Shown here: piece by piece, positions 1 through 64,000 of the stretch | Position numbering within the stretch: the stretch's first letter is position 1 | How the letters are laid out: each line of letters opens with the position of its first letter | IMG/VR virus record: IMGVR_UViG_3300037247_001239 | Coordinates: 1 to 64,000 of that record | Strand: one strand, 5' to 3' | Source: a virus | Length of the DNA: 64,000 bases | Translations under genes and position numbers: made by a program | The notes under the pieces: model-generated | Databases searched by the model: none | What the model was told of the DNA's origin: nothing | The model's input: the letters and a program-made list of their open reading frames with translations, nothing else

Positions 1-472
1 CTCGACCTTCCTGACGACTGCATCCGGGGCGAAGTGATCCTTATTATTGCCCCAGAACAACTGACCAATCTGGTTGATGGCACCACAGAATCTATTACGA
101 GCCTCTGTCATTCCGTCACGCTCGGCCCGTAGCCGCTCGACCTCGGTTTCCAGGTCAAGAGCAATCTCCTGCATTCGGTCAGCTTCACCTTGCAGCCACT
201 TGACCTCTTTCTCCAAGCATCTTTTACACGGCGCGTGGTCCGTGGTCTGACCGCAAGCACATTGCTTCCAATAGCCTGCCATCACTCACTCCTTTTCTTC
301 GCGGCCTCGGTGGCTTGGTCCATGAATTCTTGGCTCGAATTCGCTCTGCCCTCCAGCACGGCCTCCACGCCGTTCGAGAAGATACCGAAACACTTTCGGC
401 AACGAATAGTTGGCTGGTGAGGCGACCTGTTCTCATCCGTCAGGCGGACGCCGCAACTGATGCATTTACTCA

Positions 473-931
473 TCACTCACCCCTTTCTGCTTCCAGCACC
501 TTGTACGCGGCCAGGGCAATTGCCTTGGGCATGGCTTCGGGGGGCGGGCCTTCTATCTTCACCCTGCCGCAAGACTGCTGCCCTCTCCAAAACTCAACAT
601 GAGAATAACGCTGGCTAGAATACATTGAGCTAACTACATCCCACTCTGGCCTACTCACCAGCCAGTCCAGCAACTTCAGAGCGGCGTCGATGTCGATGTC
701 GGGGCGGGGAACATGAGAAGAATTGGCTTGCAATGCCCGTTGACGCGGGTCTGACAAATCACATTCAACCCAATCCGGAGACTCAAGCCATTGTGAATCG
801 GGTTTCACTAATGTCCGCCGCAGAGGTCCGTCTGGACTCTTATAGTCCAAGTCGTGCCACCTCATCCACTTCCACCCTCTCCACTCCGCCAACTTGTCAC
901 AGAGTTTTGTGTCTGATTCAGGTTTACTCAT
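473..931 (-). CDS. Phage protein, ABA-sandwich-like domain
   Basis: PRPDIDIDAALKLLDWL...MPKAIALAAYKV resembles the phage ABA-sandwich pattern; start moved to internal Met (MSKPES). Confidence 0.5.
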   Translation of the reverse strand: MSKPESDTKLCDKLAEWRGWKWMRWHDLDYKSPDGPLRRTLVKPDSQWLESPDWVECDLSDPRQRALQANSSHVPRPDIDIDAALKLLDWLVSRPEWDVVSSMYSSQRYSHVEFWRGQQSCGRVKIEGPPPEAMPKAIALAAYKVLEAERGE

Positions 932-932
932 G

Positions 933-1121
933 TTACTTCTCCAATGCCTTTGCAATGAAGGGTGCATCCACGTCCTCTACCCTGGTGGTATCGACTCCCG
1001 ATTCACGCAGCAGCCACGCAGCCATCGTTATCTCGTCGTAGCAATCCACAATGCGAGCCACGGCCCACAGTACACCGTCATCAAAAGTGAGGTCCGCAGT
1101 ACGTGCGTCTGATTCAGCCAT
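933..1121 (-). CDS. Hypothetical phage protein
   Basis: SD (AAGGA) upstream; tightly packed in the minus-strand operon. Confidence 0.55.
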   Translation of the reverse strand: MAESDARTADLTFDDGVLWAVARIVDCYDEITMAAWLLRESGVDTTRVEDVDAPFIAKALEK

Positions 1122-1270
1122 CGTCGGTTCCTTTCAACTAAAAGCATTCTTCACACACAGGCTCGTCTGCTTCACCTTCAGGCAGGGCTGCTTCACACCC
1201 CAGGCAAATAAGTCGCCCGCATCGACAACATCCAACAATAATGTCAGTTGGTTTACCACAAATTTCACAC

Positions 1271-1750
1271 TCAGCCATCGTCGGTCACCTCATATCTCAC
1301 TTGGCCGAGGACTTCGGCGACGATGAACATGGGGGGAGTGATGTCCTTGGGACTCAAAGCCAGTGCACCACTGAGTCCACCATCAAGATAGGAGACTCGG
1401 CCGGCTTTATCACGGCATCGCGGCCAGTGGGGATCGCCGGGTCTACGGTAACACATCGCCCACGTGTTCAGCGGCAATTGGTCAAGCCTTTGGACCGGAG
1501 GCTCGGGTGGTCCCTCGGGTGGCAACGTCTGCACGGGGCCGAGAACTTCGAGGGCTCTGTAGTCTTCAGGGTGGTTGCTCCGCCAAGTCGGCTCACCAGT
1601 GTGCAAAGACCAGACGTTGCCCCTGGAATCCTTGTATCGTTCGGCTGTTGCTTCTCCGGTTGCAGTGCACTTTACCAATACCATCGGCCCGATCTCCTCC
1701 AAACTCTGGACCACTGGCTCGGCCGGTACGAACGTCACTTCGAGTTTCAT
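1271..1750 (-). CDS. Hypothetical phage protein
   Basis: SD (AGGAG) upstream of ATG; co-oriented with neighbours. Confidence 0.6.
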   Translation of the reverse strand: MKLEVTFVPAEPVVQSLEEIGPMVLVKCTATGEATAERYKDSRGNVWSLHTGEPTWRSNHPEDYRALEVLGPVQTLPPEGPPEPPVQRLDQLPLNTWAMCYRRPGDPHWPRCRDKAGRVSYLDGGLSGALALSPKDITPPMFIVAEVLGQVRYEVTDDG

Positions 1751-1813
1751 GGTTTGCTCCTAGCCCCAGGCCGGCGACCGGGCGACGAGCACGGCCGCAG
1801 CGCGGGGATTGCG

Positions 1814-2437
1814 TTAGAACGGTATGTCGCTGGCAGCCGAAGCACCTGCTGGGGCATCAGCGGGTGCTTCGGCTGGCGGTGTTGCCTTGGGCGTTGGAGT
1901 AGGTGCTTTGGCGGGCGGTGGCGTGGCAGGGGCACCAGACGGGGGCGGAGTCTCCGCACGGGCCACGTTGCCTGCCAATGCCGCCAACTCACCGCCGTAC
2001 CGATTATCCAACGCCTGTGCATCTTCGGCGGACATTTGGCCGCCTTGCGGCACCTCCTCGTAGCCGTTGATCCAGACAATGTGATAGCTGCCGTCGTTTT
2101 TGTACTTGTTCAGCTCGGTGGTAAATCCACATGGAGTCGGCTGCCACGTTTTCTCCTGGAGGCTTACGGATGACCTGTCCCAGCCACAATGCCGAATCAA
2201 TGCAGTCGCTTGTATTTGATTCAGCTTGTTGCGGTTCTCGTCTGTGCCCCAAAGCCATAAGGCCCCGTCTATCTCGAATTCGTTGGGCCGGCAGTCCATC
2301 CAAGCCTTTTCGTCGGGGTCCCAGTATTCGTCGATGCGAGCCGTGATGTTCAACACGATCGCCCCGCTGGGCACCTTTCCAAACTTGTAGGCAGTGATTT
2401 GCCCACGACATCCTCCAGCCCAGTGCATTGGCTGCAT
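1814..2437 (-). CDS. Putative single-stranded DNA-binding protein
   Basis: Pro/Ala-rich linker ending in an SSB-type acidic tail (SDIPF); directly follows a Sak4-like ATPase. Confidence 0.65.
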   Translation of the reverse strand: MQPMHWAGGCRGQITAYKFGKVPSGAIVLNITARIDEYWDPDEKAWMDCRPNEFEIDGALWLWGTDENRNKLNQIQATALIRHCGWDRSSVSLQEKTWQPTPCGFTTELNKYKNDGSYHIVWINGYEEVPQGGQMSAEDAQALDNRYGGELAALAGNVARAETPPPSGAPATPPPAKAPTPTPKATPPAEAPADAPAGASAASDIPF

Positions 2438-2440
2438 GAC

Positions 2441-3304
2441 CTATTCCTTTCCAAATAAGAGTTTCCAAATTTCGGGATTTCCTTTGTCGTACTTCACGCG
2501 ATTGGCCAATGTACGACTCTTGGCCAAATGGGTTGGTAGTTGTGTCGGGTAAATGCTGCGAGTACCCGTACCTTGTGCCTTGCCGTCCTCGTTAACGGCG
2601 GTGTCGTAGCCGATGAACAGCAAATGGTCGCACCACTCCTGCACTCGCGACCGCAACTGGCCGGTGTTTTTTGGTTGCTGTAATCGGTGTTCGTAGCGCA
2701 ACCAGTCTTCGCCGCCAGGATTGGGGACTGTCACGACGCAATCGTGGCACACACCGATAACGTGCTTGCCTGCACGCACCAGGGCATCGAGATCACCCAG
2801 GATTTGCAAAAACGTCTCGTAGACGTGGGTGTAGCCTTTGCCAAAGCCATAGCCCTCGACAGACTTCACAAATTGCCCCTTTTCGTGTTTGACGTTGGCC
2901 AGTGTCCACGTCACGGCAAAATCCTGTAGGGTTGTGAACGAGTCCACCACCACGGCGTCGTATCGCCCCGTCAATCCTCGGTCATGCAGCACGGCTCGCA
3001 CATCCTCAAACGTGCGGGGAATTATTCGATCCACGTCGAGGAACTTACTGGACTCTTCCACGTCAACAAACAAAGGAACAATTTGCACCTGCGTCAATAG
3101 CGAACACAGTTCGGTCTTACCGATACCGCCCGTACCGTAGACCACAATCCGTTGGGCACCGCGGCTGACCCCCGTCTCCACTTCCAGACGGTTCGGCTGA
3201 ATCCCTTCCGTTCCCGTAGGGACAGGACCCATTGGTCCCGTAGGCTTAGACGGCTGCGTGACGGGCGACGGCTTGGTCGCCATCGGCCCGGTAGGTTTAC
3301 TCAT
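2441..3304 (-). CDS. AAA_24/Sak4-like recombination ATPase
   Basis: Walker A VYGTGGIGKT, Walker B VVVDSFT, EGYGFGKGY motif, EWCDHLLF, HLAKSR. Confidence 0.85.
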   Translation of the reverse strand: MSKPTGPMATKPSPVTQPSKPTGPMGPVPTGTEGIQPNRLEVETGVSRGAQRIVVYGTGGIGKTELCSLLTQVQIVPLFVDVEESSKFLDVDRIIPRTFEDVRAVLHDRGLTGRYDAVVVDSFTTLQDFAVTWTLANVKHEKGQFVKSVEGYGFGKGYTHVYETFLQILGDLDALVRAGKHVIGVCHDCVVTVPNPGGEDWLRYEHRLQQPKNTGQLRSRVQEWCDHLLFIGYDTAVNEDGKAQGTGTRSIYPTQLPTHLAKSRTLANRVKYDKGNPEIWKLLFGKE

Positions 3305-4332
3305 CAGAAAGTCCTTTCAGTTCGGGATGAACATTCGATACAAACTCAAACCCCTCTGGCGCCACACCAGAGGACAAATCGGTCTTGCTGCTACATAAGC
3401 CGAAGTAGCTGCAAAATCCGCACGTATCGCGGGTAACGGTCCTGTACCACCGATTGTTTCGCTGTGCCTCGCGTAACGTCTTCTGAATGTCCCACAGTTC
3501 CGCTCGGCACTCCTCAATCTCCTGGTCCAGTCGTGGTATCTCCACGCGGGCGTAGTAGAAATCGGGCCGCTTGGCAATGTCGTCGATGATTCGCTGACTC
3601 CACTCGTCGGGCGTCATCGGTCTGGACTGGAGGACGTAGCTTTTGGCGGTGTCGCCTGTTTGGCGGGGCATACCATCTTTTTTCAACACGCGCTGACCGT
3701 CGGCATTCAGCACTATTTTCAGCCCAGTCCTATCCAGTAACGGCACCCTCGTCGGCTTGATGCTGGGTTTGCGAATCACGTCGTAAAACACCGTACTTAC
3801 ATCGTGGCCGAGTTCCCTTGCCGCATGGACGTAGATGGAGATTTGCAGGTCGTTCTGAAGGCGAAGCCAATAGTCGCTACCCAATGCCAAATCCTCGGAG
3901 GCGGTCTTGTGTTCCATCACGGCAAGTCGGCTGTCTTCCATCCGCACGATGCCGTCGATGACGCCAGCCAATTCGAAGAGCTGCGACGGTTTGCCCGTCG
4001 CGGGATTTCGCAACGGCAATCGAAACGACTGTTCGGTGGCGATTACCTTCAATTTGGAAGCACCCCATCGCCAGTCGTAGCCACTCAACAGGGCCGCCAC
4101 CATAGCACGTTCGTATTGCCACTCCAGGTCAGTCGTATGCTCGGCAAGCGATGGCGATTGCATCCTTGACATCCTTTCCCTGTTTCAGAGCGTCCAGCCC
4201 CAAATGAAACGCCGCGCCGATTCGCAGTGCCCTGGGGTCGGTTACGGGACGCAGACCCAACTCATAGGCGTAGTGGTTCCGCTTGCGGCAAATCTTGAAA
4301 CTCTGCGAACGCGAATTAGTCAGCAGTTGCAT
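3297..4332 (-). pseudogene. PD-(D/E)XK (PDDEXK_1/Cas4-like) exonuclease, frameshifted near 4130
   Basis: N-terminus (TNSRSQSFKICRKRNHYAYELG...GAAFHLGL) stops at 4129; catalytic part (EQSF, GVIDGIV, MEHKT, QISIY, CGFCSYFGLC) continues in another frame. Confidence 0.75.
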
Positions 4333-4539
4333 GGGTTTTCCTTTCGTTACTGATCTGCCTTCTCGGCGATCCCCTCCATCTGTTGCAATATCAGCTTCCA
4401 CTGGTGTGCCCAGTCCATGTCCAGCCTCCCCTCATCGTGCAGCTTCGGCCCAGCCAACCGCCAGAGGTAGATTGCGCTGTTGGCCAGCTTCATGCCGCTG
4501 CTCGGCTCGACTTCCCGCGGCGGGTCAACACGTGGTTCG

Positions 4540-4884
4540 CTAGACATCTGCTTTACCAGTGAGCGCAGCGACCTTCTTTTCGAGTTCCGCCAGCTTTGCG
4601 ACCGCTGCATTACGCTCCTGGCGGTCCCGGTCCGACTTTTTTGTCAGTTGGTCAATGTCCAATTCTGCGGCCTCTTCCTCGTCGATGAGTTGCGAGTCCG
4701 TGATGAATTGGGGAAAAGAAAGGTCGGAGGCACCACACTTCACAGCGTACTTATTAGGCTCGCTGAATTTGGTGTCCTTCTCTTCAACCGGTGTTGCTTC
4801 GGAAAGCATTTTGAAGAAAGCACCTGTGTCCGCCCCCTCGGCCAGCAAGAGTTTCGTGTACCCAATCTCGATAAGCAGTCGCAT
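4540..4884 (-). CDS. Hypothetical protein with C-terminal coiled coil
   Basis: Strong SD (AAGGAG); operon packing. Confidence 0.65.
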   Translation of the reverse strand: MRLLIEIGYTKLLLAEGADTGAFFKMLSEATPVEEKDTKFSEPNKYAVKCGASDLSFPQFITDSQLIDEEEAAELDIDQLTKKSDRDRQERNAAVAKLAELEKKVAALTGKADV

Positions 4885-4918
4885 GTTATGTCTCCTTTAA
4901 GGTTGGTCGATGGGTGGT

Positions 4919-5233
4919 TCAGGCATCGGGGTCTCCGGCCGGCTGCTTGGCCTTGGCGATAGCGGCTTCCGCTTGGTCGAAATCCAGGGCTTGCGTTTCT
5001 TCGCCCCCGAGGCATTTGACCTGGCACAACAAGTCCTCGCACGCGGCCAGCAAGTCCGGGGCCGCGGCTATCAGCGCGGCGTCTGCGGCCTTGAACTCTC
5101 GTGGATATACGGGTGACAGTTCGCAGATGGAACCATATCCAGGTCCGCTCGGTCCCCAGATTAGACCTGGTTTGCCATCTTCATAATGTGGGTCCGTGTT
5201 CACAATCCACGGTCCTGGCGTATGCTTGCTCAT
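4919..5233 (-). CDS. Phage 'HTPGPW...LIAAAPDLL' family protein
   Basis: MSKHTPGPW and ADAALIAAAPDLLAAC motifs common in phage early proteins; paralogue at 17768. Confidence 0.7.
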   Translation of the reverse strand: MSKHTPGPWIVNTDPHYEDGKPGLIWGPSGPGYGSICELSPVYPREFKAADAALIAAAPDLLAACEDLLCQVKCLGGEETQALDFDQAEAAIAKAKQPAGDPDA

Positions 5234-5355
5234 GTCAACTCCCTTCCGTTTCCGTCACCACCGACTTCACCTCCACCACGTCGCCGCACTCGGGACACGC
5301 GTCCGGAGCCCAGCCCTCGGTGGTGCCCTCGTAATCGCAGTCGCGGTTCATGCAC

Positions 5356-5529
5356 CTAAGCCGCAGCATCGTCGGGGCCTTTCTGTATGGCATTGTCTCT
5401 GACAATCGGCACTTCCCGGGGAGCCTCGATCCCCAGCCGCACAATACCGCCATACACGCCAATAACTGTGATGGTGATGTCGGGGCCGATGTGAATCTTC
5501 TCGCCCCGTTTCCTACTAAGACACAACAT
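5356..5529 (-). CDS. csrA: Carbon storage regulator CsrA/RsmA homologue
   Basis: MLCLSRKRGEKIHIGPDITITVIGVYGGIVRLGIEAPREVPIVR matches the CsrA consensus; SD GGAGG upstream. Confidence 0.9.
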   Translation of the reverse strand: MLCLSRKRGEKIHIGPDITITVIGVYGGIVRLGIEAPREVPIVRDNAIQKGPDDAAA

Positions 5530-5624
5530 GATTTCCTCCTGATAAATTGGGGCCGCGGCCTCCTGCTTTGGCCCCGCGGGTCCATCCACGGCGTCCATGC
5601 CGTTGCCTTCCTCATGCCGGTGTC

Positions 5625-5789
5625 CTATAGTTCCTTGTTTGTCGCTTGCGGTATGCCTGCCCTTTCCCTCGGAGTCTCGTGCTTGTAGCAATCCTGACAA
5701 AGCACTGGAAACCCATGTCCCTCTTCAAAGCAAATACCGCAATGCGAGCACTGTAAGCCCTCGACCATAGCGTCTGCGATCTCGCCCAT
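5625..5789 (-). CDS. Small Zn-finger phage protein
   Basis: MGEIAD...CSHCG...LCQDC; SD upstream. Confidence 0.6.
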   Translation of the reverse strand: MGEIADAMVEGLQCSHCGICFEEGHGFPVLCQDCYKHETPRERAGIPQATNKEL

Positions 5790-5829
5790 CGGTTCTTCCT
5801 TTCGTGTGCCGGCCATGCCGGTTCGTCCT

Positions 5830-6078
5830 TTACTCAACGTTTTCGGATTCTTCCAGTTCAAATGGTTCGCCGCGCTGGCCTGCTTCGTGTGCGGCTCGCA
5901 AGACCTCTGGCAGCTTGTATACAAACTTCAAGTCCCGCCCGAGATTTGCGTCCTCTGGACATTCTGATAGATTACAGCCCTGGGCCACACACTGGTCATC
6001 CACAAATACCTCGCACCTGGACTGGTACTCGTCGCCAGGATCGTTCTTCTTTCCGCTATACTCAATCTTCACTCTCAT
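5830..6078 (-). CDS. Hypothetical protein
   Basis: Start MRVKIE follows the repeated CACACGAAAGG leader. Confidence 0.55.
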   Translation of the reverse strand: MRVKIEYSGKKNDPGDEYQSRCEVFVDDQCVAQGCNLSECPEDANLGRDLKFVYKLPEVLRAAHEAGQRGEPFELEESENVE

Positions 6079-6296
6079 AGCTATCGCCTTTCGTGTGCCG
6101 GCCTCATGCCGGGGCTTCCTGTTCGTGATTGAAAACGCACGGCGGACGGCCGTCTGGCGACTCAGCGGGAAGTCGCAAGCCACCCGGGACTCAACGGGGT
6201 GTTTATAATACCCGTGTCGTTTCGGGCCGCGGACGAACCGCCATCCCGTGTACCGCCCGCACGTGCTTTTTGTAAGCGTTCATAAGAAACTTTGGG

Positions 6297-6704
6297 TTAG
6301 CCGGTAGGCAGCAACGTTCCGTAGTGGCGTTTCTTGTGGCATGACCGACAAAGCCATTGCACATCGTCGGAACTATAATCCTCGTGATGACCCTCAATCC
6401 TTGCTGTCCTTCTGCATACACTGCATTGCTTTGGCCGGACCTTTTTGCCCTGCTTCAGCGCTTCGGCAAGACGCGAAGCAGCAGCCTTCTTTACTTTCGG
6501 GTCTTCTTCAAATGAGATATTCCTATCGTTCAGCACTTTAGCCCCTGCCCTCGCGCTGCATGAGTACCTGCAATACTTTCCCTTTCCTCGTTTCAATTCA
6601 GAGAGGGATACCCAGAAAGATGTGCCGCAGCCAATGCACCTTTGCTTAACACAACGAAATCGACGCGAATCTCGCTTAAGTGTACGACCACCAGAATCAA
6701 TCAT
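6297..6704 (-). CDS. HNH endonuclease-like Zn-binding protein
   Basis: CIGCG...KYCRYSC N-terminus; CSVC...EGHHEDYS...WLCRSCHKKRH C-terminus. Confidence 0.75.
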   Translation of the reverse strand: MIDSGGRTLKRDSRRFRCVKQRCIGCGTSFWVSLSELKRGKGKYCRYSCSARAGAKVLNDRNISFEEDPKVKKAAASRLAEALKQGKKVRPKQCSVCRRTARIEGHHEDYSSDDVQWLCRSCHKKRHYGTLLPTG

Positions 6705-6954
6705 CAGTGTTTCCTTTCCCAACCGCCCGCCGTGCTTTCGCGGGGCAGGCCACCTCGCTTGTAAAGTGCCCCCGACAGGAATCGAACCTGCCTCGCTTGC
6801 CATTGTTACGACGGAATCGAACCGCCAGCGGGGAATGTCCCATGGCCAACAAGGGCGTCATAGGGGCCACCTCCCAGGACCCCGTTGCAACGCTCCTTTC
6901 GTTCGTCCCTCTGCTGCACGCAGACAGGAACCGCACCATTGCGGCCGTTGCAAG

Positions 6955-7028
6955 TGCCGGGCCGTGGAATCGAACCACGATTACTGGCTTATGAGACCAG
7001 CGAGATCACCAGACCTTCCCACCCGGTA
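6955..7028 (-). tRNA. tRNA-Met (CAT), possibly initiator-like or Ile2
   Basis: Cloverleaf: acceptor ACCGGGT/GCCCGGC, anticodon arm CTGGT-CTCATAA-GCCAG, T arm CGTGG-TTCGATT-CCACG; no encoded CCA. Confidence 0.8.
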
Positions 7029-7116
7029 TTGTCCTCCTTGGTTGTTCTCAAGTGCCGGCTTTCCACCGACTTGGCCCTCTGGACTGTCACGTCTTTCGCC
7101 GGCCCCTCCGACACGA

Positions 7117-7338
7117 CTACCGGCGCTCGCTTGTGGCGTTCCGGCTTGCCTTTTGCATGGTTCGGCTGTTCGTGGAGCCGCACCCGACGTTGGGGTGCCG
7201 AGCACTCGTGTTCTCCTCGAAGTCCAGGCGCTCTTCCACCGCCGCCAACTCGCCGCGCTCGAGGGCACGCTCGACCTCGCGCCGCCGCGACTCTTCGGCG
7301 TCAACGCACGTTTGGCCGTCGGGAATGGTCAGTGGCAT
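7117..7338 (-). CDS. Small hypothetical protein
   Basis: SD CAGGAG upstream; lies between the tRNA-like RNA and tRNA-Met. Confidence 0.5.
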   Translation of the reverse strand: MPLTIPDGQTCVDAEESRRREVERALERGELAAVEERLDFEENTSARHPNVGCGSTNSRTMQKASRNATSERR

Positions 7339-7380
7339 GGTGTGCTCCTGTTACAGGTCTGTCACTTAGGTTGGTGCGCT

Positions 7381-7526
7381 TTGCGGGCAGCGGGCGGGCC
7401 GGAATCGACAGCCGACTTGAGCTTCCTCAGTCTCAACCCGCTGGGTACCAAACGGCTCACGCCGCTGGCCTTGAGCGTTACCCCTGTGAGTGCGTGTCCT
7501 TCCACGCCGCCGCCCGCCGCCCGCAA
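7381..7526 (-). ncRNA. tRNA-like structured RNA (copy 1)
   Basis: Long closing stem (7381-7397 with 7510-7526), D-like hairpin CGGCGTGGAAGGACACG, T-like arm GTCGG-CTGTCGATT-CCGGC. Confidence 0.5.
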
Positions 7527-7596
7527 AACGCACGAATGAAACAGGACGCGCCGGCCGTCCGTTGCCGGCACGCCGGGGTAGATGGTTCGCTTCATG

Positions 7597-7707
7597 GGGT
7601 TCACTCGCCACCTTCAGACTCTCTGACTTCTCGGTTCACTCCTCTGCCGCAGACTCTCCGTGCCATCGGTTCACTCATTTCCCACAGACTCTCACTAACC
7701 GCGGTTA
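7597..7707 (-). repeat. TIGR-like dual-repeat mini-array (3 units)
   Basis: CAGACTCTC at 7615, 7650, 7685 alternating with (C)GGTTCACTC; 8-nt variable segments, 35-nt period; same repeats as the main array. Confidence 0.9.
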
Positions 7708-8442
7708 GTATTTGCGGACCATCGCCTTGATCTTCTCGAACCTTGCCGCCTGCTCCGCGTCGGCCAGGTCAATGGTCTTGCACTCCAACACGGCAAGGAA
7801 CGCATCCATTATCTGGAGGTTGTCGCGTTGCGTGAGCGGTCCACCTTTCTGTAATGCCAGTTTGGCTGAGGCCGAACCGGCACAGCAGTCCAGGGCTTTT
7901 TTCAGCACGCCAATAAACTTGCCGTTTACGCGGCGGTAGCTGCGGCTCTCCTTCTTCGGTGGCTCGCCCTTCTTGGGTTTCATCTCCGCCAGGCCCTCGA
8001 CAACCCGCGTGAGAATCAACCTCTCCAGCGTGACCGGGTCCATGCACAATATCTTGCTGATGCGCTTCAGGCTGTAGCCCTGCTGCTTCAGCCGATAGCC
8101 AATCCAGGCTTTGTCGCCGGGGTCCAGTTGCCGACCGTGCCTCGCGTTCAGTTCGACTGACTTTGCGAACCACTGCTTTTCGGGAAGCTTCAGAATCTCG
8201 GCCGCAATCTTCGTCTGCTTGGCCTTGCGGTGGATGAGGTAACGGTGTCGGCCGTCCAAACTCAGGAATGGATAGGGTCGTTTTGTCACCCTCACCAGTG
8301 CAATGGGCGGAAAGTTTGCACCCTGCTGGTAGGCATCCCAGTACTGGTTGACGGTAAACCAGTTGGCGTCGGCGTTCACCCGCGGGTAATACGCCGCCTC
8401 GAATCCGATATCGTCAAGCGGAATCATCGTGATTTCCGGCAT
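7705..8442 (-). CDS. ParB/Srx N-terminal-domain protein with HTH-like region
   Basis: YYPR...GANFPPI.L...LDGRHR (ParB GxxR-type box), ELNARHG..L...DK and a following helix-turn-helix-like segment; SD AAGGAG before the ATG at 8442. Confidence 0.8.
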   Translation of the reverse strand: MPEITMIPLDDIGFEAAYYPRVNADANWFTVNQYWDAYQQGANFPPIALVRVTKRPYPFLSLDGRHRYLIHRKAKQTKIAAEILKLPEKQWFAKSVELNARHGRQLDPGDKAWIGYRLKQQGYSLKRISKILCMDPVTLERLILTRVVEGLAEMKPKKGEPPKKESRSYRRVNGKFIGVLKKALDCCAGSASAKLALQKGGPLTQRDNLQIMDAFLAVLECKTIDLADAEQAARFEKIKAMVRKY

Positions 8443-8468
8443 GACATTCTCCTTTTGTAAGGTGTCAG

Positions 8469-9091
8469 AAAAACACTCGCATTTCGCAGACTCTCGGTTC
8501 TTCCGGTTCACTCTCACTCGCTATGGTTTACTCACGTGCGTCAGACTCTCTGCGGTCGCGGTTCACTCACCTGTGACAGACTCTCGGTAGTTCCGGTTCA
8601 CTCCGGCCTCCCAGATTCTCTATGAGCACGGTTCACTCGCGGTGGTCAGACTCTCCCCGCCGTCGGTTCACTCCGCCCCCACAGACTCTCGCTCGTTGCG
8701 GTTCACTCGTTGATCCCAGACTCTCGAAGAGCACGGTTTACTCCTTTCTTGCAGACTCTTCCCTCTCTCGGTTCACTCCGATGCGTCAGACTCTCACTCG
8801 TTGCGGTTCACTCACTTGTGACAGACCCTCGGCCGTTCCGGTTCACTCACAGCCAACAGGCTCTCAGCGATCACGGTTCACTCAGCCCGGTCAGACTCTC
8901 AGGAACGTCGGTTCACTCTCTTCCACAGACTCTCGCAGGAGACGGTTTACTCTCTTGGCGCAGACTCTCGGCGCTTGCGGTTCACTCCAGTCTGACAGAC
9001 TCTCGGTTTTCGCGGTTTACTCAAGTGCTTCGGATTCTCAATGGAAGCGGTTCACTCGAGCTTTGCAGACTCTCGCCGATGTCGGTTACTC
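8469..9091 (-). repeat. TIGR-like dual-repeat guide array (17 units)
   Basis: CAGACTCTC-type repeat at 8487, 8542, 8577, 8612, 8647, 8682, 8717, 8752, 8787, 8822, 8857, 8892, 8926, 8961, 8996, 9031, 9066 alternating with CGGTT(C/T)ACTC; variable 8-nt segments; starts at the stop codon of the Nop-domain gene. Confidence 0.92.
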
Positions 9092-10267
9092 CTCCCCATA
9101 CAAATGTTTCAGGGAATATCCCTCATACTCCCCTGGCCAGAGCGGCGGCTGAATCAAGTGTGCGTGTTGCTTGCCGTCCGGATGCTCGAAGATGAAGGGC
9201 GCCGGCGGCTCCTTACCCCAATACTCCCGGTACATGACGTGATGCAAATGAGACAAAAACAGCTTCACCGCCCACCGCCGGGCTCGAAAGTAAATCTGCT
9301 GCGGGGGCAACATCGGGACGCCGCTACCCGGCTGACCCTTGGGAATCTCGTCGTAGCCGTCGCCCTTCTTGGCGCAGGCCCGCACGACCTTGGGAACATA
9401 GCAACCGGACTTCCACGCATAGGCAGATGTGGCCTTGCCGACGCGATTCTCCCGCAGCCCTTGGGCAGCGTACTCCGAAAACTCGCCCGCAAGGTTCTGC
9501 TGCCACAAAGCCGCTTGCTTCTCCCACAGCAACCGCCCGTAGAAACACTTCTCCCGGTTCTTATTTTTGTTGAACGATTCGCCCAGGTGACCCAGGCAGA
9601 TCGTCTTCAACCGGCCATTGTAGGGACGGACGGAGAAAAACTTTACCAGCCCCTTGCTACCCTTCTCTGGAGCTTCTTCCTTGATGGCGTAGCCGTCGGT
9701 CCACACGCTTTGCAGCCTGACCCATTTCTGGCCGCTCCACTCCGACAGCTCTGTAATCTGCTCGTCGGTAATGGTGTCATCAATCCCAAGTTCCTTCAGT
9801 TTCTTTTGTGCGAGTTTACTGCCAGGCCACTTGAGGCTAGGGTCCAGCCCACCGAATCTCCAGATACCTCCTACCGTGGGCGCCTTGCGAATGTCGATGG
9901 TCGCAAGCAGGCCCGCCGAGATCACCGGCCCGATTCCGGTCTGGGCCAACATCCAGCGGCCAACAGCATAGCTCTTGGCAAACTCCGCCAAGAACCCTTT
10001 GATCGTGGCCTCCAGCCTGGACTCAGTGCTCTCCATCCATTCGATAAGCTCGTACGGTTCGCCCGCTAACTTTTCTGTCCTACCCTGGTGTGCGGCCCTG
10101 ATTCGCGCCCGTTGGAATGAGTAATACCTGTCCGTCAGGTAACGGGCGCCGGCGATCGAAATACCAGCCACCTTCCGTTTCAGTTCCCGCGAAAGCATCA
10201 CGGCAAAGTCACTTTCGCCGTTGCGGTCCGCGTCTTCAGGTGGGGCAGCTTCACAAACCTGCGACAT
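9086..10267 (-). CDS. TasA-like Nop-domain / IS110-related RNA-binding protein (no nuclease domain seen)
   Basis: YYSFQRARIR coiled coil, GIGPVISAGLLATID...GGIWRFGGL (IS110 Transposase_20/Nop motif), YNGRLKT, RARRWAVKLFLSHL; no DEDD RuvC or HNH visible; SD CAGGAG; adjacent to the dual-repeat array. Confidence 0.8.
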   Translation of the reverse strand: MSQVCEAAPPEDADRNGESDFAVMLSRELKRKVAGISIAGARYLTDRYYSFQRARIRAAHQGRTEKLAGEPYELIEWMESTESRLEATIKGFLAEFAKSYAVGRWMLAQTGIGPVISAGLLATIDIRKAPTVGGIWRFGGLDPSLKWPGSKLAQKKLKELGIDDTITDEQITELSEWSGQKWVRLQSVWTDGYAIKEEAPEKGSKGLVKFFSVRPYNGRLKTICLGHLGESFNKNKNREKCFYGRLLWEKQAALWQQNLAGEFSEYAAQGLRENRVGKATSAYAWKSGCYVPKVVRACAKKGDGYDEIPKGQPGSGVPMLPPQQIYFRARRWAVKLFLSHLHHVMYREYWGKEPPAPFIFEHPDGKQHAHLIQPPLWPGEYEGYSLKHLYGEE

Positions 10268-10438
10268 GGGAATCTCCTGTTTGGAAACAAGCACCCCGCG
10301 GCCAGCCCGCCGCCGACCGCAGGGTGTGGAAGCGACCACTCGAATCAGAGCCGACCAAAGCCAGAAGGCGAGTCGTCGCTGGGAAAGTCAGAAGCATGGT
10401 CGGCTCTCGTTCACGGGTTTTCGTTCCGCGTGAAAAGC

Positions 10439-10468
10439 AGAATAGCAGACAGGCCACTTTCCCGTCAA
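10439..10468 (-). promoter_or_regulatory. Sigma70-like promoter for the Tas/array/ParB operon
   Basis: TTGACG-18nt-TATTCT with TG just upstream of the -10. Confidence 0.55.
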
Positions 10469-10520
10469 GACGACGTTTGGATATTTTTTGCCGGACCAGC
10501 AAAATGGTCCTGCCGTAATC

Positions 10521-10549
10521 TTGACACGTTCGGCCGAATTGGCTAGGTT
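10521..10549 (+). promoter_or_regulatory. Sigma70-like promoter (divergent)
   Basis: TTGACA-17nt-TAGGTT. Confidence 0.6.
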
Positions 10550-10643
10550 GGCGGACACGCCCTGATTGCGGTGCCAGTCGCCTGGCAACAGATGTCCGCG
10601 TTCGGCCGCCCGTTTTTCGTCCCCCCTCACAAGGAGCAATGTC

Positions 10644-10883
10644 ATGTGTGACCCCCCTACCGTCACGCCATTGACTGGCGAGCAGCTTTTGGCTCTCCGG
10701 TCAATGGACGACCCCGATATGTTCACCCGCGAAGAACTTTACGATCTGCGGAGACGGGCCCTTAGTCGGATCCACCCAAGCCAAGATGATGGTTGGGCCC
10801 GAGCCTTTCAGCGCCTCGCCGACGCGGCCGACATCCTGGACGCCTTTTATGGTCGTTCATCGGTGCAAAAAGGTCCCGCCTGA
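10644..10883 (+). CDS. Hypothetical protein
   Basis: SD AAGGAG; first gene after the promoter. Confidence 0.55.
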   Translation: MCDPPTVTPLTGEQLLALRSMDDPDMFTREELYDLRRRALSRIHPSQDDGWARAFQRLADAADILDAFYGRSSVQKGPA

Positions 10884-10890
10884 TTGTTTC

Positions 10891-10919
10891 TTGACTCGGC
10901 GGGCCGTATCGGCTAGGTT
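10891..10919 (+). promoter_or_regulatory. Sigma70-like promoter
   Basis: TTGACT-17nt-TAGGTT; shares GGCTAGGTTGGCG with the 10521 promoter. Confidence 0.55.
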
Positions 10920-11263
10920 GGCGAATGCCAGCCGCCTGGTCGACTCAAATACCGCCTCACCGAAGAGGCAGGGCCCATCCCGGAGGTCCGAGGGGGTCGC
11001 AACCTTTGATGCTACTCTGGTTGCCGGTCGCAAGACCGAGAGGCATCGCGCCAGGCCCGCCATCCGGCTGGAGACGTTCCAGGAGCCCGCGACAACTGGC
11101 AAGAACCGAAGCTAGAGCGGAAAGTCCGCTTGGGCACCCGCATACGAAAGCGGCTCGGCATTCGGGTTGTCGCACCCATTGCCCACGACCAGGGCAGTAC
11201 GTGGAAGGCTAGCGATGTAGCCACGTCAAAAATCCAGAACGGAGGCCCTGGGGGAATTGCAGC

Positions 11264-11752
11264 ATGGGTGCATACCAAAAGCGCAACAGGCGATTGGAAA
11301 AGCTCGGTTACGAGTCCTATGAGGAGTATCTACAAAGCAACCTCTGGAATTCCATTCGCAGCCGCGTTATGACCCGAGACCAGCAGAAATGCCGCATTTG
11401 TGGAGGTCGGGCGTCGAATGTCCACCATTGGGGCTACCGCGAACCCACCCTGCTGGGGAAGTGCTTACTGGAGTTGTGGGCACTCTGCCGCAAATGCCAC
11501 CTGTTTATCGAGTTCGAGAAAAACGGCGAAAAAGCCAAATTTGGCAGTGCTCGTAGGCGACTGAAAATACTCTGCCGTCTAAAGGGATTGACATTTGACT
11601 CGGTCAACCCGCGGTGGGATGGAAAACCACCCCCTAAACGACGAAAACGGCGGCGATGCCAATTCTGCGGCATACGAAAGACCTTGGGCACGTTCCGCAC
11701 TACAGAAAACCCTGTCTGCCGTAAATGTGAGAAGGAACTCGCAATAGTATAG
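11264..11752 (+). CDS. HNH endonuclease
   Basis: YEEYLQS..W..IR..V..RD..KCRICG....VHH..Y...LCRKCH. Confidence 0.85.
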   Translation: MGAYQKRNRRLEKLGYESYEEYLQSNLWNSIRSRVMTRDQQKCRICGGRASNVHHWGYREPTLLGKCLLELWALCRKCHLFIEFEKNGEKAKFGSARRRLKILCRLKGLTFDSVNPRWDGKPPPKRRKRRRCQFCGIRKTLGTFRTTENPVCRKCEKELAIV

Positions 11753-11879
11753 CCACCCGGCGCCCAACCCCCATCTACACAAATCCTACACAATTGCAAA
11801 TAGCAACCACTTACCAGCAAGCAACTTATCCCGTCGCACCGCTCCCCTGATGGTGACGTGCATAATGGGCGGGTGAAAA

Positions 11880-11983
11880 TCACGGCGGCGGCGTGGACAG
11901 TGACACGTGACACGACTCGGGTGTGCCCATGGTCAGTGCCGAGCAGTTCGCATGGGAGCCGGTGCAATTCCGGCCCGCCGTGA
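11880..11983 (+). ncRNA. tRNA-like structured RNA (copy 2)
   Basis: 9-bp closing stem TCACGGCGG/CCGCCGTGA, D-like CGGCGTGGACAGTGACACG, T-like arm GCCGG-TGCAATT-CCGGC. Confidence 0.5.
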
Positions 11984-12211
11984 CCTTTGGATCTGTCCTA
12001 TTTTTGGAAAGGGGGATTCTGATGGCATGGGATCAAACAGGTGATCTGAAGACTTGGGCGGCAGCCGACAGGGCCATGGCGGCGACCCAGGCAGCGCTCA
12101 GAGCCAGAGAGGAAGCCAAGCAGGCCGAATCCGAAAAGGGGCCGGTTGAGAAACCTGACGGCGGTGTCCGGCCCGCCGTGACCTTTACCCCCACCCATAA
12201 GGGGCGATCCG

Positions 12212-13609
12212 ATGGACCACCGAATAGTGACTGCCGCTCAATTGAAAGAAGGCTACTACGAAAAAGTCGGCCCAATAATCGTCCATCGTGGTTTCAGACT
12301 CTTGGGGAGCAGGGAAGACGGGACATTCGCTGTAGAGGTGCCAGAAGCCCGTGAATCGTACGACTATTTTGACATGCGGTGCCCTCAGCCACGAGCATGA
12401 CCATGAACCGCCGAACCTCATTCAAGACCATGCTGGGCGCCATCGTCGCGGCACTCTGGCCCGCAAAGGCGACCGATACCCAGGAGTGCCATGCTGCGTG
12501 TCACTCGTCTAAATGCCACGTCTGGGGGTACGTCTCGCCAGGGCACTTACGGGCTTGGCACTGCCCCCCAACGGTAAATGTTGTCCTCTCGCAACGTACC
12601 CGGATCCCCTCGCGTGTCGGGAAGACCATGTTTCCGGAATGCCACGACTGTGACTTGAATGGAGGAACGATATTGTGCGTTCCGTGTGGTGACAGACGAG
12701 TATTCGACCAGACGTAGGGAAGATTCCATGGACCAGCACGCCAACCCCCAGCGCCGTAAGCCGCCCCTGCCCAGCGCCGAAGAATTGGGCCTGCCGCGAC
12801 TGGTCGACCGCGACGGCATTCGCTGCCTGCCGGATGCACCTCAGTGGTGGGAGGAGTACCCGCCTGTCGGGGACGGCATTGTCGAGTGTATTATCGATAC
12901 CGAGGTGCGGCTGAAGAGGCCCGGCGCGGTGTTCTACCATGCCCATGAGTAAGTCCCAGCAGAAGAAAGCCCGGAAACGTGAGGCCAAGCTGCTCTACCA
13001 GTTGGCCGAACTGCATCGGCGCCGGGCAGCGTGCAGCGTGTTTCTGGCCAGGCTGTACGAGGTGAAGGCCCGTAACGCTTTCGTAACGCCAGCAACGTTA
13101 CAGAGGAGTGAGGATGCTTGACAGTGAACTACAGGCAGAATTAGGAAAGCGCATAGCCAGAACGGAGGCACTGTTGCGAATGTTCCGCCGCGACTCGGCC
13201 GCCGCCCATCGACGCCGCTGTGCCATCCACCAAGGCGTCCGGGAGACCGATACCCAGAACTGTCAGCACGACTGGGACCCAGTAATGCAGTGGTGCAGAC
13301 GCTGTGGGCTGGATAAGTTCGAGACCATGGAGAACCGCCATGCCTGATCACTCGCCCGAACCGTGGTTGATCTCAGCATACGGGAGACACTTAGGTGGTC
13401 GACCGTGGACAGTTCTTTCTCACCCAACAGGTGGTGCCCAAGTTGTTGCCGGATGCGAGACAGAAAAAGACGCCAAACGTATCGTCGCCTGCGTCAACGC
13501 CTGTAAAGAGATCTCGACCGACGCGTTGGAGAGCGTCGGCAAACCCATGGACGGCGGCACAGTCGGGCTTGCCCTCTGCTGGGCAAGTAAAGCATCTTAC
13601 CCAACTTAA
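12212..13609 (+). other. Run of small overlapping phage ORFs (approx. 12212-12400, 12397-12717, 12728-12952, 12945-13121, 13114-13347, 13340-13609)
   Basis: Tight stop/start coupling; the last ORF has the common phage motif HSPEPW...DAKRIVACVNAC. Confidence 0.55.
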
Positions 13610-14378
13610 CCAGCGGATGCACAGTGGATGTGGCATCGCACCCGGGGTAGGCCAGCCGCATCACCCCCAGTACGCCGGCCGGGGAAATTCACGAGCGATG
13701 GCACCCTGGCGGGCGGTGCTCAGAACAGGGTCGCACCCGGGGAGGTGAGGTCGACTGCGTGGGTGTAGCTACAATCATGGGGGGAGCCGGGAGCGTGGGG
13801 GGGCAGGCCGGGGGTGCCTTCTACCAGCCTGGTTACATGGAGGCTACATGGAGAGGGCACGGTCGACCGATTGTGCGGCACCGTTCCGCAGTGCACATTC
13901 GAGGCTGAAATTGTCGTAACTCGTGAAGCCGAAACCACTTACGTCGCCTCACATCTGGGGGCCTTTCACCCCAAACGCTGGCCAAAACCCTGCCAAAGTC
14001 TGACCAAAGCTCGACCACTTCGCGGATGAGGTGGCGTCGCGCCGATCGCATTGACGGTCTGGCTTGGCGCTGCGCGACGGTTTCGGCGAAGTCTTGTCGG
14101 TGGTTTGCTCAGGTTTTGGCGGGAGTTTGGCGGGTGCTCGGCGGTGGTTTGATCGCATCGGCGAAGGCGACTTCGGGCCGAGCATCGGCGCGTCGGCCGA
14201 CTTGACTTCACCCACCGCGACGCCGGTCAGTTGCGGTCGATCACATCGGCCAGCTCGCCCTGCGATTTCTGGGGATCCTGATTTCTGGCCACTCCCAAAA
14301 CAGCCAATCCAGAATTATTCTCGCCTTGTAACGTGTTGGCTTATCTCGACTTACAACTCGACTTGCAATAGCACAGTC

Positions 14379-14406
14379 TTGACACGTTTGGGATTGCCGA
14401 TATGAT
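14379..14406 (+). promoter_or_regulatory. Strong early promoter
   Basis: TTGACA-16nt-TATGAT upstream of the early gene cluster; preceded by a 12-nt tandem repeat. Confidence 0.65.
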
Positions 14407-14446
14407 ATCGGGCGAGTCGAAACCGAAACCCTATCGGAGTTGAATC

Positions 14447-14731
14447 ATGAAAATGCGAAGCGAAGACTTTGCAGCAATGCGGGAGGCAATCGCAAATAGC
14501 TTCCCCCGGGAGTGCAAGACTCCAGGAAAGCGGCTGACCTTTGCGGAGTGGCGTTTGGAGTATTGTGCACGCGGACTATCGGAGGAACGGTTCCGGTGGG
14601 ATTGCTTGCACGCCTCCGGCTACAATACCCGCCCCCTCTATGCCTACCTGCATGACAGCCACATCGACACAGCGCTTAGGCGCATCATCGTACTACTAGC
14701 CAACGCCCCTCCTGCACTCCTGGAGGTCTAA
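14447..14731 (+). CDS. Hypothetical early protein
   Basis: GGAGTTGAATC leader; ERFRWD...LHDSHIDTALRRI motif. Confidence 0.65.
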   Translation: MKMRSEDFAAMREAIANSFPRECKTPGKRLTFAEWRLEYCARGLSEERFRWDCLHASGYNTRPLYAYLHDSHIDTALRRIIVLLANAPPALLEV

Positions 14732-14732
14732 C

Positions 14733-14942
14733 ATGCGTCGCCCCGCCCTCATCCCGTCCGCTTTGCGATCCGCCCGAGAAGACCGGGACTGGTCGCAGCA
14801 AACCTTAGCTGTGAAGCTCGGCATCACGGTGACCACGGTTTGCAGGTGGGAAACGGGCGTGAACGTGCCGAACCTACCCACCCTTCGCCGGGTTGCGAAG
14901 GCGCTCGGCGTTACCCTCAGTACCCTAGTCGAGGAGAGTTGA
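14733..14942 (+). CDS. XRE/Cro-CI family HTH regulator
   Basis: LRSAREDRDWSQQTLAVKLGITVTTVCRWETGVNVPNLPTLRRVAKALGV. Confidence 0.9.
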   Translation: MRRPALIPSALRSAREDRDWSQQTLAVKLGITVTTVCRWETGVNVPNLPTLRRVAKALGVTLSTLVEES

Positions 14943-15398
14943 GACGATGCCAGAATTACTGAAACTGTATGGCGGCGAGCCTGCCCCGCACACGGTTGAA
15001 AAATGCCCCAATACCGGCAAGCTCCTGTTCTGGCCACAATTGGACGGGCCGCACGGTGATGCCCACACCCTGTACTGCCAGCTCTGTGGCGTAGCCGTTC
15101 GGAAGGAGCCGTATCCAGAAGAGACGCGCACTCACCCCTAACCCCCCCCACTACAATGCCCCCGCGCTGCAGTAACAGCCGGGGGCGTGGCCCTCAACTG
15201 AGAAGGAGTTGAAAGCATGTCTACTCTACCTTCCCCGCCCGCTCTGGGCAAGCCAATCCTCTGTTGCTGGTGTGATCGGCCCGCCAGCGCCGCCCCCGTG
15301 ATCTATGCGGGCATGTCCCACCCGACGTGTCTCGACCACTCAATTCGCTACAACACCCTCCCGCCGCGGCCTCATAAGAACAGCAAAGGGGGTGCGGT

Positions 15399-15962
15399 AT
15401 GAGAAGCATACGCCTAGAACCCCGCGACGTACCGGCCGTATTCCGCCGAGCTTTCCCGGAGTACAGGGGCCGCACGTTTGCAGTCGAGACCCGCAACGAA
15501 GTGGAGTTCTCCGACAACTACTGGTCCGGCGGTACAAAATACACCTATCGCGGCCTAGACCTGGCAACCGGGGAGGCGCACGACCCGTTGATCGGCAACG
15601 AATCGGGTGGCCACCCCTGCCAGCCAGCATCCCCTACCGTCAAGCTAGAACCGGGGAAAGCCATAGTCTGCCACAAGATATTCTGCGGGAAGGATCACGG
15701 GCTCGTGTTCTATATCCACCCCGATAACCTCAGCAAACTGCTGCCGGCCCCGGCCGAACTACCGAACGACCAGCGGGCAGTATTGGAGGTGATTTGCAGT
15801 ATCAAGGGCGGGCAGTATCGACGGGATGAATTCGACCGGGCCGGGCTGGGCGAGTACTCCGCCGAGCATCCCGGGATTGTGGCCCTGGCATCGGCCGGGC
15901 TGGTCAAGATCAACCGGGCGGGAGCCGTATCGGTCACCGTTGCCGGTCGCAACGCACGTTGA
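15399..15962 (+). CDS. Hypothetical early protein
   Basis: Long ORF coupled to the upstream ORF; NYWSGGTK motif. Confidence 0.65.
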   Translation: MRSIRLEPRDVPAVFRRAFPEYRGRTFAVETRNEVEFSDNYWSGGTKYTYRGLDLATGEAHDPLIGNESGGHPCQPASPTVKLEPGKAIVCHKIFCGKDHGLVFYIHPDNLSKLLPAPAELPNDQRAVLEVICSIKGGQYRRDEFDRAGLGEYSAEHPGIVALASAGLVKINRAGAVSVTVAGRNAR

Positions 15963-16049
15963 CGACCCCGCCCCCGCGCTCCCTGGCAACAGGGAGCCGG
16001 CGGGCTGGCCGTTGGAGCCAGCGTAACCCTAGCAAAGGAGAGTGAGACG

Positions 16050-16328
16050 ATGAGAACCATTCCCATGAGCCGCAAGCATCAGGGACTGCATATCGAAGCA
16101 CCCGGTTGCATCGTGAACATCCGGAACCTAAACGACAGTGAGGGCCAGCCTATAACCTTCATTGACGTAAACGCTGACGGCGACCGATATTCGGGCGAGC
16201 CTGAATGGTGGTGTATAGATGCTGGTGCGATTCTGGGAGTCCGAGGGATCGGCATCCGCATCGTCCAAGGCATTGACAAGCCAACGGAAAGATACGTTCC
16301 ACTAGACGAACGAGTACCCATACCCTAA
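16050..16328 (+). CDS. Hypothetical early protein
   Basis: AAGGAGAGTGAGACG leader. Confidence 0.6.
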   Translation: MRTIPMSRKHQGLHIEAPGCIVNIRNLNDSEGQPITFIDVNADGDRYSGEPEWWCIDAGAILGVRGIGIRIVQGIDKPTERYVPLDERVPIP

Positions 16329-16415
16329 ATACCCTTGACAACCCCCGGCCCCCGCGCCTCCCGGTGGCGGCGCGGCGCCGGTAGTTGTACCCTGACCCTA
16401 GAAGGAGTTGAGACT

Positions 16416-16637
16416 ATGAACATGCGAGATTTCATCCGCCAGAACCGGGCCGAGATTGACGTGGCGATCGACCGCGCGGTGGGCTTTGTCCCGCGCACGG
16501 CAAGCTGCGATTGCCCAAAGTCGGGCACAGACCACCACCACCAGCCAGAACAACGCAACGATAACGAGCGGCGGCAATGGATATTGAACGATGAAGGTTT
16601 CTATAACTGGGCGCGGCGTGAGGGCGTCCCAATCTAG
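16416..16637 (+). CDS. Hypothetical early protein
   Basis: GGAGTTGAGACT leader; ERRQWILNDEGFYNWAR motif. Confidence 0.6.
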   Translation: MNMRDFIRQNRAEIDVAIDRAVGFVPRTASCDCPKSGTDHHHQPEQRNDNERRQWILNDEGFYNWARREGVPI

Positions 16638-16686
16638 CCGCCCCGCCTCCCGGTAGTTGTTACCCTAACAGACTGGAGTTGAGACT

Positions 16687-17325
16687 ATGAACCTACCCGA
16701 AAAGTACCGCCCGCGCACCTGGCAGGATGTGGTGGGCCAAGAGAAGCTGGTCGCAGACCTTCAGCGGATCCGCGACAACGGCGGGCTGGGCGGCAACGCC
16801 TACTGGCTCAGCGGCAAGAGCGGGACCGGCAAGACCACGATCGGCCGGCTGATTGCGGCAGAGGTGGCCGACGACTATTGCACAGACTATCTCCACGCCC
16901 GGGAGTTGACCCCCGCGCTGTTGCGCGACATTGACCGGGCTATGGCTTACCGCGGCATTGGCCAGAAGGGCGGCCGGGCGTGGGTGGTTGACGAATGCCA
17001 CCTGTTGACGGATCGGCAGGTGGGGGCGTTGTTGGACCTGACCGAACCGATACCGGATCATATCGTGTGGGTCTTCACCACAACTACGGCGGGCCAGCTC
17101 AAATTCGACTGGCTTGACGACGCGGGCCCGCTCTTGTCCCGTTGCATCCGCCCCAAGATGGCCACAAACCTCGCCCAACCTTTTGCCGAACGAGCACGGG
17201 AGATCGCCGTCTCCGAGGGCCTGGACGGGCGGCCGATCAGCTACTATGTGGAGCGCGTCAAGCAGAACCGAAACAACCTGCGCGCCGTGTTACAGGAAAT
17301 CCAGCAGGGGAGAATGCGACCGTAG
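16687..17325 (+). CDS. Clamp-loader (DnaX/RFC-clade) AAA+ ATPase, AAA module only
   Basis: LPEKYRPRTWQDVVGQE, Walker A GKSGTGKTT, Walker B VVDECH, SRC motif. Confidence 0.85.
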   Translation: MNLPEKYRPRTWQDVVGQEKLVADLQRIRDNGGLGGNAYWLSGKSGTGKTTIGRLIAAEVADDYCTDYLHARELTPALLRDIDRAMAYRGIGQKGGRAWVVDECHLLTDRQVGALLDLTEPIPDHIVWVFTTTTAGQLKFDWLDDAGPLLSRCIRPKMATNLAQPFAERAREIAVSEGLDGRPISYYVERVKQNRNNLRAVLQEIQQGRMRP

Positions 17326-17356
17326 CCCCGCCCGCAAGGGCACAACAAAAGGTGAG

Positions 17357-17719
17357 ATGATGGGAACCGACGAACCGCGCGACTTCATGCTGATGACGGC
17401 CCAGGAGCTAGCAGAGTACAGCGGCAAGGTCTATCAGGCCCGCTGCCAAGTGCGTGGGCGTGGCGGCAAGCTGCACCCCATCGACATCGAGGCGCCGACC
17501 GCAGAGCTACGAGAGGCTGGCGTAGCCAACACTCAGCGCGTCGGTCGCCTAGAGTCGCGCGAGGATACGACATACTGGCGCCAGCAGACCGGCCCCAAGT
17601 GGGCTCAGGCGTTCGGCGGGATCTCTGGCCGCTGTGCCACAAACCCCGAGGACGTACCCGACGAGATGATGACCGCCGAGACGTTTTGGCGGGATCATTC
17701 AAACAGCAACAGCGGATAG
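17357..17719 (+). CDS. Hypothetical early protein
   Basis: AAGGTG SD; co-oriented with the cluster. Confidence 0.5.
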   Translation: MMGTDEPRDFMLMTAQELAEYSGKVYQARCQVRGRGGKLHPIDIEAPTAELREAGVANTQRVGRLESREDTTYWRQQTGPKWAQAFGGISGRCATNPEDVPDEMMTAETFWRDHSNSNSG

Positions 17720-17767
17720 CCATCCCGCCCAGCGCTTCGCCGGGCATAACCCCCAAGAGGTGAAAAG

Positions 17768-18043
17768 ATGTACGAATACACTCCCGGACCGTGGGAAACC
17801 GTTGCCGGGCCAACCGATGGCGACCTCGCAGTCTGTGAGCCAGAGGGAGGCGACGAAATTGCTATAGTCACTAACGGATCAATTTGTGACCGTGATTTAA
17901 TCGCCGCCGCGCCTGAGTTGCTGGAAGCGTGCCAAGCTGCACTCCCAGCATTATCAGCCCATGAGCAAACGGGCTGCGATTGTCCTGATAGCGATGCTGC
18001 CCGACTACTCCGCGCAGCCATTGCCAAAGTCGAGAACGCCTAA
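17768..18043 (+). CDS. Phage 'TPGPW...LIAAAPELL' family protein
   Basis: YTPGPW, DLIAAAPELLEAC. Confidence 0.7.
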   Translation: MYEYTPGPWETVAGPTDGDLAVCEPEGGDEIAIVTNGSICDRDLIAAAPELLEACQAALPALSAHEQTGCDCPDSDAARLLRAAIAKVENA

Positions 18044-18134
18044 CACCCCGCCAGCGCCTCGCCGGGGTCGCGTCCGGCGGCGGGCCTTGCGTTTCGAGTT
18101 TACCATCACTACCCTAATGTGAGGAGTTGAGACC

Positions 18135-18599
18135 ATGAGTACCGTCGAAGACGTGTTCGGGCCCGTTATCAGCCGCTACACCCGCCGAGAGGCGATCGAG
18201 GACGGGATTCTCGTACAGCTCAGCGGACCGGGCTGCACCATGGACCAGGAAATACAGGACATGGTGGCTGAGGCCGGCTTCAAGTGGCCTATGGCCATGA
18301 CTACCACGGCATTCGTCGAGGTCGTAACGCCTATCGAGGGCGAGGGCAACGAGAAGCTGGCCCCCTGCCAGGACATCATGGGCCGGCTGTGGGATGTGCT
18401 CTGGATGCTCAAGTGTGCCATCCGCTCGGCCCCAGGCGGAACCGAACTCCGCTTCGCCCTGTCTGTGGTGCCCAACGTGCCCGAGAGCTACAGCAAGGAC
18501 CACCCGCCCAAGCCGAGGCAGGTGACGCTCAAACTCGTGTCGGGCCCGGGCGACAACGCAGAGCCCGTGCTGACGATCATGCTGCCGGATGAGGACTGA
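18135..18599 (+). CDS. DUF6573-like protein
   Basis: ISRYTRREAIEDGILV...GRLWDVLWM...GPGDNAEPVLTIMLPDED. Confidence 0.75.
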   Translation: MSTVEDVFGPVISRYTRREAIEDGILVQLSGPGCTMDQEIQDMVAEAGFKWPMAMTTTAFVEVVTPIEGEGNEKLAPCQDIMGRLWDVLWMLKCAIRSAPGGTELRFALSVVPNVPESYSKDHPPKPRQVTLKLVSGPGDNAEPVLTIMLPDED

Positions 18600-18841
18600 A
18601 CCGCCCCGGCCCCGAGTGCTCCCGCTGGGGAGCACGTAACCCTGGAGTTGAGACGATGGACCCAGTAGAACTCCTGGCAAACGCTGAGCACAACCTTGGC
18701 AGTGCCCTCAAAGTGCGACTATGGTCGTTTGTAGAAGTCGCCCGGGAGCAGTTGCAGGCCGCCATTAAGGAGCTTGACGTTGACGAGAACGACTAACCGG
18801 GCCGCCGGGTTGCAGGCGGTGAACCAAATGGAGGTGAGACG

Positions 18842-19129
18842 ATGGAACGCAAAACACCCTACATTGCCGCCCTGGCAATACACGTCGACAAGCTCCCGCC
18901 GGCCTTGCGGGCCGAGTTGCGCGATGCAAAGTGCAGTGATTGCAGTCGCCCCGTCCTGGTGTACGGTCCGAGTTACGATCGGGTGGAATCGGCAGTAGGG
19001 GCACTCGACCCCGTGTGTGAGGAGTGCATGGAAACACGGTGGGCAGGAATGGAAGAGATTGCAGTCGTCTCGACTGTCACCCCGAGAGTTGCGCGGGAGT
19101 TTGCGAAAGCAGAAGCAGAGCGGAATTGA
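18842..19129 (+). CDS. Zn-finger hypothetical protein
   Basis: CSDC...CEEC; GGAGGTGAGACG leader. Confidence 0.55.
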   Translation: MERKTPYIAALAIHVDKLPPALRAELRDAKCSDCSRPVLVYGPSYDRVESAVGALDPVCEECMETRWAGMEEIAVVSTVTPRVAREFAKAEAERN

Positions 19130-19227
19130 CGAGTAGTGCCCCCGCGCCGCGCAACCCGCCGCCGGCTGTTGAACATGGAACGGCACGGGCACAAGAAAGG
19201 CTACGTTACCACTGAAAGGAGCTGACC

Positions 19228-19644
19228 ATGTCTGAAGGCAAATTGCGTTTTGGCGACGAAAATCCAAGCGTTAAGAAACTTAGAGAACTTCTCGGAGTCT
19301 CTGATTTCGAGGAAGTCACAGTCGTTACACCACAATTCGAGCGTCCAGACGGCAAGGAGATTACGTTTCGGCCGGAGAAATCCGCAGAGTTCTTTGACAA
19401 GCTCCAGAAGGCTCCCGATGATTTGCTGATTGATATCGGCATGGGTCGATGGAATGACCGCCTTCTGCTGTTTCCCCATGAGTGGTACGACTGCATCCCA
19501 GAGGGTTATATTGTCAGAGACATCAACGAGGAAGACGAGCCGTTCAAGCACGGGGAGACAGATAACGATATCCGGTTTGGTTGTCTGGCTTATGGTTTTG
19601 CACGCGAACCTAGCAATCCACTGGACACAAACCGGGTTACGTGA
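19228..19644 (+). CDS. Hypothetical protein
   Basis: SD AAGGAG; LLLFPHEWYDCIPEG...DNDIRFGCLAYG. Confidence 0.65.
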   Translation: MSEGKLRFGDENPSVKKLRELLGVSDFEEVTVVTPQFERPDGKEITFRPEKSAEFFDKLQKAPDDLLIDIGMGRWNDRLLLFPHEWYDCIPEGYIVRDINEEDEPFKHGETDNDIRFGCLAYGFAREPSNPLDTNRVT

Positions 19645-19662
19645 CCTGCGAAAGGAGATGAG

Positions 19663-19944
19663 ATGAGTGATAGATTACCAGAGGTATGGAAGTTCCGGCT
19701 CAACATTGATGATCGGTCAGAACTTCAGATGCCAGTCGGAGCCAAGGTACTGCACATTGCGGAACAGCAAGGCGTTGCGCGCCTTTGGGCTCTAGTTGAT
19801 CCAGATGCACCGTTAGAGTTCCGTAAATTCCGCCTTGCCGGTACGGGGCACCCAATCCAGAATGGCTTCGCGCTGAAGCATCACGGCAGCTTCTTGATGA
19901 GAGGAGACAAGCTTGTCTTCCATTTGTTTGAGGATGTGTCGTAA
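19663..19944 (+). CDS. Small phage beta-protein (DUF7352-like)
   Basis: WKF.L...MPVGAKVL...LWALVD...GTGH...VFHLFE. Confidence 0.65.
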   Translation: MSDRLPEVWKFRLNIDDRSELQMPVGAKVLHIAEQQGVARLWALVDPDAPLEFRKFRLAGTGHPIQNGFALKHHGSFLMRGDKLVFHLFEDVS

Positions 19945-19967
19945 GGTATTCAGCGAAAGGAGATGAG

Positions 19968-20198
19968 ATGAGCAACGAAAGCCCCGAGATCCGCACCACG
20001 GTGGAACAAGAGGCCGTCAAACTGTTGACTCAGTGCCTGCACGACGCGAGCGACGGCACTCTCCGATACCAGCACCCCCAGGCTAATGCAAGGATAGAAC
20101 GTACTGTCCGCCTGATAATCGACGCTGCGGTAGCCCAAGCGAAAGTCCCCGCAGTCTTCCCGATTGAAGCCAAACAACCCCCGGGCAAGGGCGCTTAG
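19968..20198 (+). CDS. Hypothetical protein
   Basis: Same GAAAGGAGATGAGATG leader as 19663. Confidence 0.55.
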   Translation: MSNESPEIRTTVEQEAVKLLTQCLHDASDGTLRYQHPQANARIERTVRLIIDAAVAQAKVPAVFPIEAKQPPGKGA

Positions 20199-20251
20199 GG
20201 TCGCCTGCCGGTCGACGGTCTCAACTCCCGTCGGCCGGCCGCCCGGGCTTA

Positions 20252-20995
20252 CTAACCCTGCACCAGTTCAGGCACCCCCTCGCTGGGTGCGGACTGCGGT
20301 GTACCCCCGTATAGGGCCAGAACTTGGCGAAGGTACGCACGATGTTGGTCTCCCAGCCACCACTGACCTCGGGCCCACTCCTGGCCGAAGTGCCGCAGAG
20401 TGTGCTGGGCGTCCCACGTCGAGCCAGGGTGGGCAAACCGCACGTAGACGGCCGGATCGTTGGCCAGCATCGTGAAGCCCGGCCAGTTGCCCAGGAACAC
20501 GCTGTCCTCTTCCTTGCCCTGGTGAGGGTAACGGGCGTCGGTCTTGGGGTGCAGGATGCTACCGTGGATCCCCGTGTTGTCGAAGAACCGCACGGCCGCG
20601 GTGTCGCTGCCCCAGTCGTAGCACAACTGATACTGAAGGAGCACGGGAGACCCGGGGTTCTGCTTCCATGCCTCGACCTGGAGGGCCATGCGGTCTTCGC
20701 GGTAGTGATCGTCATCATCCCACTGGGTCACCACGTTCCCATGAGCCTTGTCCAGCCCGATGTTACGAAGCTCCCCGAGCGACTTCTTACTCTGGACTGC
20801 CACCACGCGGACGTTGTCCGTAGAGAAGGGCAGCAGATCAAAGCATCCATCGGCGACGATGAGCAGTTCCCGGCAGTCTGCCGGATACGTCTGGCGGTGA
20901 AAACAGTCAATCGCCGCGGGCAGGAACTTGGCCACTCGGCCCTCTTCTTTTCCCGTGACGCAAACGGCGGTAACGAACGGCGGCTGGTTTTTCAT
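20252..20995 (-). CDS. GT2/GT-A glycosyltransferase
   Basis: AIDCFHRQTYP..RELLIVADG, LGELRNIG, QWDDDD, EEDS. Confidence 0.85.
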   Translation of the reverse strand: MKNQPPFVTAVCVTGKEEGRVAKFLPAAIDCFHRQTYPADCRELLIVADGCFDLLPFSTDNVRVVAVQSKKSLGELRNIGLDKAHGNVVTQWDDDDHYREDRMALQVEAWKQNPGSPVLLQYQLCYDWGSDTAAVRFFDNTGIHGSILHPKTDARYPHQGKEEDSVFLGNWPGFTMLANDPAVYVRFAHPGSTWDAQHTLRHFGQEWARGQWWLGDQHRAYLRQVLALYGGTPQSAPSEGVPELVQG

Positions 20996-21375
20996 TCCAA
21001 ACTCCTTAGAGTGATACAGTTTTGGGACGTGATAATCTCCGCTTTGTCTCCAGCCTGGCGATACTGGCCGAGCGACCTGCGAGCTCTCCGCATTGTGGCA
21101 CAGTATTCGGTGCGAGTGAACCCCCTAGGGTTCTCGCTGAACATATGGACGCTGAGCTTCGCCGGAGACAAATGGCTTTGTGTTGGGGATGGTTCAGCCG
21201 ACGCTTTATTGGATGCCACAAGCTCCACGCCTGGCGACATGAGCTTGGCCAATTCGTGGAGCGACACCATCACCGGCGCTTTCTTTTGCGGGCGCGCAAA
21301 TGCGGCGCCGGGCAACACGCCCACGCTTCCCACAGCAACCCCCATGCACTCACGACGACTGATTCGACTTTCCAT
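20992..21375 (-). CDS. Hypothetical protein with twin-arginine-like N-terminus
   Basis: MESRISRRECMGVAVG...AAFA; SD upstream. Confidence 0.5.
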   Translation of the reverse strand: MESRISRRECMGVAVGSVGVLPGAAFARPQKKAPVMVSLHELAKLMSPGVELVASNKASAEPSPTQSHLSPAKLSVHMFSENPRGFTRTEYCATMRRARRSLGQYRQAGDKAEIITSQNCITLRSLE

Positions 21376-21405
21376 CACGATTTCCTTTCCTGTTGAGGGT
21401 TTCCA

Positions 21406-22464
21406 ATGCAGCCCATTGTACTGAAGAAGGGGGCAACTGCATACGGCTATGTCAGGGTAAGTACCGATCGCCAGGAAAACTCGCCCCAAGCCCAGGCCAA
21501 GATACTCAACGACTGGGCAGCCGAGCAAGGCTACCCCATCGAACTGGCCTACGACACGGGCGTGTCGGCCGCCAAACTGGAATTCGAGAAACGGCCCGCT
21601 GGGCGAGAATTACTGCGACGGATCCAGCCCGGCGACGTGATAGCGGCGGTCCGGCTCGACCGCTTGTTTCGTCGCGGGCAAGAGATTGCCCTGTTGCGCC
21701 GTCTGGCCCAGCAGGACATCCGGATAGTCACCGTCGTCGACAGCCTGCCCGACACCAGCACACCTGTTGGCAAATACATCCAGGGCAATTTCGTGCTGAT
21801 GCACGAACTGGAGGCCGCCATCATTGGGGCCCGCATCCGGGAGACCATGGCCTGGCGGAAATCCATGGGCCTGCCCGTCAACGGGGCGGGCAAGTACGGC
21901 CACAAGATCGTGCCCGGCGAGAAGGGGCAGGTGTTCGAGGTCGACGAGGAGGAGATGCAACTGATCCGCCAGGCATCCGAGCGGAGACTTGCCGGCGAAT
22001 CGTGCCAAGACATTGCCACAGACTTTGGTTGGGACCGTTGCCGGGTAGCACGGGTGACGTTGCAGTATTGGCTGGCCAACGACATCGAACCACCCGAACA
22101 ATCGTTCCGAAAACGGCCCACCCCAGAAGAAGAAGAGCAACGTCGCCTAGAGCGAATAACCTGGGCGCAGGACAAGCCGGTCTGGATCATCCACGGCCAG
22201 AGGTGCAAGCGGCTGGTCTATGACGACGTAGACCAAGACTGCCCCGACTGCGGCGTGAGCCAGGGCATGTACCACGTCCCCGGGTGTAGCCAGGAAGAAT
22301 GTCCGCTCTGCAAGGGCCAGGCCGCCACCTGCAACTGCAAACCACGGCTACCACACAAGAGGCCCAAACGGAAAGAGAAGCCCGTCAAGCGGAAGGCAAA
22401 GCCTACTTGGAAGGACGCGGGGTGGATTGACTCTCCCGAGCCGCCTTCCGACGTTGCTGGATAA
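21406..22464 (+). CDS. Serine recombinase with C-terminal Cys-rich domain
   Basis: YGYVRVSTDRQ (catalytic Ser), DTGVSA, RLDRLFR, E...IGARIRE; C-terminal CPDCG...HVPGC..EECPLC....CNC. Confidence 0.9.
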   Translation: MQPIVLKKGATAYGYVRVSTDRQENSPQAQAKILNDWAAEQGYPIELAYDTGVSAAKLEFEKRPAGRELLRRIQPGDVIAAVRLDRLFRRGQEIALLRRLAQQDIRIVTVVDSLPDTSTPVGKYIQGNFVLMHELEAAIIGARIRETMAWRKSMGLPVNGAGKYGHKIVPGEKGQVFEVDEEEMQLIRQASERRLAGESCQDIATDFGWDRCRVARVTLQYWLANDIEPPEQSFRKRPTPEEEEQRRLERITWAQDKPVWIIHGQRCKRLVYDDVDQDCPDCGVSQGMYHVPGCSQEECPLCKGQAATCNCKPRLPHKRPKRKEKPVKRKAKPTWKDAGWIDSPEPPSDVAG

Positions 22465-25400
22465 GCAGGTTCAGAATTGACAGGTCCTCGACTAGATCCG
22501 GGTGGGCATCCTTCTGGTCCTTCGGAAGGTAAAGGCGAGTAAACTCCCTGATCTCGGGGTGCGCCTCCAGGAGTTCCATCTGGGCCCGCTCCATTTCTCG
22601 GAGCTTCTGAGCTGGCAAGTCAACCGTGTGAAATTTGAGCCCCGTAGTCAAGTCAGCCAAGCGAGCCGAACGACTCTTTCGGGTATCCAGAGCCCTCCTG
22701 GTCTCGAAAATCTGCCGAGAGAAAGGGCTGCGGGTTAGCATGAAGTCTACCTCGGGTTGCCCAGTGATCGGCCGCAGATCCTTGAGCTTGCGCCCAGTCC
22801 ACATCTGGCGGCCAGCAAACGCCTCCACGGGAGACAGCAGCAGGGGGTGTATGTCCGAAGCGAACCGGCGGGCCGTTGCACCCATCGCGGGACGGCCACC
22901 AGTAAACTGAAAGCGGCTTAGGTCTTCTAGGGGTAGTCCAGCCTGAGTTAGGAAGGTGGCCTTTTCGGCAGGACCACCCCAGCGAACTGCCATCCGTTCT
23001 CGCATCCACGGAGGCAGATACCCACCCTCGCCCGACTCTCGTTGAATACCCGCCAGCAACCGCGTCGTCTGGGCAGCACGCCCACCAGGCCGGCTGATAA
23101 CCAACTCAATCTGGCGGGGAATGTTGTTGCGCGCCCATCGCCAGAAGGGGATCATTCGGGTCATCACCTGCCGCTCGAACTTTGACGCCTGGCCGTAGTC
23201 GAATTGGGTACGAAACGTGATGTGTCTCGCCTGTGCCGGACTGTAGCCCCGCTTTCGCAGCCGGTCGTAAGGCCCGGCCCGTAACAGAAACTCGATGAAC
23301 CCGTATGCTTTCTCTCCCATTGCAGCCGGGATGTTCTGCCGTCCGGTCACAACCTCCCCGCTGGGCAGCCGCACGCCCCGCACTCCTCGACTGGCTGTGG
23401 GGTCGAGCATCCGCCACGCTGAACCGGCCTTACGTTCTGCGGGCAAGTTTTGGTAGGGCCTAAAGATCCCACCCAAGAAACCCCGGGGGACCGCCCCCAA
23501 TTCTTCAGTGACCTCGGCACCGGCCACCTGGATCGAACCGGCCCCCCGTAGTAGGTCGCTGTCAAGAACTTCGTCGATGTGAGTCAGGGGCGTCTTACCG
23601 CCGCTATGAACGTGCTTTGCCGCATCCCCAATACCGCCCAGTACATCCTTGAGGCCCATCACGCCCTCGGACCACCACTGCCAGGTACCGCCAGCCAGGT
23701 TGCGGGTATGGAAGGCTGGGGCCATGACCAGCCAGCCCTTATACATCGAGTTGATCTTGTCGTAGGTCTCGCCTATCTTGCCAATGTTTAACGGACGCAT
23801 CGACTCGACATAAGCCTCCATGACCCGTTCGGTGCGAGCATCGGTCATCAAGTCGTTGAGTTTGGGTATCGCCTCGTCTAGCGGACCGTCGAACTCACCG
23901 GGATACTTGCGTTTGGCGAAGTTCAGCAGGCCCTCTTCAGTGAAGCCGGCGTTTTGCCAGACCTCTCGCAAACTCTTGCCGTCAGTGATCGCCTCCCCTG
24001 CCTTCCACACCACCTTCTCGCCCGCCAGGAAGTGGTGCGCCGCCAGTACGGTACCCAGCGATCGGGAGATGTGTGTAACGTAGTCGCCCAGATCGTCGAC
24101 CATCCGACGATCGAAAAGTCCGGTCTTGAGGATCTCCGGGGGCAGCCCGGCAAAATAGTCCACCACCCGCCCCAGCCGTGGTCCCAGTTCCTTGCCGCCG
24201 ATCGTCTCCCCGACTCGCCAGTTGTCTCCCTGTTTAGCCAAGTCCTCGGGCGATAGGCCAGCCCGCATCAACTCTGGTTCGATATGCTTGCTCCAAAGGT
24301 ACGCCTGTTGCATCTCCCGGACATTCAGCTTCTCAGTAGGGATGCCTCTGGAATCAAGAACGTCGCGCAAGCCATCTTGGAACGCCTTCGTACCCCGCAC
24401 GTTCTGGCTAGCGGTAATCCATTGGTCTTGGGCTGTTCGGTTCACCGCCGCCGTGCGACCAGGCCACTCACGCAAGAGCGGGTTCCGGGGGGAGGCAAAG
24501 GGGAAGTAATGTCCAAACAGCTTTTCGTAGTCTTTGGCAGCCTGGGCGTCCTTCCGTTGGGCCGCCAGCGAACTGGCACGCCGGGGATGGTAGCCCTGCA
24601 TGAACATATCGTCCAGGTTTTTGACGTTGGCCCCCAGTTGCTTCAGCATCCCATACTGGCCGTCAAGGATCTCCATGTTGGCGTTGAGGTACGTGTGAAA
24701 CCTCTGCGAGAACTCGCTGACCTGGGCCTCCCATGCCGCTGCGGGAGTGTTCTGCGGGGTGCCCAAATACTTGAGGATGTCCTCGTGTAATACCTGCATC
24801 CCATCAGCCTGCCGCAACAACTCACCGCCCTTTTCCTGGGCGTCTCGGGCAAACACCTCGAAACCCACTTGGTCCCCGGCCGCCGCCCGGCTCTTAGCCA
24901 GATCATCCCACATCTTCGTCAATGACGCGGTTTCGGCCCGCATTGCCGGCATAACGTCCAGGGACAAGTCCGCCAGTTGGGCGGAGTGGGAGAACATCGC
25001 GTCTTTTGCCATCTGGGCGGCACCCACCGGCGTACCCCATGCCTTGTGGCTGAAGGCGTAGCGAGCCCAGGGCACCACCGAGAGCGGCGAGTACCACAGC
25101 TTTTCCAGGGTCTTCGCCGACAACTCGCCTTTACCTAGCGTGGCAAAGGGGGCCTTTCCAGGCAGCCCGAAGCCCAACAGGGCTCGCTCACCGCTGCGGA
25201 TCTCGCCGGCCATTTCGGCGGCCGTGCGACCCATCACCCGCTGATATTGTCTTCCGCCCAGACTGCCCACCGTCTTTCCAGTGCCACGAACCTTTTCCAG
25301 TTGGGCCAGTCGCTCTTGAAACTGAGGAAGGGCCTTCTTTAGCGTGCCAGACATTTTGATGCCACGAAACGCCTCCAGGCCCTTGGTCGTCAGCGCACCA

Positions 25401-25807
25401 GTGGGGCCCCGAACCAACATTAGCGGATCGGTGACCACCTCCGCCCCCAGGCCGGCTACGTCCCAGACGAAGTCCTCGAAGGAATTGAACAGTCCGGGAC
25501 GGTTGCGTGGGGCTCCAGCGTACATCTCCAGCAGGTCACGCCCCCAAACCCGCTCGTCTGGATCGGTCCAGCCCATGGTGTCCGAGCCGGGCACCAGATT
25601 CAATAGGGCCTCAGGCTTACCTGCAAGCAATCCCCGAACCGCTGCCCCGGGCTTGTCGAGAGTTAGCCCCAGCCACTCCAGGCCGCCAACCGCCTTCTGG
25701 CCAGCCCAGCCCAGCAGCGATTCCTCCTGTTCAGGCGTCAATGTAGGCACCGGCGGCCGTACTCGTGCAGCGGCCAGACCCAGGGGATCGAGATAGTTGG
25801 GAGGCAT
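22403..25807 (-). CDS. Large putative internal virion/ejection protein
   Basis: 1134 aa at the end of the late operon; PAFHTRNLAG and FDYG...IPFWRW..NN.P motifs typical of large virion proteins. Confidence 0.55.
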   Translation of the reverse strand: MPPNYLDPLGLAAARVRPPVPTLTPEQEESLLGWAGQKAVGGLEWLGLTLDKPGAAVRGLLAGKPEALLNLVPGSDTMGWTDPDERVWGRDLLEMYAGAPRNRPGLFNSFEDFVWDVAGLGAEVVTDPLMLVRGPTGALTTKGLEAFRGIKMSGTLKKALPQFQERLAQLEKVRGTGKTVGSLGGRQYQRVMGRTAAEMAGEIRSGERALLGFGLPGKAPFATLGKGELSAKTLEKLWYSPLSVVPWARYAFSHKAWGTPVGAAQMAKDAMFSHSAQLADLSLDVMPAMRAETASLTKMWDDLAKSRAAAGDQVGFEVFARDAQEKGGELLRQADGMQVLHEDILKYLGTPQNTPAAAWEAQVSEFSQRFHTYLNANMEILDGQYGMLKQLGANVKNLDDMFMQGYHPRRASSLAAQRKDAQAAKDYEKLFGHYFPFASPRNPLLREWPGRTAAVNRTAQDQWITASQNVRGTKAFQDGLRDVLDSRGIPTEKLNVREMQQAYLWSKHIEPELMRAGLSPEDLAKQGDNWRVGETIGGKELGPRLGRVVDYFAGLPPEILKTGLFDRRMVDDLGDYVTHISRSLGTVLAAHHFLAGEKVVWKAGEAITDGKSLREVWQNAGFTEEGLLNFAKRKYPGEFDGPLDEAIPKLNDLMTDARTERVMEAYVESMRPLNIGKIGETYDKINSMYKGWLVMAPAFHTRNLAGGTWQWWSEGVMGLKDVLGGIGDAAKHVHSGGKTPLTHIDEVLDSDLLRGAGSIQVAGAEVTEELGAVPRGFLGGIFRPYQNLPAERKAGSAWRMLDPTASRGVRGVRLPSGEVVTGRQNIPAAMGEKAYGFIEFLLRAGPYDRLRKRGYSPAQARHITFRTQFDYGQASKFERQVMTRMIPFWRWARNNIPRQIELVISRPGGRAAQTTRLLAGIQRESGEGGYLPPWMRERMAVRWGGPAEKATFLTQAGLPLEDLSRFQFTGGRPAMGATARRFASDIHPLLLSPVEAFAGRQMWTGRKLKDLRPITGQPEVDFMLTRSPFSRQIFETRRALDTRKSRSARLADLTTGLKFHTVDLPAQKLREMERAQMELLEAHPEIREFTRLYLPKDQKDAHPDLVEDLSILNLLIQQRRKAARESQSTPRPSK

Positions 25808-25820
25808 TTAGGTGGACCTT

Positions 25821-27299
25821 CTATCTACTCGGCCGCCAACCACTTTGCGGCCCCTGGTTACTCGGCCGCCACTTGGCAGCGCCTGGATCAACCTGCATGA
25901 CTCTCGCCCTGGCAGCTTCGCTGGTTTGGGCAGGTTTCGGCGGCCCACCTCCGAATGCTTTATTGATCTGGTAGGCCAGATTTGCCAACAACCCTGGCGG
26001 CGTGTACCAAGATTCACTGGTCTTCTTGAGGTTTTCCCACGTTGTCGGGTCCCTGGTTGCCTTGATTAGCCTTTTGCTCTCCTCTACATCCTCGACAGGT
26101 ACTCCAGCACGCTCCTCTAACTGCGCGACCGTTTCCTCATCGTCGTTTGCACGCGCTTCATCGTAAGTTGCCACTTCAGCCGGGGTAAGGTTTGCTTCAA
26201 CAATCTTGCGGTTCCGCTTCAGCACGGAAGACATGCCTTCAGCAGCGGCCTGCCCTGCCGCTCCCGGAAGGCCAAACATCGGGCCAAGCCGCTCCATGAG
26301 TTCCTGCGGGACCTGCCCTCCGCCCTGAATGATGGCCGTTATCATCGAGGCGGCAGCCTTCGCTTGGTCCGACTTCACTTGTGCGTCCGCCCGCATCTGC
26401 TGTGCCTCCGGCATCGCCAGCAATGCGTCCGGCCCGGCCAGCATCGCCAAGTCTTCCGGCGAGGTCGTGCCCAAGGCCACGCGGGTCTCCAGCGGCGACT
26501 CGCCCCGGGCCCGCGCCATCACCAGTTCGCGGCGTTTGGCGTCGGGCACACGGGCTTCCTTCCGTTCGGCAAACTTCTCTTCCCGTCGAGTCTTGAGCGC
26601 CGCACGGGCCCCTGCACTTTCGTCCCGACTTAGGGGGTTCGCGTTGGCCTTCTGCCGTAGCCGTAGGATCTCTTGTTCCGAGGGTTGATATGCTTCGGGG
26701 ATGGGCCCGCGCTTGGCAGCCGCCGCGGCAATGACTGCGTCAAGTCCTCTGATCCGTTCCTGCATGGCTAGGTCGGGCAGCGGGAGAGGTGCATCCGAGA
26801 CCCCGGCCCCAGAAGTCCCGTAGCCTCCTGGCCCAGAGTCCAACGGCATTGGCACGCCACCGCCGAAGAGTCCGGGGCCGAAGGGCGCCATCTCGGCATA
26901 CGCCTCCGCCTTGGCCTGGGCGACAATGCCCTCTACATCCAGTGGAGGAGGGGCCGGCGGCGGGTCCGGCAAGACGTTCCAGACGGGCTGTGGTTGTGGC
27001 TGCGCGCCGGGAAACGGGCCTTGAGGCACGGCCTGTGGCGGCGGCGCGCCGGGCATCTGGGGCGGCGGACCACCGAACGGTCCCTGGGGTGGACCCTGTG
27101 CCTGCACGCCCACTGGCTGTTGTGGCAAAGGAACACCACCCATCGCACCCGGAACGGGGACGGGGGCGGGAATTCCCGGTGGGGGCGGCGTTGCCATCGA
27201 CAGGGGCACCCATCGTCCATCGGCAAGCTGCACCATGGGCTCCGACTGGGGACCCCCAGGTTGCATCATTGCGGGCATGGGCCCGGGAAACTGTGTCAT
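25821..27299 (-). CDS. Pro/Gln-rich putative internal virion protein
   Basis: Low-complexity N-terminus, helical C-terminus; position after the tail genes. Confidence 0.5.
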   Translation of the reverse strand: MTQFPGPMPAMMQPGGPQSEPMVQLADGRWVPLSMATPPPPGIPAPVPVPGAMGGVPLPQQPVGVQAQGPPQGPFGGPPPQMPGAPPPQAVPQGPFPGAQPQPQPVWNVLPDPPPAPPPLDVEGIVAQAKAEAYAEMAPFGPGLFGGGVPMPLDSGPGGYGTSGAGVSDAPLPLPDLAMQERIRGLDAVIAAAAAKRGPIPEAYQPSEQEILRLRQKANANPLSRDESAGARAALKTRREEKFAERKEARVPDAKRRELVMARARGESPLETRVALGTTSPEDLAMLAGPDALLAMPEAQQMRADAQVKSDQAKAAASMITAIIQGGGQVPQELMERLGPMFGLPGAAGQAAAEGMSSVLKRNRKIVEANLTPAEVATYDEARANDDEETVAQLEERAGVPVEDVEESKRLIKATRDPTTWENLKKTSESWYTPPGLLANLAYQINKAFGGGPPKPAQTSEAARARVMQVDPGAAKWRPSNQGPQSGWRPSR

Positions 27300-27309
27300 T
27301 TCGTTCTCC

Positions 27310-28374
27310 TTACGTCCACCAGGGATTTTGCCCCAGGAGCATGTTCAAGACGGTCTGCTGCTGCATCCGGTTCAGTTGATCCGCATTCGCCTGCTGCTGG
27401 ATTGACTGCCCGGCCCACCCCTGGGCCTCTTGTTCACGGGCCTGCTGGCCGGCGAGCATCTGCTGCATGTTGGCGAACTGGTGTTGCTGGGCTATCTGCG
27501 GACCGGCCATCTGGGCGCCGGCCATCTGCTGGCCCCACTGGTTCGCCTGGCCCTGCTGAATGGACGGGCTCTGCAACGAGTTGAAGCCTCTCGCACCCTG
27601 CCCGCCCGTGAGTCCAGATCGCGTCGGTACGCCCATCGCCATGGCCAGGTTACCCTGGGCCTGGGTGAAGTCTTGCGAGAACATGGGCTGGGGGGTGATC
27701 GAGGTCTGGATGTTCGTGGGCTGGCCTGCGACACCAGGCGCGCCGCCGCCAGGTGCGCCACCGCCCCCAAGGACGGACGATTGGCCGCCGCCCATCGGTT
27801 GCTGACCACCACCCTGCTGGTCAAGTATGTACTGCGGAGTCTTATGTCCGCCAGGCCCTGGATTGCCGAACATCCGTAGGGATCGTTCTTCTGACGTTAG
27901 CTTCGACCAATCAAGGGGTGGGCCACCCTCTGGGAGTCCATACCACGCATTGCTGCCTGGTCGCGGAGAGCCGCCTCCGCCGGCTGCTCCGAATCCGCCC
28001 ACTCCAGATTGCGGGGTGCCAAACTTATTCCTCAGCACGCCGCTGGCGTCAGGCAGGTAGGGACCTTGCTGTCCGCCTTGCTGCCCGCCCTGCTGCATCC
28101 AGGGAAAGGTGTCCGGGAGACCGCCGCTCATGCCGCCTTGCTGTTGCCCACCGCCCGCGCCGCCGACCGGCTGCTGGCCACCGCCCGGAGCCTTGGCCAA
28201 CCACTCTTCCCAGGACAATCCAGCCTTCTTGCCGCCAGGGCGGGTCAAATAGCCCTCTGCCACCCCGGGCACTTTTGCCCAGTCCACTGGGCGTCCCCCA
28301 AAGGGGCTGCCGCCCAGCTTACGACTGCTCCCCGCGGGCTTCGGTACTGTAGGTGTCTGTGGAAAAGTGGCCAT
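27310..28374 (-). CDS. Gly/Gln-rich putative virion protein
   Basis: Low complexity; translationally coupled. Confidence 0.5.
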   Translation of the reverse strand: MATFPQTPTVPKPAGSSRKLGGSPFGGRPVDWAKVPGVAEGYLTRPGGKKAGLSWEEWLAKAPGGGQQPVGGAGGGQQQGGMSGGLPDTFPWMQQGGQQGGQQGPYLPDASGVLRNKFGTPQSGVGGFGAAGGGGSPRPGSNAWYGLPEGGPPLDWSKLTSEERSLRMFGNPGPGGHKTPQYILDQQGGGQQPMGGGQSSVLGGGGAPGGGAPGVAGQPTNIQTSITPQPMFSQDFTQAQGNLAMAMGVPTRSGLTGGQGARGFNSLQSPSIQQGQANQWGQQMAGAQMAGPQIAQQHQFANMQQMLAGQQAREQEAQGWAGQSIQQQANADQLNRMQQQTVLNMLLGQNPWWT

Positions 28375-29096
28375 TATGCAAACCTCCCCAACATGCCGGC
28401 GAAGTCACCGAACTGTTGCTGTTGGCGTAGACCCTGCTGTTGGTTCATCATCTGCCAGAGTGCCGCCCAGCCCAGCCCGGCCTGCGACTGTGCCTGCTGG
28501 GCGCCCAGTTGCAACGGGGCCGCCTGTTGGTAATACTGCTCGGCCAACTGGCCCATCATCGGCTGGATGGCCTGGGCGAAGGCATCGCCACCTGCACCGC
28601 CACCGGCCCACTGTGGCGCCTGGGGCATCTGGGGAGCCGCTGCCGGGCCGCCGAACTGCGGTTGCGTGATCCCCGTGCTGATCTGCGGAGGCGCAGGGGC
28701 GGCCGCTGGAGGCGGCTGGGGTGCTGTGCCACCGCCTCCAGCGCCGGCGTAGCTCGGCAAAGTCCACGCACTTGCCCCGTAAGACCCCAGGGGATCGTAC
28801 CCTGGCATCATGTTGAGCATCTGCTGAAGGTCCATGGCCTGGGGCAGAGGCGGGGGTTGCGGCGCCAGGACGGGGTTCTGCGATGCCCACCGCCCGGCCT
28901 CGGCCGAACTCTGTGCCATCTGGGTCGAAGTGGGGCCAGCGCCGCCCTGCGGGACGGTGCCTTGCGGCACACCGCCAACTATGCCGCCGCCGATTGGCCT
29001 GGGGGCTATGCCCTGGACAGATTGCCAGTATTCCAGATTGCCCCCCCTGGGGGAGCCGCCAAAAGGATTCTGGTTCGATTGAGCGAATTGAGGCAT
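28374..29096 (-). CDS. Gln/Pro-rich putative virion protein
   Basis: SD GGAGGG; shares QISTGIT.P / NIQTSITP motif with the downstream protein. Confidence 0.5.
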   Translation of the reverse strand: MPQFAQSNQNPFGGSPRGGNLEYWQSVQGIAPRPIGGGIVGGVPQGTVPQGGAGPTSTQMAQSSAEAGRWASQNPVLAPQPPPLPQAMDLQQMLNMMPGYDPLGSYGASAWTLPSYAGAGGGGTAPQPPPAAAPAPPQISTGITQPQFGGPAAAPQMPQAPQWAGGGAGGDAFAQAIQPMMGQLAEQYYQQAAPLQLGAQQAQSQAGLGWAALWQMMNQQQGLRQQQQFGDFAGMLGRFA

Positions 29097-29111
29097 GATG
29101 CCCTCCGTGTG

Positions 29112-29669
29112 TTAGCCGACCCCTGCGCCGTAGTTCGTGGTAAAGCCCGGTGCTTGCTGCGGCGGCTGCATCATGGGCTGAAGGGCCTGAAGCATGGCGT
29201 ATAAGTTTGCAGATTTTGCTTCGTTCCCGAGTTGCATCAAATCGCGTGCCGACTGCGCACCGACGCCGGTCTGGTACATGCTGGCCGCGGCCGGAAAATG
29301 TGCTCCCTGGATCTGCGCTGCGGCCGGGGCGTACGCCTGATACATACTCGCCTGAGATTGGGGTACCACCGCCTGGGCCGTTTGCGCGAGATCCCAGGGG
29401 TTCTGTTGGAGCTGGTTCAGAAATCCTAACTGTGCCCCGTACATACTGGCTTCCGCCCCTTGCCGCCCCTGCATACCGGCGGCCTGGACGTACGGCGTCT
29501 GTTGAGCGTACGGCGTCGGCGTCCAAGCGTTGGACTGCATAGCGGCAAGTACTTGCGGCCACTGCTGTCCGCCCTGTATTTGCTGCCGCACTGCTCCCAT
29601 CTGTGCATTGCGTGCCGCCCCACCGCCACCTGGACCAGCGCCACCAATGTTTACATTCGGATCTGCCAT
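29112..29669 (-). CDS. Gln/Ala-rich putative pilot-like protein
   Basis: SD GGAGG; repeated ASMY motifs. Confidence 0.5.
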   Translation of the reverse strand: MADPNVNIGGAGPGGGGAARNAQMGAVRQQIQGGQQWPQVLAAMQSNAWTPTPYAQQTPYVQAAGMQGRQGAEASMYGAQLGFLNQLQQNPWDLAQTAQAVVPQSQASMYQAYAPAAAQIQGAHFPAAASMYQTGVGAQSARDLMQLGNEAKSANLYAMLQALQPMMQPPQQAPGFTTNYGAGVG

Positions 29670-29681
29670 CGTTCGTTCCTC

Positions 29682-31457
29682 CTAATCGTTATCAGGTCCC
29701 ACCCGCTTTATCATCACCATCACGACGCCCGGACTGCGGAAGTCCTCTTCGGCGTGGACGAGTGCGGGGGTGGCGTGTGCGTGTCCGTCGTCCGTTAGCG
29801 AGTGGGTCAGTATCGGCGTGGTGTGCAGATGGGCCGACTCGACCACCGCGTGAGTCAGTATCGGCGTGGTATGGCTGTGCGAGGTCTCCAATATCTCGTG
29901 GATAAACGCTGGCGTGGTGTGGTGATGCAGTTGCACCGAGTGGGAAAGGATCACGCTGGTACTGGTGGCCCCTACATTAAACACGCCTTCACTGTATCCC
30001 GTTGCCGGACTAAAGCCCACTTTGTAGAACCACGTCACCTCTGAGGTGTCACCAGCGCTATCCGTCGCTGGCGAGCCGGCCGGACCACTGACCCCACCGA
30101 TACCGCTGATAAAGTAACCATCGTCCGGGCCGCGGTGAGCGTGATCCAGGTGATCTTCTATAATCACGGCCGAACTACTCACATCGGACGAAGCGTGATC
30201 CGAGATAATCAGGTTCGTGGTCTCAAGGGACACGGAGGTGGAGGCATGGTCCTGCACCGAGAGGTTCGTCTTGGTGGTGGTGACGTGCTCCGCATCGTGA
30301 TCGTTGACCTCAATCCCGGTAGTGTTGACGGTTGTATCCTGGGGGGCGTGGGGCAGCGGGCGGATCGGGTGTCGGCCCAGCAACCCGCCGGGCGTGCCGT
30401 AATCGCCGCCAGCCGCGTAGCCGATCAGGTACCGTCCCGCCCCCTCCGTGCTGGAGGTTATCAGCGACCAGCCTCCGGGGATGCTCCCCACCCCGCCCAG
30501 CCACGGCTTGACCGAGCCGATCTTCTCGTCGTAGACGTTGGCCGTGATGACGACCCTGGAGCCCGCGTTCCAAGTGTAGCCGAAGACGGTATCCTTCTGG
30601 CCGTTGGGGTCGGTGCCCGGCCCGGAGGGCGCCAGCGCAGAGTAGGTTCGCGTGGTATCCACGCTGCCGTTGAGCATCGCGGTGGTGGGATTGAAGGCAA
30701 TCCGTCCCATCACGTTGGTCTGCCCCGTCACCCACGTCCAGCCGGTGGTGATCTTGCCCGCCCCCAGTTTTAGCCCATGGCCAGGCCCGCCCCCCCAGGG
30801 GAGGCCGTGCTGGTCCTGCATAAGCTGAAAGATGTAATCGCCCACCGCCGGCAGGTCCGACTCCTGCATGTAGAAGACTCGGGTGGGGATGTCGGTCAGG
30901 TCCCGGCCCTTGGAGTCTCCGCAAACGGTGCCGTCGGCGTAGTAATGTTCCGGATCCACCCCCGCGGCCAACTCTCCGGCTCGAGTGTCGGTGAAGTTGC
31001 CCACCCCATCGACCCTGACCCATCGCCCAGCCCAGATCGGCCCGTCGAACCGCGAAACTCCTTGTTCGACGTGTAGCGCGTAGCCCTGTTCGCCCATTAG
31101 GTTGCCGGTCCCGTCGTCGGCGTTGGTCACCGACAACACGGCCCGGGTGATCGAGGGGTCGGCCATCGGCAACGTCGGACGCAGCGCACTGCTGCCGGTG
31201 TGGGGCGAATAGCCCCGCGACTCTCGGGGCAGCCCGCCGATCAGCCGCAGGCTACCCCGGTGGGTCATAAAGGCATTGGGCTGCGCGAGGGCCTGGGCCG
31301 CATTGGCCCCCGCCAGGTTTCCGCCGGTGGGGGTACTGGGAACCCAGGAATGCTCCCGATCGCCGGTCGGCACATCGGAGGCGCGGAAATCGGGCTGCCC
31401 CTGCTGCTGTTGCAGGGCTGCGAGAAATCGGCTGTATCCACCCTCTAGGAGACTCAT
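29682..31457 (-). CDS. Tail fibre-like protein with His-rich repeats
   Basis: Collar-like IGSVKPWLG....IPGGWSL.....GRYLIG and C-terminal HxH repeats. Confidence 0.7.
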   Translation of the reverse strand: MSLLEGGYSRFLAALQQQQGQPDFRASDVPTGDREHSWVPSTPTGGNLAGANAAQALAQPNAFMTHRGSLRLIGGLPRESRGYSPHTGSSALRPTLPMADPSITRAVLSVTNADDGTGNLMGEQGYALHVEQGVSRFDGPIWAGRWVRVDGVGNFTDTRAGELAAGVDPEHYYADGTVCGDSKGRDLTDIPTRVFYMQESDLPAVGDYIFQLMQDQHGLPWGGGPGHGLKLGAGKITTGWTWVTGQTNVMGRIAFNPTTAMLNGSVDTTRTYSALAPSGPGTDPNGQKDTVFGYTWNAGSRVVITANVYDEKIGSVKPWLGGVGSIPGGWSLITSSTEGAGRYLIGYAAGGDYGTPGGLLGRHPIRPLPHAPQDTTVNTTGIEVNDHDAEHVTTTKTNLSVQDHASTSVSLETTNLIISDHASSDVSSSAVIIEDHLDHAHRGPDDGYFISGIGGVSGPAGSPATDSAGDTSEVTWFYKVGFSPATGYSEGVFNVGATSTSVILSHSVQLHHHTTPAFIHEILETSHSHTTPILTHAVVESAHLHTTPILTHSLTDDGHAHATPALVHAEEDFRSPGVVMVMIKRVGPDND

Positions 31458-33538
31458 TAACGCTCTACTCCGTCAATACGCAGTTCGTAAAACTCCGCCC
31501 GCTGTTCGCCCGAAACGCCCTTTAGTTCGACCTCGATACTGCGTTGCGCTGGCCCACTAGGATCGAACCCGTCGTCAAACCGGGTTTGCAACACACCCTC
31601 GTCGCGTTCTAAATTAAACTGCATGTTCCCCGAGCCGGCCTTCACCTCCATCCCCACGTTGTCGCTGTAGGCTATGTGGGCCGTCTCCACCACGGTGCTG
31701 TGGTTGAAATACTTCCGCACGTTCACCTTGCCGGTTCTGGACAGCGGCTTGAACCGCAGCAGTATCCGGCGAGTCTGCTGCACTTCTTCCTCTGGCAGGC
31801 TGAACGCGCCCCACTTGGCCTCGTATTGAATGCCGCCAATCTGGAACCTGTTGCCCACCGCCGGCGTGGTGCCGAACGCATTCTGCACCGTGATGGTGGT
31901 GCTGGTGGCGTTGATCGAGGCAATTCGCCGAGCCTGGTAGTCGCCATCGGCGTCCAGCACGTACAGTGGCGCCCCCACGCTTTGCGGCGAGGCGTGCCAT
32001 TTGCTGAAATCCAGGTCGGCCGCACTGGCGGTGATGGTAGTGGTGTCCGCGGCCGTCACCGTGCCCCGTGTGGTCTGCGAGACGGACAACAGCGTCTTGT
32101 CGTGCGCCCCCAGTCCCGGCGACGGCCCGTCCAGCACGCCTTCGGAGATCACGGCCACCGAGTTCTCCATTGCCACCAACGCCCGGTCTTGCCCGTCGAT
32201 CGGCACCAGGGCCGACGCGCCCAGCTTGTAGGGATACCGCTCGTGGTGCCACTGGCCGAGCTGGTAGTCGAACGCAAACACGTCCTGGGGCCACCAGTCC
32301 TCGTCCACCGCTACGATGCAGCGGATGGTGTGCTCCTCCGGTGAGTGTTCCAGGTGGAACCACCGTGATGCCGACCAGTTGACCCGTTCCCGCCACCAGT
32401 CCTCGATCGCCGAGGAGACCGACACGGGCTCGCTGCCGTCAAACAGGTAGCAGCCCTGTTGGTCCAGGATGAACGCCGCCCCCTGCACCTTGGCAAAGCA
32501 CCGCTGATTCAAACACCCCCGCTTGGCCGCCAGCATGGCGATCGCGTCCCGCCGTGGGTCGCCAGCGGTGGATACCTGATAGATGTGCCGCTGCTTCAGC
32601 AGGAACAGATAGGGGCCCAGCGCCAATTCGCCGGTCAATCGGTCGCCGTCCTCTTGCAATGTCAGTGCGTTGGTCGTAGGGCAACTCTCCGGCTCATCGG
32701 CCTCGGAGAACTGCACAGTGTTCTGTTTGGCCGCGCTGGTGCTGATCGAATACCAGTTGCCCACGCTACCGAACCCGACCGCGGGCTTGGCGGTCAGGGT
32801 CAGCGACGTGTTGCTGTCAACCGAGCTGATCTTGGTGCCCTTCAGCCCGGAGGCGAACAACGTCCGTCCGACCATCTGCTGGGTCAGCCGGGCCCCGGTG
32901 ATCCTGACGTAGGTGGTGGTGGTCGAAGCGGTGCAGTCGCCTACATCGTAGTCCACCGGTACGCCCCACCAGGAGCGGTTCTGGTAGCTCTCCACCACGC
33001 TGGCCCAGTCGGGCGGCTGGGTGAACCGCATGGCATTGGGCCAACCCTCGGGGGTCAGGTAGCGGATGGCCTGCTGGTTTACGAGCGTGCCGTCCGTGCG
33101 AACGCTGGTAGCAACGGCACCCGCATCGGCCACGTCCCGGTAGTAGGTGATGAATTGGCCTCGGGTATTGCGCCATACCTCTGTTTTTGTAGCCCTCCCG
33201 CCCGGCTGGGGCACGTTGGTGTAGCGAAAGCCCGTCGTCTTGGTCCCGGTGGTGAGAGTCAGGCTGGTCAAGGCCGAGAAGTTGCCCGGAATCCCGGCAT
33301 CGTCCACGTAGCGGCAGTAGACTTTGTAGGCCCCCCAGATCGTACCAGCGGTAGTGAGGGCGGCCACGGTGCAGACGGTCGACGGCGAGGTCACGCCGGC
33401 ATCTTCGGCCAGGGCAGTCTGGCCGTCCCATCGCTGGGGCTTGTCCAGACCGTTGGCGAGGTATGCCGCCCCGTCAGAAGCCACCGCCATCGAAACGGCG
33501 TGCAGCCGGCTCATTCCTGTCTTGATTGTTGCCACCAC
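31457..33538 (-). CDS. Tail nozzle/stabilisation-like protein (beta-propeller)
   Basis: 693 aa, Thr/beta-rich; VQFSEADEPES, GCLNQRC, VFAFDYQLGQW resemble P22 gp10/T7 gp12-like proteins. Confidence 0.65.
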   Translation of the reverse strand: MVATIKTGMSRLHAVSMAVASDGAAYLANGLDKPQRWDGQTALAEDAGVTSPSTVCTVAALTTAGTIWGAYKVYCRYVDDAGIPGNFSALTSLTLTTGTKTTGFRYTNVPQPGGRATKTEVWRNTRGQFITYYRDVADAGAVATSVRTDGTLVNQQAIRYLTPEGWPNAMRFTQPPDWASVVESYQNRSWWGVPVDYDVGDCTASTTTTYVRITGARLTQQMVGRTLFASGLKGTKISSVDSNTSLTLTAKPAVGFGSVGNWYSISTSAAKQNTVQFSEADEPESCPTTNALTLQEDGDRLTGELALGPYLFLLKQRHIYQVSTAGDPRRDAIAMLAAKRGCLNQRCFAKVQGAAFILDQQGCYLFDGSEPVSVSSAIEDWWRERVNWSASRWFHLEHSPEEHTIRCIVAVDEDWWPQDVFAFDYQLGQWHHERYPYKLGASALVPIDGQDRALVAMENSVAVISEGVLDGPSPGLGAHDKTLLSVSQTTRGTVTAADTTTITASAADLDFSKWHASPQSVGAPLYVLDADGDYQARRIASINATSTTITVQNAFGTTPAVGNRFQIGGIQYEAKWGAFSLPEEEVQQTRRILLRFKPLSRTGKVNVRKYFNHSTVVETAHIAYSDNVGMEVKAGSGNMQFNLERDEGVLQTRFDDGFDPSGPAQRSIEVELKGVSGEQRAEFYELRIDGVER

Positions 33539-33544
33539 GGTCCC

Positions 33545-34012
33545 CTACGAGGGATTCTGCCGAGCTACTAACTCCCCTGATATCGTTTGCGCTATCACAT
33601 GCCGGGCGTCTGGCCTGGGAAAGTAGTGCATCGCCACGATTCGCCCGTCGCCGTTCGCACTGGGCGAATAGCTGGCAGGCGTGGCGTAGAAATGCGTGAT
33701 CCCGTAGGCCGTTACGCCCCCTAGTTTCCAGGCGAACACTCCGACGTGATCGCCGGGGACGGTTGGCGTGTAGCTGGTGCTGGCACTCACCCAACTGTGG
33801 ATGGTGCCCGAAATGGCGGCGTTGGAGGTGTTCAGTATTCGCGTCACACCGGTGGGGGTGTAACGCCAGAGACTTACCTTGCACTGGCCTTCACTCAGTG
33901 CAGGGGCGGCGTAGCCGTAGAGCGTCGGGGCGACGGCCAACGGCGGCGCATACTCGAACTTGACCGTCATGGCGGTGCTGGTAACGTATTCGCCTTGATG
34001 TTGAGTGCTCAT
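33545..34012 (-). CDS. Putative tail protein
   Basis: Beta-rich ORF in the tail region. Confidence 0.5.
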   Translation of the reverse strand: MSTQHQGEYVTSTAMTVKFEYAPPLAVAPTLYGYAAPALSEGQCKVSLWRYTPTGVTRILNTSNAAISGTIHSWVSASTSYTPTVPGDHVGVFAWKLGGVTAYGITHFYATPASYSPSANGDGRIVAMHYFPRPDARHVIAQTISGELVARQNPS

Positions 34013-34026
34013 TCTTGTCGCTCAAC

Positions 34027-35031
34027 TCAACTTATCTTTGTCGCAGTAATCGGTCGTCGGACCGCGGCCGGCATTATGCCGCTTTTCATTGCGGCGAGTA
34101 GGCCGGCCGCTTCGAGATAGTTCTCCACCACGATAACTTCCGGCGGTATTACATCGTGGCAGTACGTCGCATTTTCGCGTACGGCGATCACCGGGATACC
34201 GGCCTGAAGGCACGCACGGTGGGGCCTGCCAATGCAACCGAACGGAGACACCAAACATGCTACTTCCGCCACGGAGAACCCGGAATGCGGATCGAGTCGG
34301 GGCGCACGATGGAGTCCCTTTAGTACGCAGTACAGATAGCACGTCGATACGCATTCAGCGCCCATCCGCGGGTCGACTACTTTGTCCCAAACAGGTAGTC
34401 GCTGATCGTCAACCGGAGCATGTGCCACGGGTTTGTCGAGCGCCTCGGAAATCAACCGCGAGCAAATCGCTTCGACGCCGCCCCAGGGATTCAGCCCACC
34501 GCTCCGAAGGTAATGCTGCTCAACACTCCGCTCCACGTCGATTGGCGTCGCAATGGCCAGGGCGTCGAATCGTCGGGATTTGACCTGCGCCACGAGTGCC
34601 TCCCATCCGTGAACTTCCCCGCTGGCCACCGTCCCCAGGCGAGCAATCATTTTCAGTGGGGTCTCCAATTCCACGATTTCGGCATCAAGGCCCAAGGTTG
34701 TCCGGGCCGCCGACACTGCATTGACCGTCTCCGGCTTGACCGGAGCATTCACTGCCACCAAAACCCGGTTTGCCGACACCGGCCGCAGGCGGAGTTGTCC
34801 TTCGAGAAAACGATCCAAGGTCGACCCCTCGACATACCAGGAGTTCTCCGGCATCTCGTTGATGTCCGAGGCGTTGACGACGTTCGGGTGCAGAATCAAC
34901 AGGTCGCAGACGGAAGCCAGGAGCCTCGCAACGGGGGTTGCGTCGCCAGCATGTCCGCCGATCTCCGCGCCGATGCCGGTGGGGACGATCAGGACCACAT
35001 TGAACTCAGAGCCTGTCGATGAATAGCTCAT
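34027..35031 (-). CDS. DUF3326 family protein
   Basis: LIVPTGIGAEIGGHAGDATPVARLLASVCD.LI.HPNVVNA..I.E......YVEGS.LDRF; NPWGGVEA; AHAP; ENYLEAAG. Confidence 0.85.
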   Translation of the reverse strand: MSYSSTGSEFNVVLIVPTGIGAEIGGHAGDATPVARLLASVCDLLILHPNVVNASDINEMPENSWYVEGSTLDRFLEGQLRLRPVSANRVLVAVNAPVKPETVNAVSAARTTLGLDAEIVELETPLKMIARLGTVASGEVHGWEALVAQVKSRRFDALAIATPIDVERSVEQHYLRSGGLNPWGGVEAICSRLISEALDKPVAHAPVDDQRLPVWDKVVDPRMGAECVSTCYLYCVLKGLHRAPRLDPHSGFSVAEVACLVSPFGCIGRPHRACLQAGIPVIAVRENATYCHDVIPPEVIVVENYLEAAGLLAAMKSGIMPAAVRRPITATKIS

Positions 35032-35371
35032 TCACTACATCCCCTCGGAACCACTGGGTGGTAAGTTCCCTGACGACAACCGGATCAAATGGTTTACAGG
35101 AAAACACGTTGACGCGAACCGCTCGCTGGAGGTCGAGCGCATGGATGGTGATGTTGCTTGTGCGAATGAACTGGACAGCGGTCGTGCCCTTGATGTGCGG
35201 TTCAGTTTCTCGCCACCAGGGCAGTGTCCAGTAATCATCCCACCATCGCAACGGCCCTCGGACCATCTCGATGCGTCGGCACAATTCTTTGCAGTACCGC
35301 CGGATACTCCGTCGCGTAAACGTGGAGGCTTCACAGTTGTGCAGATCAAGTATCAGTTCCTTCCCATACAC
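35006..35371 (-). CDS. speD: S-adenosylmethionine decarboxylase proenzyme, phage type
   Basis: GKELILDL..C, QFIRTSNITIH (pyruvoyl-forming Ser region), NVFSCKPFD. Confidence 0.8.
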   Translation of the reverse strand: MYGKELILDLHNCEASTFTRRSIRRYCKELCRRIEMVRGPLRWWDDYWTLPWWRETEPHIKGTTAVQFIRTSNITIHALDLQRAVRVNVFSCKPFDPVVVRELTTQWFRGDVVNELFIDRL

Positions 35372-35568
35372 TTCGCACCCAGGGTAAACCTTTCCGTAGT
35401 TTGTGGTTCACACGCAATCGGTGGCCCGTGACCGTCAATCGGTGGCCCGTGATCGTACCCCGCAAGCTCAAAGCCGCGGACTGCATTCCATAAGCACCGC
35501 AGTCCAACGCGAACCCCTTGATAGCGATAGCGAAACCTACCGCAACCAACAAATATCGGACCTGGCAT
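35353..35568 (-). CDS. Hypothetical protein with HGPPI repeat
   Basis: SD AAGGAG; 16-nt direct repeat at 35416-35452. Confidence 0.45.
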   Translation of the reverse strand: MPGPIFVGCGRFRYRYQGVRVGLRCLWNAVRGFELAGYDHGPPIDGHGPPIACEPQTTERFTLGAKCMGRN

Positions 35569-35578
35569 AGCTTTCTCC

Positions 35579-35959
35579 TTAACTACGTTCGGTAATTCTG
35601 GGCCTCCCCTTCGGGACCCGCAACAACTTATTTCTACCCAGGGTGTCATGCAGCAATCGGCATAACTCCGTGAGTATGGGTTCTTTCTCTTCCTCAGTTT
35701 TGCTGCCAAACACTTCTCTTGCCAGCATGGGAGCCGCTTCGAAGATGCCATGCAATAATTCGTGCAGGATGGTTTCCAGGATGTCATCGCTGCCGCGCTT
35801 GCGTACCTGCTTCCCAACTAAAATCCGAATCGCGCGTGGGCAATAGACGATCTGCCCCTGTGCGCACTCGGCAACATCGCGGTCAACCTCCTGATCAAGC
35901 GCCACGTACTCCACCGGGTATTCTATTCCCGCAATGTTCAGCTTGTCTGGCCATCCCAT
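35579..35959 (-). CDS. HExxH metallopeptidase-like phage protein
   Basis: ETILHELLHGIF. Confidence 0.65.
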   Translation of the reverse strand: MGWPDKLNIAGIEYPVEYVALDQEVDRDVAECAQGQIVYCPRAIRILVGKQVRKRGSDDILETILHELLHGIFEAAPMLAREVFGSKTEEEKEPILTELCRLLHDTLGRNKLLRVPKGRPRITERS

Positions 35960-35960
35960 T

Positions 35961-36134
35961 TCACGCCTCGAACTTCACCGGTCTGATCCCCGCCCGAACT
36001 TCGAGCACCCCGGGCGTACGGCAGCGCAGGTTTTTCATCACCCGCGCATCGCCCGGCTTGCCGACCAACGGGCCCCGGTTGCTGACCAAGCCCGTGAAGT
36101 CGCGGATCGCAATCGTGTTGCGGGGACGTTCCAT
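35961..36134 (-). CDS. Small protein resembling the N-terminus of a tail nozzle protein
   Basis: IRDFTGLVSN......GDA..MKNL....PGVLEVRAG..PV.F; TAATG coupling. Confidence 0.5.
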   Translation of the reverse strand: MERPRNTIAIRDFTGLVSNRGPLVGKPGDARVMKNLRCRTPGVLEVRAGIRPVKFEA

Positions 36135-36403
36135 TAGGAAGCCATGTGGCTCTTTGCTTGCAGGCTTGTGATAACCGCTGCGACTCTTGACTTCAGCCAC
36201 GTCGTCGTGGCGGTAGTGCTGGTTGCCGTTACCACGGCGCAGGTCGGCATACTCGTCTTGGCGGTGTTCAACACCACTGCCGCCGAGGCAGAGAAACTGG
36301 TCTTCAGCGTGTTGGCGTCAATCGCCGTGGCCACGGCCGCCCCTGTACCATGCGCCGCGCAGGCGTAGCTCAGGGCCCGTTTTACTTGGTCACTTAGTGC
36401 CAT
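36134..36403 (-). CDS. Putative virion protein
   Basis: SD AAGGAG; Ala/Thr-rich. Confidence 0.55.
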   Translation of the reverse strand: MALSDQVKRALSYACAAHGTGAAVATAIDANTLKTSFSASAAVVLNTAKTSMPTCAVVTATSTTATTTWLKSRVAAVITSLQAKSHMAS

Positions 36404-36414
36404 CGAATTCTCCT

Positions 36415-37569
36415 TTAGGTTAAGTCCGTCCCAATCGGTGCGGTGAGCCGGCGTCTTATCCGCCGGCCCCCGCCCATTACTTGCGGCTGGCGGGTTCGCT
36501 GGTCGTTCTGTCTGCCTCGCCGCAGCTCCTCCTCGTAGAGCGCCACGTACTCGACCTTGTTCTTGAGGTTCCGCTGCACGGCCAGCCGCTTGCGAATACA
36601 GGCCAGCATCGCGTTGGCCAGCGAGAGGTTGATGTCCACCGGGTCGGTAACAACGTACTTCACGTTGTTGCGAGCGGTGGTGGTGCCGTCCAAGGTCAGC
36701 GCGGTGGCGCTGGTGTAGGTGGCAATGATCCGCTCATCGCTGTAAGGGTAGAGCCCGTCCAGGCCGGTGGGGGTGTTGGTCCCGTCCGTGCCGATCCGCA
36801 ACACCGAGCCGGCCATCTTGCTGTCGAACGTGGTACTGCTGCCGGTCACCACCCCGGCGGCCGTGACACTGATCGTGCCCACGGTCTCGGCGACGTCGTG
36901 GCCCGTGTACCTCAACTGCCGGCCCCGCCGCTGGTAGATGTAGTCCACCGTCTTGGCCGCGTCGGCGGCCGGGTGGAGGTAGAGCCCGTAGCTGCCGTGC
37001 AGATCCTCCACCTCCCGCACACAGAACGCCCGCATGGCACCGGCCGTGCTGCGGTAGCGGTCCAGGGCCATCATCTCATCGTAGCTGACCTCCTCGACTC
37101 CCCACCACTCTGACTCCGGCTGGGGCTGTATCATGTTCAGGAAGTCGTGCTCCAACGTGTAACAGGTGGGGTATACCTGGTAGGACGTGCCCGAGGCCAC
37201 CGCTTGGCCGGGGTTCATCGTGCTGTCCAGCACCAGGCTGGTGTTGTTGGTCCGCGTCTGGACCCGGTGGGTCGCATCGCCGATCCTCACGGTGGCGTCG
37301 GCCGCCCAACTCGGCCAAGAGCCAGTGGCCAGGGTCAGGACCCGGCTGGTGTTGTTGTAGCCTACCGTCCCGGTGGAATAGGTGGCCTTCAACTGCACCC
37401 GCCCGTGCCGGTGCAGCCAGCTCCAACCGAACGCCTCGCCCAGTTCGCGGTACGCCTCGTGGATCACACGGCGCACGTCCCGCATGGCGCTAATCACATT
37501 GGCGCCGCCCAGGAAATCCTGCGCAGAGGCCACGCAATCGTAGTATGTGAACAGTTGAGGTTGACTCAC
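36415..37569 (-). CDS. Head-tail adaptor/tail tubular-A-like protein with beta insertions
   Basis: IHEAYREL...W.WL, YTLEHDF, LYLHPAAD...DY.Y.R; helical C-terminus; position after the portal. Confidence 0.6.
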   Translation of the reverse strand: MSQPQLFTYYDCVASAQDFLGGANVISAMRDVRRVIHEAYRELGEAFGWSWLHRHGRVQLKATYSTGTVGYNNTSRVLTLATGSWPSWAADATVRIGDATHRVQTRTNNTSLVLDSTMNPGQAVASGTSYQVYPTCYTLEHDFLNMIQPQPESEWWGVEEVSYDEMMALDRYRSTAGAMRAFCVREVEDLHGSYGLYLHPAADAAKTVDYIYQRRGRQLRYTGHDVAETVGTISVTAAGVVTGSSTTFDSKMAGSVLRIGTDGTNTPTGLDGLYPYSDERIIATYTSATALTLDGTTTARNNVKYVVTDPVDINLSLANAMLACIRKRLAVQRNLKNKVEYVALYEEELRRGRQNDQRTRQPQVMGGGRRIRRRLTAPIGTDLT

Positions 37570-37874
37570 GCCTTGTGCCCCTGGAAGTCAAGGTTCAGCA
37601 CGGCATCGGTACTGGCCTCACGGATCACCCGGATGTCCGCCACTGGACCCGCCGGGTACTCCACGTCGCCCGACGACATAAGGTTTCCCGTATTAGCCAT
37701 AGGAGAGGTGTTGTGCCGGTAGCGAATGCCGGCCCCCGTGGGCTGCATCCGCACCGTGACCGCCTCGGCCGGGACGGTGACCAAGTCACTCAAGAGCCGG
37801 GCCGTGCTGGTGACCGCCATCTGCTGGTACAGCAGATGCTGGTACGAACTGCCAATCGCAAATTGATATCCCAC
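37566..37874 (-). CDS. Putative virion protein
   Basis: Beta-rich ORF, coupled. Confidence 0.5.
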   Translation of the reverse strand: MGYQFAIGSSYQHLLYQQMAVTSTARLLSDLVTVPAEAVTVRMQPTGAGIRYRHNTSPMANTGNLMSSGDVEYPAGPVADIRVIREASTDAVLNLDFQGHKA

Positions 37875-37887
37875 TGTGGTTTCCCTT

Positions 37888-38373
37888 TCAATCTTTCCCG
37901 GAGGCCCGCCGCCGATGCGACTGCTCCAGGTCCGCGCGTTCTTGTGTGCTGACCTGTTGGCCGGCCAACTCCTTATCGACCGACTCCTGCACGACGTCGT
38001 CGGCCACCTCGTAGGGTTCGTCCCACGGGTCGGGTGTATCGACGGGCCGGGCCCTGACCTTCACAGCCCCGTCGCAACTGTAGCCTCCCTGCTCGCAGGC
38101 CCGCCTCGCGTCCGCGGTCGTGTCCATCCACGCCTTGGGGTCGCCCAGGCTGTCGGCAAGCTGCGAAATGTAGCGGCCCGAGGGGGTCACACCCGCGGCG
38201 GCTGCCCTTCGATACGCTATCTGGCGGCTCATCTCGTCGCTGCCGAACCCATCGTCGTCGTGTGTACCCTTGAGAAACTGCGAGTCCGTGCCCTGGATGG
38301 CTGGTATCGGTATCGTTCCCCGCAGTTCGCGGCGGCGTTTGGCACGATATTGTTTTTGTTCGACGGTAGCCAT
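37888..38373 (-). CDS. Hypothetical protein downstream of the portal
   Basis: SD GAGG; DPKAW...CE..G..C.GAV motif. Confidence 0.55.
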   Translation of the reverse strand: MATVEQKQYRAKRRRELRGTIPIPAIQGTDSQFLKGTHDDDGFGSDEMSRQIAYRRAAAAGVTPSGRYISQLADSLGDPKAWMDTTADARRACEQGGYSCDGAVKVRARPVDTPDPWDEPYEVADDVVQESVDKELAGQQVSTQERADLEQSHRRRASGKD

Positions 38374-38381
38374 GGTTTACC

Positions 38382-40355
38382 TCACATCGGCTGGGGCGCC
38401 GGCTGCTGTCCGGGTTGTGGCGGACCGGGCGCTGGCTGCTGGCCCGGCATCTGCGGTTGCATCGGCGGCGGGGCCAGCATCATGTCGTCCAACCGCATCC
38501 CGTAGGCATCGCCCAGGAACCGCACCAAGGCGTTCCAGGGCGCCGGGTTTATGGCAACGTACTGAAGCAGCGTCGGCCCCAGCGCCTGCATCAACATCTC
38601 GGCGTTGGCCGTCATCGTCTGCTTATTTCGCCGCTGGGCCGTGCCCGCCTCGATCCGGTAGGAGAGTTCCGCGGCGGCCACCTCTGGCGGCGCGTTGACC
38701 AACTGCTGCCACGCCTGGGTGAACGGACCGGGCTGAGCCCCCAACACGGTCTCCTGCTGCTGTTCGCCGAACAGTGGGGCCACCACCTCGCCAGGGACCA
38801 GCACCCGGGTCGCGAACCCCTCGGCTCTGGCCAACCTTGACTGCCAGTCCTCGGCACACTCCGACATATCCTCCGGCCGGTTCATACTGTGGCCCTGGCG
38901 AATCTGGGCCTCGGAGGCCGAACGAATCTGGGTGCCACCCTGGGCACCCTGCAACAGGGATGTCATGCCAGTAGATTTCTCAAACGCCAACTCGACCATC
39001 TGGACTACTTTCAATAGGTCCGCGTGGAGTTGCTTGAACTCCACTTGGGCGAACTTCTTTTGAAGGTCTTCGGCGACGTGGCCCTTGACTTGGATGATCT
39101 GCAGATCGACGCCACTCTTCAGCCAATTGGTAAAGTCCTCTTCCAGTCCCGCGTCACAGACCAGCCCCAACTTACAGGCAGCCCGCACCCGGCCCATCAT
39201 AAAGCTATAGGTTCGGTCGATGAATTCCTGTAACGGCAACGCCGCCTTGATGGGACTCTGGGCCCAACACGAATCGGTGTCGGGATAGAAATCGCAGACC
39301 ACGAACGGCCAGGGATTGGACTGTTCTTGATGGAAGGGGATGGGCCACTCCAGGCGGGCCTTGATCTCGGCGTCGGTCGCAGTCTCCATGACCTCCGGCG
39401 GAAGGTTGGCCGGGTACGGCAGGCCCGGTACGATCACCAGCCAACAGTTGTGGCCCAGCGACTCGACTATCTGGGCCAGCCGGCCCACACCGCTGTCCAG
39501 TTCGCGCAGGGCGTCGTCGCCACCCAGGAGCTTCTGTCCCAGCCCCAGGCCACGGGTCCACATGATGTCGTACTCGGCTACATCACCCTGGCGATCGTCG
39601 CCCGTTCGCCCATCGTCCGCTACCGGTGGTTCCCCCTCTTCCTGTCCCGCCTGGTTCTGGTAGGAATGGATGCGGCCCTGCAGCTCCTTGCGGGGCAGGC
39701 CATACTGTTCGGCCAGCCGCCACACGCTGCTACGGCGGTGTCGGCTGCACCAGCCCGCCTCGTTCAGGCGGTCGGCGTCGGGGTCGATGTTCAGGTCGTT
39801 CACGCTGCCGTACATGGCCGCGGGGATCAGCCCGCCCGTACTGCCCGGGACCATCTCGATCCACTGCACACCGCGGCCCTTGACCAGGGCCTCGATCAGA
39901 CTGCGGCGGCACTCGCCCCGGTAGTCGTACTCGGTGGGCGTGTAGTTCAGCCACCACTGCATCAGCCAGGCCCGGGTGCGGTCCTGGATGGCCAGCGGCC
40001 CCGGTGGCATCGGTTGCCCCGGCGGCATCCCGAACATCTCCGGCGGCGGATCGTGCCTCGACGGCTCCACCTGCCGGTGTGGCACCTGGTGGAACACGAA
40101 CGGCAGGAACGTGGCCACGTAGTCGAACGTCAGGTTGCGGCGGATCTTGTAGATCGGCTCCTGCAGCTCCGGATACTCTTCCCCATCCACCGGCAGCGGC
40201 GGTTTATACAGGTCCCCGTAGTCTGCCCCCAAGAAATCCCAGCAGCGCGCAGCCATCTTCCCGAACCGGCGGTGCTTGACCTCGGCCGCGACGTTCAGTT
40301 GTCGCCGCCAGAGGCCCACGATACTGCTCAGGATGTCCCTAGGACTAGACGGCAT
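38382..40355 (-). CDS. Portal protein
   Basis: 657 aa, two genes after TerL; EALVKGRG, IDPDA, TGMTSLLQG...SASEAQIR and a Q/P tail typical of podovirus portals. Confidence 0.75.
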   Translation of the reverse strand: MPSSPRDILSSIVGLWRRQLNVAAEVKHRRFGKMAARCWDFLGADYGDLYKPPLPVDGEEYPELQEPIYKIRRNLTFDYVATFLPFVFHQVPHRQVEPSRHDPPPEMFGMPPGQPMPPGPLAIQDRTRAWLMQWWLNYTPTEYDYRGECRRSLIEALVKGRGVQWIEMVPGSTGGLIPAAMYGSVNDLNIDPDADRLNEAGWCSRHRRSSVWRLAEQYGLPRKELQGRIHSYQNQAGQEEGEPPVADDGRTGDDRQGDVAEYDIMWTRGLGLGQKLLGGDDALRELDSGVGRLAQIVESLGHNCWLVIVPGLPYPANLPPEVMETATDAEIKARLEWPIPFHQEQSNPWPFVVCDFYPDTDSCWAQSPIKAALPLQEFIDRTYSFMMGRVRAACKLGLVCDAGLEEDFTNWLKSGVDLQIIQVKGHVAEDLQKKFAQVEFKQLHADLLKVVQMVELAFEKSTGMTSLLQGAQGGTQIRSASEAQIRQGHSMNRPEDMSECAEDWQSRLARAEGFATRVLVPGEVVAPLFGEQQQETVLGAQPGPFTQAWQQLVNAPPEVAAAELSYRIEAGTAQRRNKQTMTANAEMLMQALGPTLLQYVAINPAPWNALVRFLGDAYGMRLDDMMLAPPPMQPQMPGQQPAPGPPQPGQQPAPQPM

Positions 40356-40815
40356 CGCCGGCCTCTACCGGGGTTTGTTTGGGGGGCCGTCCTCTGCGAG
40401 GCTTGGTGGGCTCGGAGCTTGGGAGGACAGTTTCCGACGGGGCGTTGCCCCCCGGCGGAACATGCACGTCGGCCAACAGCCGGGCGAACTCCGCACAAGC
40501 GGCCACCGCCTCCTGCGACTGCTTCACGGCCAGGCGAACCTTTTCTTCCGAGTCGGCCAGCTTGTACAGACCGTAGTGATCGTTCTCGAAGAGCGTCGGC
40601 TTCCTGCCACCGGGGTCATCGACATGCCGGCACATCGTCCAGCACTGGGGGAGGCCCCGTCTGAACGTGACGATGTCACACGTCTGGCCCGACACCTCCA
40701 CTACAAAGCCCATCATCCTGCGCGAGGTCTCCATCTGTGCCGGGTGCCTGACAAAGTAAACCCGGTCTCCTTGTTCCATCTGGGGGCCCTTCCACCCTTG
40801 TTTTTCTTCATTCAT
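40345..40815 (-). CDS. Hypothetical protein
   Basis: SD AGGAG; AT-hook-like RRGRPPK. Confidence 0.55.
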   Translation of the reverse strand: MNEEKQGWKGPQMEQGDRVYFVRHPAQMETSRRMMGFVVEVSGQTCDIVTFRRGLPQCWTMCRHVDDPGGRKPTLFENDHYGLYKLADSEEKVRLAVKQSQEAVAACAEFARLLADVHVPPGGNAPSETVLPSSEPTKPRRGRPPKQTPVEAGDAV

Positions 40816-40840
40816 CACGATACTCCTACTGGTATGGCGG

Positions 40841-42508
40841 CTACACGACGGCTGGCTGCCGTCTCCTGCGACTGGCGTTCTTTTGCTTCTTCTCCCACAT
40901 CCGTTCGGCGGCGGTCTGGGTCTTGACGGGGATCTGTTCGGGACGCTGGTAGCGGGGCGCGACCGATGCCCCGTACTCCAGGGCCTCAATCAGGTCGGAC
41001 AACCGCAGCTTGACCCGCTTGTCGGGCCGCTTGCGATCGTAGTACGCCTCCTGGATTTCCTTATGCAGTTCGGGGCAGATGTTCTTGAAAACCCGCAGCT
41101 TGGCACTGCCCTCAAACGGCCCGCACTCCCGTACCCGCATCCAGTCCAGCAGGGCCTCTTCGCGGAACATGATGTCATCGCTGCCGGCAAAGAACCCGGC
41201 CAGCGGCCCCATCACCCGCGGTTCGACGCCATGGTCTTTCAGCGCCTGCCAATACTGTTCGGCCACGCTGCGGTCGTCCTGTCCGGCCCGCCCTTGGCGG
41301 CCGAATCGCTTGTCGATCACCATCGCCTCGAACTTCCAGTCGCCTTGCCGCTCGGCCACCAACTCCGCCCAGCGGTTGGCATTGGCATTCTTCAGTGGGA
41401 AGGCGTCGTAGATCCAGATATGTTTCTCGTCCGGATCAATGGCCGCGAAGATGGTACCCGCCCGCTGGCGGCCCGGGTCCAGGAACACGTACCGCGCCCA
41501 GTCCTCCGGAATATCAAACGGTTCGCACCCGTGTTCACCCTCCGGGCGGTAGCACGAATAGACCCGGCGGCCAAACAGCGAGAACCGACCGTAGAACTTG
41601 ACCTCCAGGTCTTCCTCGGTCGTCAGGCTACGGCGAAACTCTTCCTTGGCCTCCGGCGAAAGGAACGGGTTGTCGGAAATCTGGACCTCAAACGACTCAA
41701 TGTTCTGCGTGGAGTCGGCGGCCCGCTCGTAGAGTTCGGCCAGTTGGGGCGTCGACACGTCGGGCGTGGCCGACCAGATCCCCACCCCTTCGCGGTCGAC
41801 CAGCCGGGCGTTGCTCTCGGCGTAGAACGCCAGGTTGTCGAATTCCTCGTCGAACCAGACTATATCGAGCTGGATGCCCCGCGGCGGGTCGGAACCGCCA
41901 CTGCGAAACCACATCTCCCAGCCGTTAGTCAGCGTTACCATCCGCGGGATGCCCCGCTTGCGTTCCTCCCATGCAATGTTTCGGATCATCCTGGGGGGGA
42001 TCAACGGCTCGCTGGGCCGCCACTCGGCGCGGCGTGCGAGATCGTCCGGGTCGAGCCGCGCGGGGTCATCGGTGCGCGGCCGCAGTGCCCGCAGCTTCCC
42101 GGTCTGCCGGTCCCGGACGGTATTGAACGCACCCGGCCTGCCCAGCAGAGACCAGATCGGGTTGCCCAAATGCTCTACGTCCTTCCCCACGATCAGCACG
42201 CGCCCGTCCCTCTTGCGATACTTGTCGTGTGGGTCCTGGCCGGTCACGGCCCTCGCTATTTCGGCGGCCACGGCCACGCTCTTGCCGGCCCGGTTACTGC
42301 CCACCGCCAGCCGCCAATGGGCTCGGGATCGGTGAAACTCCTCCAGCCCGGGCAATGGACAGTAGGCCAGCAGACCTTCCCGTTGACGTTGGACCAACTG
42401 CACAGCCAGCGCGCGAATCTCGGCCATCTTCAGCCGCCTCAACGGCGAAGGGCTGCGAGGAGGCGGTTTGGGCGTCCCCTCTACCATGCTGGTCCAGTCA
42501 ACCGTCAT
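40841..42508 (-). CDS. terL: Terminase large subunit
   Basis: Walker A GSNRAGKS, Walker B VWFDEE, WSATP, DNPFL, nuclease FLDPG, DLIEALEY. Confidence 0.9.
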   Translation of the reverse strand: MTVDWTSMVEGTPKPPPRSPSPLRRLKMAEIRALAVQLVQRQREGLLAYCPLPGLEEFHRSRAHWRLAVGSNRAGKSVAVAAEIARAVTGQDPHDKYRKRDGRVLIVGKDVEHLGNPIWSLLGRPGAFNTVRDRQTGKLRALRPRTDDPARLDPDDLARRAEWRPSEPLIPPRMIRNIAWEERKRGIPRMVTLTNGWEMWFRSGGSDPPRGIQLDIVWFDEEFDNLAFYAESNARLVDREGVGIWSATPDVSTPQLAELYERAADSTQNIESFEVQISDNPFLSPEAKEEFRRSLTTEEDLEVKFYGRFSLFGRRVYSCYRPEGEHGCEPFDIPEDWARYVFLDPGRQRAGTIFAAIDPDEKHIWIYDAFPLKNANANRWAELVAERQGDWKFEAMVIDKRFGRQGRAGQDDRSVAEQYWQALKDHGVEPRVMGPLAGFFAGSDDIMFREEALLDWMRVRECGPFEGSAKLRVFKNICPELHKEIQEAYYDRKRPDKRVKLRLSDLIEALEYGASVAPRYQRPEQIPVKTQTAAERMWEKKQKNASRRRRQPAVV

Positions 42509-42509
42509 C

Positions 42510-42827
42510 TTAATCTTCGTCTATCTTGAGTAGTTCCCGTATCTTGGCCTTGATCGCCCGTTCAACCTCATCCTTATCCTGGCCTTCACCACCAGAGGCA
42601 TCTGTAACAGTTGCGTGCCCGATGAGCCGCAACACGTTCGTCAACAACCTTTCGCGTGAGGGCGACTTTGCAGGCAATTCGCAGTAGTCGGTGAACAGCA
42701 GCTTGGCTATGCCCTCGTATCCACCAAACTCGCGAATAATGCAGGCCAGCATCGGCCTGATATCACACTCACTTCCCTTGGCCTTTGCGATCCCTTCGAG
42801 CGTTTCGTCCGGTTGGAGTTGCGTCAT
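42510..42827 (-). CDS. Hypothetical protein (possible terminase small subunit)
   Basis: Helical ORF immediately upstream of terL; position only. Confidence 0.35.
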   Translation of the reverse strand: MTQLQPDETLEGIAKAKGSECDIRPMLACIIREFGGYEGIAKLLFTDYCELPAKSPSRERLLTNVLRLIGHATVTDASGGEGQDKDEVERAIKAKIRELLKIDED

Positions 42828-43186
42828 GCCCGGTCCCCTCCGAACACCATCTCCGGCTCAGGTGACTGCACCGACCGGATGTTGCGGCACAGCACCACCA
42901 TCCGCCGCCGGGCGCCCCGCCCGCCGTTGTTCCACTCGTAGTGTTTCAGTTCACCCTCCAGCACCACGTTGCATCCCTTCCGCCAGCGGGCTATCTCCTG
43001 GGCCTGTTGGCCCACGAACCGTACGGGCAGGTTGCCGTCCCCCGCCCAGACCTCCGCCTCGCAGAAGTGCCCTTGGCCCGGCTTGATCTGCTTCAATACC
43101 GGTGTGGTCTCCAGCCGCCCGGTGAGTCTCACGAACGCTTGGGCTCGTTGATCTTCGGGTAGGGCATCCGGTCTACGCTCAGCCAT
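42824..43186 (-). CDS. SSB/PriB-like OB-fold protein
   Basis: VRLTGRL..TP...GQQAQ.....RKG..VVLEGEL..YEW. Confidence 0.65.
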   Translation of the reverse strand: MAERRPDALPEDQRAQAFVRLTGRLETTPVLKQIKPGQGHFCEAEVWAGDGNLPVRFVGQQAQEIARWRKGCNVVLEGELKHYEWNNGGRGARRRMVVLCRNIRSVQSPEPEMVFGGDRA

Positions 43187-43467
43187 CGCTGTCCCTCGCA
43201 TTTCTCACACCCGTAACGGCTGCCGACACACTCGCACTGCCCGAACGGCGCGCCGTGGAGGACCAGCACGCGGGCCGCCTCCAGGTGACGCACTGCCCGC
43301 CGAACGTCGACGTGGTGGCAGTAGGGCAGGTTGCCGATTTCTGCCAGGTCATTACGAATCGCCTCCAGTCCCTTGGCCAGCCTCACCAGGTGGCGACGGC
43401 CCGCAAACGTTTTGGACAAATGCCACGGGACCAACCGGCCCGTAGCGTCGTACTCACGCCGGTCCAT
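43129..43467 (-). CDS. Hypothetical Zn-binding protein
   Basis: CEC...GCEKCEGQRWLS. Confidence 0.5.
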   Translation of the reverse strand: MDRREYDATGRLVPWHLSKTFAGRRHLVRLAKGLEAIRNDLAEIGNLPYCHHVDVRRAVRHLEAARVLVLHGAPFGQCECVGSRYGCEKCEGQRWLSVDRMPYPKINEPKRS

Positions 43468-44227
43468 CTCGCAACACCGGGATCGAGGGATCGGGCGACA
43501 TCGGTTCCTCGAACCGAGCTTCGCCCGGCTGTTGAAAACCGGGTCGCTCCACGCACTGGCTTTGCCAATGCCCAGCCCAGGTGTCGAAACTCACGTAGAT
43601 CGGTATCCCGGCCGCCCGACACCGCAGCGAAAACTCCACGTCGCTGCTGTGCCGCAGGTCGTCCTCCCGGGGCGAGGTAAACGTATCCTTGAAGTACGGT
43701 TCCTTGAGTCGCTTGAAGATCGAGGTGTCCATCAGCATCGAACCGGCCCCCACCGCCTCCACGCTGGCGAACCCCCGTTGCTGCTGGGCCAGTTCGCGGC
43801 TCAGGCGCGTCAGCGAGCCCTTGGGCGTCTTGACAAAAATGTGGATCGGGTGCCCCGGCGCGCCGCCGCAATAGGGCACGGCCACGATCGAGCCGGGATG
43901 TGCCTTGATGAACGGCCACGCCTCGTGCCACCACGCCTTGGTCCCCTCGGCCGGCATCCCTTCCGGGTTCCACTTCACGTAGCGGTCCAGCGCCATGTCC
44001 GGGTCCAGCCAGAGGATGTGCGTACACTCGTGCCTCAGCGCGAAGCTCACGCAGTTGTTGCGGCACATCGCTACGCGGTGGTTGGTGATGTTGAATGACA
44101 GCACCTCTGTCAGTTCGGGGCTGACTCGTGGAAGGGTGAACCCAAAGTGAAACAGCCAGGTCCCCATGTCGGCGGCCTCCAGGTTCCATCCCGTAGGCCG
44201 GGCAATACACAGTCTGTAACGCTCCAT
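43454..44227 (-). CDS. GT-A fold glycosyltransferase-like protein
   Basis: CRNNCV..A....THILWLDPDM, VGAGSMLM...F..L..PYF, SDVEFS..C..AG..IYV. Confidence 0.7.
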   Translation of the reverse strand: MERYRLCIARPTGWNLEAADMGTWLFHFGFTLPRVSPELTEVLSFNITNHRVAMCRNNCVSFALRHECTHILWLDPDMALDRYVKWNPEGMPAEGTKAWWHEAWPFIKAHPGSIVAVPYCGGAPGHPIHIFVKTPKGSLTRLSRELAQQQRGFASVEAVGAGSMLMDTSIFKRLKEPYFKDTFTSPREDDLRHSSDVEFSLRCRAAGIPIYVSFDTWAGHWQSQCVERPGFQQPGEARFEEPMSPDPSIPVLRDGPA

Positions 44228-44319
44228 GGCTGGCGCGTCCTTTCGTTCTGTTGGCTGGTGTTGTTGGCTGGTGTAAAAGTCGCCCCCCCGGTACCGGAGT
44301 ACCGGGGGAGCGCAGTGGT

Positions 44320-44868
44320 TTAAGCGTGGTGCGAGACCACGGACAGCCCGCGGGTCACACGGATAATCATGTTGGTTGCGGATGCCCCGGCCGTGGTAAC
44401 AGCCGTACCGACCACAACGTCCCCGGCAGCAGCGCGGTACGCTTTCCCCGACGCTCCTGCCTGGATAGCCATCCCGGCGGTGAACGAGGTGCTGGTCTTC
44501 AACACCCGGCACAGGCCCTCTTCGACGACAAAACAGACATCGTTGTCAACAATGCTGCTGAGTCCCGAGATTCTGTTGTAGTCGTCCAGCGGCTTGCCCA
44601 GCTCACCGTCGCCGGTAGCCACGCCGTCGATCTTGGCCCCCCACTCGTCCTTGGTTGCACTCTGGAACGAGTAGAACTTCAGCGCGGGCGTGATGGCCGA
44701 CCCCTTGGCGTTCTGCACCGCCCGGAGCGTAACCCGCCCTCCCCCGCCGTGCAGTACATCGGGCACCTCGAAGGTCTGCCCGATAATCTCCTTGGCCGCG
44801 TCATCAACCGGGGTGGTCACCTCCGCGAAGAGGGTCGAGCCCCGCTGAAACGGCAAAATTCTATTCAT
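44320..44868 (-). CDS. Capsid decoration/cement protein
   Basis: Directly after the major capsid gene; VVEEGLC.V, beta-tulip-like AG..VVG.A pattern. Confidence 0.6.
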   Translation of the reverse strand: MNRILPFQRGSTLFAEVTTPVDDAAKEIIGQTFEVPDVLHGGGGRVTLRAVQNAKGSAITPALKFYSFQSATKDEWGAKIDGVATGDGELGKPLDDYNRISGLSSIVDNDVCFVVEEGLCRVLKTSTSFTAGMAIQAGASGKAYRAAAGDVVVGTAVTTAGASATNMIIRVTRGLSVVSHHA

Positions 44869-44880
44869 CTTGACCCTCCT

Positions 44881-45981
44881 TTACGCACTGTTGTTGAGTT
44901 TGGCGAAGAACGCGGGCGAGTCGTAGCGCATCTGACCGTAGAAGTCGATCAAGATCTTCTGTGCCCCGCCGTAGTCGATATCGAAGTCTTTGGTGATGTC
45001 CCAAAGGGTCTTCTGCATCGAGAGAAGCTCCATGTTCTTCCACGAGAGGCCGTAACAGGCCCGCGGGGTGCAGCCAAATTCCGCCATAAATGCAATTCCG
45101 TCTATTCGTATGTGACGAAATCCCAACTTGACGAGATCCTGGTCCTGGTCACCCACCACCATCCGTTCCTTCTCCTCCAGGGAGGTCAGCGCCTCCTCGT
45201 AAGAGATCGGGTCGGTCAGCCAGAGGTCGGGCGTGACCCCGTGCATCGCCTCCATGAAGGTGCGGGCTTTTCTCTGGGCCTCCCGCCAGGTGTTGATCCA
45301 GGTCTTGGTCGTGGCCGTGAGCTTGGTTGCCTTGTAATTGACCACCATCGGGTGCCAGAAATGGTAAGCAAGGTCTGGCGTACCCATGGGATACGTGTCA
45401 GTGGAGGTGGCGTTGTTGGCCGCACCCCCGTAGGTTCCCAAGTCCATGGTCAGGTTGGCGTAGGTACCAGTGACGCTCGCGTGCCAAGTGTTGGAGTCGA
45501 TCACTGTACTGGAGGTCTGGAACAACGTCTCCAGCCCGTCCAGGCCGTCCGAGTTGGACGAGTCCTGGGAGTTGTTGTAGATTTCGGTCCGCGCGAAATA
45601 CTCCTGGCAGTTCTCCTGGACCTTCTCCACCACGGTGGCGAGCAGTTTGTACCGGGCGGTCTTGTCGCCCTGGAACATCAACTTCTCGCCCTTGGAAATC
45701 AACTCGCCCTTGTTCAGGGTCGAGTAGCCCGCCGAGGCTTTCTTGTGGCGGTTGACCCTCACGAACGACGCCGGCTCCAGGTCACCGGACCGGGAAGGCG
45801 GATCGCGTTGGTAGACCGTCAACCAATCGAAGTCGGCGGCGCTTGCGCCGTACTTGATGCGGCCATTCTTGCGAAGCATCGCTGGAATGACCGTCTTGCG
45901 CATCCCCACCTCGGTAATCTTCTGGAGGTGATCGGTGATAACACCGATTGCGGGACGACTCCATGCTACTAAACCAGCCAT
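44881..45981 (-). CDS. Major capsid protein
   Basis: 366 aa between scaffold and cement genes; ISKGEKL...G......LL...V....E......EIY.......GLDGL..LF pattern of HK97-fold coats. Confidence 0.8.
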   Translation of the reverse strand: MAGLVAWSRPAIGVITDHLQKITEVGMRKTVIPAMLRKNGRIKYGASAADFDWLTVYQRDPPSRSGDLEPASFVRVNRHKKASAGYSTLNKGELISKGEKLMFQGDKTARYKLLATVVEKVQENCQEYFARTEIYNNSQDSSNSDGLDGLETLFQTSSTVIDSNTWHASVTGTYANLTMDLGTYGGAANNATSTDTYPMGTPDLAYHFWHPMVVNYKATKLTATTKTWINTWREAQRKARTFMEAMHGVTPDLWLTDPISYEEALTSLEEKERMVVGDQDQDLVKLGFRHIRIDGIAFMAEFGCTPRACYGLSWKNMELLSMQKTLWDITKDFDIDYGGAQKILIDFYGQMRYDSPAFFAKLNNSA

Positions 45982-46172
45982 TAGCTGCTCCTTAGCAGTT
46001 GTTTTTCAGTGTCGTGTGACAATTCATGGCGGTGGGGCGGCATGGCTGGCGACGGGTGGGGTGGGGTCTGTGGCTTATAAGCGGCGACCACGGACGGGCT
46101 CCCGATGGGGAGGTGTCCGTCCGCGGTCGCCTAACACCAGCCGCCCCCACCCGGTCGGCTGGTGCTTTTGAT

Positions 46173-47279
46173 CTATCCCAGTTGTCCTTGTGTGGCTTCT
46201 CGCTGTGCGGCAAGTTTTGCTAGGTGTTCACCCATACCGCCCGGCGTGCCACCCCATTTTTCCAGGTCCGCCCGGTACTCCGCCTCGGGGTCGCCGGCGA
46301 CCGGCGCGGCCACGGCCGGTTGGTGGACGGCGGCGGGCTTCACTGCTTGCGTTGACTGGGCCGGCTGGGCCTGCTGTTGCTGGATCCGCCGCTCCATCAA
46401 TATCAGCCGGGCATGACTGAATGCGTTGACTCGGTTGGGCGCAGCCTGCATCCCCATGGCCTGTTGTTGTGCGGCTTCCGCCTGCATGATCTGTCCCGCG
46501 ATCTCCATCCACTCCGCACCGTCGGGGGTCACGTTGTTGGGGTCCTGACGGTTGGCCTGTGGGTTGCGAAATGCCCAAGATGCGTTGGCCTCCACAATCT
46601 GGCCGATCGCCGCGGCCTCCTGCTGCTGGGCCGTCTGTTGCTGATTGATCTGTTGAACTACAGGCGCGGAGAGTTGCTGCACCGGCTCGGCCAGCGCCTC
46701 GTTGCGGTGGTAGGCGAAGTCGTAGGCCGCCCGTTGGATCTTTTGGGTGGCATCTTCCAGGCTGCGCTTCACGTCCGGCGGGGCGTTCTCGCCTTCGCGG
46801 GCCACGATGTCTTGCCAGCGGCGGATGTCATCCCACTCGGGCGACTGCTGCGCGGTCGGCTGTGGCTGCTGGACTTGCTGGCGTTGCTGCATGAACTCCC
46901 GGAAAGCGGGCTCGTGCCCTCTCACCGAGCGGCCGTACTCGGCGTCGGCGTCGCGGCGGCCTACCAGGCGGTAGGCTTCAACCAGGCCGGTGATCGTGGC
47001 GTTATCGCCGGTGTACTTCTCGCCGAGCTTCTCGCCCCAGCCCTCGTCGATGAATCGAGTCAGCTTCAGGGCCTCGTCATCGGTGGCTGTGGGCTCGCCG
47101 TCAGTCGGTCCGGCAGCGGTGGGCTGGACTGGCTGAGGTTCTGCGGGTGGCGCGGCGGGCTCGACCGGTGGGGCGGCGGGCGGAGTCTCGGGCGGAGTCT
47201 CGGGCGGCGAGGCCGGGGCCTCGGCGGCCACGAGCGCGGCCACCAGATCGGGAGATGCGGTAGTTGGATCCTCGGACAT
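46173..47279 (-). CDS. Capsid scaffolding-like protein
   Basis: Acidic Pro-rich N-terminus, Q-rich coiled coil; upstream of the capsid gene. Confidence 0.6.
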   Translation of the reverse strand: MSEDPTTASPDLVAALVAAEAPASPPETPPETPPAAPPVEPAAPPAEPQPVQPTAAGPTDGEPTATDDEALKLTRFIDEGWGEKLGEKYTGDNATITGLVEAYRLVGRRDADAEYGRSVRGHEPAFREFMQQRQQVQQPQPTAQQSPEWDDIRRWQDIVAREGENAPPDVKRSLEDATQKIQRAAYDFAYHRNEALAEPVQQLSAPVVQQINQQQTAQQQEAAAIGQIVEANASWAFRNPQANRQDPNNVTPDGAEWMEIAGQIMQAEAAQQQAMGMQAAPNRVNAFSHARLILMERRIQQQQAQPAQSTQAVKPAAVHQPAVAAPVAGDPEAEYRADLEKWGGTPGGMGEHLAKLAAQREATQGQLG

Positions 47280-47416
47280 ATCGTCCCCCATGTACCAAGG
47301 GCTGCTGGTCATGGTGGGGGACTCAGCGGAGCGGCGCGGCTATGCCACTCCGCCGCCAGTGTAGCGGACACTGGAGAGTAGTGCAATACCCCTGCCCAGG
47401 TTTTCTGGAAAACTGG

Positions 47417-48286
47417 CTAGGGGACTATTTGCCAGTTCTTTTGGGTGGCCTGAGTGGCCAGGGGGGATGGGGTTTGAGGGGGTGAGTCAGCTGGCCCGCA
47501 CTCGTAGATGGTCTTGATGGCGGGGTCGGCGTAGTGCATCTCTGCCAGCTTGACTGCCTGCTCGTGCTTGCCGGGTGTCGCCGTGCCCCCTAAGTTCCAT
47601 TTATCAATCAACTTACGTCGATTCTCTTCCCACACCCGGGCGTTCTCCGGCTGGGTCGCGGGGTCGACGGTGGCGTGGCGGGTGTGCTGAATGGGGATGT
47701 CTACCTGGCGGATAGTGCCAGGGTTGAGCGATTCCACGGTCAACCCCAGATCCATATCCTCGCAGAGCTGGGGGGCATATTGAGGATCGAAAAGCCAAAG
47801 TAGTGAATAGCACGGATTGCTCACCCGCCGGAAGTCGAGCTGCACCATCAAACACCACCCCTCGATATAGGGGGGGTCGTTGGGGCCGCCCCAGCAGCCG
47901 TCGGACCCCACTGTCGTGAGGCTCGGCCCCACCAGCTTGGCGCCGGCGTCCAGGGCCGCCACCAGCGGTTCGGCCCACCGCCCCTGAATCACCACGTCGT
48001 CGTTCAGCACGGCCACGCAGTCGTCAGTCTCGGCCTCCAGCACCCGCCAGCCGAGGTTGCAGGCCGGCGTGTAGCCGATCTTCTCGCCCACGTCGATGAT
48101 GGTCACCCGCCAGCCGTTGTCCCGCAGGCACAGCGCCTGGGGTACCACGGCAGCGTGCCGCCAGTCCTCGTGATGGTTCACCACCAGTACCAGGTGGCAG
48201 GGTTCGGTGTGCTCGGCCAGCGAGGCCAGCATGTTTTTCAGTAGCGGCTGGGCGCCACAGGTGGGAACGATGATGTGGACTGCCAT
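47417..48286 (-). CDS. GT2 glycosyltransferase
   Basis: HIIVPT, GYTPACNLG, VLNDDV, IEGWCL, CEDMDLG. Confidence 0.85.
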   Translation of the reverse strand: MAVHIIVPTCGAQPLLKNMLASLAEHTEPCHLVLVVNHHEDWRHAAVVPQALCLRDNGWRVTIIDVGEKIGYTPACNLGWRVLEAETDDCVAVLNDDVVIQGRWAEPLVAALDAGAKLVGPSLTTVGSDGCWGGPNDPPYIEGWCLMVQLDFRRVSNPCYSLLWLFDPQYAPQLCEDMDLGLTVESLNPGTIRQVDIPIQHTRHATVDPATQPENARVWEENRRKLIDKWNLGGTATPGKHEQAVKLAEMHYADPAIKTIYECGPADSPPQTPSPLATQATQKNWQIVP

Positions 48287-49326
48287 CACAAAAACTCCGC
48301 ATGGGTCTTGGGCTGCACCGCGTCTTTCAGCTCCCGGTTGATATGATCCGCCCGACAGAACGGCACGCACTTCTGCACGTCGGTCCGCTCGATCAGGTCC
48401 TGCTTCTCCTGCGACTCCCAAATCTCTGCCAGAGGATGCTCCAGTACGTTGCCGATCTCCATCCCCGCCACGTCCCGGTAGTGGCAGCAGAGCGGCATCG
48501 AGCCGTCTGCCTGGACCACGCCCACGAAATGGGCCCCGTGGCAGAGCTTGTAGGGCCGCCGCCAGTTGGCAAAGTGCCGGTACTTCTGTTCGGAGGCCAG
48601 TACCTTGAACGTCTCCGTCTCGTATTGCCGGCAGACGGGCAGCACGTCGTCGATGTCCGTCTCGTCGTACAGGCAGGGCCGGAACTGGATGTAGTCGGCA
48701 CCCCTATTTCTGACCTCTTTTGTTGCACTGAGCATTCCGCGTTTTGTCTCGGCCGAGGTGAGGTACCCCACGCCAATCGTACAATCGGCATCGGCGGCCG
48801 TCTTGGAGGGACGCAACGCCCCTATCGCGTTCAGCGCTTCATCAAACCCGTCCACCCCATGTACCGCTTGGTACATCACCGAATCGCTAGCATCCAGACT
48901 TACCCGAATCCACTCACAAGCCCGGACCAGGGTTTTCATTTGCTGCACTTCCTGGAGGGCACGCTCAAGACCACGCAAGGGACCCGCCGTGCCTATCAAC
49001 GTCCCGTTCGTAATCAGCCCCACCCTCAGCCCCTGTTGGGCCGCAAACCCGCACAGTTCCGCACAATCCTCGTGCATCAACGGCTCGCCCCCGCCGGTGA
49101 ACATCACCCCCTGCACCCCGTACTCGGCCATCTCGACCAGGATGTGACGGGCGTCGTCGGCGTTCATCTCGCGCCCGGCCCGTCCGCCGATACACTGCGG
49201 ACACTTGTGGTTGCAGCGGTCGGTCAGGTCCAGTTCCATCGTCACCGGCGGCGGGACCTTGCCGTCGCGGTACGCCACGACCCGGTCGGCCCAGGCCCAG
49301 AGCTTGTTGGTTCCGAAGATGTTCAT
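48286..49326 (-). CDS. Radical SAM/SPASM (twitch) protein
   Basis: CNHKCPQC (CxxxCxxC), FTGGGEPL, TNG, RVSLD, C-terminal C...ADG...LCC....IGN. Confidence 0.9.
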   Translation of the reverse strand: MNIFGTNKLWAWADRVVAYRDGKVPPPVTMELDLTDRCNHKCPQCIGGRAGREMNADDARHILVEMAEYGVQGVMFTGGGEPLMHEDCAELCGFAAQQGLRVGLITNGTLIGTAGPLRGLERALQEVQQMKTLVRACEWIRVSLDASDSVMYQAVHGVDGFDEALNAIGALRPSKTAADADCTIGVGYLTSAETKRGMLSATKEVRNRGADYIQFRPCLYDETDIDDVLPVCRQYETETFKVLASEQKYRHFANWRRPYKLCHGAHFVGVVQADGSMPLCCHYRDVAGMEIGNVLEHPLAEIWESQEKQDLIERTDVQKCVPFCRADHINRELKDAVQPKTHAEFL

Positions 49327-49466
49327 CGCTTCTTCTTTTCTCGACTCTTTCTGGACTTCCTTACTACTGCGGTAGCCTTGGCCCCCGAGCCGGTCGACTC
49401 GTGGACGTGCTCCCACATTCTGTGTTCCTTCGCCGACAGTTTTTTACCGCCTAGTTTCTTGGGCAT
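49323..49466 (-). CDS. Small basic protein (47 aa, not in ORF track)
   Basis: MPKKLGGKKLSAKEHRMWEHVHESTGSGAKATAVVRKSRK...; SD GGAGG, ATGA coupling to the radical SAM gene. Confidence 0.5.
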   Translation of the reverse strand: MPKKLGGKKLSAKEHRMWEHVHESTGSGAKATAVVRKSRKSREKKKR

Positions 49467-50439
49467 CGTTTTGCCTCCGTATCCTGGCCTTCAACTCGGT
49501 CGAGTTGTAGCCCGGGGTGTACGGCACCTCGACCAGCTTCCCGCCCCAGTGTGGCAGGGCGTCTATCACGAGTTGCCGAGACGCCGCCTGAACACCTTCC
49601 CGCCAATCGTCGCCGTGTACCACGTAGGCCGGCTTGTGGGCCAAGAGGCTCCGGAGGTAGTCTCCCTGACACGTCACGTGGGCCACGCCCTTCAGTCCCG
49701 TGGCCACCGCCAGCCGTGCGGAATAGCCGAACGCCGGCTCTGGCTTGTATTTGCAAATTGCCTCGTCGGATAGCAGCCCTATCCAAACCTCCTTTGCGTC
49801 CAGCGAGGCAGCCACACTCAATACGTTCAGGTGTCCCGGATGCACCACGTCCAGACACATCGGCACGTAGGCGATGTCCTGTTTTGTCAAGAAGTGCGGC
49901 TTGTACGCTCGATGCTCGCACGGCTGATTGTACTCTGTGTCGGGAACTTCCCACTGGTCGTAAAGTTCGTGGAGGATGTACACATAATCGCTGGGTACAT
50001 TGAACAGCCTGCCGTATAGCACCCCCGGCCGCCATGCGCCAAACGCCTCGGCGGCAAGCACGATACAAAACGGATCGGGGCTGCCGTGGGTAGGGTTGTA
50101 GCGGTACGGCCCGAGCTTGGTAAACGCCGTCAGGTCGCCGTGTTCGCCGTACCCCTTGAACTTCACCGCGTAGGGCCGCCCGTCCCAGTAGCCGGCGTGG
50201 CGGTGGTCGATCACCTCGGTCTGGATCCCCCGCCGCTGTATGGCCTTGACAATCGCCTCGACGGCCGGCTCGAACTCCTCGGCCCTCGCCCAGAGGTCGA
50301 TGTCGCGGTCGATTGCAATGAACTTGTCCTCACGGGTCCAGCCCAACAGCGTGCCGGCCCCCAAGCAGAACGGCAGCCTAACATCCTTCAGGGCATCGGC
50401 CACATGGAACAGCAGCTTGCAGGCGTTGTGTTCGTTCAT
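49444..50439 (-). CDS. LicD-family nucleotidyl/phosphotransferase fused to a cytidylyltransferase
   Basis: N-terminal GTLLG..RE..FI..D.DID (LicD); C-terminal DVVHPGH, GLLSDEAI..YK, VVHGDDW, PYTPG.NST (HxGH CTP transferase). Confidence 0.85.
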   Translation of the reverse strand: MNEHNACKLLFHVADALKDVRLPFCLGAGTLLGWTREDKFIAIDRDIDLWARAEEFEPAVEAIVKAIQRRGIQTEVIDHRHAGYWDGRPYAVKFKGYGEHGDLTAFTKLGPYRYNPTHGSPDPFCIVLAAEAFGAWRPGVLYGRLFNVPSDYVYILHELYDQWEVPDTEYNQPCEHRAYKPHFLTKQDIAYVPMCLDVVHPGHLNVLSVAASLDAKEVWIGLLSDEAICKYKPEPAFGYSARLAVATGLKGVAHVTCQGDYLRSLLAHKPAYVVHGDDWREGVQAASRQLVIDALPHWGGKLVEVPYTPGYNSTELKARIRRQNDAQETRR

Positions 50440-51785
50440 CCGGTTGCGCTCACGGTCTGTTGTCGAAACGCGAGATTGCCAATACACCCCCGGCAGCAAT
50501 CATGTCGAGTCCTAGGGAACCCGGCCAGCAACTCCAGGTATCCCACCTGTAGACGGCAGTGGCTCTCGGGATACCGGGCCAGATCCAGGCCAAACTCATT
50601 CGCCACCGTGACCAGCATTGCGCAGCCGTAGACGCGGTCGCCCAGCAACGCCGGACCCTCGCACCCGCATCGGGCCGGCAGCACCTCGCTGCCGGCCAGT
50701 TCACGGGGGATCAGGTAGTGCCGCCGCCGGGGCGCCACCTCGACCTTGGCCCCGTACCGTTCTTGCAGCCGCCGAATGGCCCGGTTGTTGTCGCCATAGT
50801 ACGAAATCCGCAACGTCGACAGCGATTCCATCAACCCATCGGTCACCCGGTCGACGGGATCCCCATTCGTAAACAGGTTCACCTGGTCGCCCAGTCCCGA
50901 CTCCCGCAACAGCCGGGCTCCCTCCTCGACGTGCGGCCACAGCAGCGGTTCGCCACCGGTGAGGATCAGCGAGCGGTAGGGCGGATAGCCAGACGCCTTG
51001 GTGAGCTGGATCCATTCCACAAGGTCGTTCAGCGATAGTTCGTAGTCGGGGGCCCACCGGCGAAACCCCCGCTGCGAACACTCGGGGCAGTCCCGCGTGC
51101 AACGGGCGGTGGTGAAGAAATTGAAATGATTGTTCTGGTGGTCCAGCACGGGCAGCCTATTCGTGAGATAGTTCTTCGGCGGCTGCATCCGGCCAATCCG
51201 CAGATTCTCCAGGTTGCCCCCGAGGATCCGCTGGTCGCGCGGCGGATGATCAACGTGCATCAAGGGAAACTGCCGCAACTCCACGGTCTCGATCCCACGC
51301 TCCCTCCGCCGCAACGCTAGGATGTCGTCCTCGCCGCCGTGGCCGGTCAGCCGCTCGTCCCAACCGCCCACCCGCAACCAGTCGGCCGCGGTCATGGCCA
51401 CCCAGCTACCGGTCCCGTCCTCTCGGATTGGCAGCCCCAGCCACCCTTTCCAGTCCAGCTCGCCGGCCCTCTCCGCAGGCAGGTTGCGACACTTGGCCCA
51501 CACGGCCGTGCCGTCCGCAACCGTGCGCCGCGTATGCTCGACCAGTCCCGGGGGCACCAGCATATCTACGTCGGTGCAGACGATCGCCCGGGAGGAAGAC
51601 AGGGCCGCAAGAATCCCGTCGTTGCGGGCCTTGGCTCGGCTGAACTCGTCTAGTTTAATTGCCATGTGGAGATTGATTAGTTCGTAGCCAAGTGTTTTTT
51701 GCAGCGTGGCCTTGAAGCGATCCCGGACTTCGTCGGAGATCCCCACGGCAGCAACCACGATTCCCAACGGGCGGTTATCCATCAT
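50436..51785 (-). CDS. Glycosyltransferase - radical SAM fusion
   Basis: FSRAKARN, TDVDML, GGWDERL.G.GGEDD (GT) then CTRDCPEC, LTGGEPLL, FTNG (radical SAM). Confidence 0.85.
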   Translation of the reverse strand: MMDNRPLGIVVAAVGISDEVRDRFKATLQKTLGYELINLHMAIKLDEFSRAKARNDGILAALSSSRAIVCTDVDMLVPPGLVEHTRRTVADGTAVWAKCRNLPAERAGELDWKGWLGLPIREDGTGSWVAMTAADWLRVGGWDERLTGHGGEDDILALRRRERGIETVELRQFPLMHVDHPPRDQRILGGNLENLRIGRMQPPKNYLTNRLPVLDHQNNHFNFFTTARCTRDCPECSQRGFRRWAPDYELSLNDLVEWIQLTKASGYPPYRSLILTGGEPLLWPHVEEGARLLRESGLGDQVNLFTNGDPVDRVTDGLMESLSTLRISYYGDNNRAIRRLQERYGAKVEVAPRRRHYLIPRELAGSEVLPARCGCEGPALLGDRVYGCAMLVTVANEFGLDLARYPESHCRLQVGYLELLAGFPRTRHDCCRGCIGNLAFRQQTVSATG

Positions 51786-52465
51786 AGATGGTGCTTTCGT
51801 CTAATGTACGCACTGCTGGCCGGGCCGTAATCCTGCGCGCTGATCCCCCGGTCAAGGTAATGGGCGTCGAATAGAACATCGTCCACCAGCACGCCCCGCC
51901 AGTCAGCCTCAAGCATTGTCAGCCAGCAGTCCCAGTCGATGAAACTCCTGAGATGCTCGTCCCAGCCGCGAAACGCAGGGGCACGCATCAGGCTCATCAC
52001 GCTGATACTGTTGCGACCCCTGAGATGTTTCCAGGTAAACGGTTCTGCCACGATGATCTTGCCGTCCGGTACCTTGCATTCGCCGCCCGCGTGGACGACC
52101 CGGTAGTGCCCGTAGGCCACGCCCACCGTGAGGTCCTCCTTGATAGCCTGATACAAACGCCGCAAAGCATCCTGGTGCAAAACAACATCATCGTCGCAGA
52201 AGAACAGGAAGGGTTGCGTGGCCTTCCGCCAGCCTCGGTTGCGTTTCTCCGACGCGCCCCCCGGCCCCAGCTCGATAATGATCTCCGCCGGCCTGTTCTC
52301 CACGATCGCCCGTATCACCGGCAAACAGAAGAAGTCTTGCCTCGACTCCTGGAGGGTCACGATCACGCTGATCGGCAAGGTTTCAGATTCGTTTTTCAGA
52401 CACACCGTACTTCTCTTTCTGCACGTAGGGAAGATCATGACCACGAAAGCCCTCGATTTGCTCAC
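51782..52465 (-). CDS. GT2 glycosyltransferase (true start probably near 52380)
   Basis: GASEKRNRG, FFCDDDV, GWDE.L..F.DWD.WL. Confidence 0.85.
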   Translation of the reverse strand: MSKSRAFVVMIFPTCRKRSTVCLKNESETLPISVIVTLQESRQDFFCLPVIRAIVENRPAEIIIELGPGGASEKRNRGWRKATQPFLFFCDDDVVLHQDALRRLYQAIKEDLTVGVAYGHYRVVHAGGECKVPDGKIIVAEPFTWKHLRGRNSISVMSLMRAPAFRGWDEHLRSFIDWDCWLTMLEADWRGVLVDDVLFDAHYLDRGISAQDYGPASSAYIRRKHHL

Positions 52466-53045
52466 AGGTAAGCGACGTAATCTTCATCGCAGGTTTGCCG
52501 ATGGCCGCAATCAGGTACCCGTCGCCGGTGACCTTCGGAGCGAATTGCCTGAACACGCTGCTGCGGCACACGTAACAGGCATGTACCGTGGACACCCTTC
52601 CGGCACGGCACGCACAGGGGAAGTCGCGTTCGTTGGACACACGGAGCGAGGCGCCCACACCAACTCGTTTGAGCATTACCGCCGCCGCGTCGGTCTCTTC
52701 CAGTAACGCAACCATACTGCCCAGCCATCCCCAAGGCACCAGGATGTCGTTGTCGTGCTTCACGATGTACTCCGAGTCGTCGGCGATATGTTCCAGCGCT
52801 GCCAGCATCCCGCCGAAGTCGCCGGTGTTCTCCGGCAAGTGGATCGCGCGGACCCGGCTGTACCACTTGCTCGGCATTGCGGCGATCCAGTCCAGCCACT
52901 CACGGGTCCCGTCGGTCGACGCCTGGTTGATGACCAGGTGCTCGTAGTCGGGGTAGTGCGTGTTGTTGCGTATGGCCGCCACCGTCTGGACGGTGTACTC
53001 CAAGCGGTTGCGAGCCCGGGTCACGATGCTTACTTTGCCGTTCAT
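52383..53045 (-). CDS. GT2 glycosyltransferase
   Basis: VSIV...RNRLEYT, NQASTDGT.EWL, KHDNDILV. Confidence 0.85.
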   Translation of the reverse strand: MNGKVSIVTRARNRLEYTVQTVAAIRNNTHYPDYEHLVINQASTDGTREWLDWIAAMPSKWYSRVRAIHLPENTGDFGGMLAALEHIADDSEYIVKHDNDILVPWGWLGSMVALLEETDAAAVMLKRVGVGASLRVSNERDFPCACRAGRVSTVHACYVCRSSVFRQFAPKVTGDGYLIAAIGKPAMKITSLTCEQIEGFRGHDLPYVQKEKYGVSEKRI

Positions 53046-53764
53046 GCAGAAGCCACCTCGTCCCAGTCAATCAATGGGCTCAACCACTGCGCCTCGCAGT
53101 GCGTGGCGTAGGCGGGTACGGCCGAGCCGATGGTAGCTCCCAGCCTGCACAACTCTCGGAATATATCGAAATCCGGGGGCACGATTTCCCCCTTGCTCAT
53201 CTCGTAGAACACCCCCGCGTCCTTCCGCAGCGTCCCCAGCCGGCACGCAAACGTCATGGTGGTGGAGTTGGTCAGCTTGAAGTGACAGCGTGGCCCCAGG
53301 TAGAGTCGCGTGTTCTCCGCCCTGAAGGCGACCAACGGGTTGGGGCCGCCATCGAGATACTTGTCCGGATGGTCGTAGAGTGTGAGGTAGTGAAAGTCCA
53401 GGGCCATCCCCTCGTGGATCACCTCCGCCGCGCCCGGCCGGTGCAGGTAGTCGTCCTCTACCAGGTAGACGATCTCGTCGTCGGAGGCGTCGAGGCTGAG
53501 GGTGTAGTCCAGTGCCCGCAAAAACGCCTCGGCGCCGTTGGCGGCCTGGATGGGGCAGAGGTGAGCGGGTTCGTGCGGGCAAAGAACCGTAAGAAAGGCG
53601 TCAAATTGGACAGGGGTACCAAAACCATGGGCAACGAAATGGAGGCTGGCCTTGCTGCCAAGCACCTTGACGCAGCTAGCCAAGCACTCTTTCTTAGAAA
53701 ACCACCCTGGCCGCGGCTTGCCCGTATCCTTCTCGGGAGAGATCCGGTACACAATCTGCATCAC
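53042..53764 (-). CDS. GT-A fold glycosyltransferase-like protein
   Basis: IVYLVEDDYLH, TLYDHPDKY, STTMTFA, ATHCE..WLSP. Confidence 0.7.
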   Translation of the reverse strand: MMQIVYRISPEKDTGKPRPGWFSKKECLASCVKVLGSKASLHFVAHGFGTPVQFDAFLTVLCPHEPAHLCPIQAANGAEAFLRALDYTLSLDASDDEIVYLVEDDYLHRPGAAEVIHEGMALDFHYLTLYDHPDKYLDGGPNPLVAFRAENTRLYLGPRCHFKLTNSTTMTFACRLGTLRKDAGVFYEMSKGEIVPPDFDIFRELCRLGATIGSAVPAYATHCEAQWLSPLIDWDEVASA

Positions 53765-54027
53765 ATCACCTCCAATTCCCTGAGTTTCTGGAGCAACCCC
53801 GGGGGCGGCGGTCCCTCATTGAAGTTGCAGGTCCCGTCGTCGCCGCGAATCAGCCGCAACGTGAAGTCGTACGCACGGGCCGCCTCTTCCGGGCTATCGA
53901 AGTAACCCAGGTTCAGATGGCGATCGCCACCCCAGCGGATCTTGGCCCTCCACCGCCGGTTGGTGCAGTGCCAGGAAACTCCGCGATAATGTGGTGCATC
54001 GCTGGGCGGCTGATGCTTCTTCGTCAC
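53761..54027 (-). CDS. AP2-domain DNA-binding protein
   Basis: YRGVSW....RRWRAKI......LGYFDSPEEAARAYD.......G.....NF; probable GTG start. Confidence 0.8.
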   Translation of the reverse strand: MTKKHQPPSDAPHYRGVSWHCTNRRWRAKIRWGGDRHLNLGYFDSPEEAARAYDFTLRLIRGDDGTCNFNEGPPPPGLLQKLRELEVM

Positions 54028-54234
54028 GTCAGGTTCTCCGCAAAACGTCCTCCGACCCGCTCCCGCGCGCCATGGTGGTCTCGGCCGAGCGGGCCGCCTT
54101 CCCCAACGTAGCCTCGGTGGTGGCAACGCGACGGATCGTGGTGGGGAGGGTGACTGGGGGCGCCACGCCCAAGCCAGTCCACGTCCCACTGGCAAAGGTA
54201 TCGCTCGCAAACGTGTTGCTGGCGAAGCTGTTTT

Positions 54235-57117
54235 TCATCCGTAGCTCACCCCAGTCCGATCTCCATCTTCTGTCACGGTCACAGTAACCCGTGTAGTACT
54301 TCCGTCGACCCCCTTGAAGACCTCCGTTCCCGTCCCGGCCCCCGAGACCTTGCCCGCACACGCCGCCGCGATAATCCGCAATGCCGCCTGGATCGACTTG
54401 CCGTCGATGGGCGTGTCGGTCTGGAGCACATCGACCATCTCGGTATTGACCTGGGCGGGCGTGGCCAGCAAGGCGTGGGCCGTATCCATTTCCGCCTTCG
54501 TGGGCCCATCATAGTCTGACAATGCTGCGTCAGCCTCAGCGTTGATGTTCGTGAGGTTGATCGCCGCATCCTGCGTCAGGCTCGTTGTCGTGCCGTTGTC
54601 GGTGATCGAGCAGTTGCCCCGGACGACTACTGTCAGGCTCGTACAGGTCGCGTCTATGATAAGCTGCCCATCTGTTTCAATCGATATAATGGTCGTGGCA
54701 ACAGCATTGTTGATCTGAACCCCCCCCGAACCGTGCCGCATATACAGGTCTATATCTGCAACACTATTGATGTTCACGATGGGTGTGCCGCTGCCAGCAA
54801 CGGCAGACGACCAATAATCGAAGTGGCAATCCGCACGGATTGTCAAAGTTCCAGCGGCAAGAAGACAGCTTACCGATGTAACTTCCAATCCCGTAATTGC
54901 AGAGAGAACACAGCATTCGGCTTGGAACCGCCCCGTCCCGCCTTGGGCACCTGTAATCAGCACGTGCCTGAAGTGGCTGTTATCCACATCCTGAGAGCCA
55001 AGATTGACCGAGTTCGCCATCATTTCGCCAATACCGATGAATTCATAGTCCTCCATCGTCGCGGTGAGGGTGACAGACGAATTGTTGACAAGGTAGATGC
55101 GGTCTACGCCAAGACTGTCCGCGATAGTCTTTGCTGCGGCAATCGTCGATACCTTGTTCGCCCAAGTGCCATCGGTCCCGTTCACCGTGTTCGTGTTCGC
55201 TGCGGCGTCGTCAAGATAGACACCGGGACCGTAGGGACCCGCGTAGGCTGAGCCAAAAGTTCCTACTAAAGTTGCTGCGATATCAGCACCCTTCCATGCA
55301 CCATCTGTGTTGACAGTAGGACTTCCGGTTAGGTTGTTGACAATACTCTTGTAAGACCCTCTGATCTCAACGCTAGCGTCTGCACCGTTCAGCGTCACTG
55401 TCCCGAGACGACCATTGATGGTAATTGTATCACCAGACTGCAATCCAGAGACCGTAATACTGTCCATCCAGTTGCGCCATTCAGCGGTGATAGCCTGACC
55501 AGCGGTCTTTGTGAAAGTCGGGGCACCAGCTCCCGCAACGTTGCTATAGCAATTATGGTATTCATAGTCACCCGCAAGAGTTTGAGTGACAGTACCGCTG
55601 AACGCACAGAAATCAAAGTGCCCAATCTGAACCGACATTGTGCCGACATCGCAACCCTCATAATGGACTTCCGTTGCTGATGTCCCAACTCCTGTTACAT
55701 GAGCACCCTGGAAATAAGCCCCGTTTACATCCTGACCGCCGAGCGCAAGCGTCCAGTTGTCGCCAAAGTACGATTCATTGACCGTACTTTCTGCCAAAGT
55801 GAACGAGGAACCGTTGATGATGTGGAAATCCATCAAATTAACGGCAGAATTACCTGAAAGCGTCTTTGCATCGGCCAAGGTTAGCACTGCCTTGTCAGCT
55901 ACACCATTAACAAAAGGCTCTGTTCCTGCCACACCATTAACGGTATTCACCCAAACCCGTCCATTGGCGTATCCAACTGACTGGCCGATGTTCACCGCCT
56001 TTACCAACACCTTATCGACGCTCAGGTTAGAAGGTGTTGTGGTGTCGGTCTCGAAGCGGATGTAAACCTTACCTAACTCTGTTCCTGTTCCCGTATGTTT
56101 AAGCAATAGAGGTAGATCAAGGGCCTTGAATGTTGACCCTCCAGACCCTTCCACCGTGCCTATAATCTCCCAATCTGAACCAACGTGATCGAATGCCTTA
56201 ACCTTAATTTCATCAGCATTTCCGCTTACATTGGCAAGTATTGAAACCTCACTGGCCGTACGACCACCACCTACCGAAGCCCCGTAAACAATGTCTATGT
56301 CGTTGGGGCCGGCATCGTCGATGTCATGCACCACGCCATCCGCCGCTTCAAGATTTGCAAAGGTAGTAGCACCCTGCACCGAACCCACGAACACTTCGCC
56401 CTTGATCGACGATACAATAGTCTCCGATCCTGTAAACGTCTCGGACACAAAAGTATCTGTGATGACAACCTCATTCACTGTCTGGCTGATGATCGCGAAG
56501 GCACCGTTGTAATTCACGGTACCCGCGATCGTTACCTCACGGCCCGCAATAAATGCATGGCCTGTGACCGGAATACCGACCAGACCGCCGCCCTTATCTA
56601 CCGCAGCGGCATTGTCGATAGTGTCCGTTGTTGTATTGTCCTCGGATATGTTGATATTTACCGAGCCGCCTGACGCCGCGCCGATATTGTCAACTTGTGA
56701 CTGCGTAGCCGGCATTTGGCTGCTCTCCGTTGCATCGACGAGGATGTCGTTCAGTGCCGAGTTACGGAATCCAATCACCGGTCCGATCCACGGCAAAATG
56801 CCGGTCGCGAATCCCGAGAACCATCCGAAACCCTCCGCATCGTTGTTGATCGAACCCCCGCCCGATGCGGGAATCTCAATCGAGTACATCCCATTGCCCT
56901 TATTTGTCCAATCGTACACTCCGGCAGTCGTCGGCGTTACGGCGGTCTGTGTGTAGGCTCCAGCAGTTGTGACGAAGTTCCAAACTAGGTCCATGCCTGC
57001 CTGGTCATAGGTTACGGACTCCTCCCGCGTCTTGAAATCTGTGTCGTCAATTAACGCGACGATATTCACCGGTACTGCCGCTAGGGCTGCATCAACGTCC
57101 ATCCATATCGCAGGCAT
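54235..57117 (-). CDS. Large tail fibre/spike-like protein with a duplicated beta-helix-like module
   Basis: 960 aa, Gly/Thr/Asn-rich; two similar internal modules; TAATG-coupled to the LamG-like gene. Confidence 0.6.
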   Translation of the reverse strand: MPAIWMDVDAALAAVPVNIVALIDDTDFKTREESVTYDQAGMDLVWNFVTTAGAYTQTAVTPTTAGVYDWTNKGNGMYSIEIPASGGGSINNDAEGFGWFSGFATGILPWIGPVIGFRNSALNDILVDATESSQMPATQSQVDNIGAASGGSVNINISEDNTTTDTIDNAAAVDKGGGLVGIPVTGHAFIAGREVTIAGTVNYNGAFAIISQTVNEVVITDTFVSETFTGSETIVSSIKGEVFVGSVQGATTFANLEAADGVVHDIDDAGPNDIDIVYGASVGGGRTASEVSILANVSGNADEIKVKAFDHVGSDWEIIGTVEGSGGSTFKALDLPLLLKHTGTGTELGKVYIRFETDTTTPSNLSVDKVLVKAVNIGQSVGYANGRVWVNTVNGVAGTEPFVNGVADKAVLTLADAKTLSGNSAVNLMDFHIINGSSFTLAESTVNESYFGDNWTLALGGQDVNGAYFQGAHVTGVGTSATEVHYEGCDVGTMSVQIGHFDFCAFSGTVTQTLAGDYEYHNCYSNVAGAGAPTFTKTAGQAITAEWRNWMDSITVSGLQSGDTITINGRLGTVTLNGADASVEIRGSYKSIVNNLTGSPTVNTDGAWKGADIAATLVGTFGSAYAGPYGPGVYLDDAAANTNTVNGTDGTWANKVSTIAAAKTIADSLGVDRIYLVNNSSVTLTATMEDYEFIGIGEMMANSVNLGSQDVDNSHFRHVLITGAQGGTGRFQAECCVLSAITGLEVTSVSCLLAAGTLTIRADCHFDYWSSAVAGSGTPIVNINSVADIDLYMRHGSGGVQINNAVATTIISIETDGQLIIDATCTSLTVVVRGNCSITDNGTTTSLTQDAAINLTNINAEADAALSDYDGPTKAEMDTAHALLATPAQVNTEMVDVLQTDTPIDGKSIQAALRIIAAACAGKVSGAGTGTEVFKGVDGSTTRVTVTVTEDGDRTGVSYG

Positions 57118-57911
57118 TAGACGGCCCCCGCTACTTGTTGCTGGTAGTAATACCAAGGATTGCCTACCGCCGGAGCCGCCGCTGCCGGATACACCTGGCT
57201 GCGGAGACGGGGAATGGCGGAGGGGTCGGCGACGTAAATGCCAATTTCGCTGGATGTAAGAGCACGGTTGTAGAAGTATAGTCCGTTGATCGTTATCCAA
57301 TCCGGTGCAAAAAAGTTGGAGACGCCAATCTTATTGATGTTTGCCCAATCAAACGTCTGAGCCGACACCTTTTCTGGCGACTGCCATACCCCATCGATGT
57401 ACAGATTGTATGCCGTACCCTTCTTCGTTACTGCCCAAACACGACTGCCGGAGATCAAGTCATCGCCAACAGTCCAAGTATGAGAACTACCGTCGTCGAA
57501 ACCGACAATCACAGTACCATTTGATCTGATTTGCAGAAGGCTGTTGGATACTTCACCCGTAGCTTTCCCCAGAAACGTGAACCTCCTGGTCCCGGTCAAG
57601 TCGGGATTGGAGTCTGCTACAGCAACGACCGTCCAATCGCCGGGATCAGCCATTGCCGTAATCAGTGTGTGGTCCGTTTCTGTGTGTTTTAGTCCCCATC
57701 CAAACCGACTCGCCATCCAAGCCGTCGCCGGGTCCATGTTGGTCAGCGTGCCATGGTTGCCGTAACCGCTCCAATCCCGCAGCGTCAACCCCGTCGGCCC
57801 CAAAGTCGGAGCCCACAGGCCCTTGAGTCCGGTCCAGAGATTGGGATTCTCAGACTCGGCAGCGTTGCGAGCGAAGCCCTGTTTGTACGATGGGATTAAG
57901 AGACTGGACAC
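57117..57911 (-). CDS. LamG/concanavalin-A-like virion protein
   Basis: GLWAP..G..G..L.DWSGYGNHGTL, LYIDG, FYNRALTSSEI. Confidence 0.75.
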   Translation of the reverse strand: MSSLLIPSYKQGFARNAAESENPNLWTGLKGLWAPTLGPTGLTLRDWSGYGNHGTLTNMDPATAWMASRFGWGLKHTETDHTLITAMADPGDWTVVAVADSNPDLTGTRRFTFLGKATGEVSNSLLQIRSNGTVIVGFDDGSSHTWTVGDDLISGSRVWAVTKKGTAYNLYIDGVWQSPEKVSAQTFDWANINKIGVSNFFAPDWITINGLYFYNRALTSSEIGIYVADPSAIPRLRSQVYPAAAAPAVGNPWYYYQQQVAGAV

Positions 57912-58504
57912 TATTGACTTTCTGGCACAATTGGCTGAAGGACTTGGTGCATTTCAACATCATCGTCCTCGAAGGGCTCGCTGCACTTGTTCACGACTAT
58001 CAACTGGCCGTGCCGAGTTGTTGAGCGCAGTATGCCTACGGGACCGCACTGAACTGAGGCCCCATCGTGGAGTGTAAGTGAACCAAGAAGTACACATTGG
58101 GCCAAGAACTCGGCTTGCGTGATGCCTCCGACGGCACCGCCGGGAGCATCGGCGTCAACACCAGAATTGCCGGCCACATTACTATTAGCGTCCGCCTCGT
58201 CTGTTGAGGGTGCCCAATAATACTCGACAGTGCCCGGTGTCGTGATCGTCTCGCCCGAGAAATCGACTACGCCTATCAGAAGATACTCAGCGGCCCTGAG
58301 TGCTCCAAGATCAACCTTGTTGCTTTGCCTGGCAGCGGCAGCGGCAACGCCGGCAAGGGTCAGGACTACATCAGCCGTATCTGTGCCAATGTCGTCTGTA
58401 AAATTCGTTGCGTCATCCACTGGGTTCAGGGAGGCGTCCACCCCAAACACGATAGGAGACAGCGAACTACCAGCAGCGTCTTGAACCAACTGTTCAGAGG
58501 GCAT
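57911..58504 (-). CDS. Putative virion protein
   Basis: Acidic beta-rich ORF coupled on both sides. Confidence 0.55.
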   Translation of the reverse strand: MPSEQLVQDAAGSSLSPIVFGVDASLNPVDDATNFTDDIGTDTADVVLTLAGVAAAAARQSNKVDLGALRAAEYLLIGVVDFSGETITTPGTVEYYWAPSTDEADANSNVAGNSGVDADAPGGAVGGITQAEFLAQCVLLGSLTLHDGASVQCGPVGILRSTTRHGQLIVVNKCSEPFEDDDVEMHQVLQPIVPESQ

Positions 58505-58902
58505 TATCTCCGAGCCTCCTCTACGTGACCTGCTTTGACCTCTCCGCCTAGCACAAGTTCTACCGCTCGGCTCACCTGCTCGGTTTGCAAGGCGGCCAAT
58601 GCGTTGAGAGTGGCCGTGGCACCTGCGAACATCGTTGTCAGGGCCAGTTTTGTGTTCGGGTCGTTGACCAGAATAGTTTGCATTCCCACGATCACTCCAA
58701 ACAACTGCTTGTAGTCAGCGGAGAGGGCATTCCAGTGACTTGGCACTACTGCCCCGAATATCTGCTGGCCCGTGACCGATTCAACGTCAACGGTGCGGTT
58801 GGCCATGTTGAGGCTGACCGCTGCCTCTGTGTCCGTCATGCTGGAATAACCCAGTACGAGCGGATCGTCGGCCAATTCGGCCTTCAGTGCGTCTATATCC
58901 AC
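58504..58902 (-). CDS. Putative virion protein
   Basis: LKAEL..DP...GY..MTD..AA..LN...SRA..L motif. Confidence 0.55.
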   Translation of the reverse strand: MDIDALKAELADDPLVLGYSSMTDTEAAVSLNMANRTVDVESVTGQQIFGAVVPSHWNALSADYKQLFGVIVGMQTILVNDPNTKLALTTMFAGATATLNALAALQTEQVSRAVELVLGGEVKAGHVEEARR

Positions 58903-59122
58903 GTCACCCTCCCCCGCCTCAGCGGCTACTTACTACAATTTGGACAAGTCCAATACGGTTTAGATTCCAAGATGTGCTCAATACGTGGAGTGTAAACCAT
59001 CTGCTTGCCACATCTCTCGCAACGATGTTTACGCTTAAACGGGTTACCACCCGTAGCGACCTGCTGCTGAAAACGAACCAAGGTGGTTCTTGCCACTTCA
59101 CCCTCCTCCCGCCTCGGCGGGC

Positions 59123-60109
59123 TTAGTTGTTCGCGTTCTCTTTCTCCGCCCACTCGCGGATGCGCTGCCAGCGGCGTGAAGCCCTCAACTGATCGTTGGT
59201 TTCGCCGATGCGACTTGGCGCTGCAAAGATACAGGCGCCGTCGGCGTGCACCTTCAACAGGTCCAGTTGCTTCACCACCCAGCGTTCGTAGACGTACTCA
59301 CCACGCATGGGCCGTTGATCCCCGGGGATGTACCCGCCGATCCACCACTGCGGCGAAATGGCCGGGATGATCGGCTTCTTGGGATAGTTCCGCCGCGTCA
59401 GCCGAAGCCCGACCGTCGCCACGTCCATCCACACGTCCAACGCCGTGTGCTGCGACTCCTTGATCGGTGAAAACCAATCATCCGTGCTGAAGTACCATGG
59501 CGTGGATCGGGTGTAGTCCCACTCCCAGGCCGTCAGGTAGAGACTCGGGTTGTACCAATCCAGCAGAGATGCGATGGCGCGGTGGTAGCGATTCACCCGC
59601 ACCGCGTTCTGCCACTCCCGGTATCGAGCACCACGGTCGCCGGCCTCGGGGTTGGCGTGGAAACCGTTCAAGTGCCTGGCCTCGAAATGAGGGATGCGGC
59701 CGAACCAACTCAGCTTCCAGTCGGGCTGAACTTCACGAATCGCGGCGATCACCCGCTTGGCGAGTTTGGCGTGCTCCGCCCATTGCTTTGGGTCGGTAGA
59801 CCACGAGGTAAGCCCCCGGACTCGTTTGTCCTCCAAGTCGATCGACACAATCCCGTGGGGCGGGTCAATCGCCAGGCACCGCTTCTTCAGGTACTCCAAA
59901 TCGACTGGCTCGCCATTCGGACCCTCCCGGAAAAAGTCTTCGCCGAGGTAAGTGAATTTCGGGATCAACGGATCAGAGGGCTTTTCGGTGATCTCTGCCA
60001 GCACGATAAACTCGCCCGCCTCGATCCGCTCCCAGACGGTGGGCTGCTGGGCGGCATAGCCGAGGGCTGTGAACAACGACAAGAACACAAGAAGGATGAG
60101 GGTTTTCAT
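59123..60109 (-). CDS. Signal-peptide protein, glycoside-hydrolase TIM-barrel-like (GH56-like motifs)
   Basis: MKTLILLVFLSLFTALGYA signal; IVSIDLE (DxE), LLDWYNPSLY, KKPIIP. Confidence 0.55.
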   Translation of the reverse strand: MKTLILLVFLSLFTALGYAAQQPTVWERIEAGEFIVLAEITEKPSDPLIPKFTYLGEDFFREGPNGEPVDLEYLKKRCLAIDPPHGIVSIDLEDKRVRGLTSWSTDPKQWAEHAKLAKRVIAAIREVQPDWKLSWFGRIPHFEARHLNGFHANPEAGDRGARYREWQNAVRVNRYHRAIASLLDWYNPSLYLTAWEWDYTRSTPWYFSTDDWFSPIKESQHTALDVWMDVATVGLRLTRRNYPKKPIIPAISPQWWIGGYIPGDQRPMRGEYVYERWVVKQLDLLKVHADGACIFAAPSRIGETNDQLRASRRWQRIREWAEKENANN

Positions 60110-60121
60110 TTTGATTCGCCA

Positions 60122-62068
60122 CTAATTATTCGAGAAGGAGACTTCGATCCAGTCGGTGCCGTCGTAGAGTAACGCCAGGCAATCAGTCCCACTGATTGCC
60201 CTGGTAGCAGCCCCGAGGTGCACGCCGCTGGCGACATCGCTATGGTTGTTAAGCGTTATGGTGTTTGCCTCGGCATTGGCACAGGTGATGTAGAGCAACT
60301 GCCCGGCCATCACGCCGTTTGTCACGGATGGATTTACAGTAAGCGTATAGTCTCCATCCGGATTTATTACGATCACCGATGCGTTAGAAATAATCGCAAC
60401 GCCGGCTCCAGTGATCGACTGTGCGGCAGTGGGGGTAATAACGATCGGGGCCCCCAAAAATCTCGCCGCCTTGTCCCCATCCTCACACAGGCGAACCTCG
60501 ATGTCTACTGCCGGCCCAGTATCTACAAAGATGCCGGCCGCTTTATCGGCCGCACCGTCCAAAACCTCAGCCCAGATTCCAAAAGACGTTCCACTTCCGT
60601 CGTCGTTATCTGCACGGGTGAAGATGCCGCGATTAAAACCAGCATGGTCACCGACGGCTTCCGCCCTAAGCCCGGACGGCTGACCGGATGTCGTGTTGTT
60701 TCTCGTGAAGATGCCGTGTGTCCTGTTCGTGCCGGAGTACCCGTCGAGGAAATTCACCTTCAGGCCGTTCAACCAGTGGGTATCATCCGACCCGGCCCCA
60801 GTCACGCTTATCCGAAACGCATCCTCGTCTTCCGCCCGTGTGGCCGCAAAGGTGTGGGGGAATGTCTTGTTGTCGAACTCTCCCGTGCTATCCAATACGA
60901 CTACTGGGTCACCCTGAATGAAGTAGCCCCGAAAGACATTGTCCATGTAGGCCAGGTTCGTCCGGGCACCCGTATCGTTGCGTGTACCGCTGACAGTCCC
61001 GGTCGCCGTATCGATGTCCATGTAGTAAAGATCGGCGTTGACGTGCGTAACGGCCCAGATGCGATCCTCGACGACCAAGAAGGAGTGGAACCCATCGGTA
61101 TAACCACCAGTGGGCAACTCTCCGAACTCCCGCCAGCTTTTACCCGCGTCAATCGAGCAGACCCAGTAGGATTTCGTCTCGGACTGATAGATGCTGGCGT
61201 AGATCACGCCGTCGTAGACCACCGCGGCACCCATACGGTCGCCGCCTGCACCCAAGTCCTGTGCGGCCAAGGATGCGTCGGTGGTTACCGGGCCAAATTT
61301 CTCGAAAGAGTAGCCCAAGCCGTGCGAGTCATTGGCGACGGCCAGCATCGTATCGAAGCTGGTGTGCACGACGTTGCCGTCCCGGGCACCGTACAAAAGA
61401 TGAACGGAGCCACCCCAGATGAACGCCTCTGGAGGGTGCGTGTCAGCAGAATCGAATCCCTCGAATTTGGTCCCGGTTTCCCACGCAATCACGATGTCCG
61501 TAACGCTGTTGCTGTCTAAGTCCTGCTTCGTCCAGCTTGCCGGTATGTGCGGATTGTCCGTAGCAGTGGCGTGCCCGATAGTCCATCCGGTGTCGTCATC
61601 CATCATACCGAACCACATGTGCCACGGCGTTGCCGACCAGGGGATGTAGAGCACCGTAGGGTCGGAAACATCGTCCTCGTCCGGATCGCCGCCGACGCCG
61701 GTCGGTTCAAGCAGATCAGGTACGTCCGTCCAAGTGCCGGCGAGGTCGGTCGCGTAGGCTACACCGATCTTAAAGGCCCCCGCGTCAGTATACTCATAAA
61801 AGCAGTAGTAGACTCCATCTTGGAACATCAGGTAGGGCTGGAGAATCCCACTCCCATCGTGCACGTTGTCCCCGGAGTCCGTCCAGGTTCGCTGGAGTGG
61901 CAGGTAGCTCATGAAGCCGTCATCGTACTTTGGCTTCAACGGTCGCCAGTCTTGCGATTGGTTATCCCGAAAGCTGCCCCGCCTCCAACTTGGCCCACCG
62001 GCCCCGAACGAGAAGACCGCCAGCCCGACGGCGACGACGATGATGATGAGAAGTGAAAGACGCTTCAT
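60122..62068 (-). CDS. Signal-peptide/TM protein with five-bladed beta-propeller glycosidase-like domain
   Basis: Hydrophobic N-terminus; YYCFYE...IGVAYATD, DDVSDPTV, WTIGHATA, SIDAGKSW Asp-box; fibre-like C-terminus. Confidence 0.6.
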   Translation of the reverse strand: MKRLSLLIIIVVAVGLAVFSFGAGGPSWRRGSFRDNQSQDWRPLKPKYDDGFMSYLPLQRTWTDSGDNVHDGSGILQPYLMFQDGVYYCFYEYTDAGAFKIGVAYATDLAGTWTDVPDLLEPTGVGGDPDEDDVSDPTVLYIPWSATPWHMWFGMMDDDTGWTIGHATATDNPHIPASWTKQDLDSNSVTDIVIAWETGTKFEGFDSADTHPPEAFIWGGSVHLLYGARDGNVVHTSFDTMLAVANDSHGLGYSFEKFGPVTTDASLAAQDLGAGGDRMGAAVVYDGVIYASIYQSETKSYWVCSIDAGKSWREFGELPTGGYTDGFHSFLVVEDRIWAVTHVNADLYYMDIDTATGTVSGTRNDTGARTNLAYMDNVFRGYFIQGDPVVVLDSTGEFDNKTFPHTFAATRAEDEDAFRISVTGAGSDDTHWLNGLKVNFLDGYSGTNRTHGIFTRNNTTSGQPSGLRAEAVGDHAGFNRGIFTRADNDDGSGTSFGIWAEVLDGAADKAAGIFVDTGPAVDIEVRLCEDGDKAARFLGAPIVITPTAAQSITGAGVAIISNASVIVINPDGDYTLTVNPSVTNGVMAGQLLYITCANAEANTITLNNHSDVASGVHLGAATRAISGTDCLALLYDGTDWIEVSFSNN

Positions 62069-62400
62069 GGGGTTCTCCTTTCCGAGCACTCCCGCTGAAC
62101 GTCGCGGCAGTTGTCCCGTAAATCGCTGATAGCATCCCGGAGTTGACCGCTCTCTTGCAGCCTGTCCTTGTGATGTTGTTCATCACGGGCCACGATGTTG
62201 TCCAGCGTGGTCGTAAACTGCTTCTGTTGTTCGGACATGTATCTTAGGAGATGTTGCAGGGCCCACACGAGCGCGCCCAGCGCGACTGCCAGGGCGCCCT
62301 CCTTCGCGTACGGCACGCTCGACGCCGGGTCGACGGTCTGGGCAAACACTACCAGTGTGGAACCACCGAACAACGCGCCAAATACCAGTAGCATTTTCAT
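62065..62400 (-). CDS. Membrane protein, holin/spanin-like
   Basis: Two hydrophobic segments followed by a coiled coil. Confidence 0.5.
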   Translation of the reverse strand: MKMLLVFGALFGGSTLVVFAQTVDPASSVPYAKEGALAVALGALVWALQHLLRYMSEQQKQFTTTLDNIVARDEQHHKDRLQESGQLRDAISDLRDNCRDVQRECSERRTP

Positions 62401-62681
62401 GCCTCGCTCCTCGGATAGTTGTTTATCAGTGAGCGAATCAGGTCGTCTGGCGTCATTTCGTCAAACAACATCACCGTGAACTCTACAGTACAGCCACGTA
62501 TCCGTTCCTGGCGATAGTTGTCTTGTACCATTACGGGGCAAACAGGTGGATGTGGCAAATCAACGTCAAGCAACGCCTGAGTTTTCATCCGAGGATGAGG
62601 AATAGATATACAGTCGCAATCATCTTTGACGACAATGCGTCTCCCGTCCGCCACGCCGCCGACAAATAGCAGTACGCTCAT
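62397..62681 (-). CDS. Hypothetical protein
   Basis: MSVLLFVGGVADGRR; GAGGAG SD. Confidence 0.5.
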   Translation of the reverse strand: MSVLLFVGGVADGRRIVVKDDCDCISIPHPRMKTQALLDVDLPHPPVCPVMVQDNYRQERIRGCTVEFTVMLFDEMTPDDLIRSLINNYPRSEA

Positions 62682-63040
62682 GCCTCGCTCCTCCGCCGAA
62701 ATCCCCACCGCGCCGGCCCATCGTCGAACAGTTGGATCCGCAAGCCTCCGAGCGTCGAGAGTGAAAACGGTTGACTTACCGTGGCCCTGGGCAGCCGTTG
62801 CAAAACCTCCCAGATGTGCCGACACACCTCCAAGGTATCTCCGTGCCCGGCGTTGGTGACAGTCACCTTCCTGCCGCACACCTCGCATTTCATCTCGGCC
62901 AACTCGGCCAGGCCCTGCAAGCTCTTCTTTCGGAGGGCCTCCATCTTGGCACACGCCCGACGCATATCGTCCATCGAGAAGTTCGCGGTGCCAGGGACGG
63001 TCGTTGTGTCAAGGCGTTCGGTATCGGTCAGGGGCATCAT
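62678..63040 (-). CDS. Hypothetical protein
   Basis: ATGA-coupled; CEVCG. Confidence 0.45.
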   Translation of the reverse strand: MMPLTDTERLDTTTVPGTANFSMDDMRRACAKMEALRKKSLQGLAELAEMKCEVCGRKVTVTNAGHGDTLEVCRHIWEVLQRLPRATVSQPFSLSTLGGLRIQLFDDGPARWGFRRRSEA

Positions 63041-63249
63041 CGTCCTTTCAGCGGCGAGACCGTGTAGTACCGGATCACCGCCATCAACACGCCTGCACCC
63101 AGCCCCAGGCCCGACACGGCTTCCGGGTACGCTTGGATCCACTCCTCGCCCGCCACCAGCCCGAGCACCGACACGACCGTGGTAGCCGCGGCCAACCGGA
63201 GGGTCTTGCTCTTCCACCAAACCGTGGGCTTGGGCTCGGGCTTAGTCAT
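63037..63249 (-). CDS. Holin-like two-TM protein
   Basis: K..WWKSKTL + two TM segments + IRYYTVSPL, typical of small holins. Confidence 0.65.
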   Translation of the reverse strand: MTKPEPKPTVWWKSKTLRLAAATTVVSVLGLVAGEEWIQAYPEAVSGLGLGAGVLMAVIRYYTVSPLKGR

Positions 63250-63664
63250 CGGGGGACTCCTTGGGGAAAGCCACGTCCGTTATCGTATCTGTGTCCACGA
63301 CAGCCGGGGGCGGAAGCGGAGGATTGCTCGGCAACAATTGGCTCACAAGCGCACCCACCCCACCTCCACCTGCCAATAACGACGCCGCCACGACCAGCTT
63401 GCCCAGCGACCCAAGCGACTTGGGCGCGCCTGCGTAGTGGTTGTGCGTTTCGTTTCCAATCGACACGCCCATGTCCTCACCCTCCGGAACGGACGGCACT
63501 GGACCGCCGGTGAACTTCCCGTCCCGCGTCTGGGCCGCCAAGTGCTCAACGATTCGGTTCTGCCGCTGAATCTTCTCCAGCATCATCCCCTCGTGGCCCA
63601 GCCGCATCCTCGCCCAGTTCAGCTCGAACTTCTGTCTCTGCGCCTCCGTCGCCTGCGTCGGCAT
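63242..63664 (-). CDS. Membrane-anchored hypothetical protein
   Basis: SD GAGGAG; single TM segment LVVAASLLAGGGGVGALV. Confidence 0.5.
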   Translation of the reverse strand: MPTQATEAQRQKFELNWARMRLGHEGMMLEKIQRQNRIVEHLAAQTRDGKFTGGPVPSVPEGEDMGVSIGNETHNHYAGAPKSLGSLGKLVVAASLLAGGGGVGALVSQLLPSNPPLPPPAVVDTDTITDVAFPKESPDD

Positions 63665-64000
63665 GATAGAACTCCTCCTCGACTTGCTTGTGGTAGTCGG
63701 CAAGCCACTCACCGTACTTGCCGGCCATCCAGGCGCGGTCCATCGCCACGGAGTCGGCGACGAAACGCTCGTGCGTCTCGACGCCGGCCGTTGCGACGGA
63801 CTCAAGATCGGGGGCGGCGGCCACCGGCTATGCCGTCTGCCCGGAAGCAATCGGAATACCGATTTGCCCAGACTTGCTCGTCACCTCGCGCACGCCAAGG
63901 CTCTCAACCAGGCTAACCATCTTGCGGTCCGCCTCGTAGGCGTAGTCGAGAACCTTGCCGAACTGGACAAAGTGTTCGTGAGCTTGGGATCCAGCGGAAC

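What the first reader, a model, noticed from the sequence alone, without database searches (positions are those of the whole stretch)
7597..10468. Phage TIGR-Tas-like RNA-guided system: nuclease-less Nop protein, guide array and ParB partner
Seen: one minus-strand unit of promoter, 393-aa Nop/IS110-like gene, 17-unit dual-repeat array, ParB-like gene and a 3-unit array. Established: TIGR-Tas systems pair a Nop-domain protein with arrays of alternating edge/loop repeats and two short spacers that read both DNA strands without a PAM; TasA lacks a nuclease; ParB-family proteins are CTP-dependent DNA clamps. Inference: guides direct the Tas protein to about 20 DNA sites where it recruits or loads the ParB-like protein, giving programmable silencing, partition or interference against host genes or competing elements rather than cutting. 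ParB-linked Tas loci may already be catalogued, so novelty needs checking.
Basis: partly seen in the sequence, partly recalled or inferred. Interest (0 to 1): 0.95.

Follow-up and report, generated by a model that had tools for sequence, protein, structure and literature searches.

The report
Phage TIGR-TasA guide system with ParB
A marine-sediment phage carries a genuine TIGR-Tas RNA-guided DNA-binding system (a nuclease-free TasA protein, 20 dual-spacer guides and a ParB-like gene embedded in the guide array), a kind of locus published in 2025, so it is a clean new example and not a new class.

Summary
On the minus strand lie a promoter-like site, a 393-aa gene, a 17-unit array of 35-nt units, a 245-aa gene, a 3-unit array and a terminator hairpin.

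- **The 393-aa protein is a TasA.** It passes NCBI's curated TIGR-Tas model. Its high-confidence fold matches solved TasH and TasR over their coiled-coil and Nop parts only, so it has no nuclease domain.
- **The 245-aa protein has a ParB/Srx N-domain plus helix-turn-helix fold.** It carries DGRHR where canonical ParB has GERR.
- **The arrays are dual-repeat TIGR arrays.** They use 8+8-nt spacers, and 63 of 80 viral Tas relatives carry the same kind of array.
- **This arrangement is already published.** Faure et al. 2025 (Science, fig. S14) describe tasA-tasParB operons with arrays upstream, downstream and between the genes. Xu et al. 2026 showed that TasA represses transcription. This scan has also met such loci before on other DNA, in at least 27 genomes.

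My survey adds one point. None of 107 related Tas loci carries this ParB-like family, and none of 51 loci of that family carries Tas. Those relatives sit beside a helicase or an unknown 190-aa gene. The pairing here therefore looks like a local recruitment, and a working link between ParB and Tas remains inferred. No guide matches the phage's own genome.

Verdict: new member of a known kind.

The parts
10439..10468 (-). promoter-like site TTGACG-18-TATTCT with a TG extension
   Evidence: This is a consensus match only; one such site is about what shuffles of the region give.
10292..10326 (-). G+C-rich hairpin of about 14-15 bp in the 5' leader, followed by CUUGUUUCC, just upstream of the tas ribosome-binding site
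   Evidence: -39.4 kcal/mol for the 73-nt leader, z = -3.5, and 0 of 200 shuffles fold as well. Its role as an attenuator or stabiliser is unknown.
9086..10267 (-). tasA: a 393-aa Tas protein with coiled-coil and Nop domains and no nuclease domain
   Evidence: NCBIfam NF052498 scores 111.7 bits against a cut-off of 100. The AF2 model has pLDDT 89. The ten best Foldseek matches are all TasH or TasR. VIA-align gives Z 18.7 to TasH residues 64-309 and Z 17.4 to TasR residues 112-322. There are 1354 homologues.
8474..9088 (-). TIGR array 1: 17 complete 35-nt units (edge GAGTGAACCG, spacer A 8 nt, loop GAGAGTCTG, spacer B 8 nt). The first edge is 5'-truncated (TAACCG) and contains the tas stop codon. 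The last edge is 3'-truncated (GAGTG).
   Evidence: The RNA shows no significant structure (z = -0.6), as expected for the dual-repeat type rather than the stem-loop type.
8514..8523 (-). broken unit inside array 1: two edge repeats 20 nt apart, with the loop repeat and spacer B missing
7705..8442 (-). ParB-like gene (245 aa): ParB/Srx N-domain (residues 1-105) with DGRHR at 63-67, helix-turn-helix (about 106-148), and a C-terminal beta-hairpin plus helical domain
   Evidence: The AF2 model has pLDDT 92.8. Foldseek's top matches are ParB, Noc and KorB. VIA-align gives Z 13.7, rmsd 2.0 A over 96 residues, to B. subtilis ParB. A family profile matches ParB chains in the PDB at E = 1e-9. PHROG 1033 'ParB-like partition protein' matches at 2.8e-5.
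7597..7707 (-). TIGR array 2: 3 units with the same repeats. The first edge is again 5'-truncated (TAACCG) and contains the parB-like stop codon.
7545..7574 (-). terminator-like hairpin (11 pairs, 9 of them G-C) followed by CUGUUUCAUU

Best explanation
This is a phage-borne dual-repeat TIGR-TasA system transcribed as one unit, from about 10468 to about 7540 on the minus strand.

**Proposed mechanism.**
1. The long transcript carries tasA, 17 guides, a ParB-like gene and 3 more guides.
2. By analogy with studied TIGR systems, it is cut inside the edge repeats into RNAs of about 35 nt. Each RNA holds two 8-nt spacers separated by the loop repeat.
3. A TasA dimer binds each RNA through its Nop domains.
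4. [quoted passage not shown]
5. TasA has no nuclease, so the outcome is binding, which blocks transcription or replication, and not cutting.

**Role of the ParB-like protein.** It is co-expressed and is most likely an accessory that acts on the DNA held by TasA. It has a ParB/Srx nucleotide-pocket fold, a helix-turn-helix and a probable dimerising tail.

**Targets.** They lie outside the phage, in the host or in competing mobile elements.

**Shown here:** the identity and fold of both proteins, the array anatomy, the single-unit layout, and the absence of self-targets.
**Inferred:** RNA processing, DNA binding, repression, and any cooperation between Tas and ParB.
For: - **Tas identity.** The protein passes the curated TIGR-Tas model.
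- **Tas fold.** It matches TasH at Z 18.7 and TasR at Z 17.4 over their non-nuclease parts only. IS621 follows at Z 13 and Nop5 at Z 7.8. The model is all-helical, with only 33 residues ahead of the coiled coil.
- **Array type.** The arrays have the edge/loop architecture, with a 5'-truncated first edge and a 3'-truncated last edge, as described for TIGR arrays (PMC12045711 section 4).
- **Arrays in relatives.** 63 of 80 viral Tas relatives have arrays of 34-38 nt period beside tas. On the tas strand these arrays consist of two alternating 10-nt repeats of the form GAG...CCA with 8-nt spacers.
- **One transcription unit.** All parts lie on the same strand. No terminator was found between tas, array 1, parB and array 2. 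Both genes have ribosome-binding sites. There is one promoter-like site upstream and one hairpin terminator downstream.
- **Integration of the ParB-like gene.** Its stop codon is built into an edge repeat in exactly the same way as the tas stop codon.
- **Published precedent.** tasA-tasParB operons with arrays between the genes and a DGFHR motif are described in PMC12045711 (Methods and fig. S14). TasA ribonucleoproteins bind target DNA and repress transcription (bioRxiv 10.64898/2026.09.09.750476).
- **No self-targets.** No guide matches the phage's own 74.6 kb with one mismatch or fewer in any geometry.
Against: - There are no RNA data for this DNA, so transcription and processing are inferred.
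- The box C-like ends of the repeats read CCG and CUG here, whereas relatives and studied systems have the conserved CCA.
- The tyrosine of the Y/H processing dyad reported for TasH could not be placed. The candidate position 358 is Phe here, although His368 is invariant.
- The Tas-ParB partnership lacks comparative support in my samples. None of 107 Tas loci carries this ParB-like family, and none of 51 loci of that family carries Tas or an array.
- No target was found for any guide.
Confidence: 0.78

Rival explanations
1. The TIGR-TasA system is real, but the ParB-like gene is unrelated cargo. On this reading it is a common phage DNA-metabolism gene that landed inside the array, is merely co-transcribed, and does its usual job independently of TasA.
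For: - None of 51 loci encoding relatives of this ParB-like protein has a Tas gene or array within 5 kb.
- These relatives sit upstream of a phrog_16 DNA helicase in 18 loci, and downstream of a conserved phrog_4652-like protein of about 190 aa in 9-10 loci.
- None of 107 Tas loci carries this family, and no protein gene recurs beside tas in them.
- No Tas-ParB fusion exists among 150 representatives of the family.
Against: - The gene's stop codon is embedded in a truncated edge repeat exactly like that of tas. It has no terminator of its own and no evident promoter. It splits the array cleanly between units.
- Neither of its usual neighbours exists in the held part of this phage.
- Operons of tasA with ParB-like genes are a published recurrent pattern (PMC12045711), and other windows of this scan report the same (unchecked notes).
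Confidence: 0.3
2. The ParB-like protein supplies in trans the catalytic activity that TasA lacks, namely nicking, cleavage or a DNA-modification-related activity of the ParB/Srx superfamily. On this reading the system destroys or marks its targets instead of merely sitting on them.
For: - The ParB/Srx fold includes nucleases such as the pNOB8-like ParB-N domain, which matches at Z 10.8, and other NTP-using enzymes.
- The invariant residues R21, D63, G64 and R67, with H66 and N99 nearly invariant, form a conserved pocket.
- Faure et al. note the DndB-like DGQHR/DGFHR motif and suggest an alternative enzymatic function (PMC12045711, fig. S14 legend).
Against: The best structural matches are the CTP-binding clamps ParB, Noc and KorB, not nucleases. 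No activity can be read from sequence. Relatives occur in replication-module contexts.
Confidence: 0.1
3. The arrays are not guide-RNA genes. Instead they are centromere-like protein-binding iterons, comparable with the tandem repeats of the F-plasmid sopC site, for the ParB-like protein in a partition system.
For: Tandem direct repeats lie next to a ParB-fold gene, and the phage might be maintained as a plasmid. These points rest on my own knowledge of plasmid partition sites.
Against: - The same array architecture accompanies Tas homologues in 63 of 80 viral loci that have no ParB at all.
- None of 51 ParB-like loci has such an array.
- The arrays are strictly co-oriented with tas, with truncated terminal edges.
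- No ParA-type ATPase (PF13614) was found in the record, although the record is only about 66% complete.
Confidence: 0.03

Closest known systems
tasA-tasParB dual-repeat TIGR loci (Faure et al. [quoted passage not shown] S14)
   Same: - A nuclease-free TasA is operonic with a ParB-like gene.
- Dual-repeat arrays lie downstream of and between the two genes.
- The repeats are about 10 nt long.
- A DG-x-HR motif occupies the position of the ParB catalytic box.
- The element is a phage or other mobile element.
   Different: - The motif is DGRHR here, against the published DGFHR.
- The loop repeat is 9 nt, giving a 35-nt unit.
- The repeat ends read CCG and CUG instead of CCA.
- The nearest relatives of this ParB-like protein that I could read are not next to Tas. 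Whether it belongs to the published TasParB clade could not be tested, because no TasParB sequence is in the held supplement.
Solved dual-repeat Tas nucleases: TaTasR (PDB 9mty) and SpTasH (PDB 9w03, 9w04, 21kl)
   Same: The coiled-coil plus Nop fold matches at Z 17-19. The arrays are dual-repeat. SpTIGR also uses 8+8-nt spacers (PMC12045711 section 6).
   Different: There is no RuvC or HNH domain: the model aligns only from TasR residue 112 and TasH residue 64 onward. A helical insertion of about 70 aa (residues 145-215) is present in only some relatives.
TasA transcriptional repressors MbTasA and BlTasA (Xu et al. 2026, bioRxiv 10.64898/2026.09.09.750476)
   Same: These are nuclease-free Tas proteins. 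Their experimentally shown function, RNA-guided DNA binding and repression, is the function proposed here.
   Different: Those proteins use stem-loop arrays and lack the C-terminal processing loop. This one uses dual-repeat arrays and keeps a long C-terminal loop with an invariant His368.
ParB, Noc and KorB CTP-dependent DNA clamps (e.g. PDB 6sdk, 7bnr, 7nfu, 8qa9)
   Same: The N-domain fold matches at Z 13-14 with rmsd 2.0 A. A helix-turn-helix follows the N-domain. Counterparts exist for box I (YPR), the PI(V)V strand, box II and box III (ELN).
   Different: GERR is replaced by DGRHR, and the residue at the position of the Glu is not conserved. No ParA was found in the record and no parS-like site was looked for. 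CTP binding is untested.
DndB and other DGQHR-type ParB/Srx proteins
   Same: They share the DG-x-HR signature on the ParB/Srx fold, a likeness noted by Faure et al. for TasParB.
   Different: No dnd or other modification genes lie nearby. No NCBIfam or PADLOC model matched. Only 1 of 150 family representatives has Q at the variable position.
IS110/IS621 bridge-RNA recombinases and archaeal Nop5 box C/D RNPs
   Same: They share the Nop-type RNA-binding fold: Z 13 to IS621 and Z 7.8 to Nop5. There is also a weak Pfam PF02371 hit.
   Different: This protein has no DEDD/RuvC recombinase domain, no single bridge RNA, no fibrillarin partner and no K-turn motifs.

Membership tests
TIGR-Tas systems | A Tas protein with the coiled-coil plus Nop RNA-binding fold | tested here: met
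   NF052498 scores 111.7 bits against a cut-off of 100. Foldseek ranks 1-10 are all TasH or TasR. VIA-align gives Z 18.7 and 17.4.
TIGR-Tas systems | An adjacent array of alternating edge and loop repeats separating two short spacers per unit | tested here: met
   There are 17+3 units of 35 nt: a 10-nt edge, an 8-nt spacer, a 9-nt loop and an 8-nt spacer. The same architecture is found in relatives.
TIGR-Tas systems | Box D (UG) and box C (CCA) motifs flanking each spacer | tested here: inconclusive
   Both repeats start with GAG and end with CCG or CUG. The edge repeat contains UG..CC. Relatives keep GAG...CCA. The terminal A is G here.
TIGR-Tas systems | The array begins with a 5'-truncated edge and ends with a 3'-truncated edge followed by a terminator | tested here: met
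   TAACCG starts both arrays. GAGTG ends array 1. A hairpin terminator follows array 2.
TIGR-Tas systems | The array is transcribed and processed into tigRNAs of about 36 nt bound by Tas, which guide DNA binding through both spacers | not testable with these tools
   No RNA run holds this DNA. This needs pull-down small-RNA sequencing and binding assays.
TasA subclass (nuclease-free) | No HNH or RuvC domain ahead of the coiled coil | tested here: met
   The model aligns from residue 34-39 to TasH residue 64 and TasR residue 112. Residues 1-15 are disordered, and the model is all-helical.
Dual-repeat Tas (self-processing) | A Y/H catalytic dyad on the extended C-terminal loop (Y289 and H296 in SpTasH) | tested here: inconclusive
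   A long loop of low pLDDT is present at 361-364. His368 is invariant and His370 nearly so. No conserved Tyr could be placed, and position 358 is Phe here and Tyr or Phe in relatives.
TasParB (ParB-like partner of TasA) | ParB/Srx fold with a DG-x-HR motif at the catalytic-box position | tested here: met
   Searches show the fold. DGRHR lies at residues 63-67.
TasParB (ParB-like partner of TasA) | Operonic with tasA, with arrays flanking or between the genes | tested here: met
   The genes share a strand and are 643 nt apart. That gap holds array 1 and a short leader with the parB ribosome-binding site, with no terminator in it. Array 2 follows.
TasParB (ParB-like partner of TasA) | The pairing with tas is conserved among homologues | tested here: not met
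   0 of 51 ParB-like loci carry Tas or arrays, and 0 of 107 Tas loci carry this family.
Canonical ParB CTPase clamp / ParABS partition | A GERRxR box II with the catalytic Glu | tested here: not met
   The aligned residues are G64-R65-H66-R67. Position 65 varies (L, W, R, K, V, Y) across the family.
Canonical ParB CTPase clamp / ParABS partition | A ParA ATPase partner in the element | tested here: inconclusive
   There is no PF13614 match in the 74.6-kb record, but the record is estimated to be 66% complete.

The most novel reading that the evidence does not exclude
The ParB-like gene was captured into the TIGR array independently of the published TasParB clade. Its source would be a widespread phage ParB-like family that normally works beside a helicase or a phrog_4652-like protein.

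If so, TIGR-TasA systems repeatedly recruit ParB/Srx nucleotide-switch proteins as their effector arm. TasA-tigRNA would then mark a 16-bp site, much as a programmable parS would. The ParB-like dimer would load there and spread or clamp, giving RNA-programmed silencing or exclusion over a region and not just at a point.
Probability: 0.2. Interest if true: 0.7.

Novelty: new member of a known kind. Interest (0 to 1): 0.35.

Why it matters
TIGR-Tas is a young family, first described in 2025. The natural targets and the role of the ParB-like partner of nuclease-free TasA are both still open.

- **A tractable test case.** The locus is compact and intact, about 2.9 kb from promoter to terminator. 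It holds 20 distinct 8+8-nt guides, and the ParB-like gene is physically woven into the array. It could be cloned as one piece to ask whether the ParB-like protein changes what TasA does.
- **A caution on partnership.** The ParB-like protein comes from a family that in 51 other loci has nothing to do with Tas. Any claimed partnership therefore needs a direct test. If the partnership is real, it points to repeated recruitment of ParB-type proteins by RNA-guided binders.

Tried and rejected
The contigs of the closest Tas homologues (P0002-P0010, 43-55% identical) could therefore not be read.

I then parsed the spacers from the window file inside the script.
- I did not search public collections for guide targets. 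That needs typed joined sequences (spacer A plus the reverse complement of spacer B), which the rules do not allow. By rough estimate, a 16-mer would also give on the order of a hundred chance hits in a library of that size.

**Target searches that found nothing.**
- In the phage's own 74.6 kb, with the arrays masked, I tested four half-site orders and gaps of 0-3. There were 0 hits with one mismatch or fewer. Hits with two mismatches were at the level of mis-paired A/B controls.
- In 0.93 Mb of fetched loci there were no exact hits, and one-mismatch hits were at chance level.

**Expression.** No RNA holder is listed. The only holder is a marine-sediment metagenome DNA run that may be the source of this DNA.

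**Database searches that gave little.**
- Single-sequence Pfam gave only weak hits for both proteins.
- The word-indexed homologue search found no relative of the ParB-like protein. The exhaustive HMMER search found 694.
- GenBank phages hold no relative of the ParB-like protein and only one marginal Tas match.
- PADLOC gave nothing.
- Rfam found only the tRNA.
- This TasA is not in the held part of the supplement of Faure et al., whose Table S1 was cut when stored. No TasParB sequence is held there either.
- Relatives cannot be drawn for a virus record. The terminase is at most 27% identical to that of any GenBank phage, so no host could be inferred.

**Leads that turned out to be nothing.**
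- A 33-nt 'array' beside the ParB-like gene in L091 is a coding repeat, not a TIGR array.
- The centromere (iteron) reading of the arrays is rejected; the reasons are given under the rival explanations.
Full report
**What is there**

All parts lie on the minus strand between 10468 and about 7540.

- **Promoter-like site:** TTGACG-18-TATTCT at 10468-10439.
- **Leader hairpin:** a strong G+C hairpin at 10326-10292 (z = -3.5; 0 of 200 shuffles fold as well).
- **tas gene:** a 393-aa ORF at 10267-9086, with AGGAG upstream of its ATG.
- **Array 1 (9088-8474):** 17 units of 35 nt.
- **ParB-like gene:** a 245-aa ORF at 8442-7705, with its own AGGAG.
- **Array 2 (7707-7597):** 3 units.
- **Terminator:** an 11-bp G+C hairpin with a U-rich tail at 7574-7545.

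Each unit reads GAGTGAACCG, 8 nt, GAGAGTCTG, 8 nt. Exact copies of both repeats occur only in the two arrays within the window. Nothing comparable lies in the remaining 10 kb of the record. One unit, at 8523-8514, has lost its loop repeat and second spacer.

Both genes end with TAA inside the sequence TAACCG. [quoted passage not shown] Array 1 ends in a 3'-truncated edge, GAGTG. This matches the description of TIGR arrays in Faure et al. (PMC12045711, section 4).

**The 393-aa protein is a TasA**

- Single-sequence Pfam gave only a sub-threshold IS110 C-terminal hit.
- NCBI's curated model NF052498 ('TIGR-Tas system RNA-guided endonuclease') is passed, with 111.7 bits against a cut-off of 100.
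- A profile of 32 homologues hits TaTasR (PDB 9mty) at E = 4e-16.
- The AlphaFold model has pLDDT 89. Its ten best Foldseek matches are all TasH or TasR cryo-EM structures.
- VIA-align gives Z 18.7 to TasH, Z 17.4 to TasR, Z 13 to the IS621 recombinase and Z 7.8 to archaeal Nop5.
- The alignments begin at model residue 34-39 and at TasH residue 64 and TasR residue 112. These positions lie after the HNH and RuvC domains.
- Residues 1-15 of the model are disordered, and no beta structure is present.

The protein is therefore the coiled-coil plus Nop core alone, which makes it a TasA.

A helical insertion of about 70 aa (residues 145-215) is present in some relatives and absent from others. The C-terminal loop reported to carry the Y/H processing dyad in SpTasH (Y289 and H296; PMC13421893) exists here, with low pLDDT at 361-364. 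It carries an invariant His368, but I could not place a conserved tyrosine.

**The arrays belong to the protein**

The family is large: 1354 proteins match at E <= 1e-3. IMG/VR holds 432 matching stretches, and 27 loci were found in bacterial and archaeal genome assemblies. In 63 of the 80 best viral loci, an array of 34-38 nt period lies directly beside tas.

Read on the tas strand, those arrays consist of two alternating 10-nt repeats with 8-nt spacers, such as GAGCGAGCCA and GAGAGAACCA. This is the layout of the window. Here, however, the repeat ends read CCG and CUG instead of CCA, and the loop repeat is one base shorter.

The array RNA has no significant fold (z = -0.6), as expected for the dual-repeat type and not the stem-loop type. 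A variable length of 8+8 nt is already known from the SpTasH system (PMC12045711, section 6).

**The 245-aa protein is ParB-like**

- The word-indexed homologue search found nothing. The exhaustive HMMER search found 694 cluster representatives.
- A profile of 37 of them matches ParB, Noc and Spo0J chains at E = 1e-9 to 1e-5, and sulfiredoxins at 1e-4.
- The model has pLDDT 92.8. Its best matches are CTP-bound ParB, Noc and KorB.
- VIA-align gives Z 13.7 and rmsd 2.0 A over 96 residues for the N-domain. A helix-turn-helix and a C-terminal beta-hairpin/helical domain follow.
- Invariant or nearly invariant residues are YPR (19-21), FPP (44-46), D63, G64, H66, R67 and E-L-N (97-99).
- In the profile alignment, GRHR takes the place of the GERR box, and the position of the catalytic glutamate is variable.

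A nucleotide pocket is therefore plausible. A canonical CTPase switch is not established.

**What is already known**

Faure et al. [quoted passage not shown] They also report a conserved DGFHR motif resembling the DGQHR of DndB, and an AlphaFold3 model in which TasParB interacts only weakly with TasA (PMC12045711, Discussion, Methods and the fig. S14 legend).

Xu et al. 2026 catalogued 6,685 arrays and showed that TasA ribonucleoproteins bind target DNA and repress transcription. Notes from this scan list similar loci in at least 27 other genomes (unchecked).

The kind of system is therefore known.

**What my survey adds**

I looked for the pairing from both sides.

- **From the Tas side.** Among 107 Tas loci (80 viral and 27 genomic, with 4-5 kb of flank), a profile of the ParB-like family finds nothing, even at E = 10 in the viral set. 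No protein gene recurs next to tas beyond spurious ORFs that run across the arrays. The closest viral relative, L001 (44% identity), has a small array but no ParB.
- **From the ParB side.** Among 51 loci encoding relatives of the ParB-like protein (21 metagenomic and 30 viral), none has a Tas gene or an array. Instead, 18 are followed by a phrog_16 DNA helicase. Another 9-10, including the closest relatives, are preceded by a conserved phrog_4652-like protein of about 190 aa and unknown function.
- **In this phage.** Neither of those usual neighbours is encoded in the held record. There is no Tas-ParB fusion among 150 representatives of the family.
- **Motif spread.** The variable residue in DG-x-HR is W, R, K, L, A, Y, V or F across the family. 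Five representatives carry the published DGFHR.

Two readings remain. The pairing could be a functional recruitment, possibly independent of the published TasParB clade. Or the gene could be cargo that landed in the array.

I lean to the first, at roughly 55-60% against 30%. The reasons are that the stop codon is built into an edge repeat exactly like that of tas, the gene has no terminator of its own and no evident promoter, and its usual neighbours are absent. The decisive tests could not be run here, because the look-up of encoding contigs and complex prediction were both unavailable.

**Guides and targets**

- All 20 guides are distinct.
- Guides 8 and 15 share 13 of 16 variable positions, and 0 of 500 shuffles reach that value. 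TRF also sees a 3-unit super-period. Either the array grew partly by duplication and divergence, or two guides read variants of one site.
- No guide matches the phage's own 74.6 kb with one mismatch or fewer, in any half-site order or with a gap of 0-3. Two-mismatch hits equal those of mis-paired controls.
- Nothing was found in 0.93 Mb of related loci.

Self-regulation of phage genes is therefore unlikely. The targets should lie in the host or in competing elements, which remain unknown.

**Context**

The record is a 74.6-kb IMG/VR virus contig, classed as linear and estimated about 66% complete. It comes from a marine-sediment metagenome. It encodes a large terminase, a virion protein, an exonuclease, a Sak4-like annealing protein and a CsrA-like regulator. 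It has no close relative in GenBank.

**Verdict**

This is a real, intact phage TIGR-TasA locus with a ParB-like gene woven into its guide array. It is a new member of a published kind.

The RNA-guided binding mechanism is well supported by homology and anatomy. My synteny data neither support nor exclude it.

Noticed in passing
L091:1-170 and 800-1070; L084:4501-4560 and 5337-5424: In other contigs, genes of this ParB-like family are flanked by unusual period-5 tracts of the form nTGCn (TTGCT TTGCA CTGCT ...). These tracts are bounded by GGAGTGRAYGAAC motifs, whose core resembles the edge repeat of the window. They may be protein-binding or regulatory tracts.
   Followed up: no
L083, L086, L090, L091, L092, L095, L096, L098 (gene just upstream of the ParB-like gene); L129-L156 (gene just downstream): The ParB-like family has two recurrent neighbours in other phages. 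One is a conserved phrog_4652-like protein of about 190 aa and unknown function. The other is a phrog_16 DNA helicase, found in 18 loci. Neither is encoded in the held record of this phage.
   Followed up: partly
window 8803-8838 and 8558-8593 (guides 8 and 15); 8576-8813: Two guides share 13 of 16 spacer positions, a value reached by 0 of 500 shuffles. TRF reports a 105-nt (three-unit) super-period. This hints that TIGR arrays can grow by segmental duplication and divergence.
   Followed up: partly
window 6297-6803 (-) and 11264-11752 (+): Two stand-alone HNH endonuclease genes (PHROG hits at 7e-16 and 1e-8) flank the Tas unit on either side. A tRNA-Met gene lies at 6954-7027 (-), between the unit and the downstream HNH gene. 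No link to the nuclease-free TasA was tested.
   Followed up: no
window 10519-10553 and 10889-10923 (+): A 35-nt direct repeat (83% identical) carries TTGACN-N17-TAGGTT. It lies ahead of the divergently transcribed plus-strand genes and probably marks a pair of related promoters.
   Followed up: no
window 10292-10326 (-): A very stable hairpin followed by a U-rich run sits between the promoter-like site and the tas ribosome-binding site. It may be an attenuator or a processing/stability element.
   Followed up: partly
window 1-127 and record 74350-74476: A 127-nt exact direct repeat links the start of the record to a site about 100 nt from its end. It may be an assembly overlap or the remnant of a terminal repeat. 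IMG/VR classes the record as linear and about 66% complete.
   Followed up: no
window 5356-5700 (-): A phage-encoded CsrA-like regulator (Pfam CsrA at 1.6e-20) lies 2 kb downstream of the Tas unit.
   Followed up: no

What the first reader, a model, noticed from the sequence alone, without database searches (positions are those of the whole stretch)
7597..9091. ParB gene sits inside the array, and both gene stop codons are built into edge repeats
Seen: the Tas stop lies in GAG-TAA-CCG (9083-9091), a 1-nt-deleted edge repeat. The ParB stop lies in TAC-TAA-CCG (7702-7710), starting the second array. The ParB SD follows a degenerate edge repeat at ~8469. Inference: processing at edge repeats would release each mRNA from the polycistron, coupling ParB and Tas expression to guide maturation. 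Alternatively ParB was acquired as a cargo 'spacer' by repeat-mediated recombination.
Basis: partly seen in the sequence, partly recalled or inferred. Interest (0 to 1): 0.7.

Follow-up and report, generated by a model that had tools for sequence, protein, structure and literature searches.

The report
Phage TIGR-TasA operon with ParB
A marine-sediment phage carries a known kind of RNA-guided DNA-binding system (TIGR-TasA) in which guide RNAs and genes abut with no spacer, and its ParB-like helper gene belongs to a protein clade otherwise found beside a different RNA-guided system (VIPR).

Summary
The locus is a dual-repeat TIGR-TasA system on the minus strand: tasA (10267-9086), a 17-guide array, a ParB-like gene (8442-7705), a 3-guide array and a terminator-like hairpin. 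A parB-like gene beside, and sometimes between, TIGR arrays was already published (Faure 2025).

The stop-codon detail appears in none of the four TIGR-Tas papers I searched (two for that phrase). Both genes end in T+AACCG. AACCG is the 3' half of an edge repeat, which is all the first guide needs. This is a normal 5'-truncated edge rather than a 1-nt deletion.

The junction recurs. In 29 of 50 Tas relatives whose array runs in phase from the stop codon, the stop lies inside the first repeat. Non-tas genes in L096 and L002 end the same way.

Coupling of mRNA release to guide processing is plausible, because dual-repeat TasH cuts its own edge repeats. It is untested, since no RNA data exist.

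Acquisition of ParB is supported. Its nearest relatives (31-41% identity) sit just downstream of Vipr homologues among pentamer guide tracts. An AU test rejects a single clade of Tas-linked ParBs (p = 0.0009).

The scan has met TIGR-TasA loci before on other DNA.

The parts
10439..10468 (-). Promoter-like site upstream of tasA (TTGACG, 18 nt, TATTCT, with TG)
   Evidence: It is the only sigma-70-like hit in 6800-11300. This is a consensus match only.
10292..10412 (-). Structured 5' leader of tasA: a long-range stem with arms at 10412-10397 and 10357-10342, and a 15-bp GC hairpin at 10326-10292
   Evidence: The fold of 10480-10255 has z = -3.27, and 0 of 200 shuffles fold as well. Inverted repeat I10. 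A terminator-like hit.
9086..10267 (-). tasA: a 393-aa Nop-domain protein with no nuclease domain (ATG 10267, ribosome-binding site AGGAG)
   Evidence: The profile hits TasR 9mty at E=2e-15 and TasH at 2e-5. The AF2 model has pLDDT 89. The top ten Foldseek hits are all TasH or TasR. Pfam finds no domain. There are 1354 homologues, some carrying PF02371.
9083..9091 (-). Junction of tasA and array 1: last codon GAG, stop TAA, then CCG. T + AACCG is a 5'-truncated edge repeat.
   Evidence: The same class of junction occurs in relatives.
8474..9087 (-). TIGR array 1: 35-nt units made of edge GAGTGAACCG, 8 nt, loop GAGAGTCTG, 8 nt. It has 17 complete guides and ends in the 3'-truncated edge GAGTG.
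8504..8533 (-). Broken unit: a loop repeat and an edge repeat are fused (GAGAGT+GAACCG), so one spacer B is missing
8443..8473 (-). parB leader: T5 directly after the half edge, then the ribosome-binding site AAGGAG at 8454-8449
   Evidence: No stable hairpin and no terminator-like site here.
7705..8442 (-). ParB-like gene of 245 aa: ParB N-domain plus helix-turn-helix, motif LDGRHR
   Evidence: The family profile hits PDB ParB 7o0n at E=1.6e-12. AF2 pLDDT is 92.7. Foldseek finds ParB, Noc and KorB at probability 1.0. Pfam ParB_N matches 14 of 50 family members.
7702..7710 (-). Junction of parB and array 2: TAC, stop TAA, then CCG. It is the same T + AACCG half edge.
7597..7706 (-). TIGR array 2: 3 complete guides with the same repeats as array 1. 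The last edge reads GAGTGAACCC.
7545..7574 (-). Terminator-like 11-bp GC hairpin followed by CTGTTTCATT

Best explanation
This is one phage operon of the dual-repeat TIGR-TasA kind. Its order is promoter, structured leader, tasA, 17 guides, a ParB-like accessory gene, 3 guides, terminator.

Genes and guides abut with zero spacer. Each array starts with only the 3' half of an edge repeat (AACCG), the part that ends up in the first mature guide. The upstream gene's stop codon is made by a T placed directly before that half repeat (T-AA-CCG). Array 1 ends with only the 5' half (GAGTG), followed at once by the parB leader.

The cuts that mature the guides are made by the Tas protein itself in the studied dual-repeat TasH. 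Here they would also trim the 3' end of the tasA message and both ends of the parB message. Protein output and guide maturation would then come from the same precursor RNA.

The ParB-like protein is an accessory DNA-binding partner, not a partition protein. The window's copy belongs to a clade that otherwise accompanies Vipr effectors, so it entered the TIGR operon by module exchange.

Shown here: the anatomy, the protein identities, the recurrence of the junction in relatives, and the placement of ParB in the tree. Inferred: co-transcription, the cut positions, any regulatory effect, and what ParB does.
For: Anatomy:
- Searches give the repeats, units and junctions.
- There is a single promoter-like site and a terminal hairpin, with nothing between array 1 and parB.

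Protein identities:
- Tas.
- ParB.
- A flexible C-terminal loop (residues 361-369, pLDDT below 50) carries invariant H368 and near-invariant H370. This is where the published processing loop lies (PMC13421893).

The junction is general:
- 50 of 106 non-redundant Tas relatives have an array in phase from the stop codon. In 29 of these the stop lies inside the first repeat.
- The commonest phase is the window's, with T at edge position 5 and the 3' half kept.
- Non-tas genes end the same way. In L096 a 222-aa ORF ends caa-TAA-CCA before a second array. In L002 tas and a second ORF both end GAG-TAA-CCA before single guides.

ParB origin:
- 12 of 12 ParB-relative loci with upstream DNA carry a Vipr homologue.
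- The window's ParB sits in a 99%-supported clade with 11 VIPR-linked ParBs.
- The AU test rejects one clade for the three Tas-linked ParBs, p = 0.0009.
Against: - No RNA data exist for this phage, so no transcript end is known.
- Published minimal arrays were processed only when they had full edge repeats. The truncated first edges might therefore not be cut at all.
- The position aligned with the family's conserved Tyr is Phe in this Tas (Y in 21 and F in 10 of 31 sequences). Whether that column is the catalytic Tyr of the published loop was not tested. TaTasR is reported not to catalyse the cut itself. Self-processing here is therefore not assured.
- The promoter scan is a crude consensus search and phage promoters may differ.
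- The tree is a 'quick' one with long branches for L119 and L149.
Confidence: 0.6

Rival explanations
1. Compaction only. The overlap of stop codon and half repeat is a neutral by-product of phage genome economy. The 5' half of a first edge repeat is not needed by any guide, so the upstream ORF simply runs up to the guide. Processing, if it happens, has no regulatory consequence for Tas or ParB.
For: The 5' half of the first edge is not conserved (0-2 of 4 matches in loci of the same class). Junction positions vary among relatives, with offsets from -10 to +8. L149 has the same T+AGCCA start directly after a promoter with no gene upstream.
Against: The same exact junction recurs at tas and at unrelated genes in several lineages. 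Any cut at the guide's 5' end necessarily removes whatever lies 3' of it from the message.
Confidence: 0.25
2. Two independent transcription units. parB and array 2 are transcribed from their own promoter in or after the last units of array 1. The T5 run after GAGTG marks the end of the array 1 transcript.
For: A T5 run directly follows the last half edge. parB has its own strong ribosome-binding site. Published work says sequence alone cannot decide between co-transcription and separate promoters.
Against: There is no promoter-like hit and no hairpin before the T run. The fold of that stretch is no better than shuffles, z = -0.34.
Confidence: 0.1
3. The flanking arrays act as DNA sites for ParB. 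The ParB-like protein would bind the repeat DNA on both sides of its own gene, as centromere or operator iterons, to regulate or protect the arrays.
For: ParB relatives in VIPR loci are also flanked on both sides by short-period repeat tracts. The protein has a helix-turn-helix domain.
Against: In those loci the tracts flank vipr and other genes too, not only parB. The repeats differ completely between the two systems while the proteins are 31-41% identical. The arrays fit guide-RNA rules fully.
Confidence: 0.04
4. A classical ParABS partition module of a phage-plasmid that happens to lie next to a TIGR array.
For: ParB fold.
Against: No ParA-type ATPase is found in the 74.5-kb record, which is 66% complete. 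The motif is DGRHR where partition ParBs have GERR (my own knowledge; the publication calls the TasParB motif distinct). Relatives sit beside Vipr or TasA, not ParA.
Confidence: 0.01

Closest known systems
TIGR-TasA loci with a parB-like gene (tasParB): Faure et al. [quoted passage not shown] S14
   Same: A nuclease-free Nop-domain TasA; dual-repeat arrays with roughly 10-nt repeats; a ParB-like protein with a DGxHR motif in the same operon. The authors state that arrays lie upstream, downstream and sometimes between tasParB and tasA.
   Different: The window's ParB is not in the clade of the two other Tas-linked ParBs I could find (L119 with DGFHR, L149 with DGWHR). It falls with VIPR-linked ones. 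The unit is 35 nt with 8 variable bases per spacer, and the loop repeat ends CUG where the edge ends CCG. The words 'stop codon' do not occur in that paper's main text.
VIPR systems (Vipr RAMP protein + vap accessory + pentamer-repeat vrRNAs): bioRxiv 10.64898/2026.04.26.720920, 10.64898/2026.04.26.720927, 10.64898/2026.10.15.759431
   Same: A phage-borne, nuclease-free RNA-guided DNA binder followed by a DNA-binding accessory gene, with guides interleaved between the genes. The nearest relatives of the window's ParB occupy the vap position. In the published SUSP1 system, whose Vap1 shows no detectable sequence similarity to this ParB, the accessory is needed for function in vivo.
   Different: The window has no Vipr homologue and no pentamer tract. 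Its effector is a Nop-domain Tas and its guides are TIGR units. None of the three VIPR preprints uses the word ParB, and the two that I searched for TIGR do not use it either.
Self-processing of dual-repeat tigRNAs and tigRNAs overlapping tas: SpTasH Y289/H296 (PMC13421893); Xu et al. preprint 10.64898/2026.09.09.750476
   Same: The Tas protein cuts at a scissile phosphate in the edge repeat. TIGR units can overlap the tas coding sequence. [quoted passage not shown]
   Different: Here the overlap is only the last two bases of the stop codon, it also applies to a second, non-tas gene, and nothing has been measured.
CTP-dependent ParB-family DNA clamps (ParB, Noc, KorB; PDB 7bnr, 7nfu, 8qa9)
   Same: The N-domain plus helix-turn-helix fold matches over about 145 residues at probability 1.0. 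An ELN-A-R stretch lies where ParB has its ENLQR box (the box itself is from my own knowledge).
   Different: DGRHR stands in place of GERR. No ParA or parS was found. CTP binding was not tested.

Membership tests
Dual-repeat TIGR-Tas system | Tas protein with a Nop / IS110-type RNA-binding domain | tested here: met
   The profile hits 9mty TasR at E=2e-15 and TasH at 2e-5. The Foldseek top ten are all TasH or TasR at probability 1.0.
Dual-repeat TIGR-Tas system | Array of two alternating short repeats with two short spacers per unit of about 36 nt | tested here: met
   35-nt units; edge of 10 nt, loop of 9 nt, and two variable stretches of 8 nt; 20 complete units.
Dual-repeat TIGR-Tas system | [quoted passage not shown] | tested here: met
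   Both arrays start with AACCG. Array 1 ends GAGTG. Array 2 is followed by a hairpin at 7574-7545. The rule is quoted.
Dual-repeat TIGR-Tas system | Box C / box D motifs shared by the edge and loop repeats | tested here: inconclusive
   Both repeats start GAG, but they end CCG (edge) versus CUG (loop). Relatives have CCA or CCG in both.
Dual-repeat TIGR-Tas system | Precursor processed into guides of about 36 nt that are bound by Tas | not testable with these tools
   No RNA run holds this DNA.
Dual-repeat TIGR-Tas system | C-terminal Tyr/His processing loop | tested here: inconclusive
   There is a flexible loop at 361-369 with invariant H368 and near-invariant H370. Position 358, a conserved aromatic column just before the loop, is Phe in the window (Y 21, F 10 of 31). 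Residue equivalence to SpTasH Y289/H296 was not established.
TasA subtype | No RuvC or HNH nuclease domain | tested here: met
   Only 46 residues precede the part that aligns with TasR residue 124. The model is almost wholly helical. Pfam finds no domain.
TasParB (ParB-like partner of TasA) | ParB N-domain fold with a conserved DGxHR motif, encoded in the tasA operon | tested here: met
   for the fold. LDGRHR with D63, G64, H66 and R67 invariant or nearly so. The published motif is DGFHR.
TasParB (ParB-like partner of TasA) | Common descent with other Tas-linked ParB-like proteins | tested here: not met
   The AU test rejects a single clade of window + L119 + L149, p = 0.0009. The window groups with VIPR-linked ParBs at 99% support. 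The published TasParB sequences themselves were not available to me.
VIPR system | Vipr RAMP protein and pentamer-repeat vrRNAs | tested here: not met
   There is no hit to the Vipr profile and no (TGNNN)x6 tract in the 74.5-kb genome.
ParABS partition system | ParA ATPase partner | tested here: not met
   PF13614 and PF01656 are absent from the record, which is 66% complete.

The most novel reading that the evidence does not exclude
Two linked readings remain open.

(a) The Tas cut that makes the 5' end of the first guide falls between the U and the AA of the tasA and parB stop codons. Processed messages would then lose their stop codon and everything 3' of it. They would be handled as non-stop or unprotected RNAs, giving a built-in negative feedback that ties the dose of Tas and ParB to guide maturation.

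(b) ParB-like proteins are a portable second-step module. Unrelated nuclease-free RNA-guided DNA binders (Nop-domain TasA and RAMP-type Vipr) would both recruit it to turn a bound site into lasting silencing, and it would be exchanged between the two systems.
Probability: 0.2. Interest if true: 0.8.

Novelty: new variant of a known kind. Interest (0 to 1): 0.55.

Why it matters
What TasA and TasParB do in nature is an open question, and only one paper in the searchable library names TasParB. Three results here can each be tested.

- Zero-spacer punctuation between genes and guides recurs across lineages. It predicts exact RNA ends, and it gives a simple construct for asking whether guide maturation controls effector dose.
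- The space between two TIGR arrays holds different genes in different phages. That bears on how these arrays grow and recombine.
- The same ParB-like family accompanies two mechanistically unrelated phage RNA-guided DNA binders. Work on Vap proteins of VIPR and on TasParB may therefore be addressing one function. Such a partner could matter for engineering compact RNA-guided repressors.

Tried and rejected
- RNA evidence: no RNA holder is listed for this DNA. The only run is a marine-sediment DNA metagenome that may be the source.
The contexts of the closest Tas homologues (P0002-P0009) and of most ParB-family representatives could not be seen.
- A single-protein scan of viral contigs with Tas found nothing.
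- The 50-sequence ParB alignment was too diverse for a locus scan. The 10-sequence ParB alignment found nothing in viral contigs. The word-index search found only the window's own ParB.
- tblastn of ParB against isolated phages gave no match.
- Self-targets: spacer A + reverse complement of B, or the reverse order, with a 0-3 nt gap and up to 3 mismatches, in the 74.5-kb genome. No hit had 0 or 1 mismatch. There were 171 hits in total against 107-166 in shuffled controls. There is no evidence of self-targeting. Scans of public collections with 16-mers were not run because chance hits would swamp them.
- A search for the phage's own promoter-like repeat (D5) with a fixed-spacing pattern found neither known copy, so it was not informative.
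- hhalign of the L096 cargo protein against the ParB profile was negative. A second comparison failed on my coordinates.
- The tree used L149 in the wrong frame and is discarded. One search replaces it. One search was an unfinished careful search, so only its quick tree was read.
- The '1-nt-deleted edge repeat' reading was considered and set aside in favour of a 5'-truncated edge.
- GC and GC3 of parB match those of tasA, so composition says nothing about recent transfer.

Full report
**Observation**

Reading the minus strand of 9120-7340 and mapping the repeats confirms every coordinate in the finding.
- The unit is 35 nt: edge repeat GAGTGAACCG, 8 variable bases, loop repeat GAGAGTCTG, 8 variable bases.
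- The Tas ORF ends GAG-TAA-CCG at 9091-9083.
- The ParB ORF ends TAC-TAA-CCG at 7710-7702.
- Each junction is followed, after exactly 8 nt, by a loop repeat.
- Array 1 runs to 8474 and holds 17 complete guides. It also has one broken unit at 8533-8504, where a loop and an edge repeat are fused, and one unit whose spacer B is only 7 nt long (8925-8919).
- Array 1 ends GAGTG (8478-8474), then TTTTT, then the ParB ribosome-binding site AAGGAG (8454-8449) and the ATG at 8442.
- Array 2 holds 3 guides and ends GAGTGAACCC at 7597.

**What the parts are**

The 393-aa protein (ATG 10267) has no Pfam hit of its own, but the evidence for Tas is strong.
- It has 1354 homologues, some carrying the IS110 C-terminal family PF02371.
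- A profile of 31 of them hits the solved TasR (9mty, E=2e-15) and TasH.
- The AlphaFold model (pLDDT 89) has TasH and TasR structures as its ten best Foldseek matches, followed by IS621.
- Only 46 residues precede the region that aligns with TasR residue 124, and the model is almost wholly helical. It is therefore the nuclease-free TasA type.

The 245-aa protein has no close word-sharing homologue. An exhaustive search finds 694 relatives.
- Their profile hits ParB, Noc and Spo0J structures (best E=1.6e-12).
- 14 of 50 family members pass Pfam ParB_N at E up to 0.01.
- The model (pLDDT 92.7) matches ParB, Noc and KorB at probability 1.0.
- Its LDGRHR motif is the DGxHR motif that Faure et al. 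describe for TasParB.

The window is a 74.6-kb viral record from marine sediment, estimated 66% complete.

**What was already known**

Faure et al. 2025 (PMC12045711) state the following:
- a parB-like gene, tasParB, is operonic with tasA;
[quoted passage not shown] So 'ParB sits inside the array' is a published architecture, and the half repeats at the ends are the published rule. The phrase 'stop codon' does not occur in that paper's main text. It occurs once, in a figure legend, in the 2026 survey preprint. [quoted passage not shown]

**The stop-codon junction is a general feature**

I fetched 122 loci encoding Tas relatives.
- Of 106 non-redundant loci with enough downstream DNA, 50 have an array running in phase from the tas stop codon. 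In 29 of those the stop lies inside the first repeat block.
- Phasing each array on its own consensus shows that the commonest position is the window's. The virtual edge repeat starts 4 nt before the stop, its 3' half (AGCCA, AGCCG or AACCG) is intact, position 5 is T instead of G, and the 5' half is unrelated to the repeat (0-2 of 4 matches).
- This is why I read the window's junctions as truncated edges rather than 1-nt deletions.
- Other loci place the stop 1-3 nt further into the repeat, or 4-5 nt before a full edge, or just after a repeat. The rule is therefore 'no spacer', not one fixed register.

**The junction is not special to tas or to ParB**

- In L096, a Pyrinomonadaceae MAG, tas ends GAG-TGA-GCCA inside an edge repeat and a short array follows. 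Two ORFs without Pfam hits (138 and 222 aa) come next. The second ends caa-TAA-CCA, which opens a second array, and that array ends in the half edge GAGCG.
- In L002, one of the two closest Tas relatives whose surrounding DNA I could read (42-44% identity), tas and a second ORF both end GAG-TAA-CCA. Each is followed by a single guide and the same terminator hairpin. The full edge repeat there is GCGTGCAACCA.
- L149 is a classical array-parB-tasA-array locus. Its promoter-proximal array also starts T+AGCCA and ends GAGCG, and its second array ends GAGCG plus a strong terminator.

**Where the ParB came from**

- Only L119 (plus a weak hit in L099) among the 122 Tas loci carries a ParB-like gene.
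- The 17 metagenome loci that encode the nearest ParB relatives (31-40% identity by tblastn) carry no Tas.
- Instead they are full of tracts with a strict 5-nt rhythm, TGNNN, before and after the genes.
- The ORF of roughly 200 aa directly upstream of ParB in these loci is a Vipr homologue. A profile of seven of them hits the solved SUSP1 Vipr protein at E=1.2e-8. All 12 loci that extend far enough upstream have it.
- L176 has canonical GGCNN tracts, a Vipr homologue and a ParB-like gene.
- Seventeen further viral contigs have a Vipr-like gene abutting a ParB-like one.
- The window's own genome has neither a Vipr homologue nor such tracts.

In a tree of 37 ParB-like proteins:
- the window's copy is sister (98% support) to a group containing 11 VIPR-linked copies, inside a clade with 99% support;
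- the two other Tas-linked copies, L119 and L149, lie in a different clade (98% support) with five VIPR-linked ones;
- an AU test, with the group named beforehand, rejects a single clade of the three Tas-linked proteins (p = 0.0009).

The caveats are that this is a quick tree, it has two long branches, and the root is unknown. No paper in the searchable library holds VIPR, vrRNA and ParB together. The three VIPR preprints never use the word ParB.

**How it most likely works**

All parts lie on one strand.
- The only promoter-like site in 6800-11300 is upstream of tasA (10468-10439).
- A strongly structured leader follows it (z = -3.27).
- There is no promoter hit and no stable hairpin between array 1 and parB.
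- An 11-bp GC hairpin with a U-rich tail follows array 2.

Published biochemistry shows that SpTasH cuts its own precursor at the edge repeat, without metal, using Tyr and His on a flexible C-terminal loop. [quoted passage not shown] The window's Tas has such a flexible loop with invariant H368 and near-invariant H370. The position aligned with the conserved Tyr is Phe.

If cuts fall where the truncated edges end, between edge positions 5 and 6, four things would follow.
- The predicted guides are 35 nt.
- The tasA message would end at ...GAG-U.
- The parB message would run from UUUUUC... to ...UAC-U.
- Both stop codons would be split.

All of this is inference. The literature also reports that minimal arrays needed full edge repeats for processing and that TaTasR does not catalyse the cut itself.

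For ParB function, the analogy with the accessory gene of the SUSP1 VIPR system is what I can offer. That gene, vap1, is required in vivo, but the ParB-like family is undetectable in isolated phages by tblastn. So it is an analogy of position only. TasA proteins are reported to act as RNA-guided repressors.

**Rivals**

- Pure compaction without regulatory effect is the main rival.
- A separate parB promoter cannot be excluded by sequence.
- ParB binding to the array DNA is unlikely.
- Classical partition is also unlikely: no ParA is found in the record.

**Things that led nowhere**

- No self-targets in the phage genome.
- No RNA data.
- Composition is uninformative.

**Verdict**

The locus is a member of a published kind. 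Two things are new: the recurrent zero-spacer punctuation between genes and guides, which also applies to non-tas genes, and the placement of this ParB in the clade that otherwise accompanies Vipr effectors.

Noticed in passing
L130:3990-6040 (also L124, L129, L131, L132, L135, L136): Tracts of 11-24 units with a strict TGNNN rhythm lie before a Vipr homologue, between it and the ParB-like gene, and after that gene. Each tract ends in a conserved tail. They look like vrRNA arrays of a UG-type VIPR variant. In L130 the ParB stop TAA is the end of the pentamer TGTAA.
   Followed up: partly
L007:1082-1777, L011:978-1703, L030:3737-4330, L040:2871-3464: Vipr-like ORFs (E from 1e-8 to 2e-14 against my Vipr profile) lie 0.7-3.3 kb upstream of tas in four TIGR-Tas viral contigs. 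Some phages may therefore carry both RNA-guided systems side by side.
   Followed up: no
L002:6169-6850: Single TIGR guides sit in the 3' ends of two successive genes. Each gene ends GAA-GAG-TAA-CCA. Each guide is followed by the same terminator hairpin and the same ribosome-binding site, so the repeated module includes the last codons of the gene.
   Followed up: partly
L096:6073-7147: Two ORFs without Pfam hits (138 and 222 aa) lie between two TIGR arrays. The ribosome-binding site of the first lies inside the last array unit.
   Followed up: partly
window 8576-8813: Array 1 contains a 105-nt periodicity (three units, 2.3 copies, 79% matches) with related spacer pairs. This points to growth by duplication of three-unit blocks. 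There is also a loop/edge fusion at 8533-8504 and a 7-nt spacer at 8925-8919.
   Followed up: partly
window 10255-10480 (minus strand): The tasA leader folds far better than shuffles (z = -3.27). It has a long-range stem and a 15-bp GC hairpin just before the ribosome-binding site. It could be an attenuator or a stability element.
   Followed up: no
window 10519-10553 and 10889-10923 (plus strand): There are two copies (83% alike) of a 35-nt promoter-like element, TCTTGAC...GGCTAGGTTGGCG. They face away from tasA, in front of small plus-strand genes.
   Followed up: no
window 6954-7027 (minus strand): A tRNA-Met gene lies about 520 nt downstream of the array 2 terminator (ARAGORN, and Rfam at 31.3 bits).
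   Followed up: yes
window 7371-7397 and 7510-7536: A 27-nt inverted repeat (89% complementary) encloses 112 nt just downstream of the operon's terminator-like hairpin.
   Followed up: no

Follow-up and report, generated by a model that had tools for sequence, protein, structure and literature searches.

A probable phage-borne dual-repeat TIGR-TasA locus with 35-nt units and two 8-nt spacers

The question raised by this locus is how a guide array with a period of 35 nt and only 8 + 8 variable nucleotides relates to the TIGR systems described so far, whose units an earlier note on the same DNA had taken to be typically 36 nt long with 9 + 9 nt of spacer. The array lies in a window of 64,000 nt (positions 1 to 64,000 of the IMG/VR virus record IMGVR_UViG_3300037247_001239), which is part of a linear virus record of 74.6 kb with an estimated completeness of about 66%. 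The sequence was present in one sequencing run only, a marine-sediment DNA metagenome, which is its likely source. The locus probably represents a phage-borne dual-repeat TIGR-TasA system arranged as a single minus-strand operon, with the order tasA, 17-unit array, tasParB-like gene and 3-unit array in the 5' to 3' direction (Table 1). The promoter-like and terminator-like elements at its two ends were obtained by consensus scans and are at chance level: the promoter scan gave a single match in 3.7 kb against a shuffle mean of 0.8, and the number of terminator matches equalled the shuffle expectation. The neighbours of the locus are typical of phage early or replication genes, and positions 3297-4172, 6297-6803 and 11264-11752 of the window code for a PD-(D/E)XK-type exonuclease (phrog_1218) and two HNH-type endonucleases.

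Table 1. Coordinates of the features of the TIGR locus in the 64-kb window.
Feature	Position	Strand	Evidence
Promoter-like site TTGACG-18-TATTCT, upstream of tasA	10439..10468	-	consensus scan, weak
tasA, 393 aa, predicted nuclease-less TIGR-associated protein; coiled coil and Nop domain with two insertions	9086..10267	-	
TIGR array 1, 17 units	8474..9091	-	pattern search, parsing, TRF
ParB-like gene of the tasParB type, between the arrays	7705..8442	-	PHROG phrog_1033, E 2.8e-5
TIGR array 2, 3 units, with the repeats and the 35-nt period of array 1	7597..7707	-	parsing, TRF
Terminator-like hairpin, 11 pairs (9 G-C), weak T tract, 23 nt past array 2	7545..7574	-	consensus scan, weak

Array 1 was resolved by pattern search and parsing into 17 units on the minus strand, each consisting of GAGTGAACCG (10 nt), spacer A (8 nt), GAGAGTCTG (9 nt) and spacer B (8 nt), which add up to 35 nt. 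The unit table contains 8 and 8 variable columns, and TRF independently returned a period of 35 with 15.3 copies. The starts of the loop repeats (9066, 9031, 8996, 8961, 8926, 8892 ... 8542, 8487 in plus-strand coordinates) are separated by 35 nt throughout, except for one interval of 34 nt (8926 to 8892), where spacer B has only 7 nt, and one of 55 nt (8542 to 8487), which contains an extra half-unit at about 8514-8533 composed of a degenerate edge repeat, 8 nt and GA. This half-unit looks like a deletion product, with the similar GAG starts of a loop and an edge repeat as the end points. Altogether, 15 of the 17 units are regular, and several repeats carry point changes. Two alternating repeats with 8-nt inserts, advancing in steps of 35 nt with one step of 34 and one of 55, had already been read from the letters in the earlier note, and parsing confirmed this pattern. 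Among the listed matches with up to two mismatches in the 64-kb window, the 10-mer CGGTTCACTC occurred in 15 perfect copies, all of them within the two arrays; we estimate that about 0.1 perfect copies would be expected by chance. Moreover, an identical 35-nt architecture was found on six independent metagenome contigs, and it is therefore not an assembly artefact.

The array also contains a higher-order repeat of three units within positions 8542-8830 (TRF 8576-8813, period 105, 2.3 copies, 79% identity), and several of its guides are near-copies of each other. The spacers of the units with loop starts at 8822 and 8577 differ at two and one of their 8 positions, respectively, and the A spacers of units 8787 and 8682 at one of 8. 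New guides seem to arise here by block duplication and point change, not by addition at the end of the array.

Both arrays begin with a partial edge repeat (GAGTAACCG in array 1 and TAACCG in array 2); at the other end, the edge-type repeat is complete in array 2 (GAGTGAACCC) and truncated to GAGTG in array 1. These array boundaries, the likeness to the SpTIGR edge repeat AAGCGAGCCA and an additional U4-A7 pair identify GAGTGAACCG as the edge and GAGAGTCTG as the loop repeat, as had been proposed before from the array ends. With GAG at the start and C-N-G at the end of both repeats, the third and third-from-last bases are G and C in each; the box C triplets differ slightly and read CCG in the edge and CUG in the loop repeat. 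The linker has 4 nt in the edge repeat (UGAA, of which U4 and A7 could form the extra pair) and 3 nt in the loop repeat (AGU). The unit has 35 rather than 36 nt because the loop linker is 3 nt long instead of the usual 4 nt.

The stop codon of tasA (TAA, 9086-9088) is located inside the first partial edge repeat of array 1, GAG-TAA-CCG (9083-9091), and the stop codon of the ParB-like gene (TAA, 7705-7707) occupies the equivalent place in array 2, TAA-CCG (7702-7707). In three related loci (L007, L089 and L109), the stop codon of the tas gene, TAG, likewise falls into the first half-edge, within TAGCC(A/G). Judging from these sequences, the end of the gene and the 5' flank of the first guide would thus be one and the same stretch. 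At the corresponding site of array 2, a perfect 16-bp palindrome (window 7696-7711) joins the end of the ParB-like gene and the half-edge ACTAACCG with spacer A of the first mini-array unit, CGGTTAGT; it may be meaningless, as 64 kb of sequence should contain about one palindrome of this kind by chance.

Long plus-strand open reading frames cross the array (8622-9152 and 8710-9195), as would be the case if the repeats were not guides at all and belonged to a coding repeat, a CRISPR array or some plus-strand feature. However, 35 is not divisible by 3, a CRISPR array would not consist of two different short repeats that alternate around 8-nt inserts, and the array is placed directly 3' of the gene for a Tas-fold protein, on the same strand and with repeats closely similar to those of the experimentally processed SpTIGR array. 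We consider an explanation of this kind extremely improbable, and the unit table, the comparison with SpTIGR and the Foldseek search (see below) effectively refute it. The proposal of the earlier note that a TIGR-type dual-repeat array is present on the transcribed strand is thereby borne out, the array being on the minus strand like the Tas-fold gene.

The product of the upstream gene, which shares only 13-15% identity with the Tas proteins of solved structure, was assigned by sequence, profile and structure comparisons. A phmmer search against the PDB sequences matched it to TaTasR (9mty, E 2e-4) and SpTasH, and hhalign aligned it to SpTasH with a probability of 92.9%. The AlphaFold2 model, which was calculated with 25 homologues, reached a mean pLDDT of 88.5 and is all-helical from residue 16 onwards, residues 1-15 being disordered. 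When this model was compared with the PDB by Foldseek, the top ten matches were all TasH or TasR chains with a probability of 1.00, followed by the IS621 bridge-RNA recombinase. No nuclease-domain family (HNH, RuvC) was present among the Pfam matches of the protein at E <= 0.1, and its homologues begin at the same point as the window protein. The gene is thus predicted to code for a nuclease-less Tas protein of the TasA type; TasA proteins have been shown to repress transcription under the guidance of an RNA (10.64898/2026.09.09.750476). The Nop domain of the model contains two insertions relative to SpTasH (residues ~147-214 and 286-320, as given by the hhalign gaps), which are both modelled as confident helices, and the first of which is found in part of the family only.

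We obtained 1354 homologues of TasA, almost all of them unnamed and many encoded on viral contigs. A search of metagenome contigs with the single protein and a search of cellular genomes with a clade-specific alignment gave no match, and a broad alignment recovered from cellular genomes of Acidobacteriota, Chloroflexota and other phyla only distant TasA proteins, none of them above 37% along most of the length. The exact repeat pattern yielded 0 matches in IMG/VR.

The gene between the two arrays, which is encoded on the same strand, was recognised by its similarity to a PHROG family of ParB-like partition proteins (Table 1), and its translation contains a DGRHR motif. An operon of tasA and tasParB with dual-repeat arrays downstream of and between the genes has been reported (Faure et al. 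2025, PMC12045711), and by its gene order the locus belongs to this operon type. No homologue of the window ParB-like protein was detected next to tas in 160 related loci, and a motif scan of the same loci found other ParB-like genes in 3 of them only.

With the array and its protein assigned, the geometry of the guide can be compared with that of the characterised systems. The tigRNAs of TaTasR and FpTasA have 36 nt and 9-nt spacers, and SpTIGR provides only 16 variable nucleotides (PMC12045711); SpTasH was reported to use an 8-nt spacer and to form a heteroduplex of 8 bp, which is 1 bp below the 9 bp of TaTasR and PlTasA (10.64898/2026.08.11.744272). We read the SpTIGR array from NC_020844 as AAGCGAGCCA-N8-AAGACAACCA-N8, corresponding to 10 + 8 + 10 + 8 = 36 nt. 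Because SpTIGR has 16 variable nucleotides, SpTasH pairs over 8 bp and most of the relatives surveyed below have 8 + 8 nt, the spacer geometry of the window array is the usual one in this branch, the sole difference being a connector between the spacers that has 1 nt less. The view that 8 + 8 nt are non-canonical compared with a typical 36-nt unit with 9 + 9 nt did therefore not hold, as this geometry is published for SpTIGR and is the modal one among TasA relatives. The loop of TasR has been described as a tetraloop-like connector without sequence-specific protein contacts (PMC12045711), so by analogy it is plausible that one base may be lost from the loop without altering the presentation of the spacers.

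The survey covered 80 IMG/VR loci and 80 metagenome loci encoding TasA relatives, in which arrays were detected by autocorrelation at lags of 30-45 and the units were then stacked. For the 94 non-identical TasA proteins with a detectable array, including that of the window, the periods were 36 nt in 75, 37 nt in 8, 35 nt in 7, 34 nt in 3 and 38 nt in 1, so that 19 of the 94 deviate from 36 nt. The modal structure of the units was 10/8/10/8, and the other periods were built as 10/8/9/8 (35 nt), 10/8/8/8 (34 nt), 11/8/10/8 (37 nt) and 10/8/12/8 (38 nt). As the automatic column calls were noisy, nine arrays were inspected by hand, and all of these had 8-nt spacers throughout. The 8 + 8 arrangement is thus modal in the TasA family, with the variation of the period confined to the repeats. 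Nearly all repeats of the relatives have GA(G) at their start and C-C-(A/G), or a variant of it, at their end. In 82 of the 94 distinct consensus repeats, pairing is possible between the third base and the third-from-last one (G-C in 66, A-U or U-A in 14 and G-U in 2). This covarying pair is the box C/box D pair described for TasR (PMC12045711). The length of a repeat is set by the linker between the boxes, which comprises 2 to 6 nt.

The conservation of these flanks also bears on the length of the guides. If the invariant G next to each spacer (the first of GAG or the last of CCG/CUG) paired with the DNA, the guide halves would really have 9 nt and impose fixed bases on all targets, and the 9 + 9 geometry of TaTasR, FpTasA and PlTasA would be kept. 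Such a reading agrees with the 9-bp heteroduplexes of TaTasR and PlTasA and with the invariance of the flanking bases in the window array. However, duplexes of 8 bp are formed by SpTIGR, which among the characterised systems examined has the repeats most similar to those of the window, with a 10-nt edge and 8 variable nt, and GAG and CC(A/G) are conserved in most arrays of the family whatever their spacers and contain the covarying box pair, which is the behaviour of a repeat and not of a guide. We regard guide halves of 9 nt as unlikely and, by analogy to SpTIGR, favour a 16-bp reading (8 + 8) over one with an invariant G in each spacer.

The distribution of the short loop was followed on a quick maximum-likelihood tree of the 94 proteins, which carries SH-aLRT support values only, gives the window protein a long branch, and clusters the period labels partly via near-copies. 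A split with an SH-aLRT support of 100 separates 74 rows, 71 of which have 36-nt arrays, from 20 rows whose arrays comprise eight of 37 nt, seven of 35 nt, four of 36 nt and one of 34 nt. The window falls into a subclade of 12 rows within the latter group (SH-aLRT 97), which contains all seven 35-nt arrays. Four other members (L001, L086, L101 and L102) reach 36 nt by 11 + 8 + 9 + 8, unlike the usual build of 36-nt units, and L007 has 10 + 8 + 8 + 8 = 34 nt. Because eleven members share a loop repeat of 9 nt and L007 has one of 8 nt, the short loop is a common trait of the subclade, and the edge repeat decides whether the unit comprises 35 or 36 nt. The suggestion of a distinct subfamily in the earlier note was well founded in this respect, since the 35-nt unit marks a supported clade of TasA proteins with loops of 9 nt, or 8 nt in one case.

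These data bear on the length rule proposed for dual-repeat guides. According to Xu et al. (10.64898/2026.09.09.750476), dual-repeat tigRNAs are uniform with a fixed length of 36 nt, which positions the cleavage site for a Tyr/His dyad. The window unit of 35 nt departs from this uniform 36-nt feature, and Faure et al. allow repeats of 8-12 nt (PMC12045711), an envelope within which the observed variation in length stays. Because 19 of the 94 relatives deviate from 36 nt and repeats of 8-12 nt are allowed in the published definition, a unit of 36 nt is not truly defining for dual-repeat TIGR-Tas systems, and the locus and its clade demonstrate that the rule has exceptions. The array finder of Xu et al. 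is seeded on intervals separated by exactly 4 bp (10.64898/2026.09.09.750476), a procedure which, on our reading of its description, would fail to link the units of a 35-nt array, where gaps of 4 and 3 bp alternate. On this description, such arrays may have been under-counted.

Taking these observations together, we tentatively propose, at somewhat less than even chances, that one lineage of phage TasA systems varies the loop linker and sometimes the edge repeat, resulting in units of 34-38 nt with the 8 + 8 spacers fixed, and that some of its members keep 36 nt by combining an 11-nt edge with a 9-nt loop. The fixed 36-nt length would then be partly a detection effect, and the frequent Phe in place of a catalytic Tyr (see below) would hint at a different maturation. 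The locus and its clade modestly qualify the published statement of a fixed 36-nt length for dual-repeat guides, and array finders should be period-agnostic. The connector between the guide halves loses or gains bases at unchanged spacer length, which is useful for the design of minimal tigRNAs.

SpTasH matures its own RNA by means of Y289 and H296, and help of host factors in Tas-dependent processing has also been discussed (PMC13421893). His368 of the window TasA corresponds to H296 and is invariant in two alignments, and the position of the catalytic Tyr289 is occupied by Phe358 (encoded at about 9194-9196 on the minus strand). Both equivalences are based on a profile alignment and the C-terminal motifs of relatives, with modest confidence in the alignment of the tail. 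Most relatives have Tyr at this position, a few have Trp, and Phe is present in the window protein, L083, L084, L001, L002 and others, and the exchange of Tyr for Phe does not follow the array period. Because Phe358 stands at the position of Tyr289, self-processing as in SpTasH is uncertain; processing by TasA itself may be altered or aided by host enzymes, and the frequency of Phe in the lineage of the window hints at another route of maturation. The substitution of Tyr by Phe in the processing dyad represents a natural test of tigRNA maturation.

The missing Tyr could also point to a decaying or non-autonomous array, a relic in which F358, which aligns with Y289 of SpTasH, blocks maturation and the irregular units reflect erosion; the single 34-nt unit, the truncated unit and the point changes in several repeats are compatible with this. 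Yet 15 of the 17 units are regular, the reading frame of tasA is intact and retains the invariant H368, and Phe is also found in relatives with long regular arrays, such as L084, whose array has at least 23 units. Moreover, Tas-dependent processing aided by host factors, as discussed in the literature, would leave room for maturation in spite of the substitution. We therefore judge a relic to be unlikely and favour the interpretation of the locus as a TIGR-TasA guide system.

By analogy with the characterised systems, a TasA dimer would bind the transcript of the array, and cleavage at the centre of each edge repeat would release 35-nt tigRNAs consisting of AACCG, spacer A (8 nt), GAGAGUCUG, spacer B (8 nt) and GAGUG. 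In each repeat, the G-C pair of the third and third-from-last bases would form the box D/box C pair and the bases between them a free linker. Each 8-nt spacer would then pair with 8 nt of opposite strands in adjacent half-sites, giving 16 bp in total, as for SpTasH. Because TasA has no nuclease domain, the likely outcome would be RNA-guided binding of DNA, and the ParB-like protein may take part in the resulting repression or blocking. A role in the competition with other mobile elements or in the control of host genes may be presumed from the description of TasA as an RNA-guided repressor (10.64898/2026.09.09.750476) and from the proposal in the literature that mobile elements compete with one another (PMC12045711).

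A bipartite target search, as recommended in the earlier note, was performed with the half-sites in both orders, i.e., spacer A followed by the reverse complement of spacer B, and the reverse complement of spacer B followed by spacer A, with gaps of 0-3. The 8-nt 3' overhang and the C-5 rule, both published, led us to the former order, which is the opposite of that given in the note. Within the phage's own 74.6 kb, none of the 20 guides matched with up to one mismatch in either order at gaps 0-3, and matches with two mismatches were at chance level. When IMG/VR was scanned with one guide (loop start 8822), we obtained 26 matches in the order spacer A plus reverse complement of spacer B and 8 in the opposite order. 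The 14 gap-0 matches of the former order fell into two unrelated families of virion genes, both encoding HHKWPF, so that after merging of homologous matches the scan of IMG/VR with this guide gave counts consistent with chance and no enrichment (2 independent events compared with 1-6 in the other classes). The two HHKWPF families (L164-L185 in IMG/VR, with proteins of ~500 aa and ~225 aa) share an identical 16-nt sequence that equals spacer A plus the reverse complement of spacer B of guide 8822. We judge this match to be due to chance, even though it is the sole exact natural match found. A variant of the HHKWPF site as a target of the sister guide (loop 8577) was rejected, because it would place a stop codon in that frame. 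All guides except that with the 7-nt spacer B, 19 in total, were further compared with 1.3 Mb of fetched loci, which gave 8 matches with up to one mismatch, in unrelated contexts, where about 3 were expected.

The closest known systems include the clade relatives on metagenome contigs (L083, L084, L087-L090, L001, L086, L101/L102 and L007), whose TasA proteins are 42-55% identical to that of the window. They share the loop type GAG-NNU-CNN of 9 nt (8 nt in L007) and the 8-nt spacers, and the loop repeat of L083 and L084 is exactly the window's GAGAGTCTG; their edge repeats have 10 or 11 nt, resulting in units of 35 or 36 nt (34 nt in L007). The fetched DNA of their contigs contained no ParB-like gene of the window type. 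The systems of TaTasR and FpTasA have the same succession of edge, spacer A, loop and spacer B with box C and box D flanking the spacers, and their RNA is processed in the edge repeat, the site which we propose for the window by analogy. They differ by their 9-nt spacers and repeats of about 9 nt (UG...CCA), whereas the window has 8-nt spacers and repeats of 10 and 9 nt (GAG...CNG).

The SpTIGR-TasH system of Salicola phage CGphi29 (NC_020844) is also phage-borne, with a dual-repeat array downstream of tas, and shares with the window an edge repeat of 10 nt (AAGCGAGCCA versus GAGTGAACCG), two 8-nt spacers, the pair of third and third-from-last bases, the fold of coiled coil and Nop domain and a C-terminal His (H296 or H368). 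In contrast, its loop repeat has 10 nt instead of 9 nt, resulting in units of 36 versus 35 nt, and SpTasH carries an N-terminal HNH nuclease and the catalytic Tyr289, whereas the window TasA lacks a nuclease, has Phe at this position and contains the two insertions in its Nop domain. Finally, the published TasA-tasParB operons (PMC12045711, fig. S14 and Methods) agree with the window in that a nuclease-less TasA is combined with a ParB-like gene, that dual-repeat arrays lie both between the two genes and downstream of them, and that the repeats have about 10 nt; they are described there with 10-nt repeats and without mention of 35-nt units, unlike the window. The kind of system is known, and the locus is a further phage example of TIGR-TasA-tasParB, not a new mechanism.
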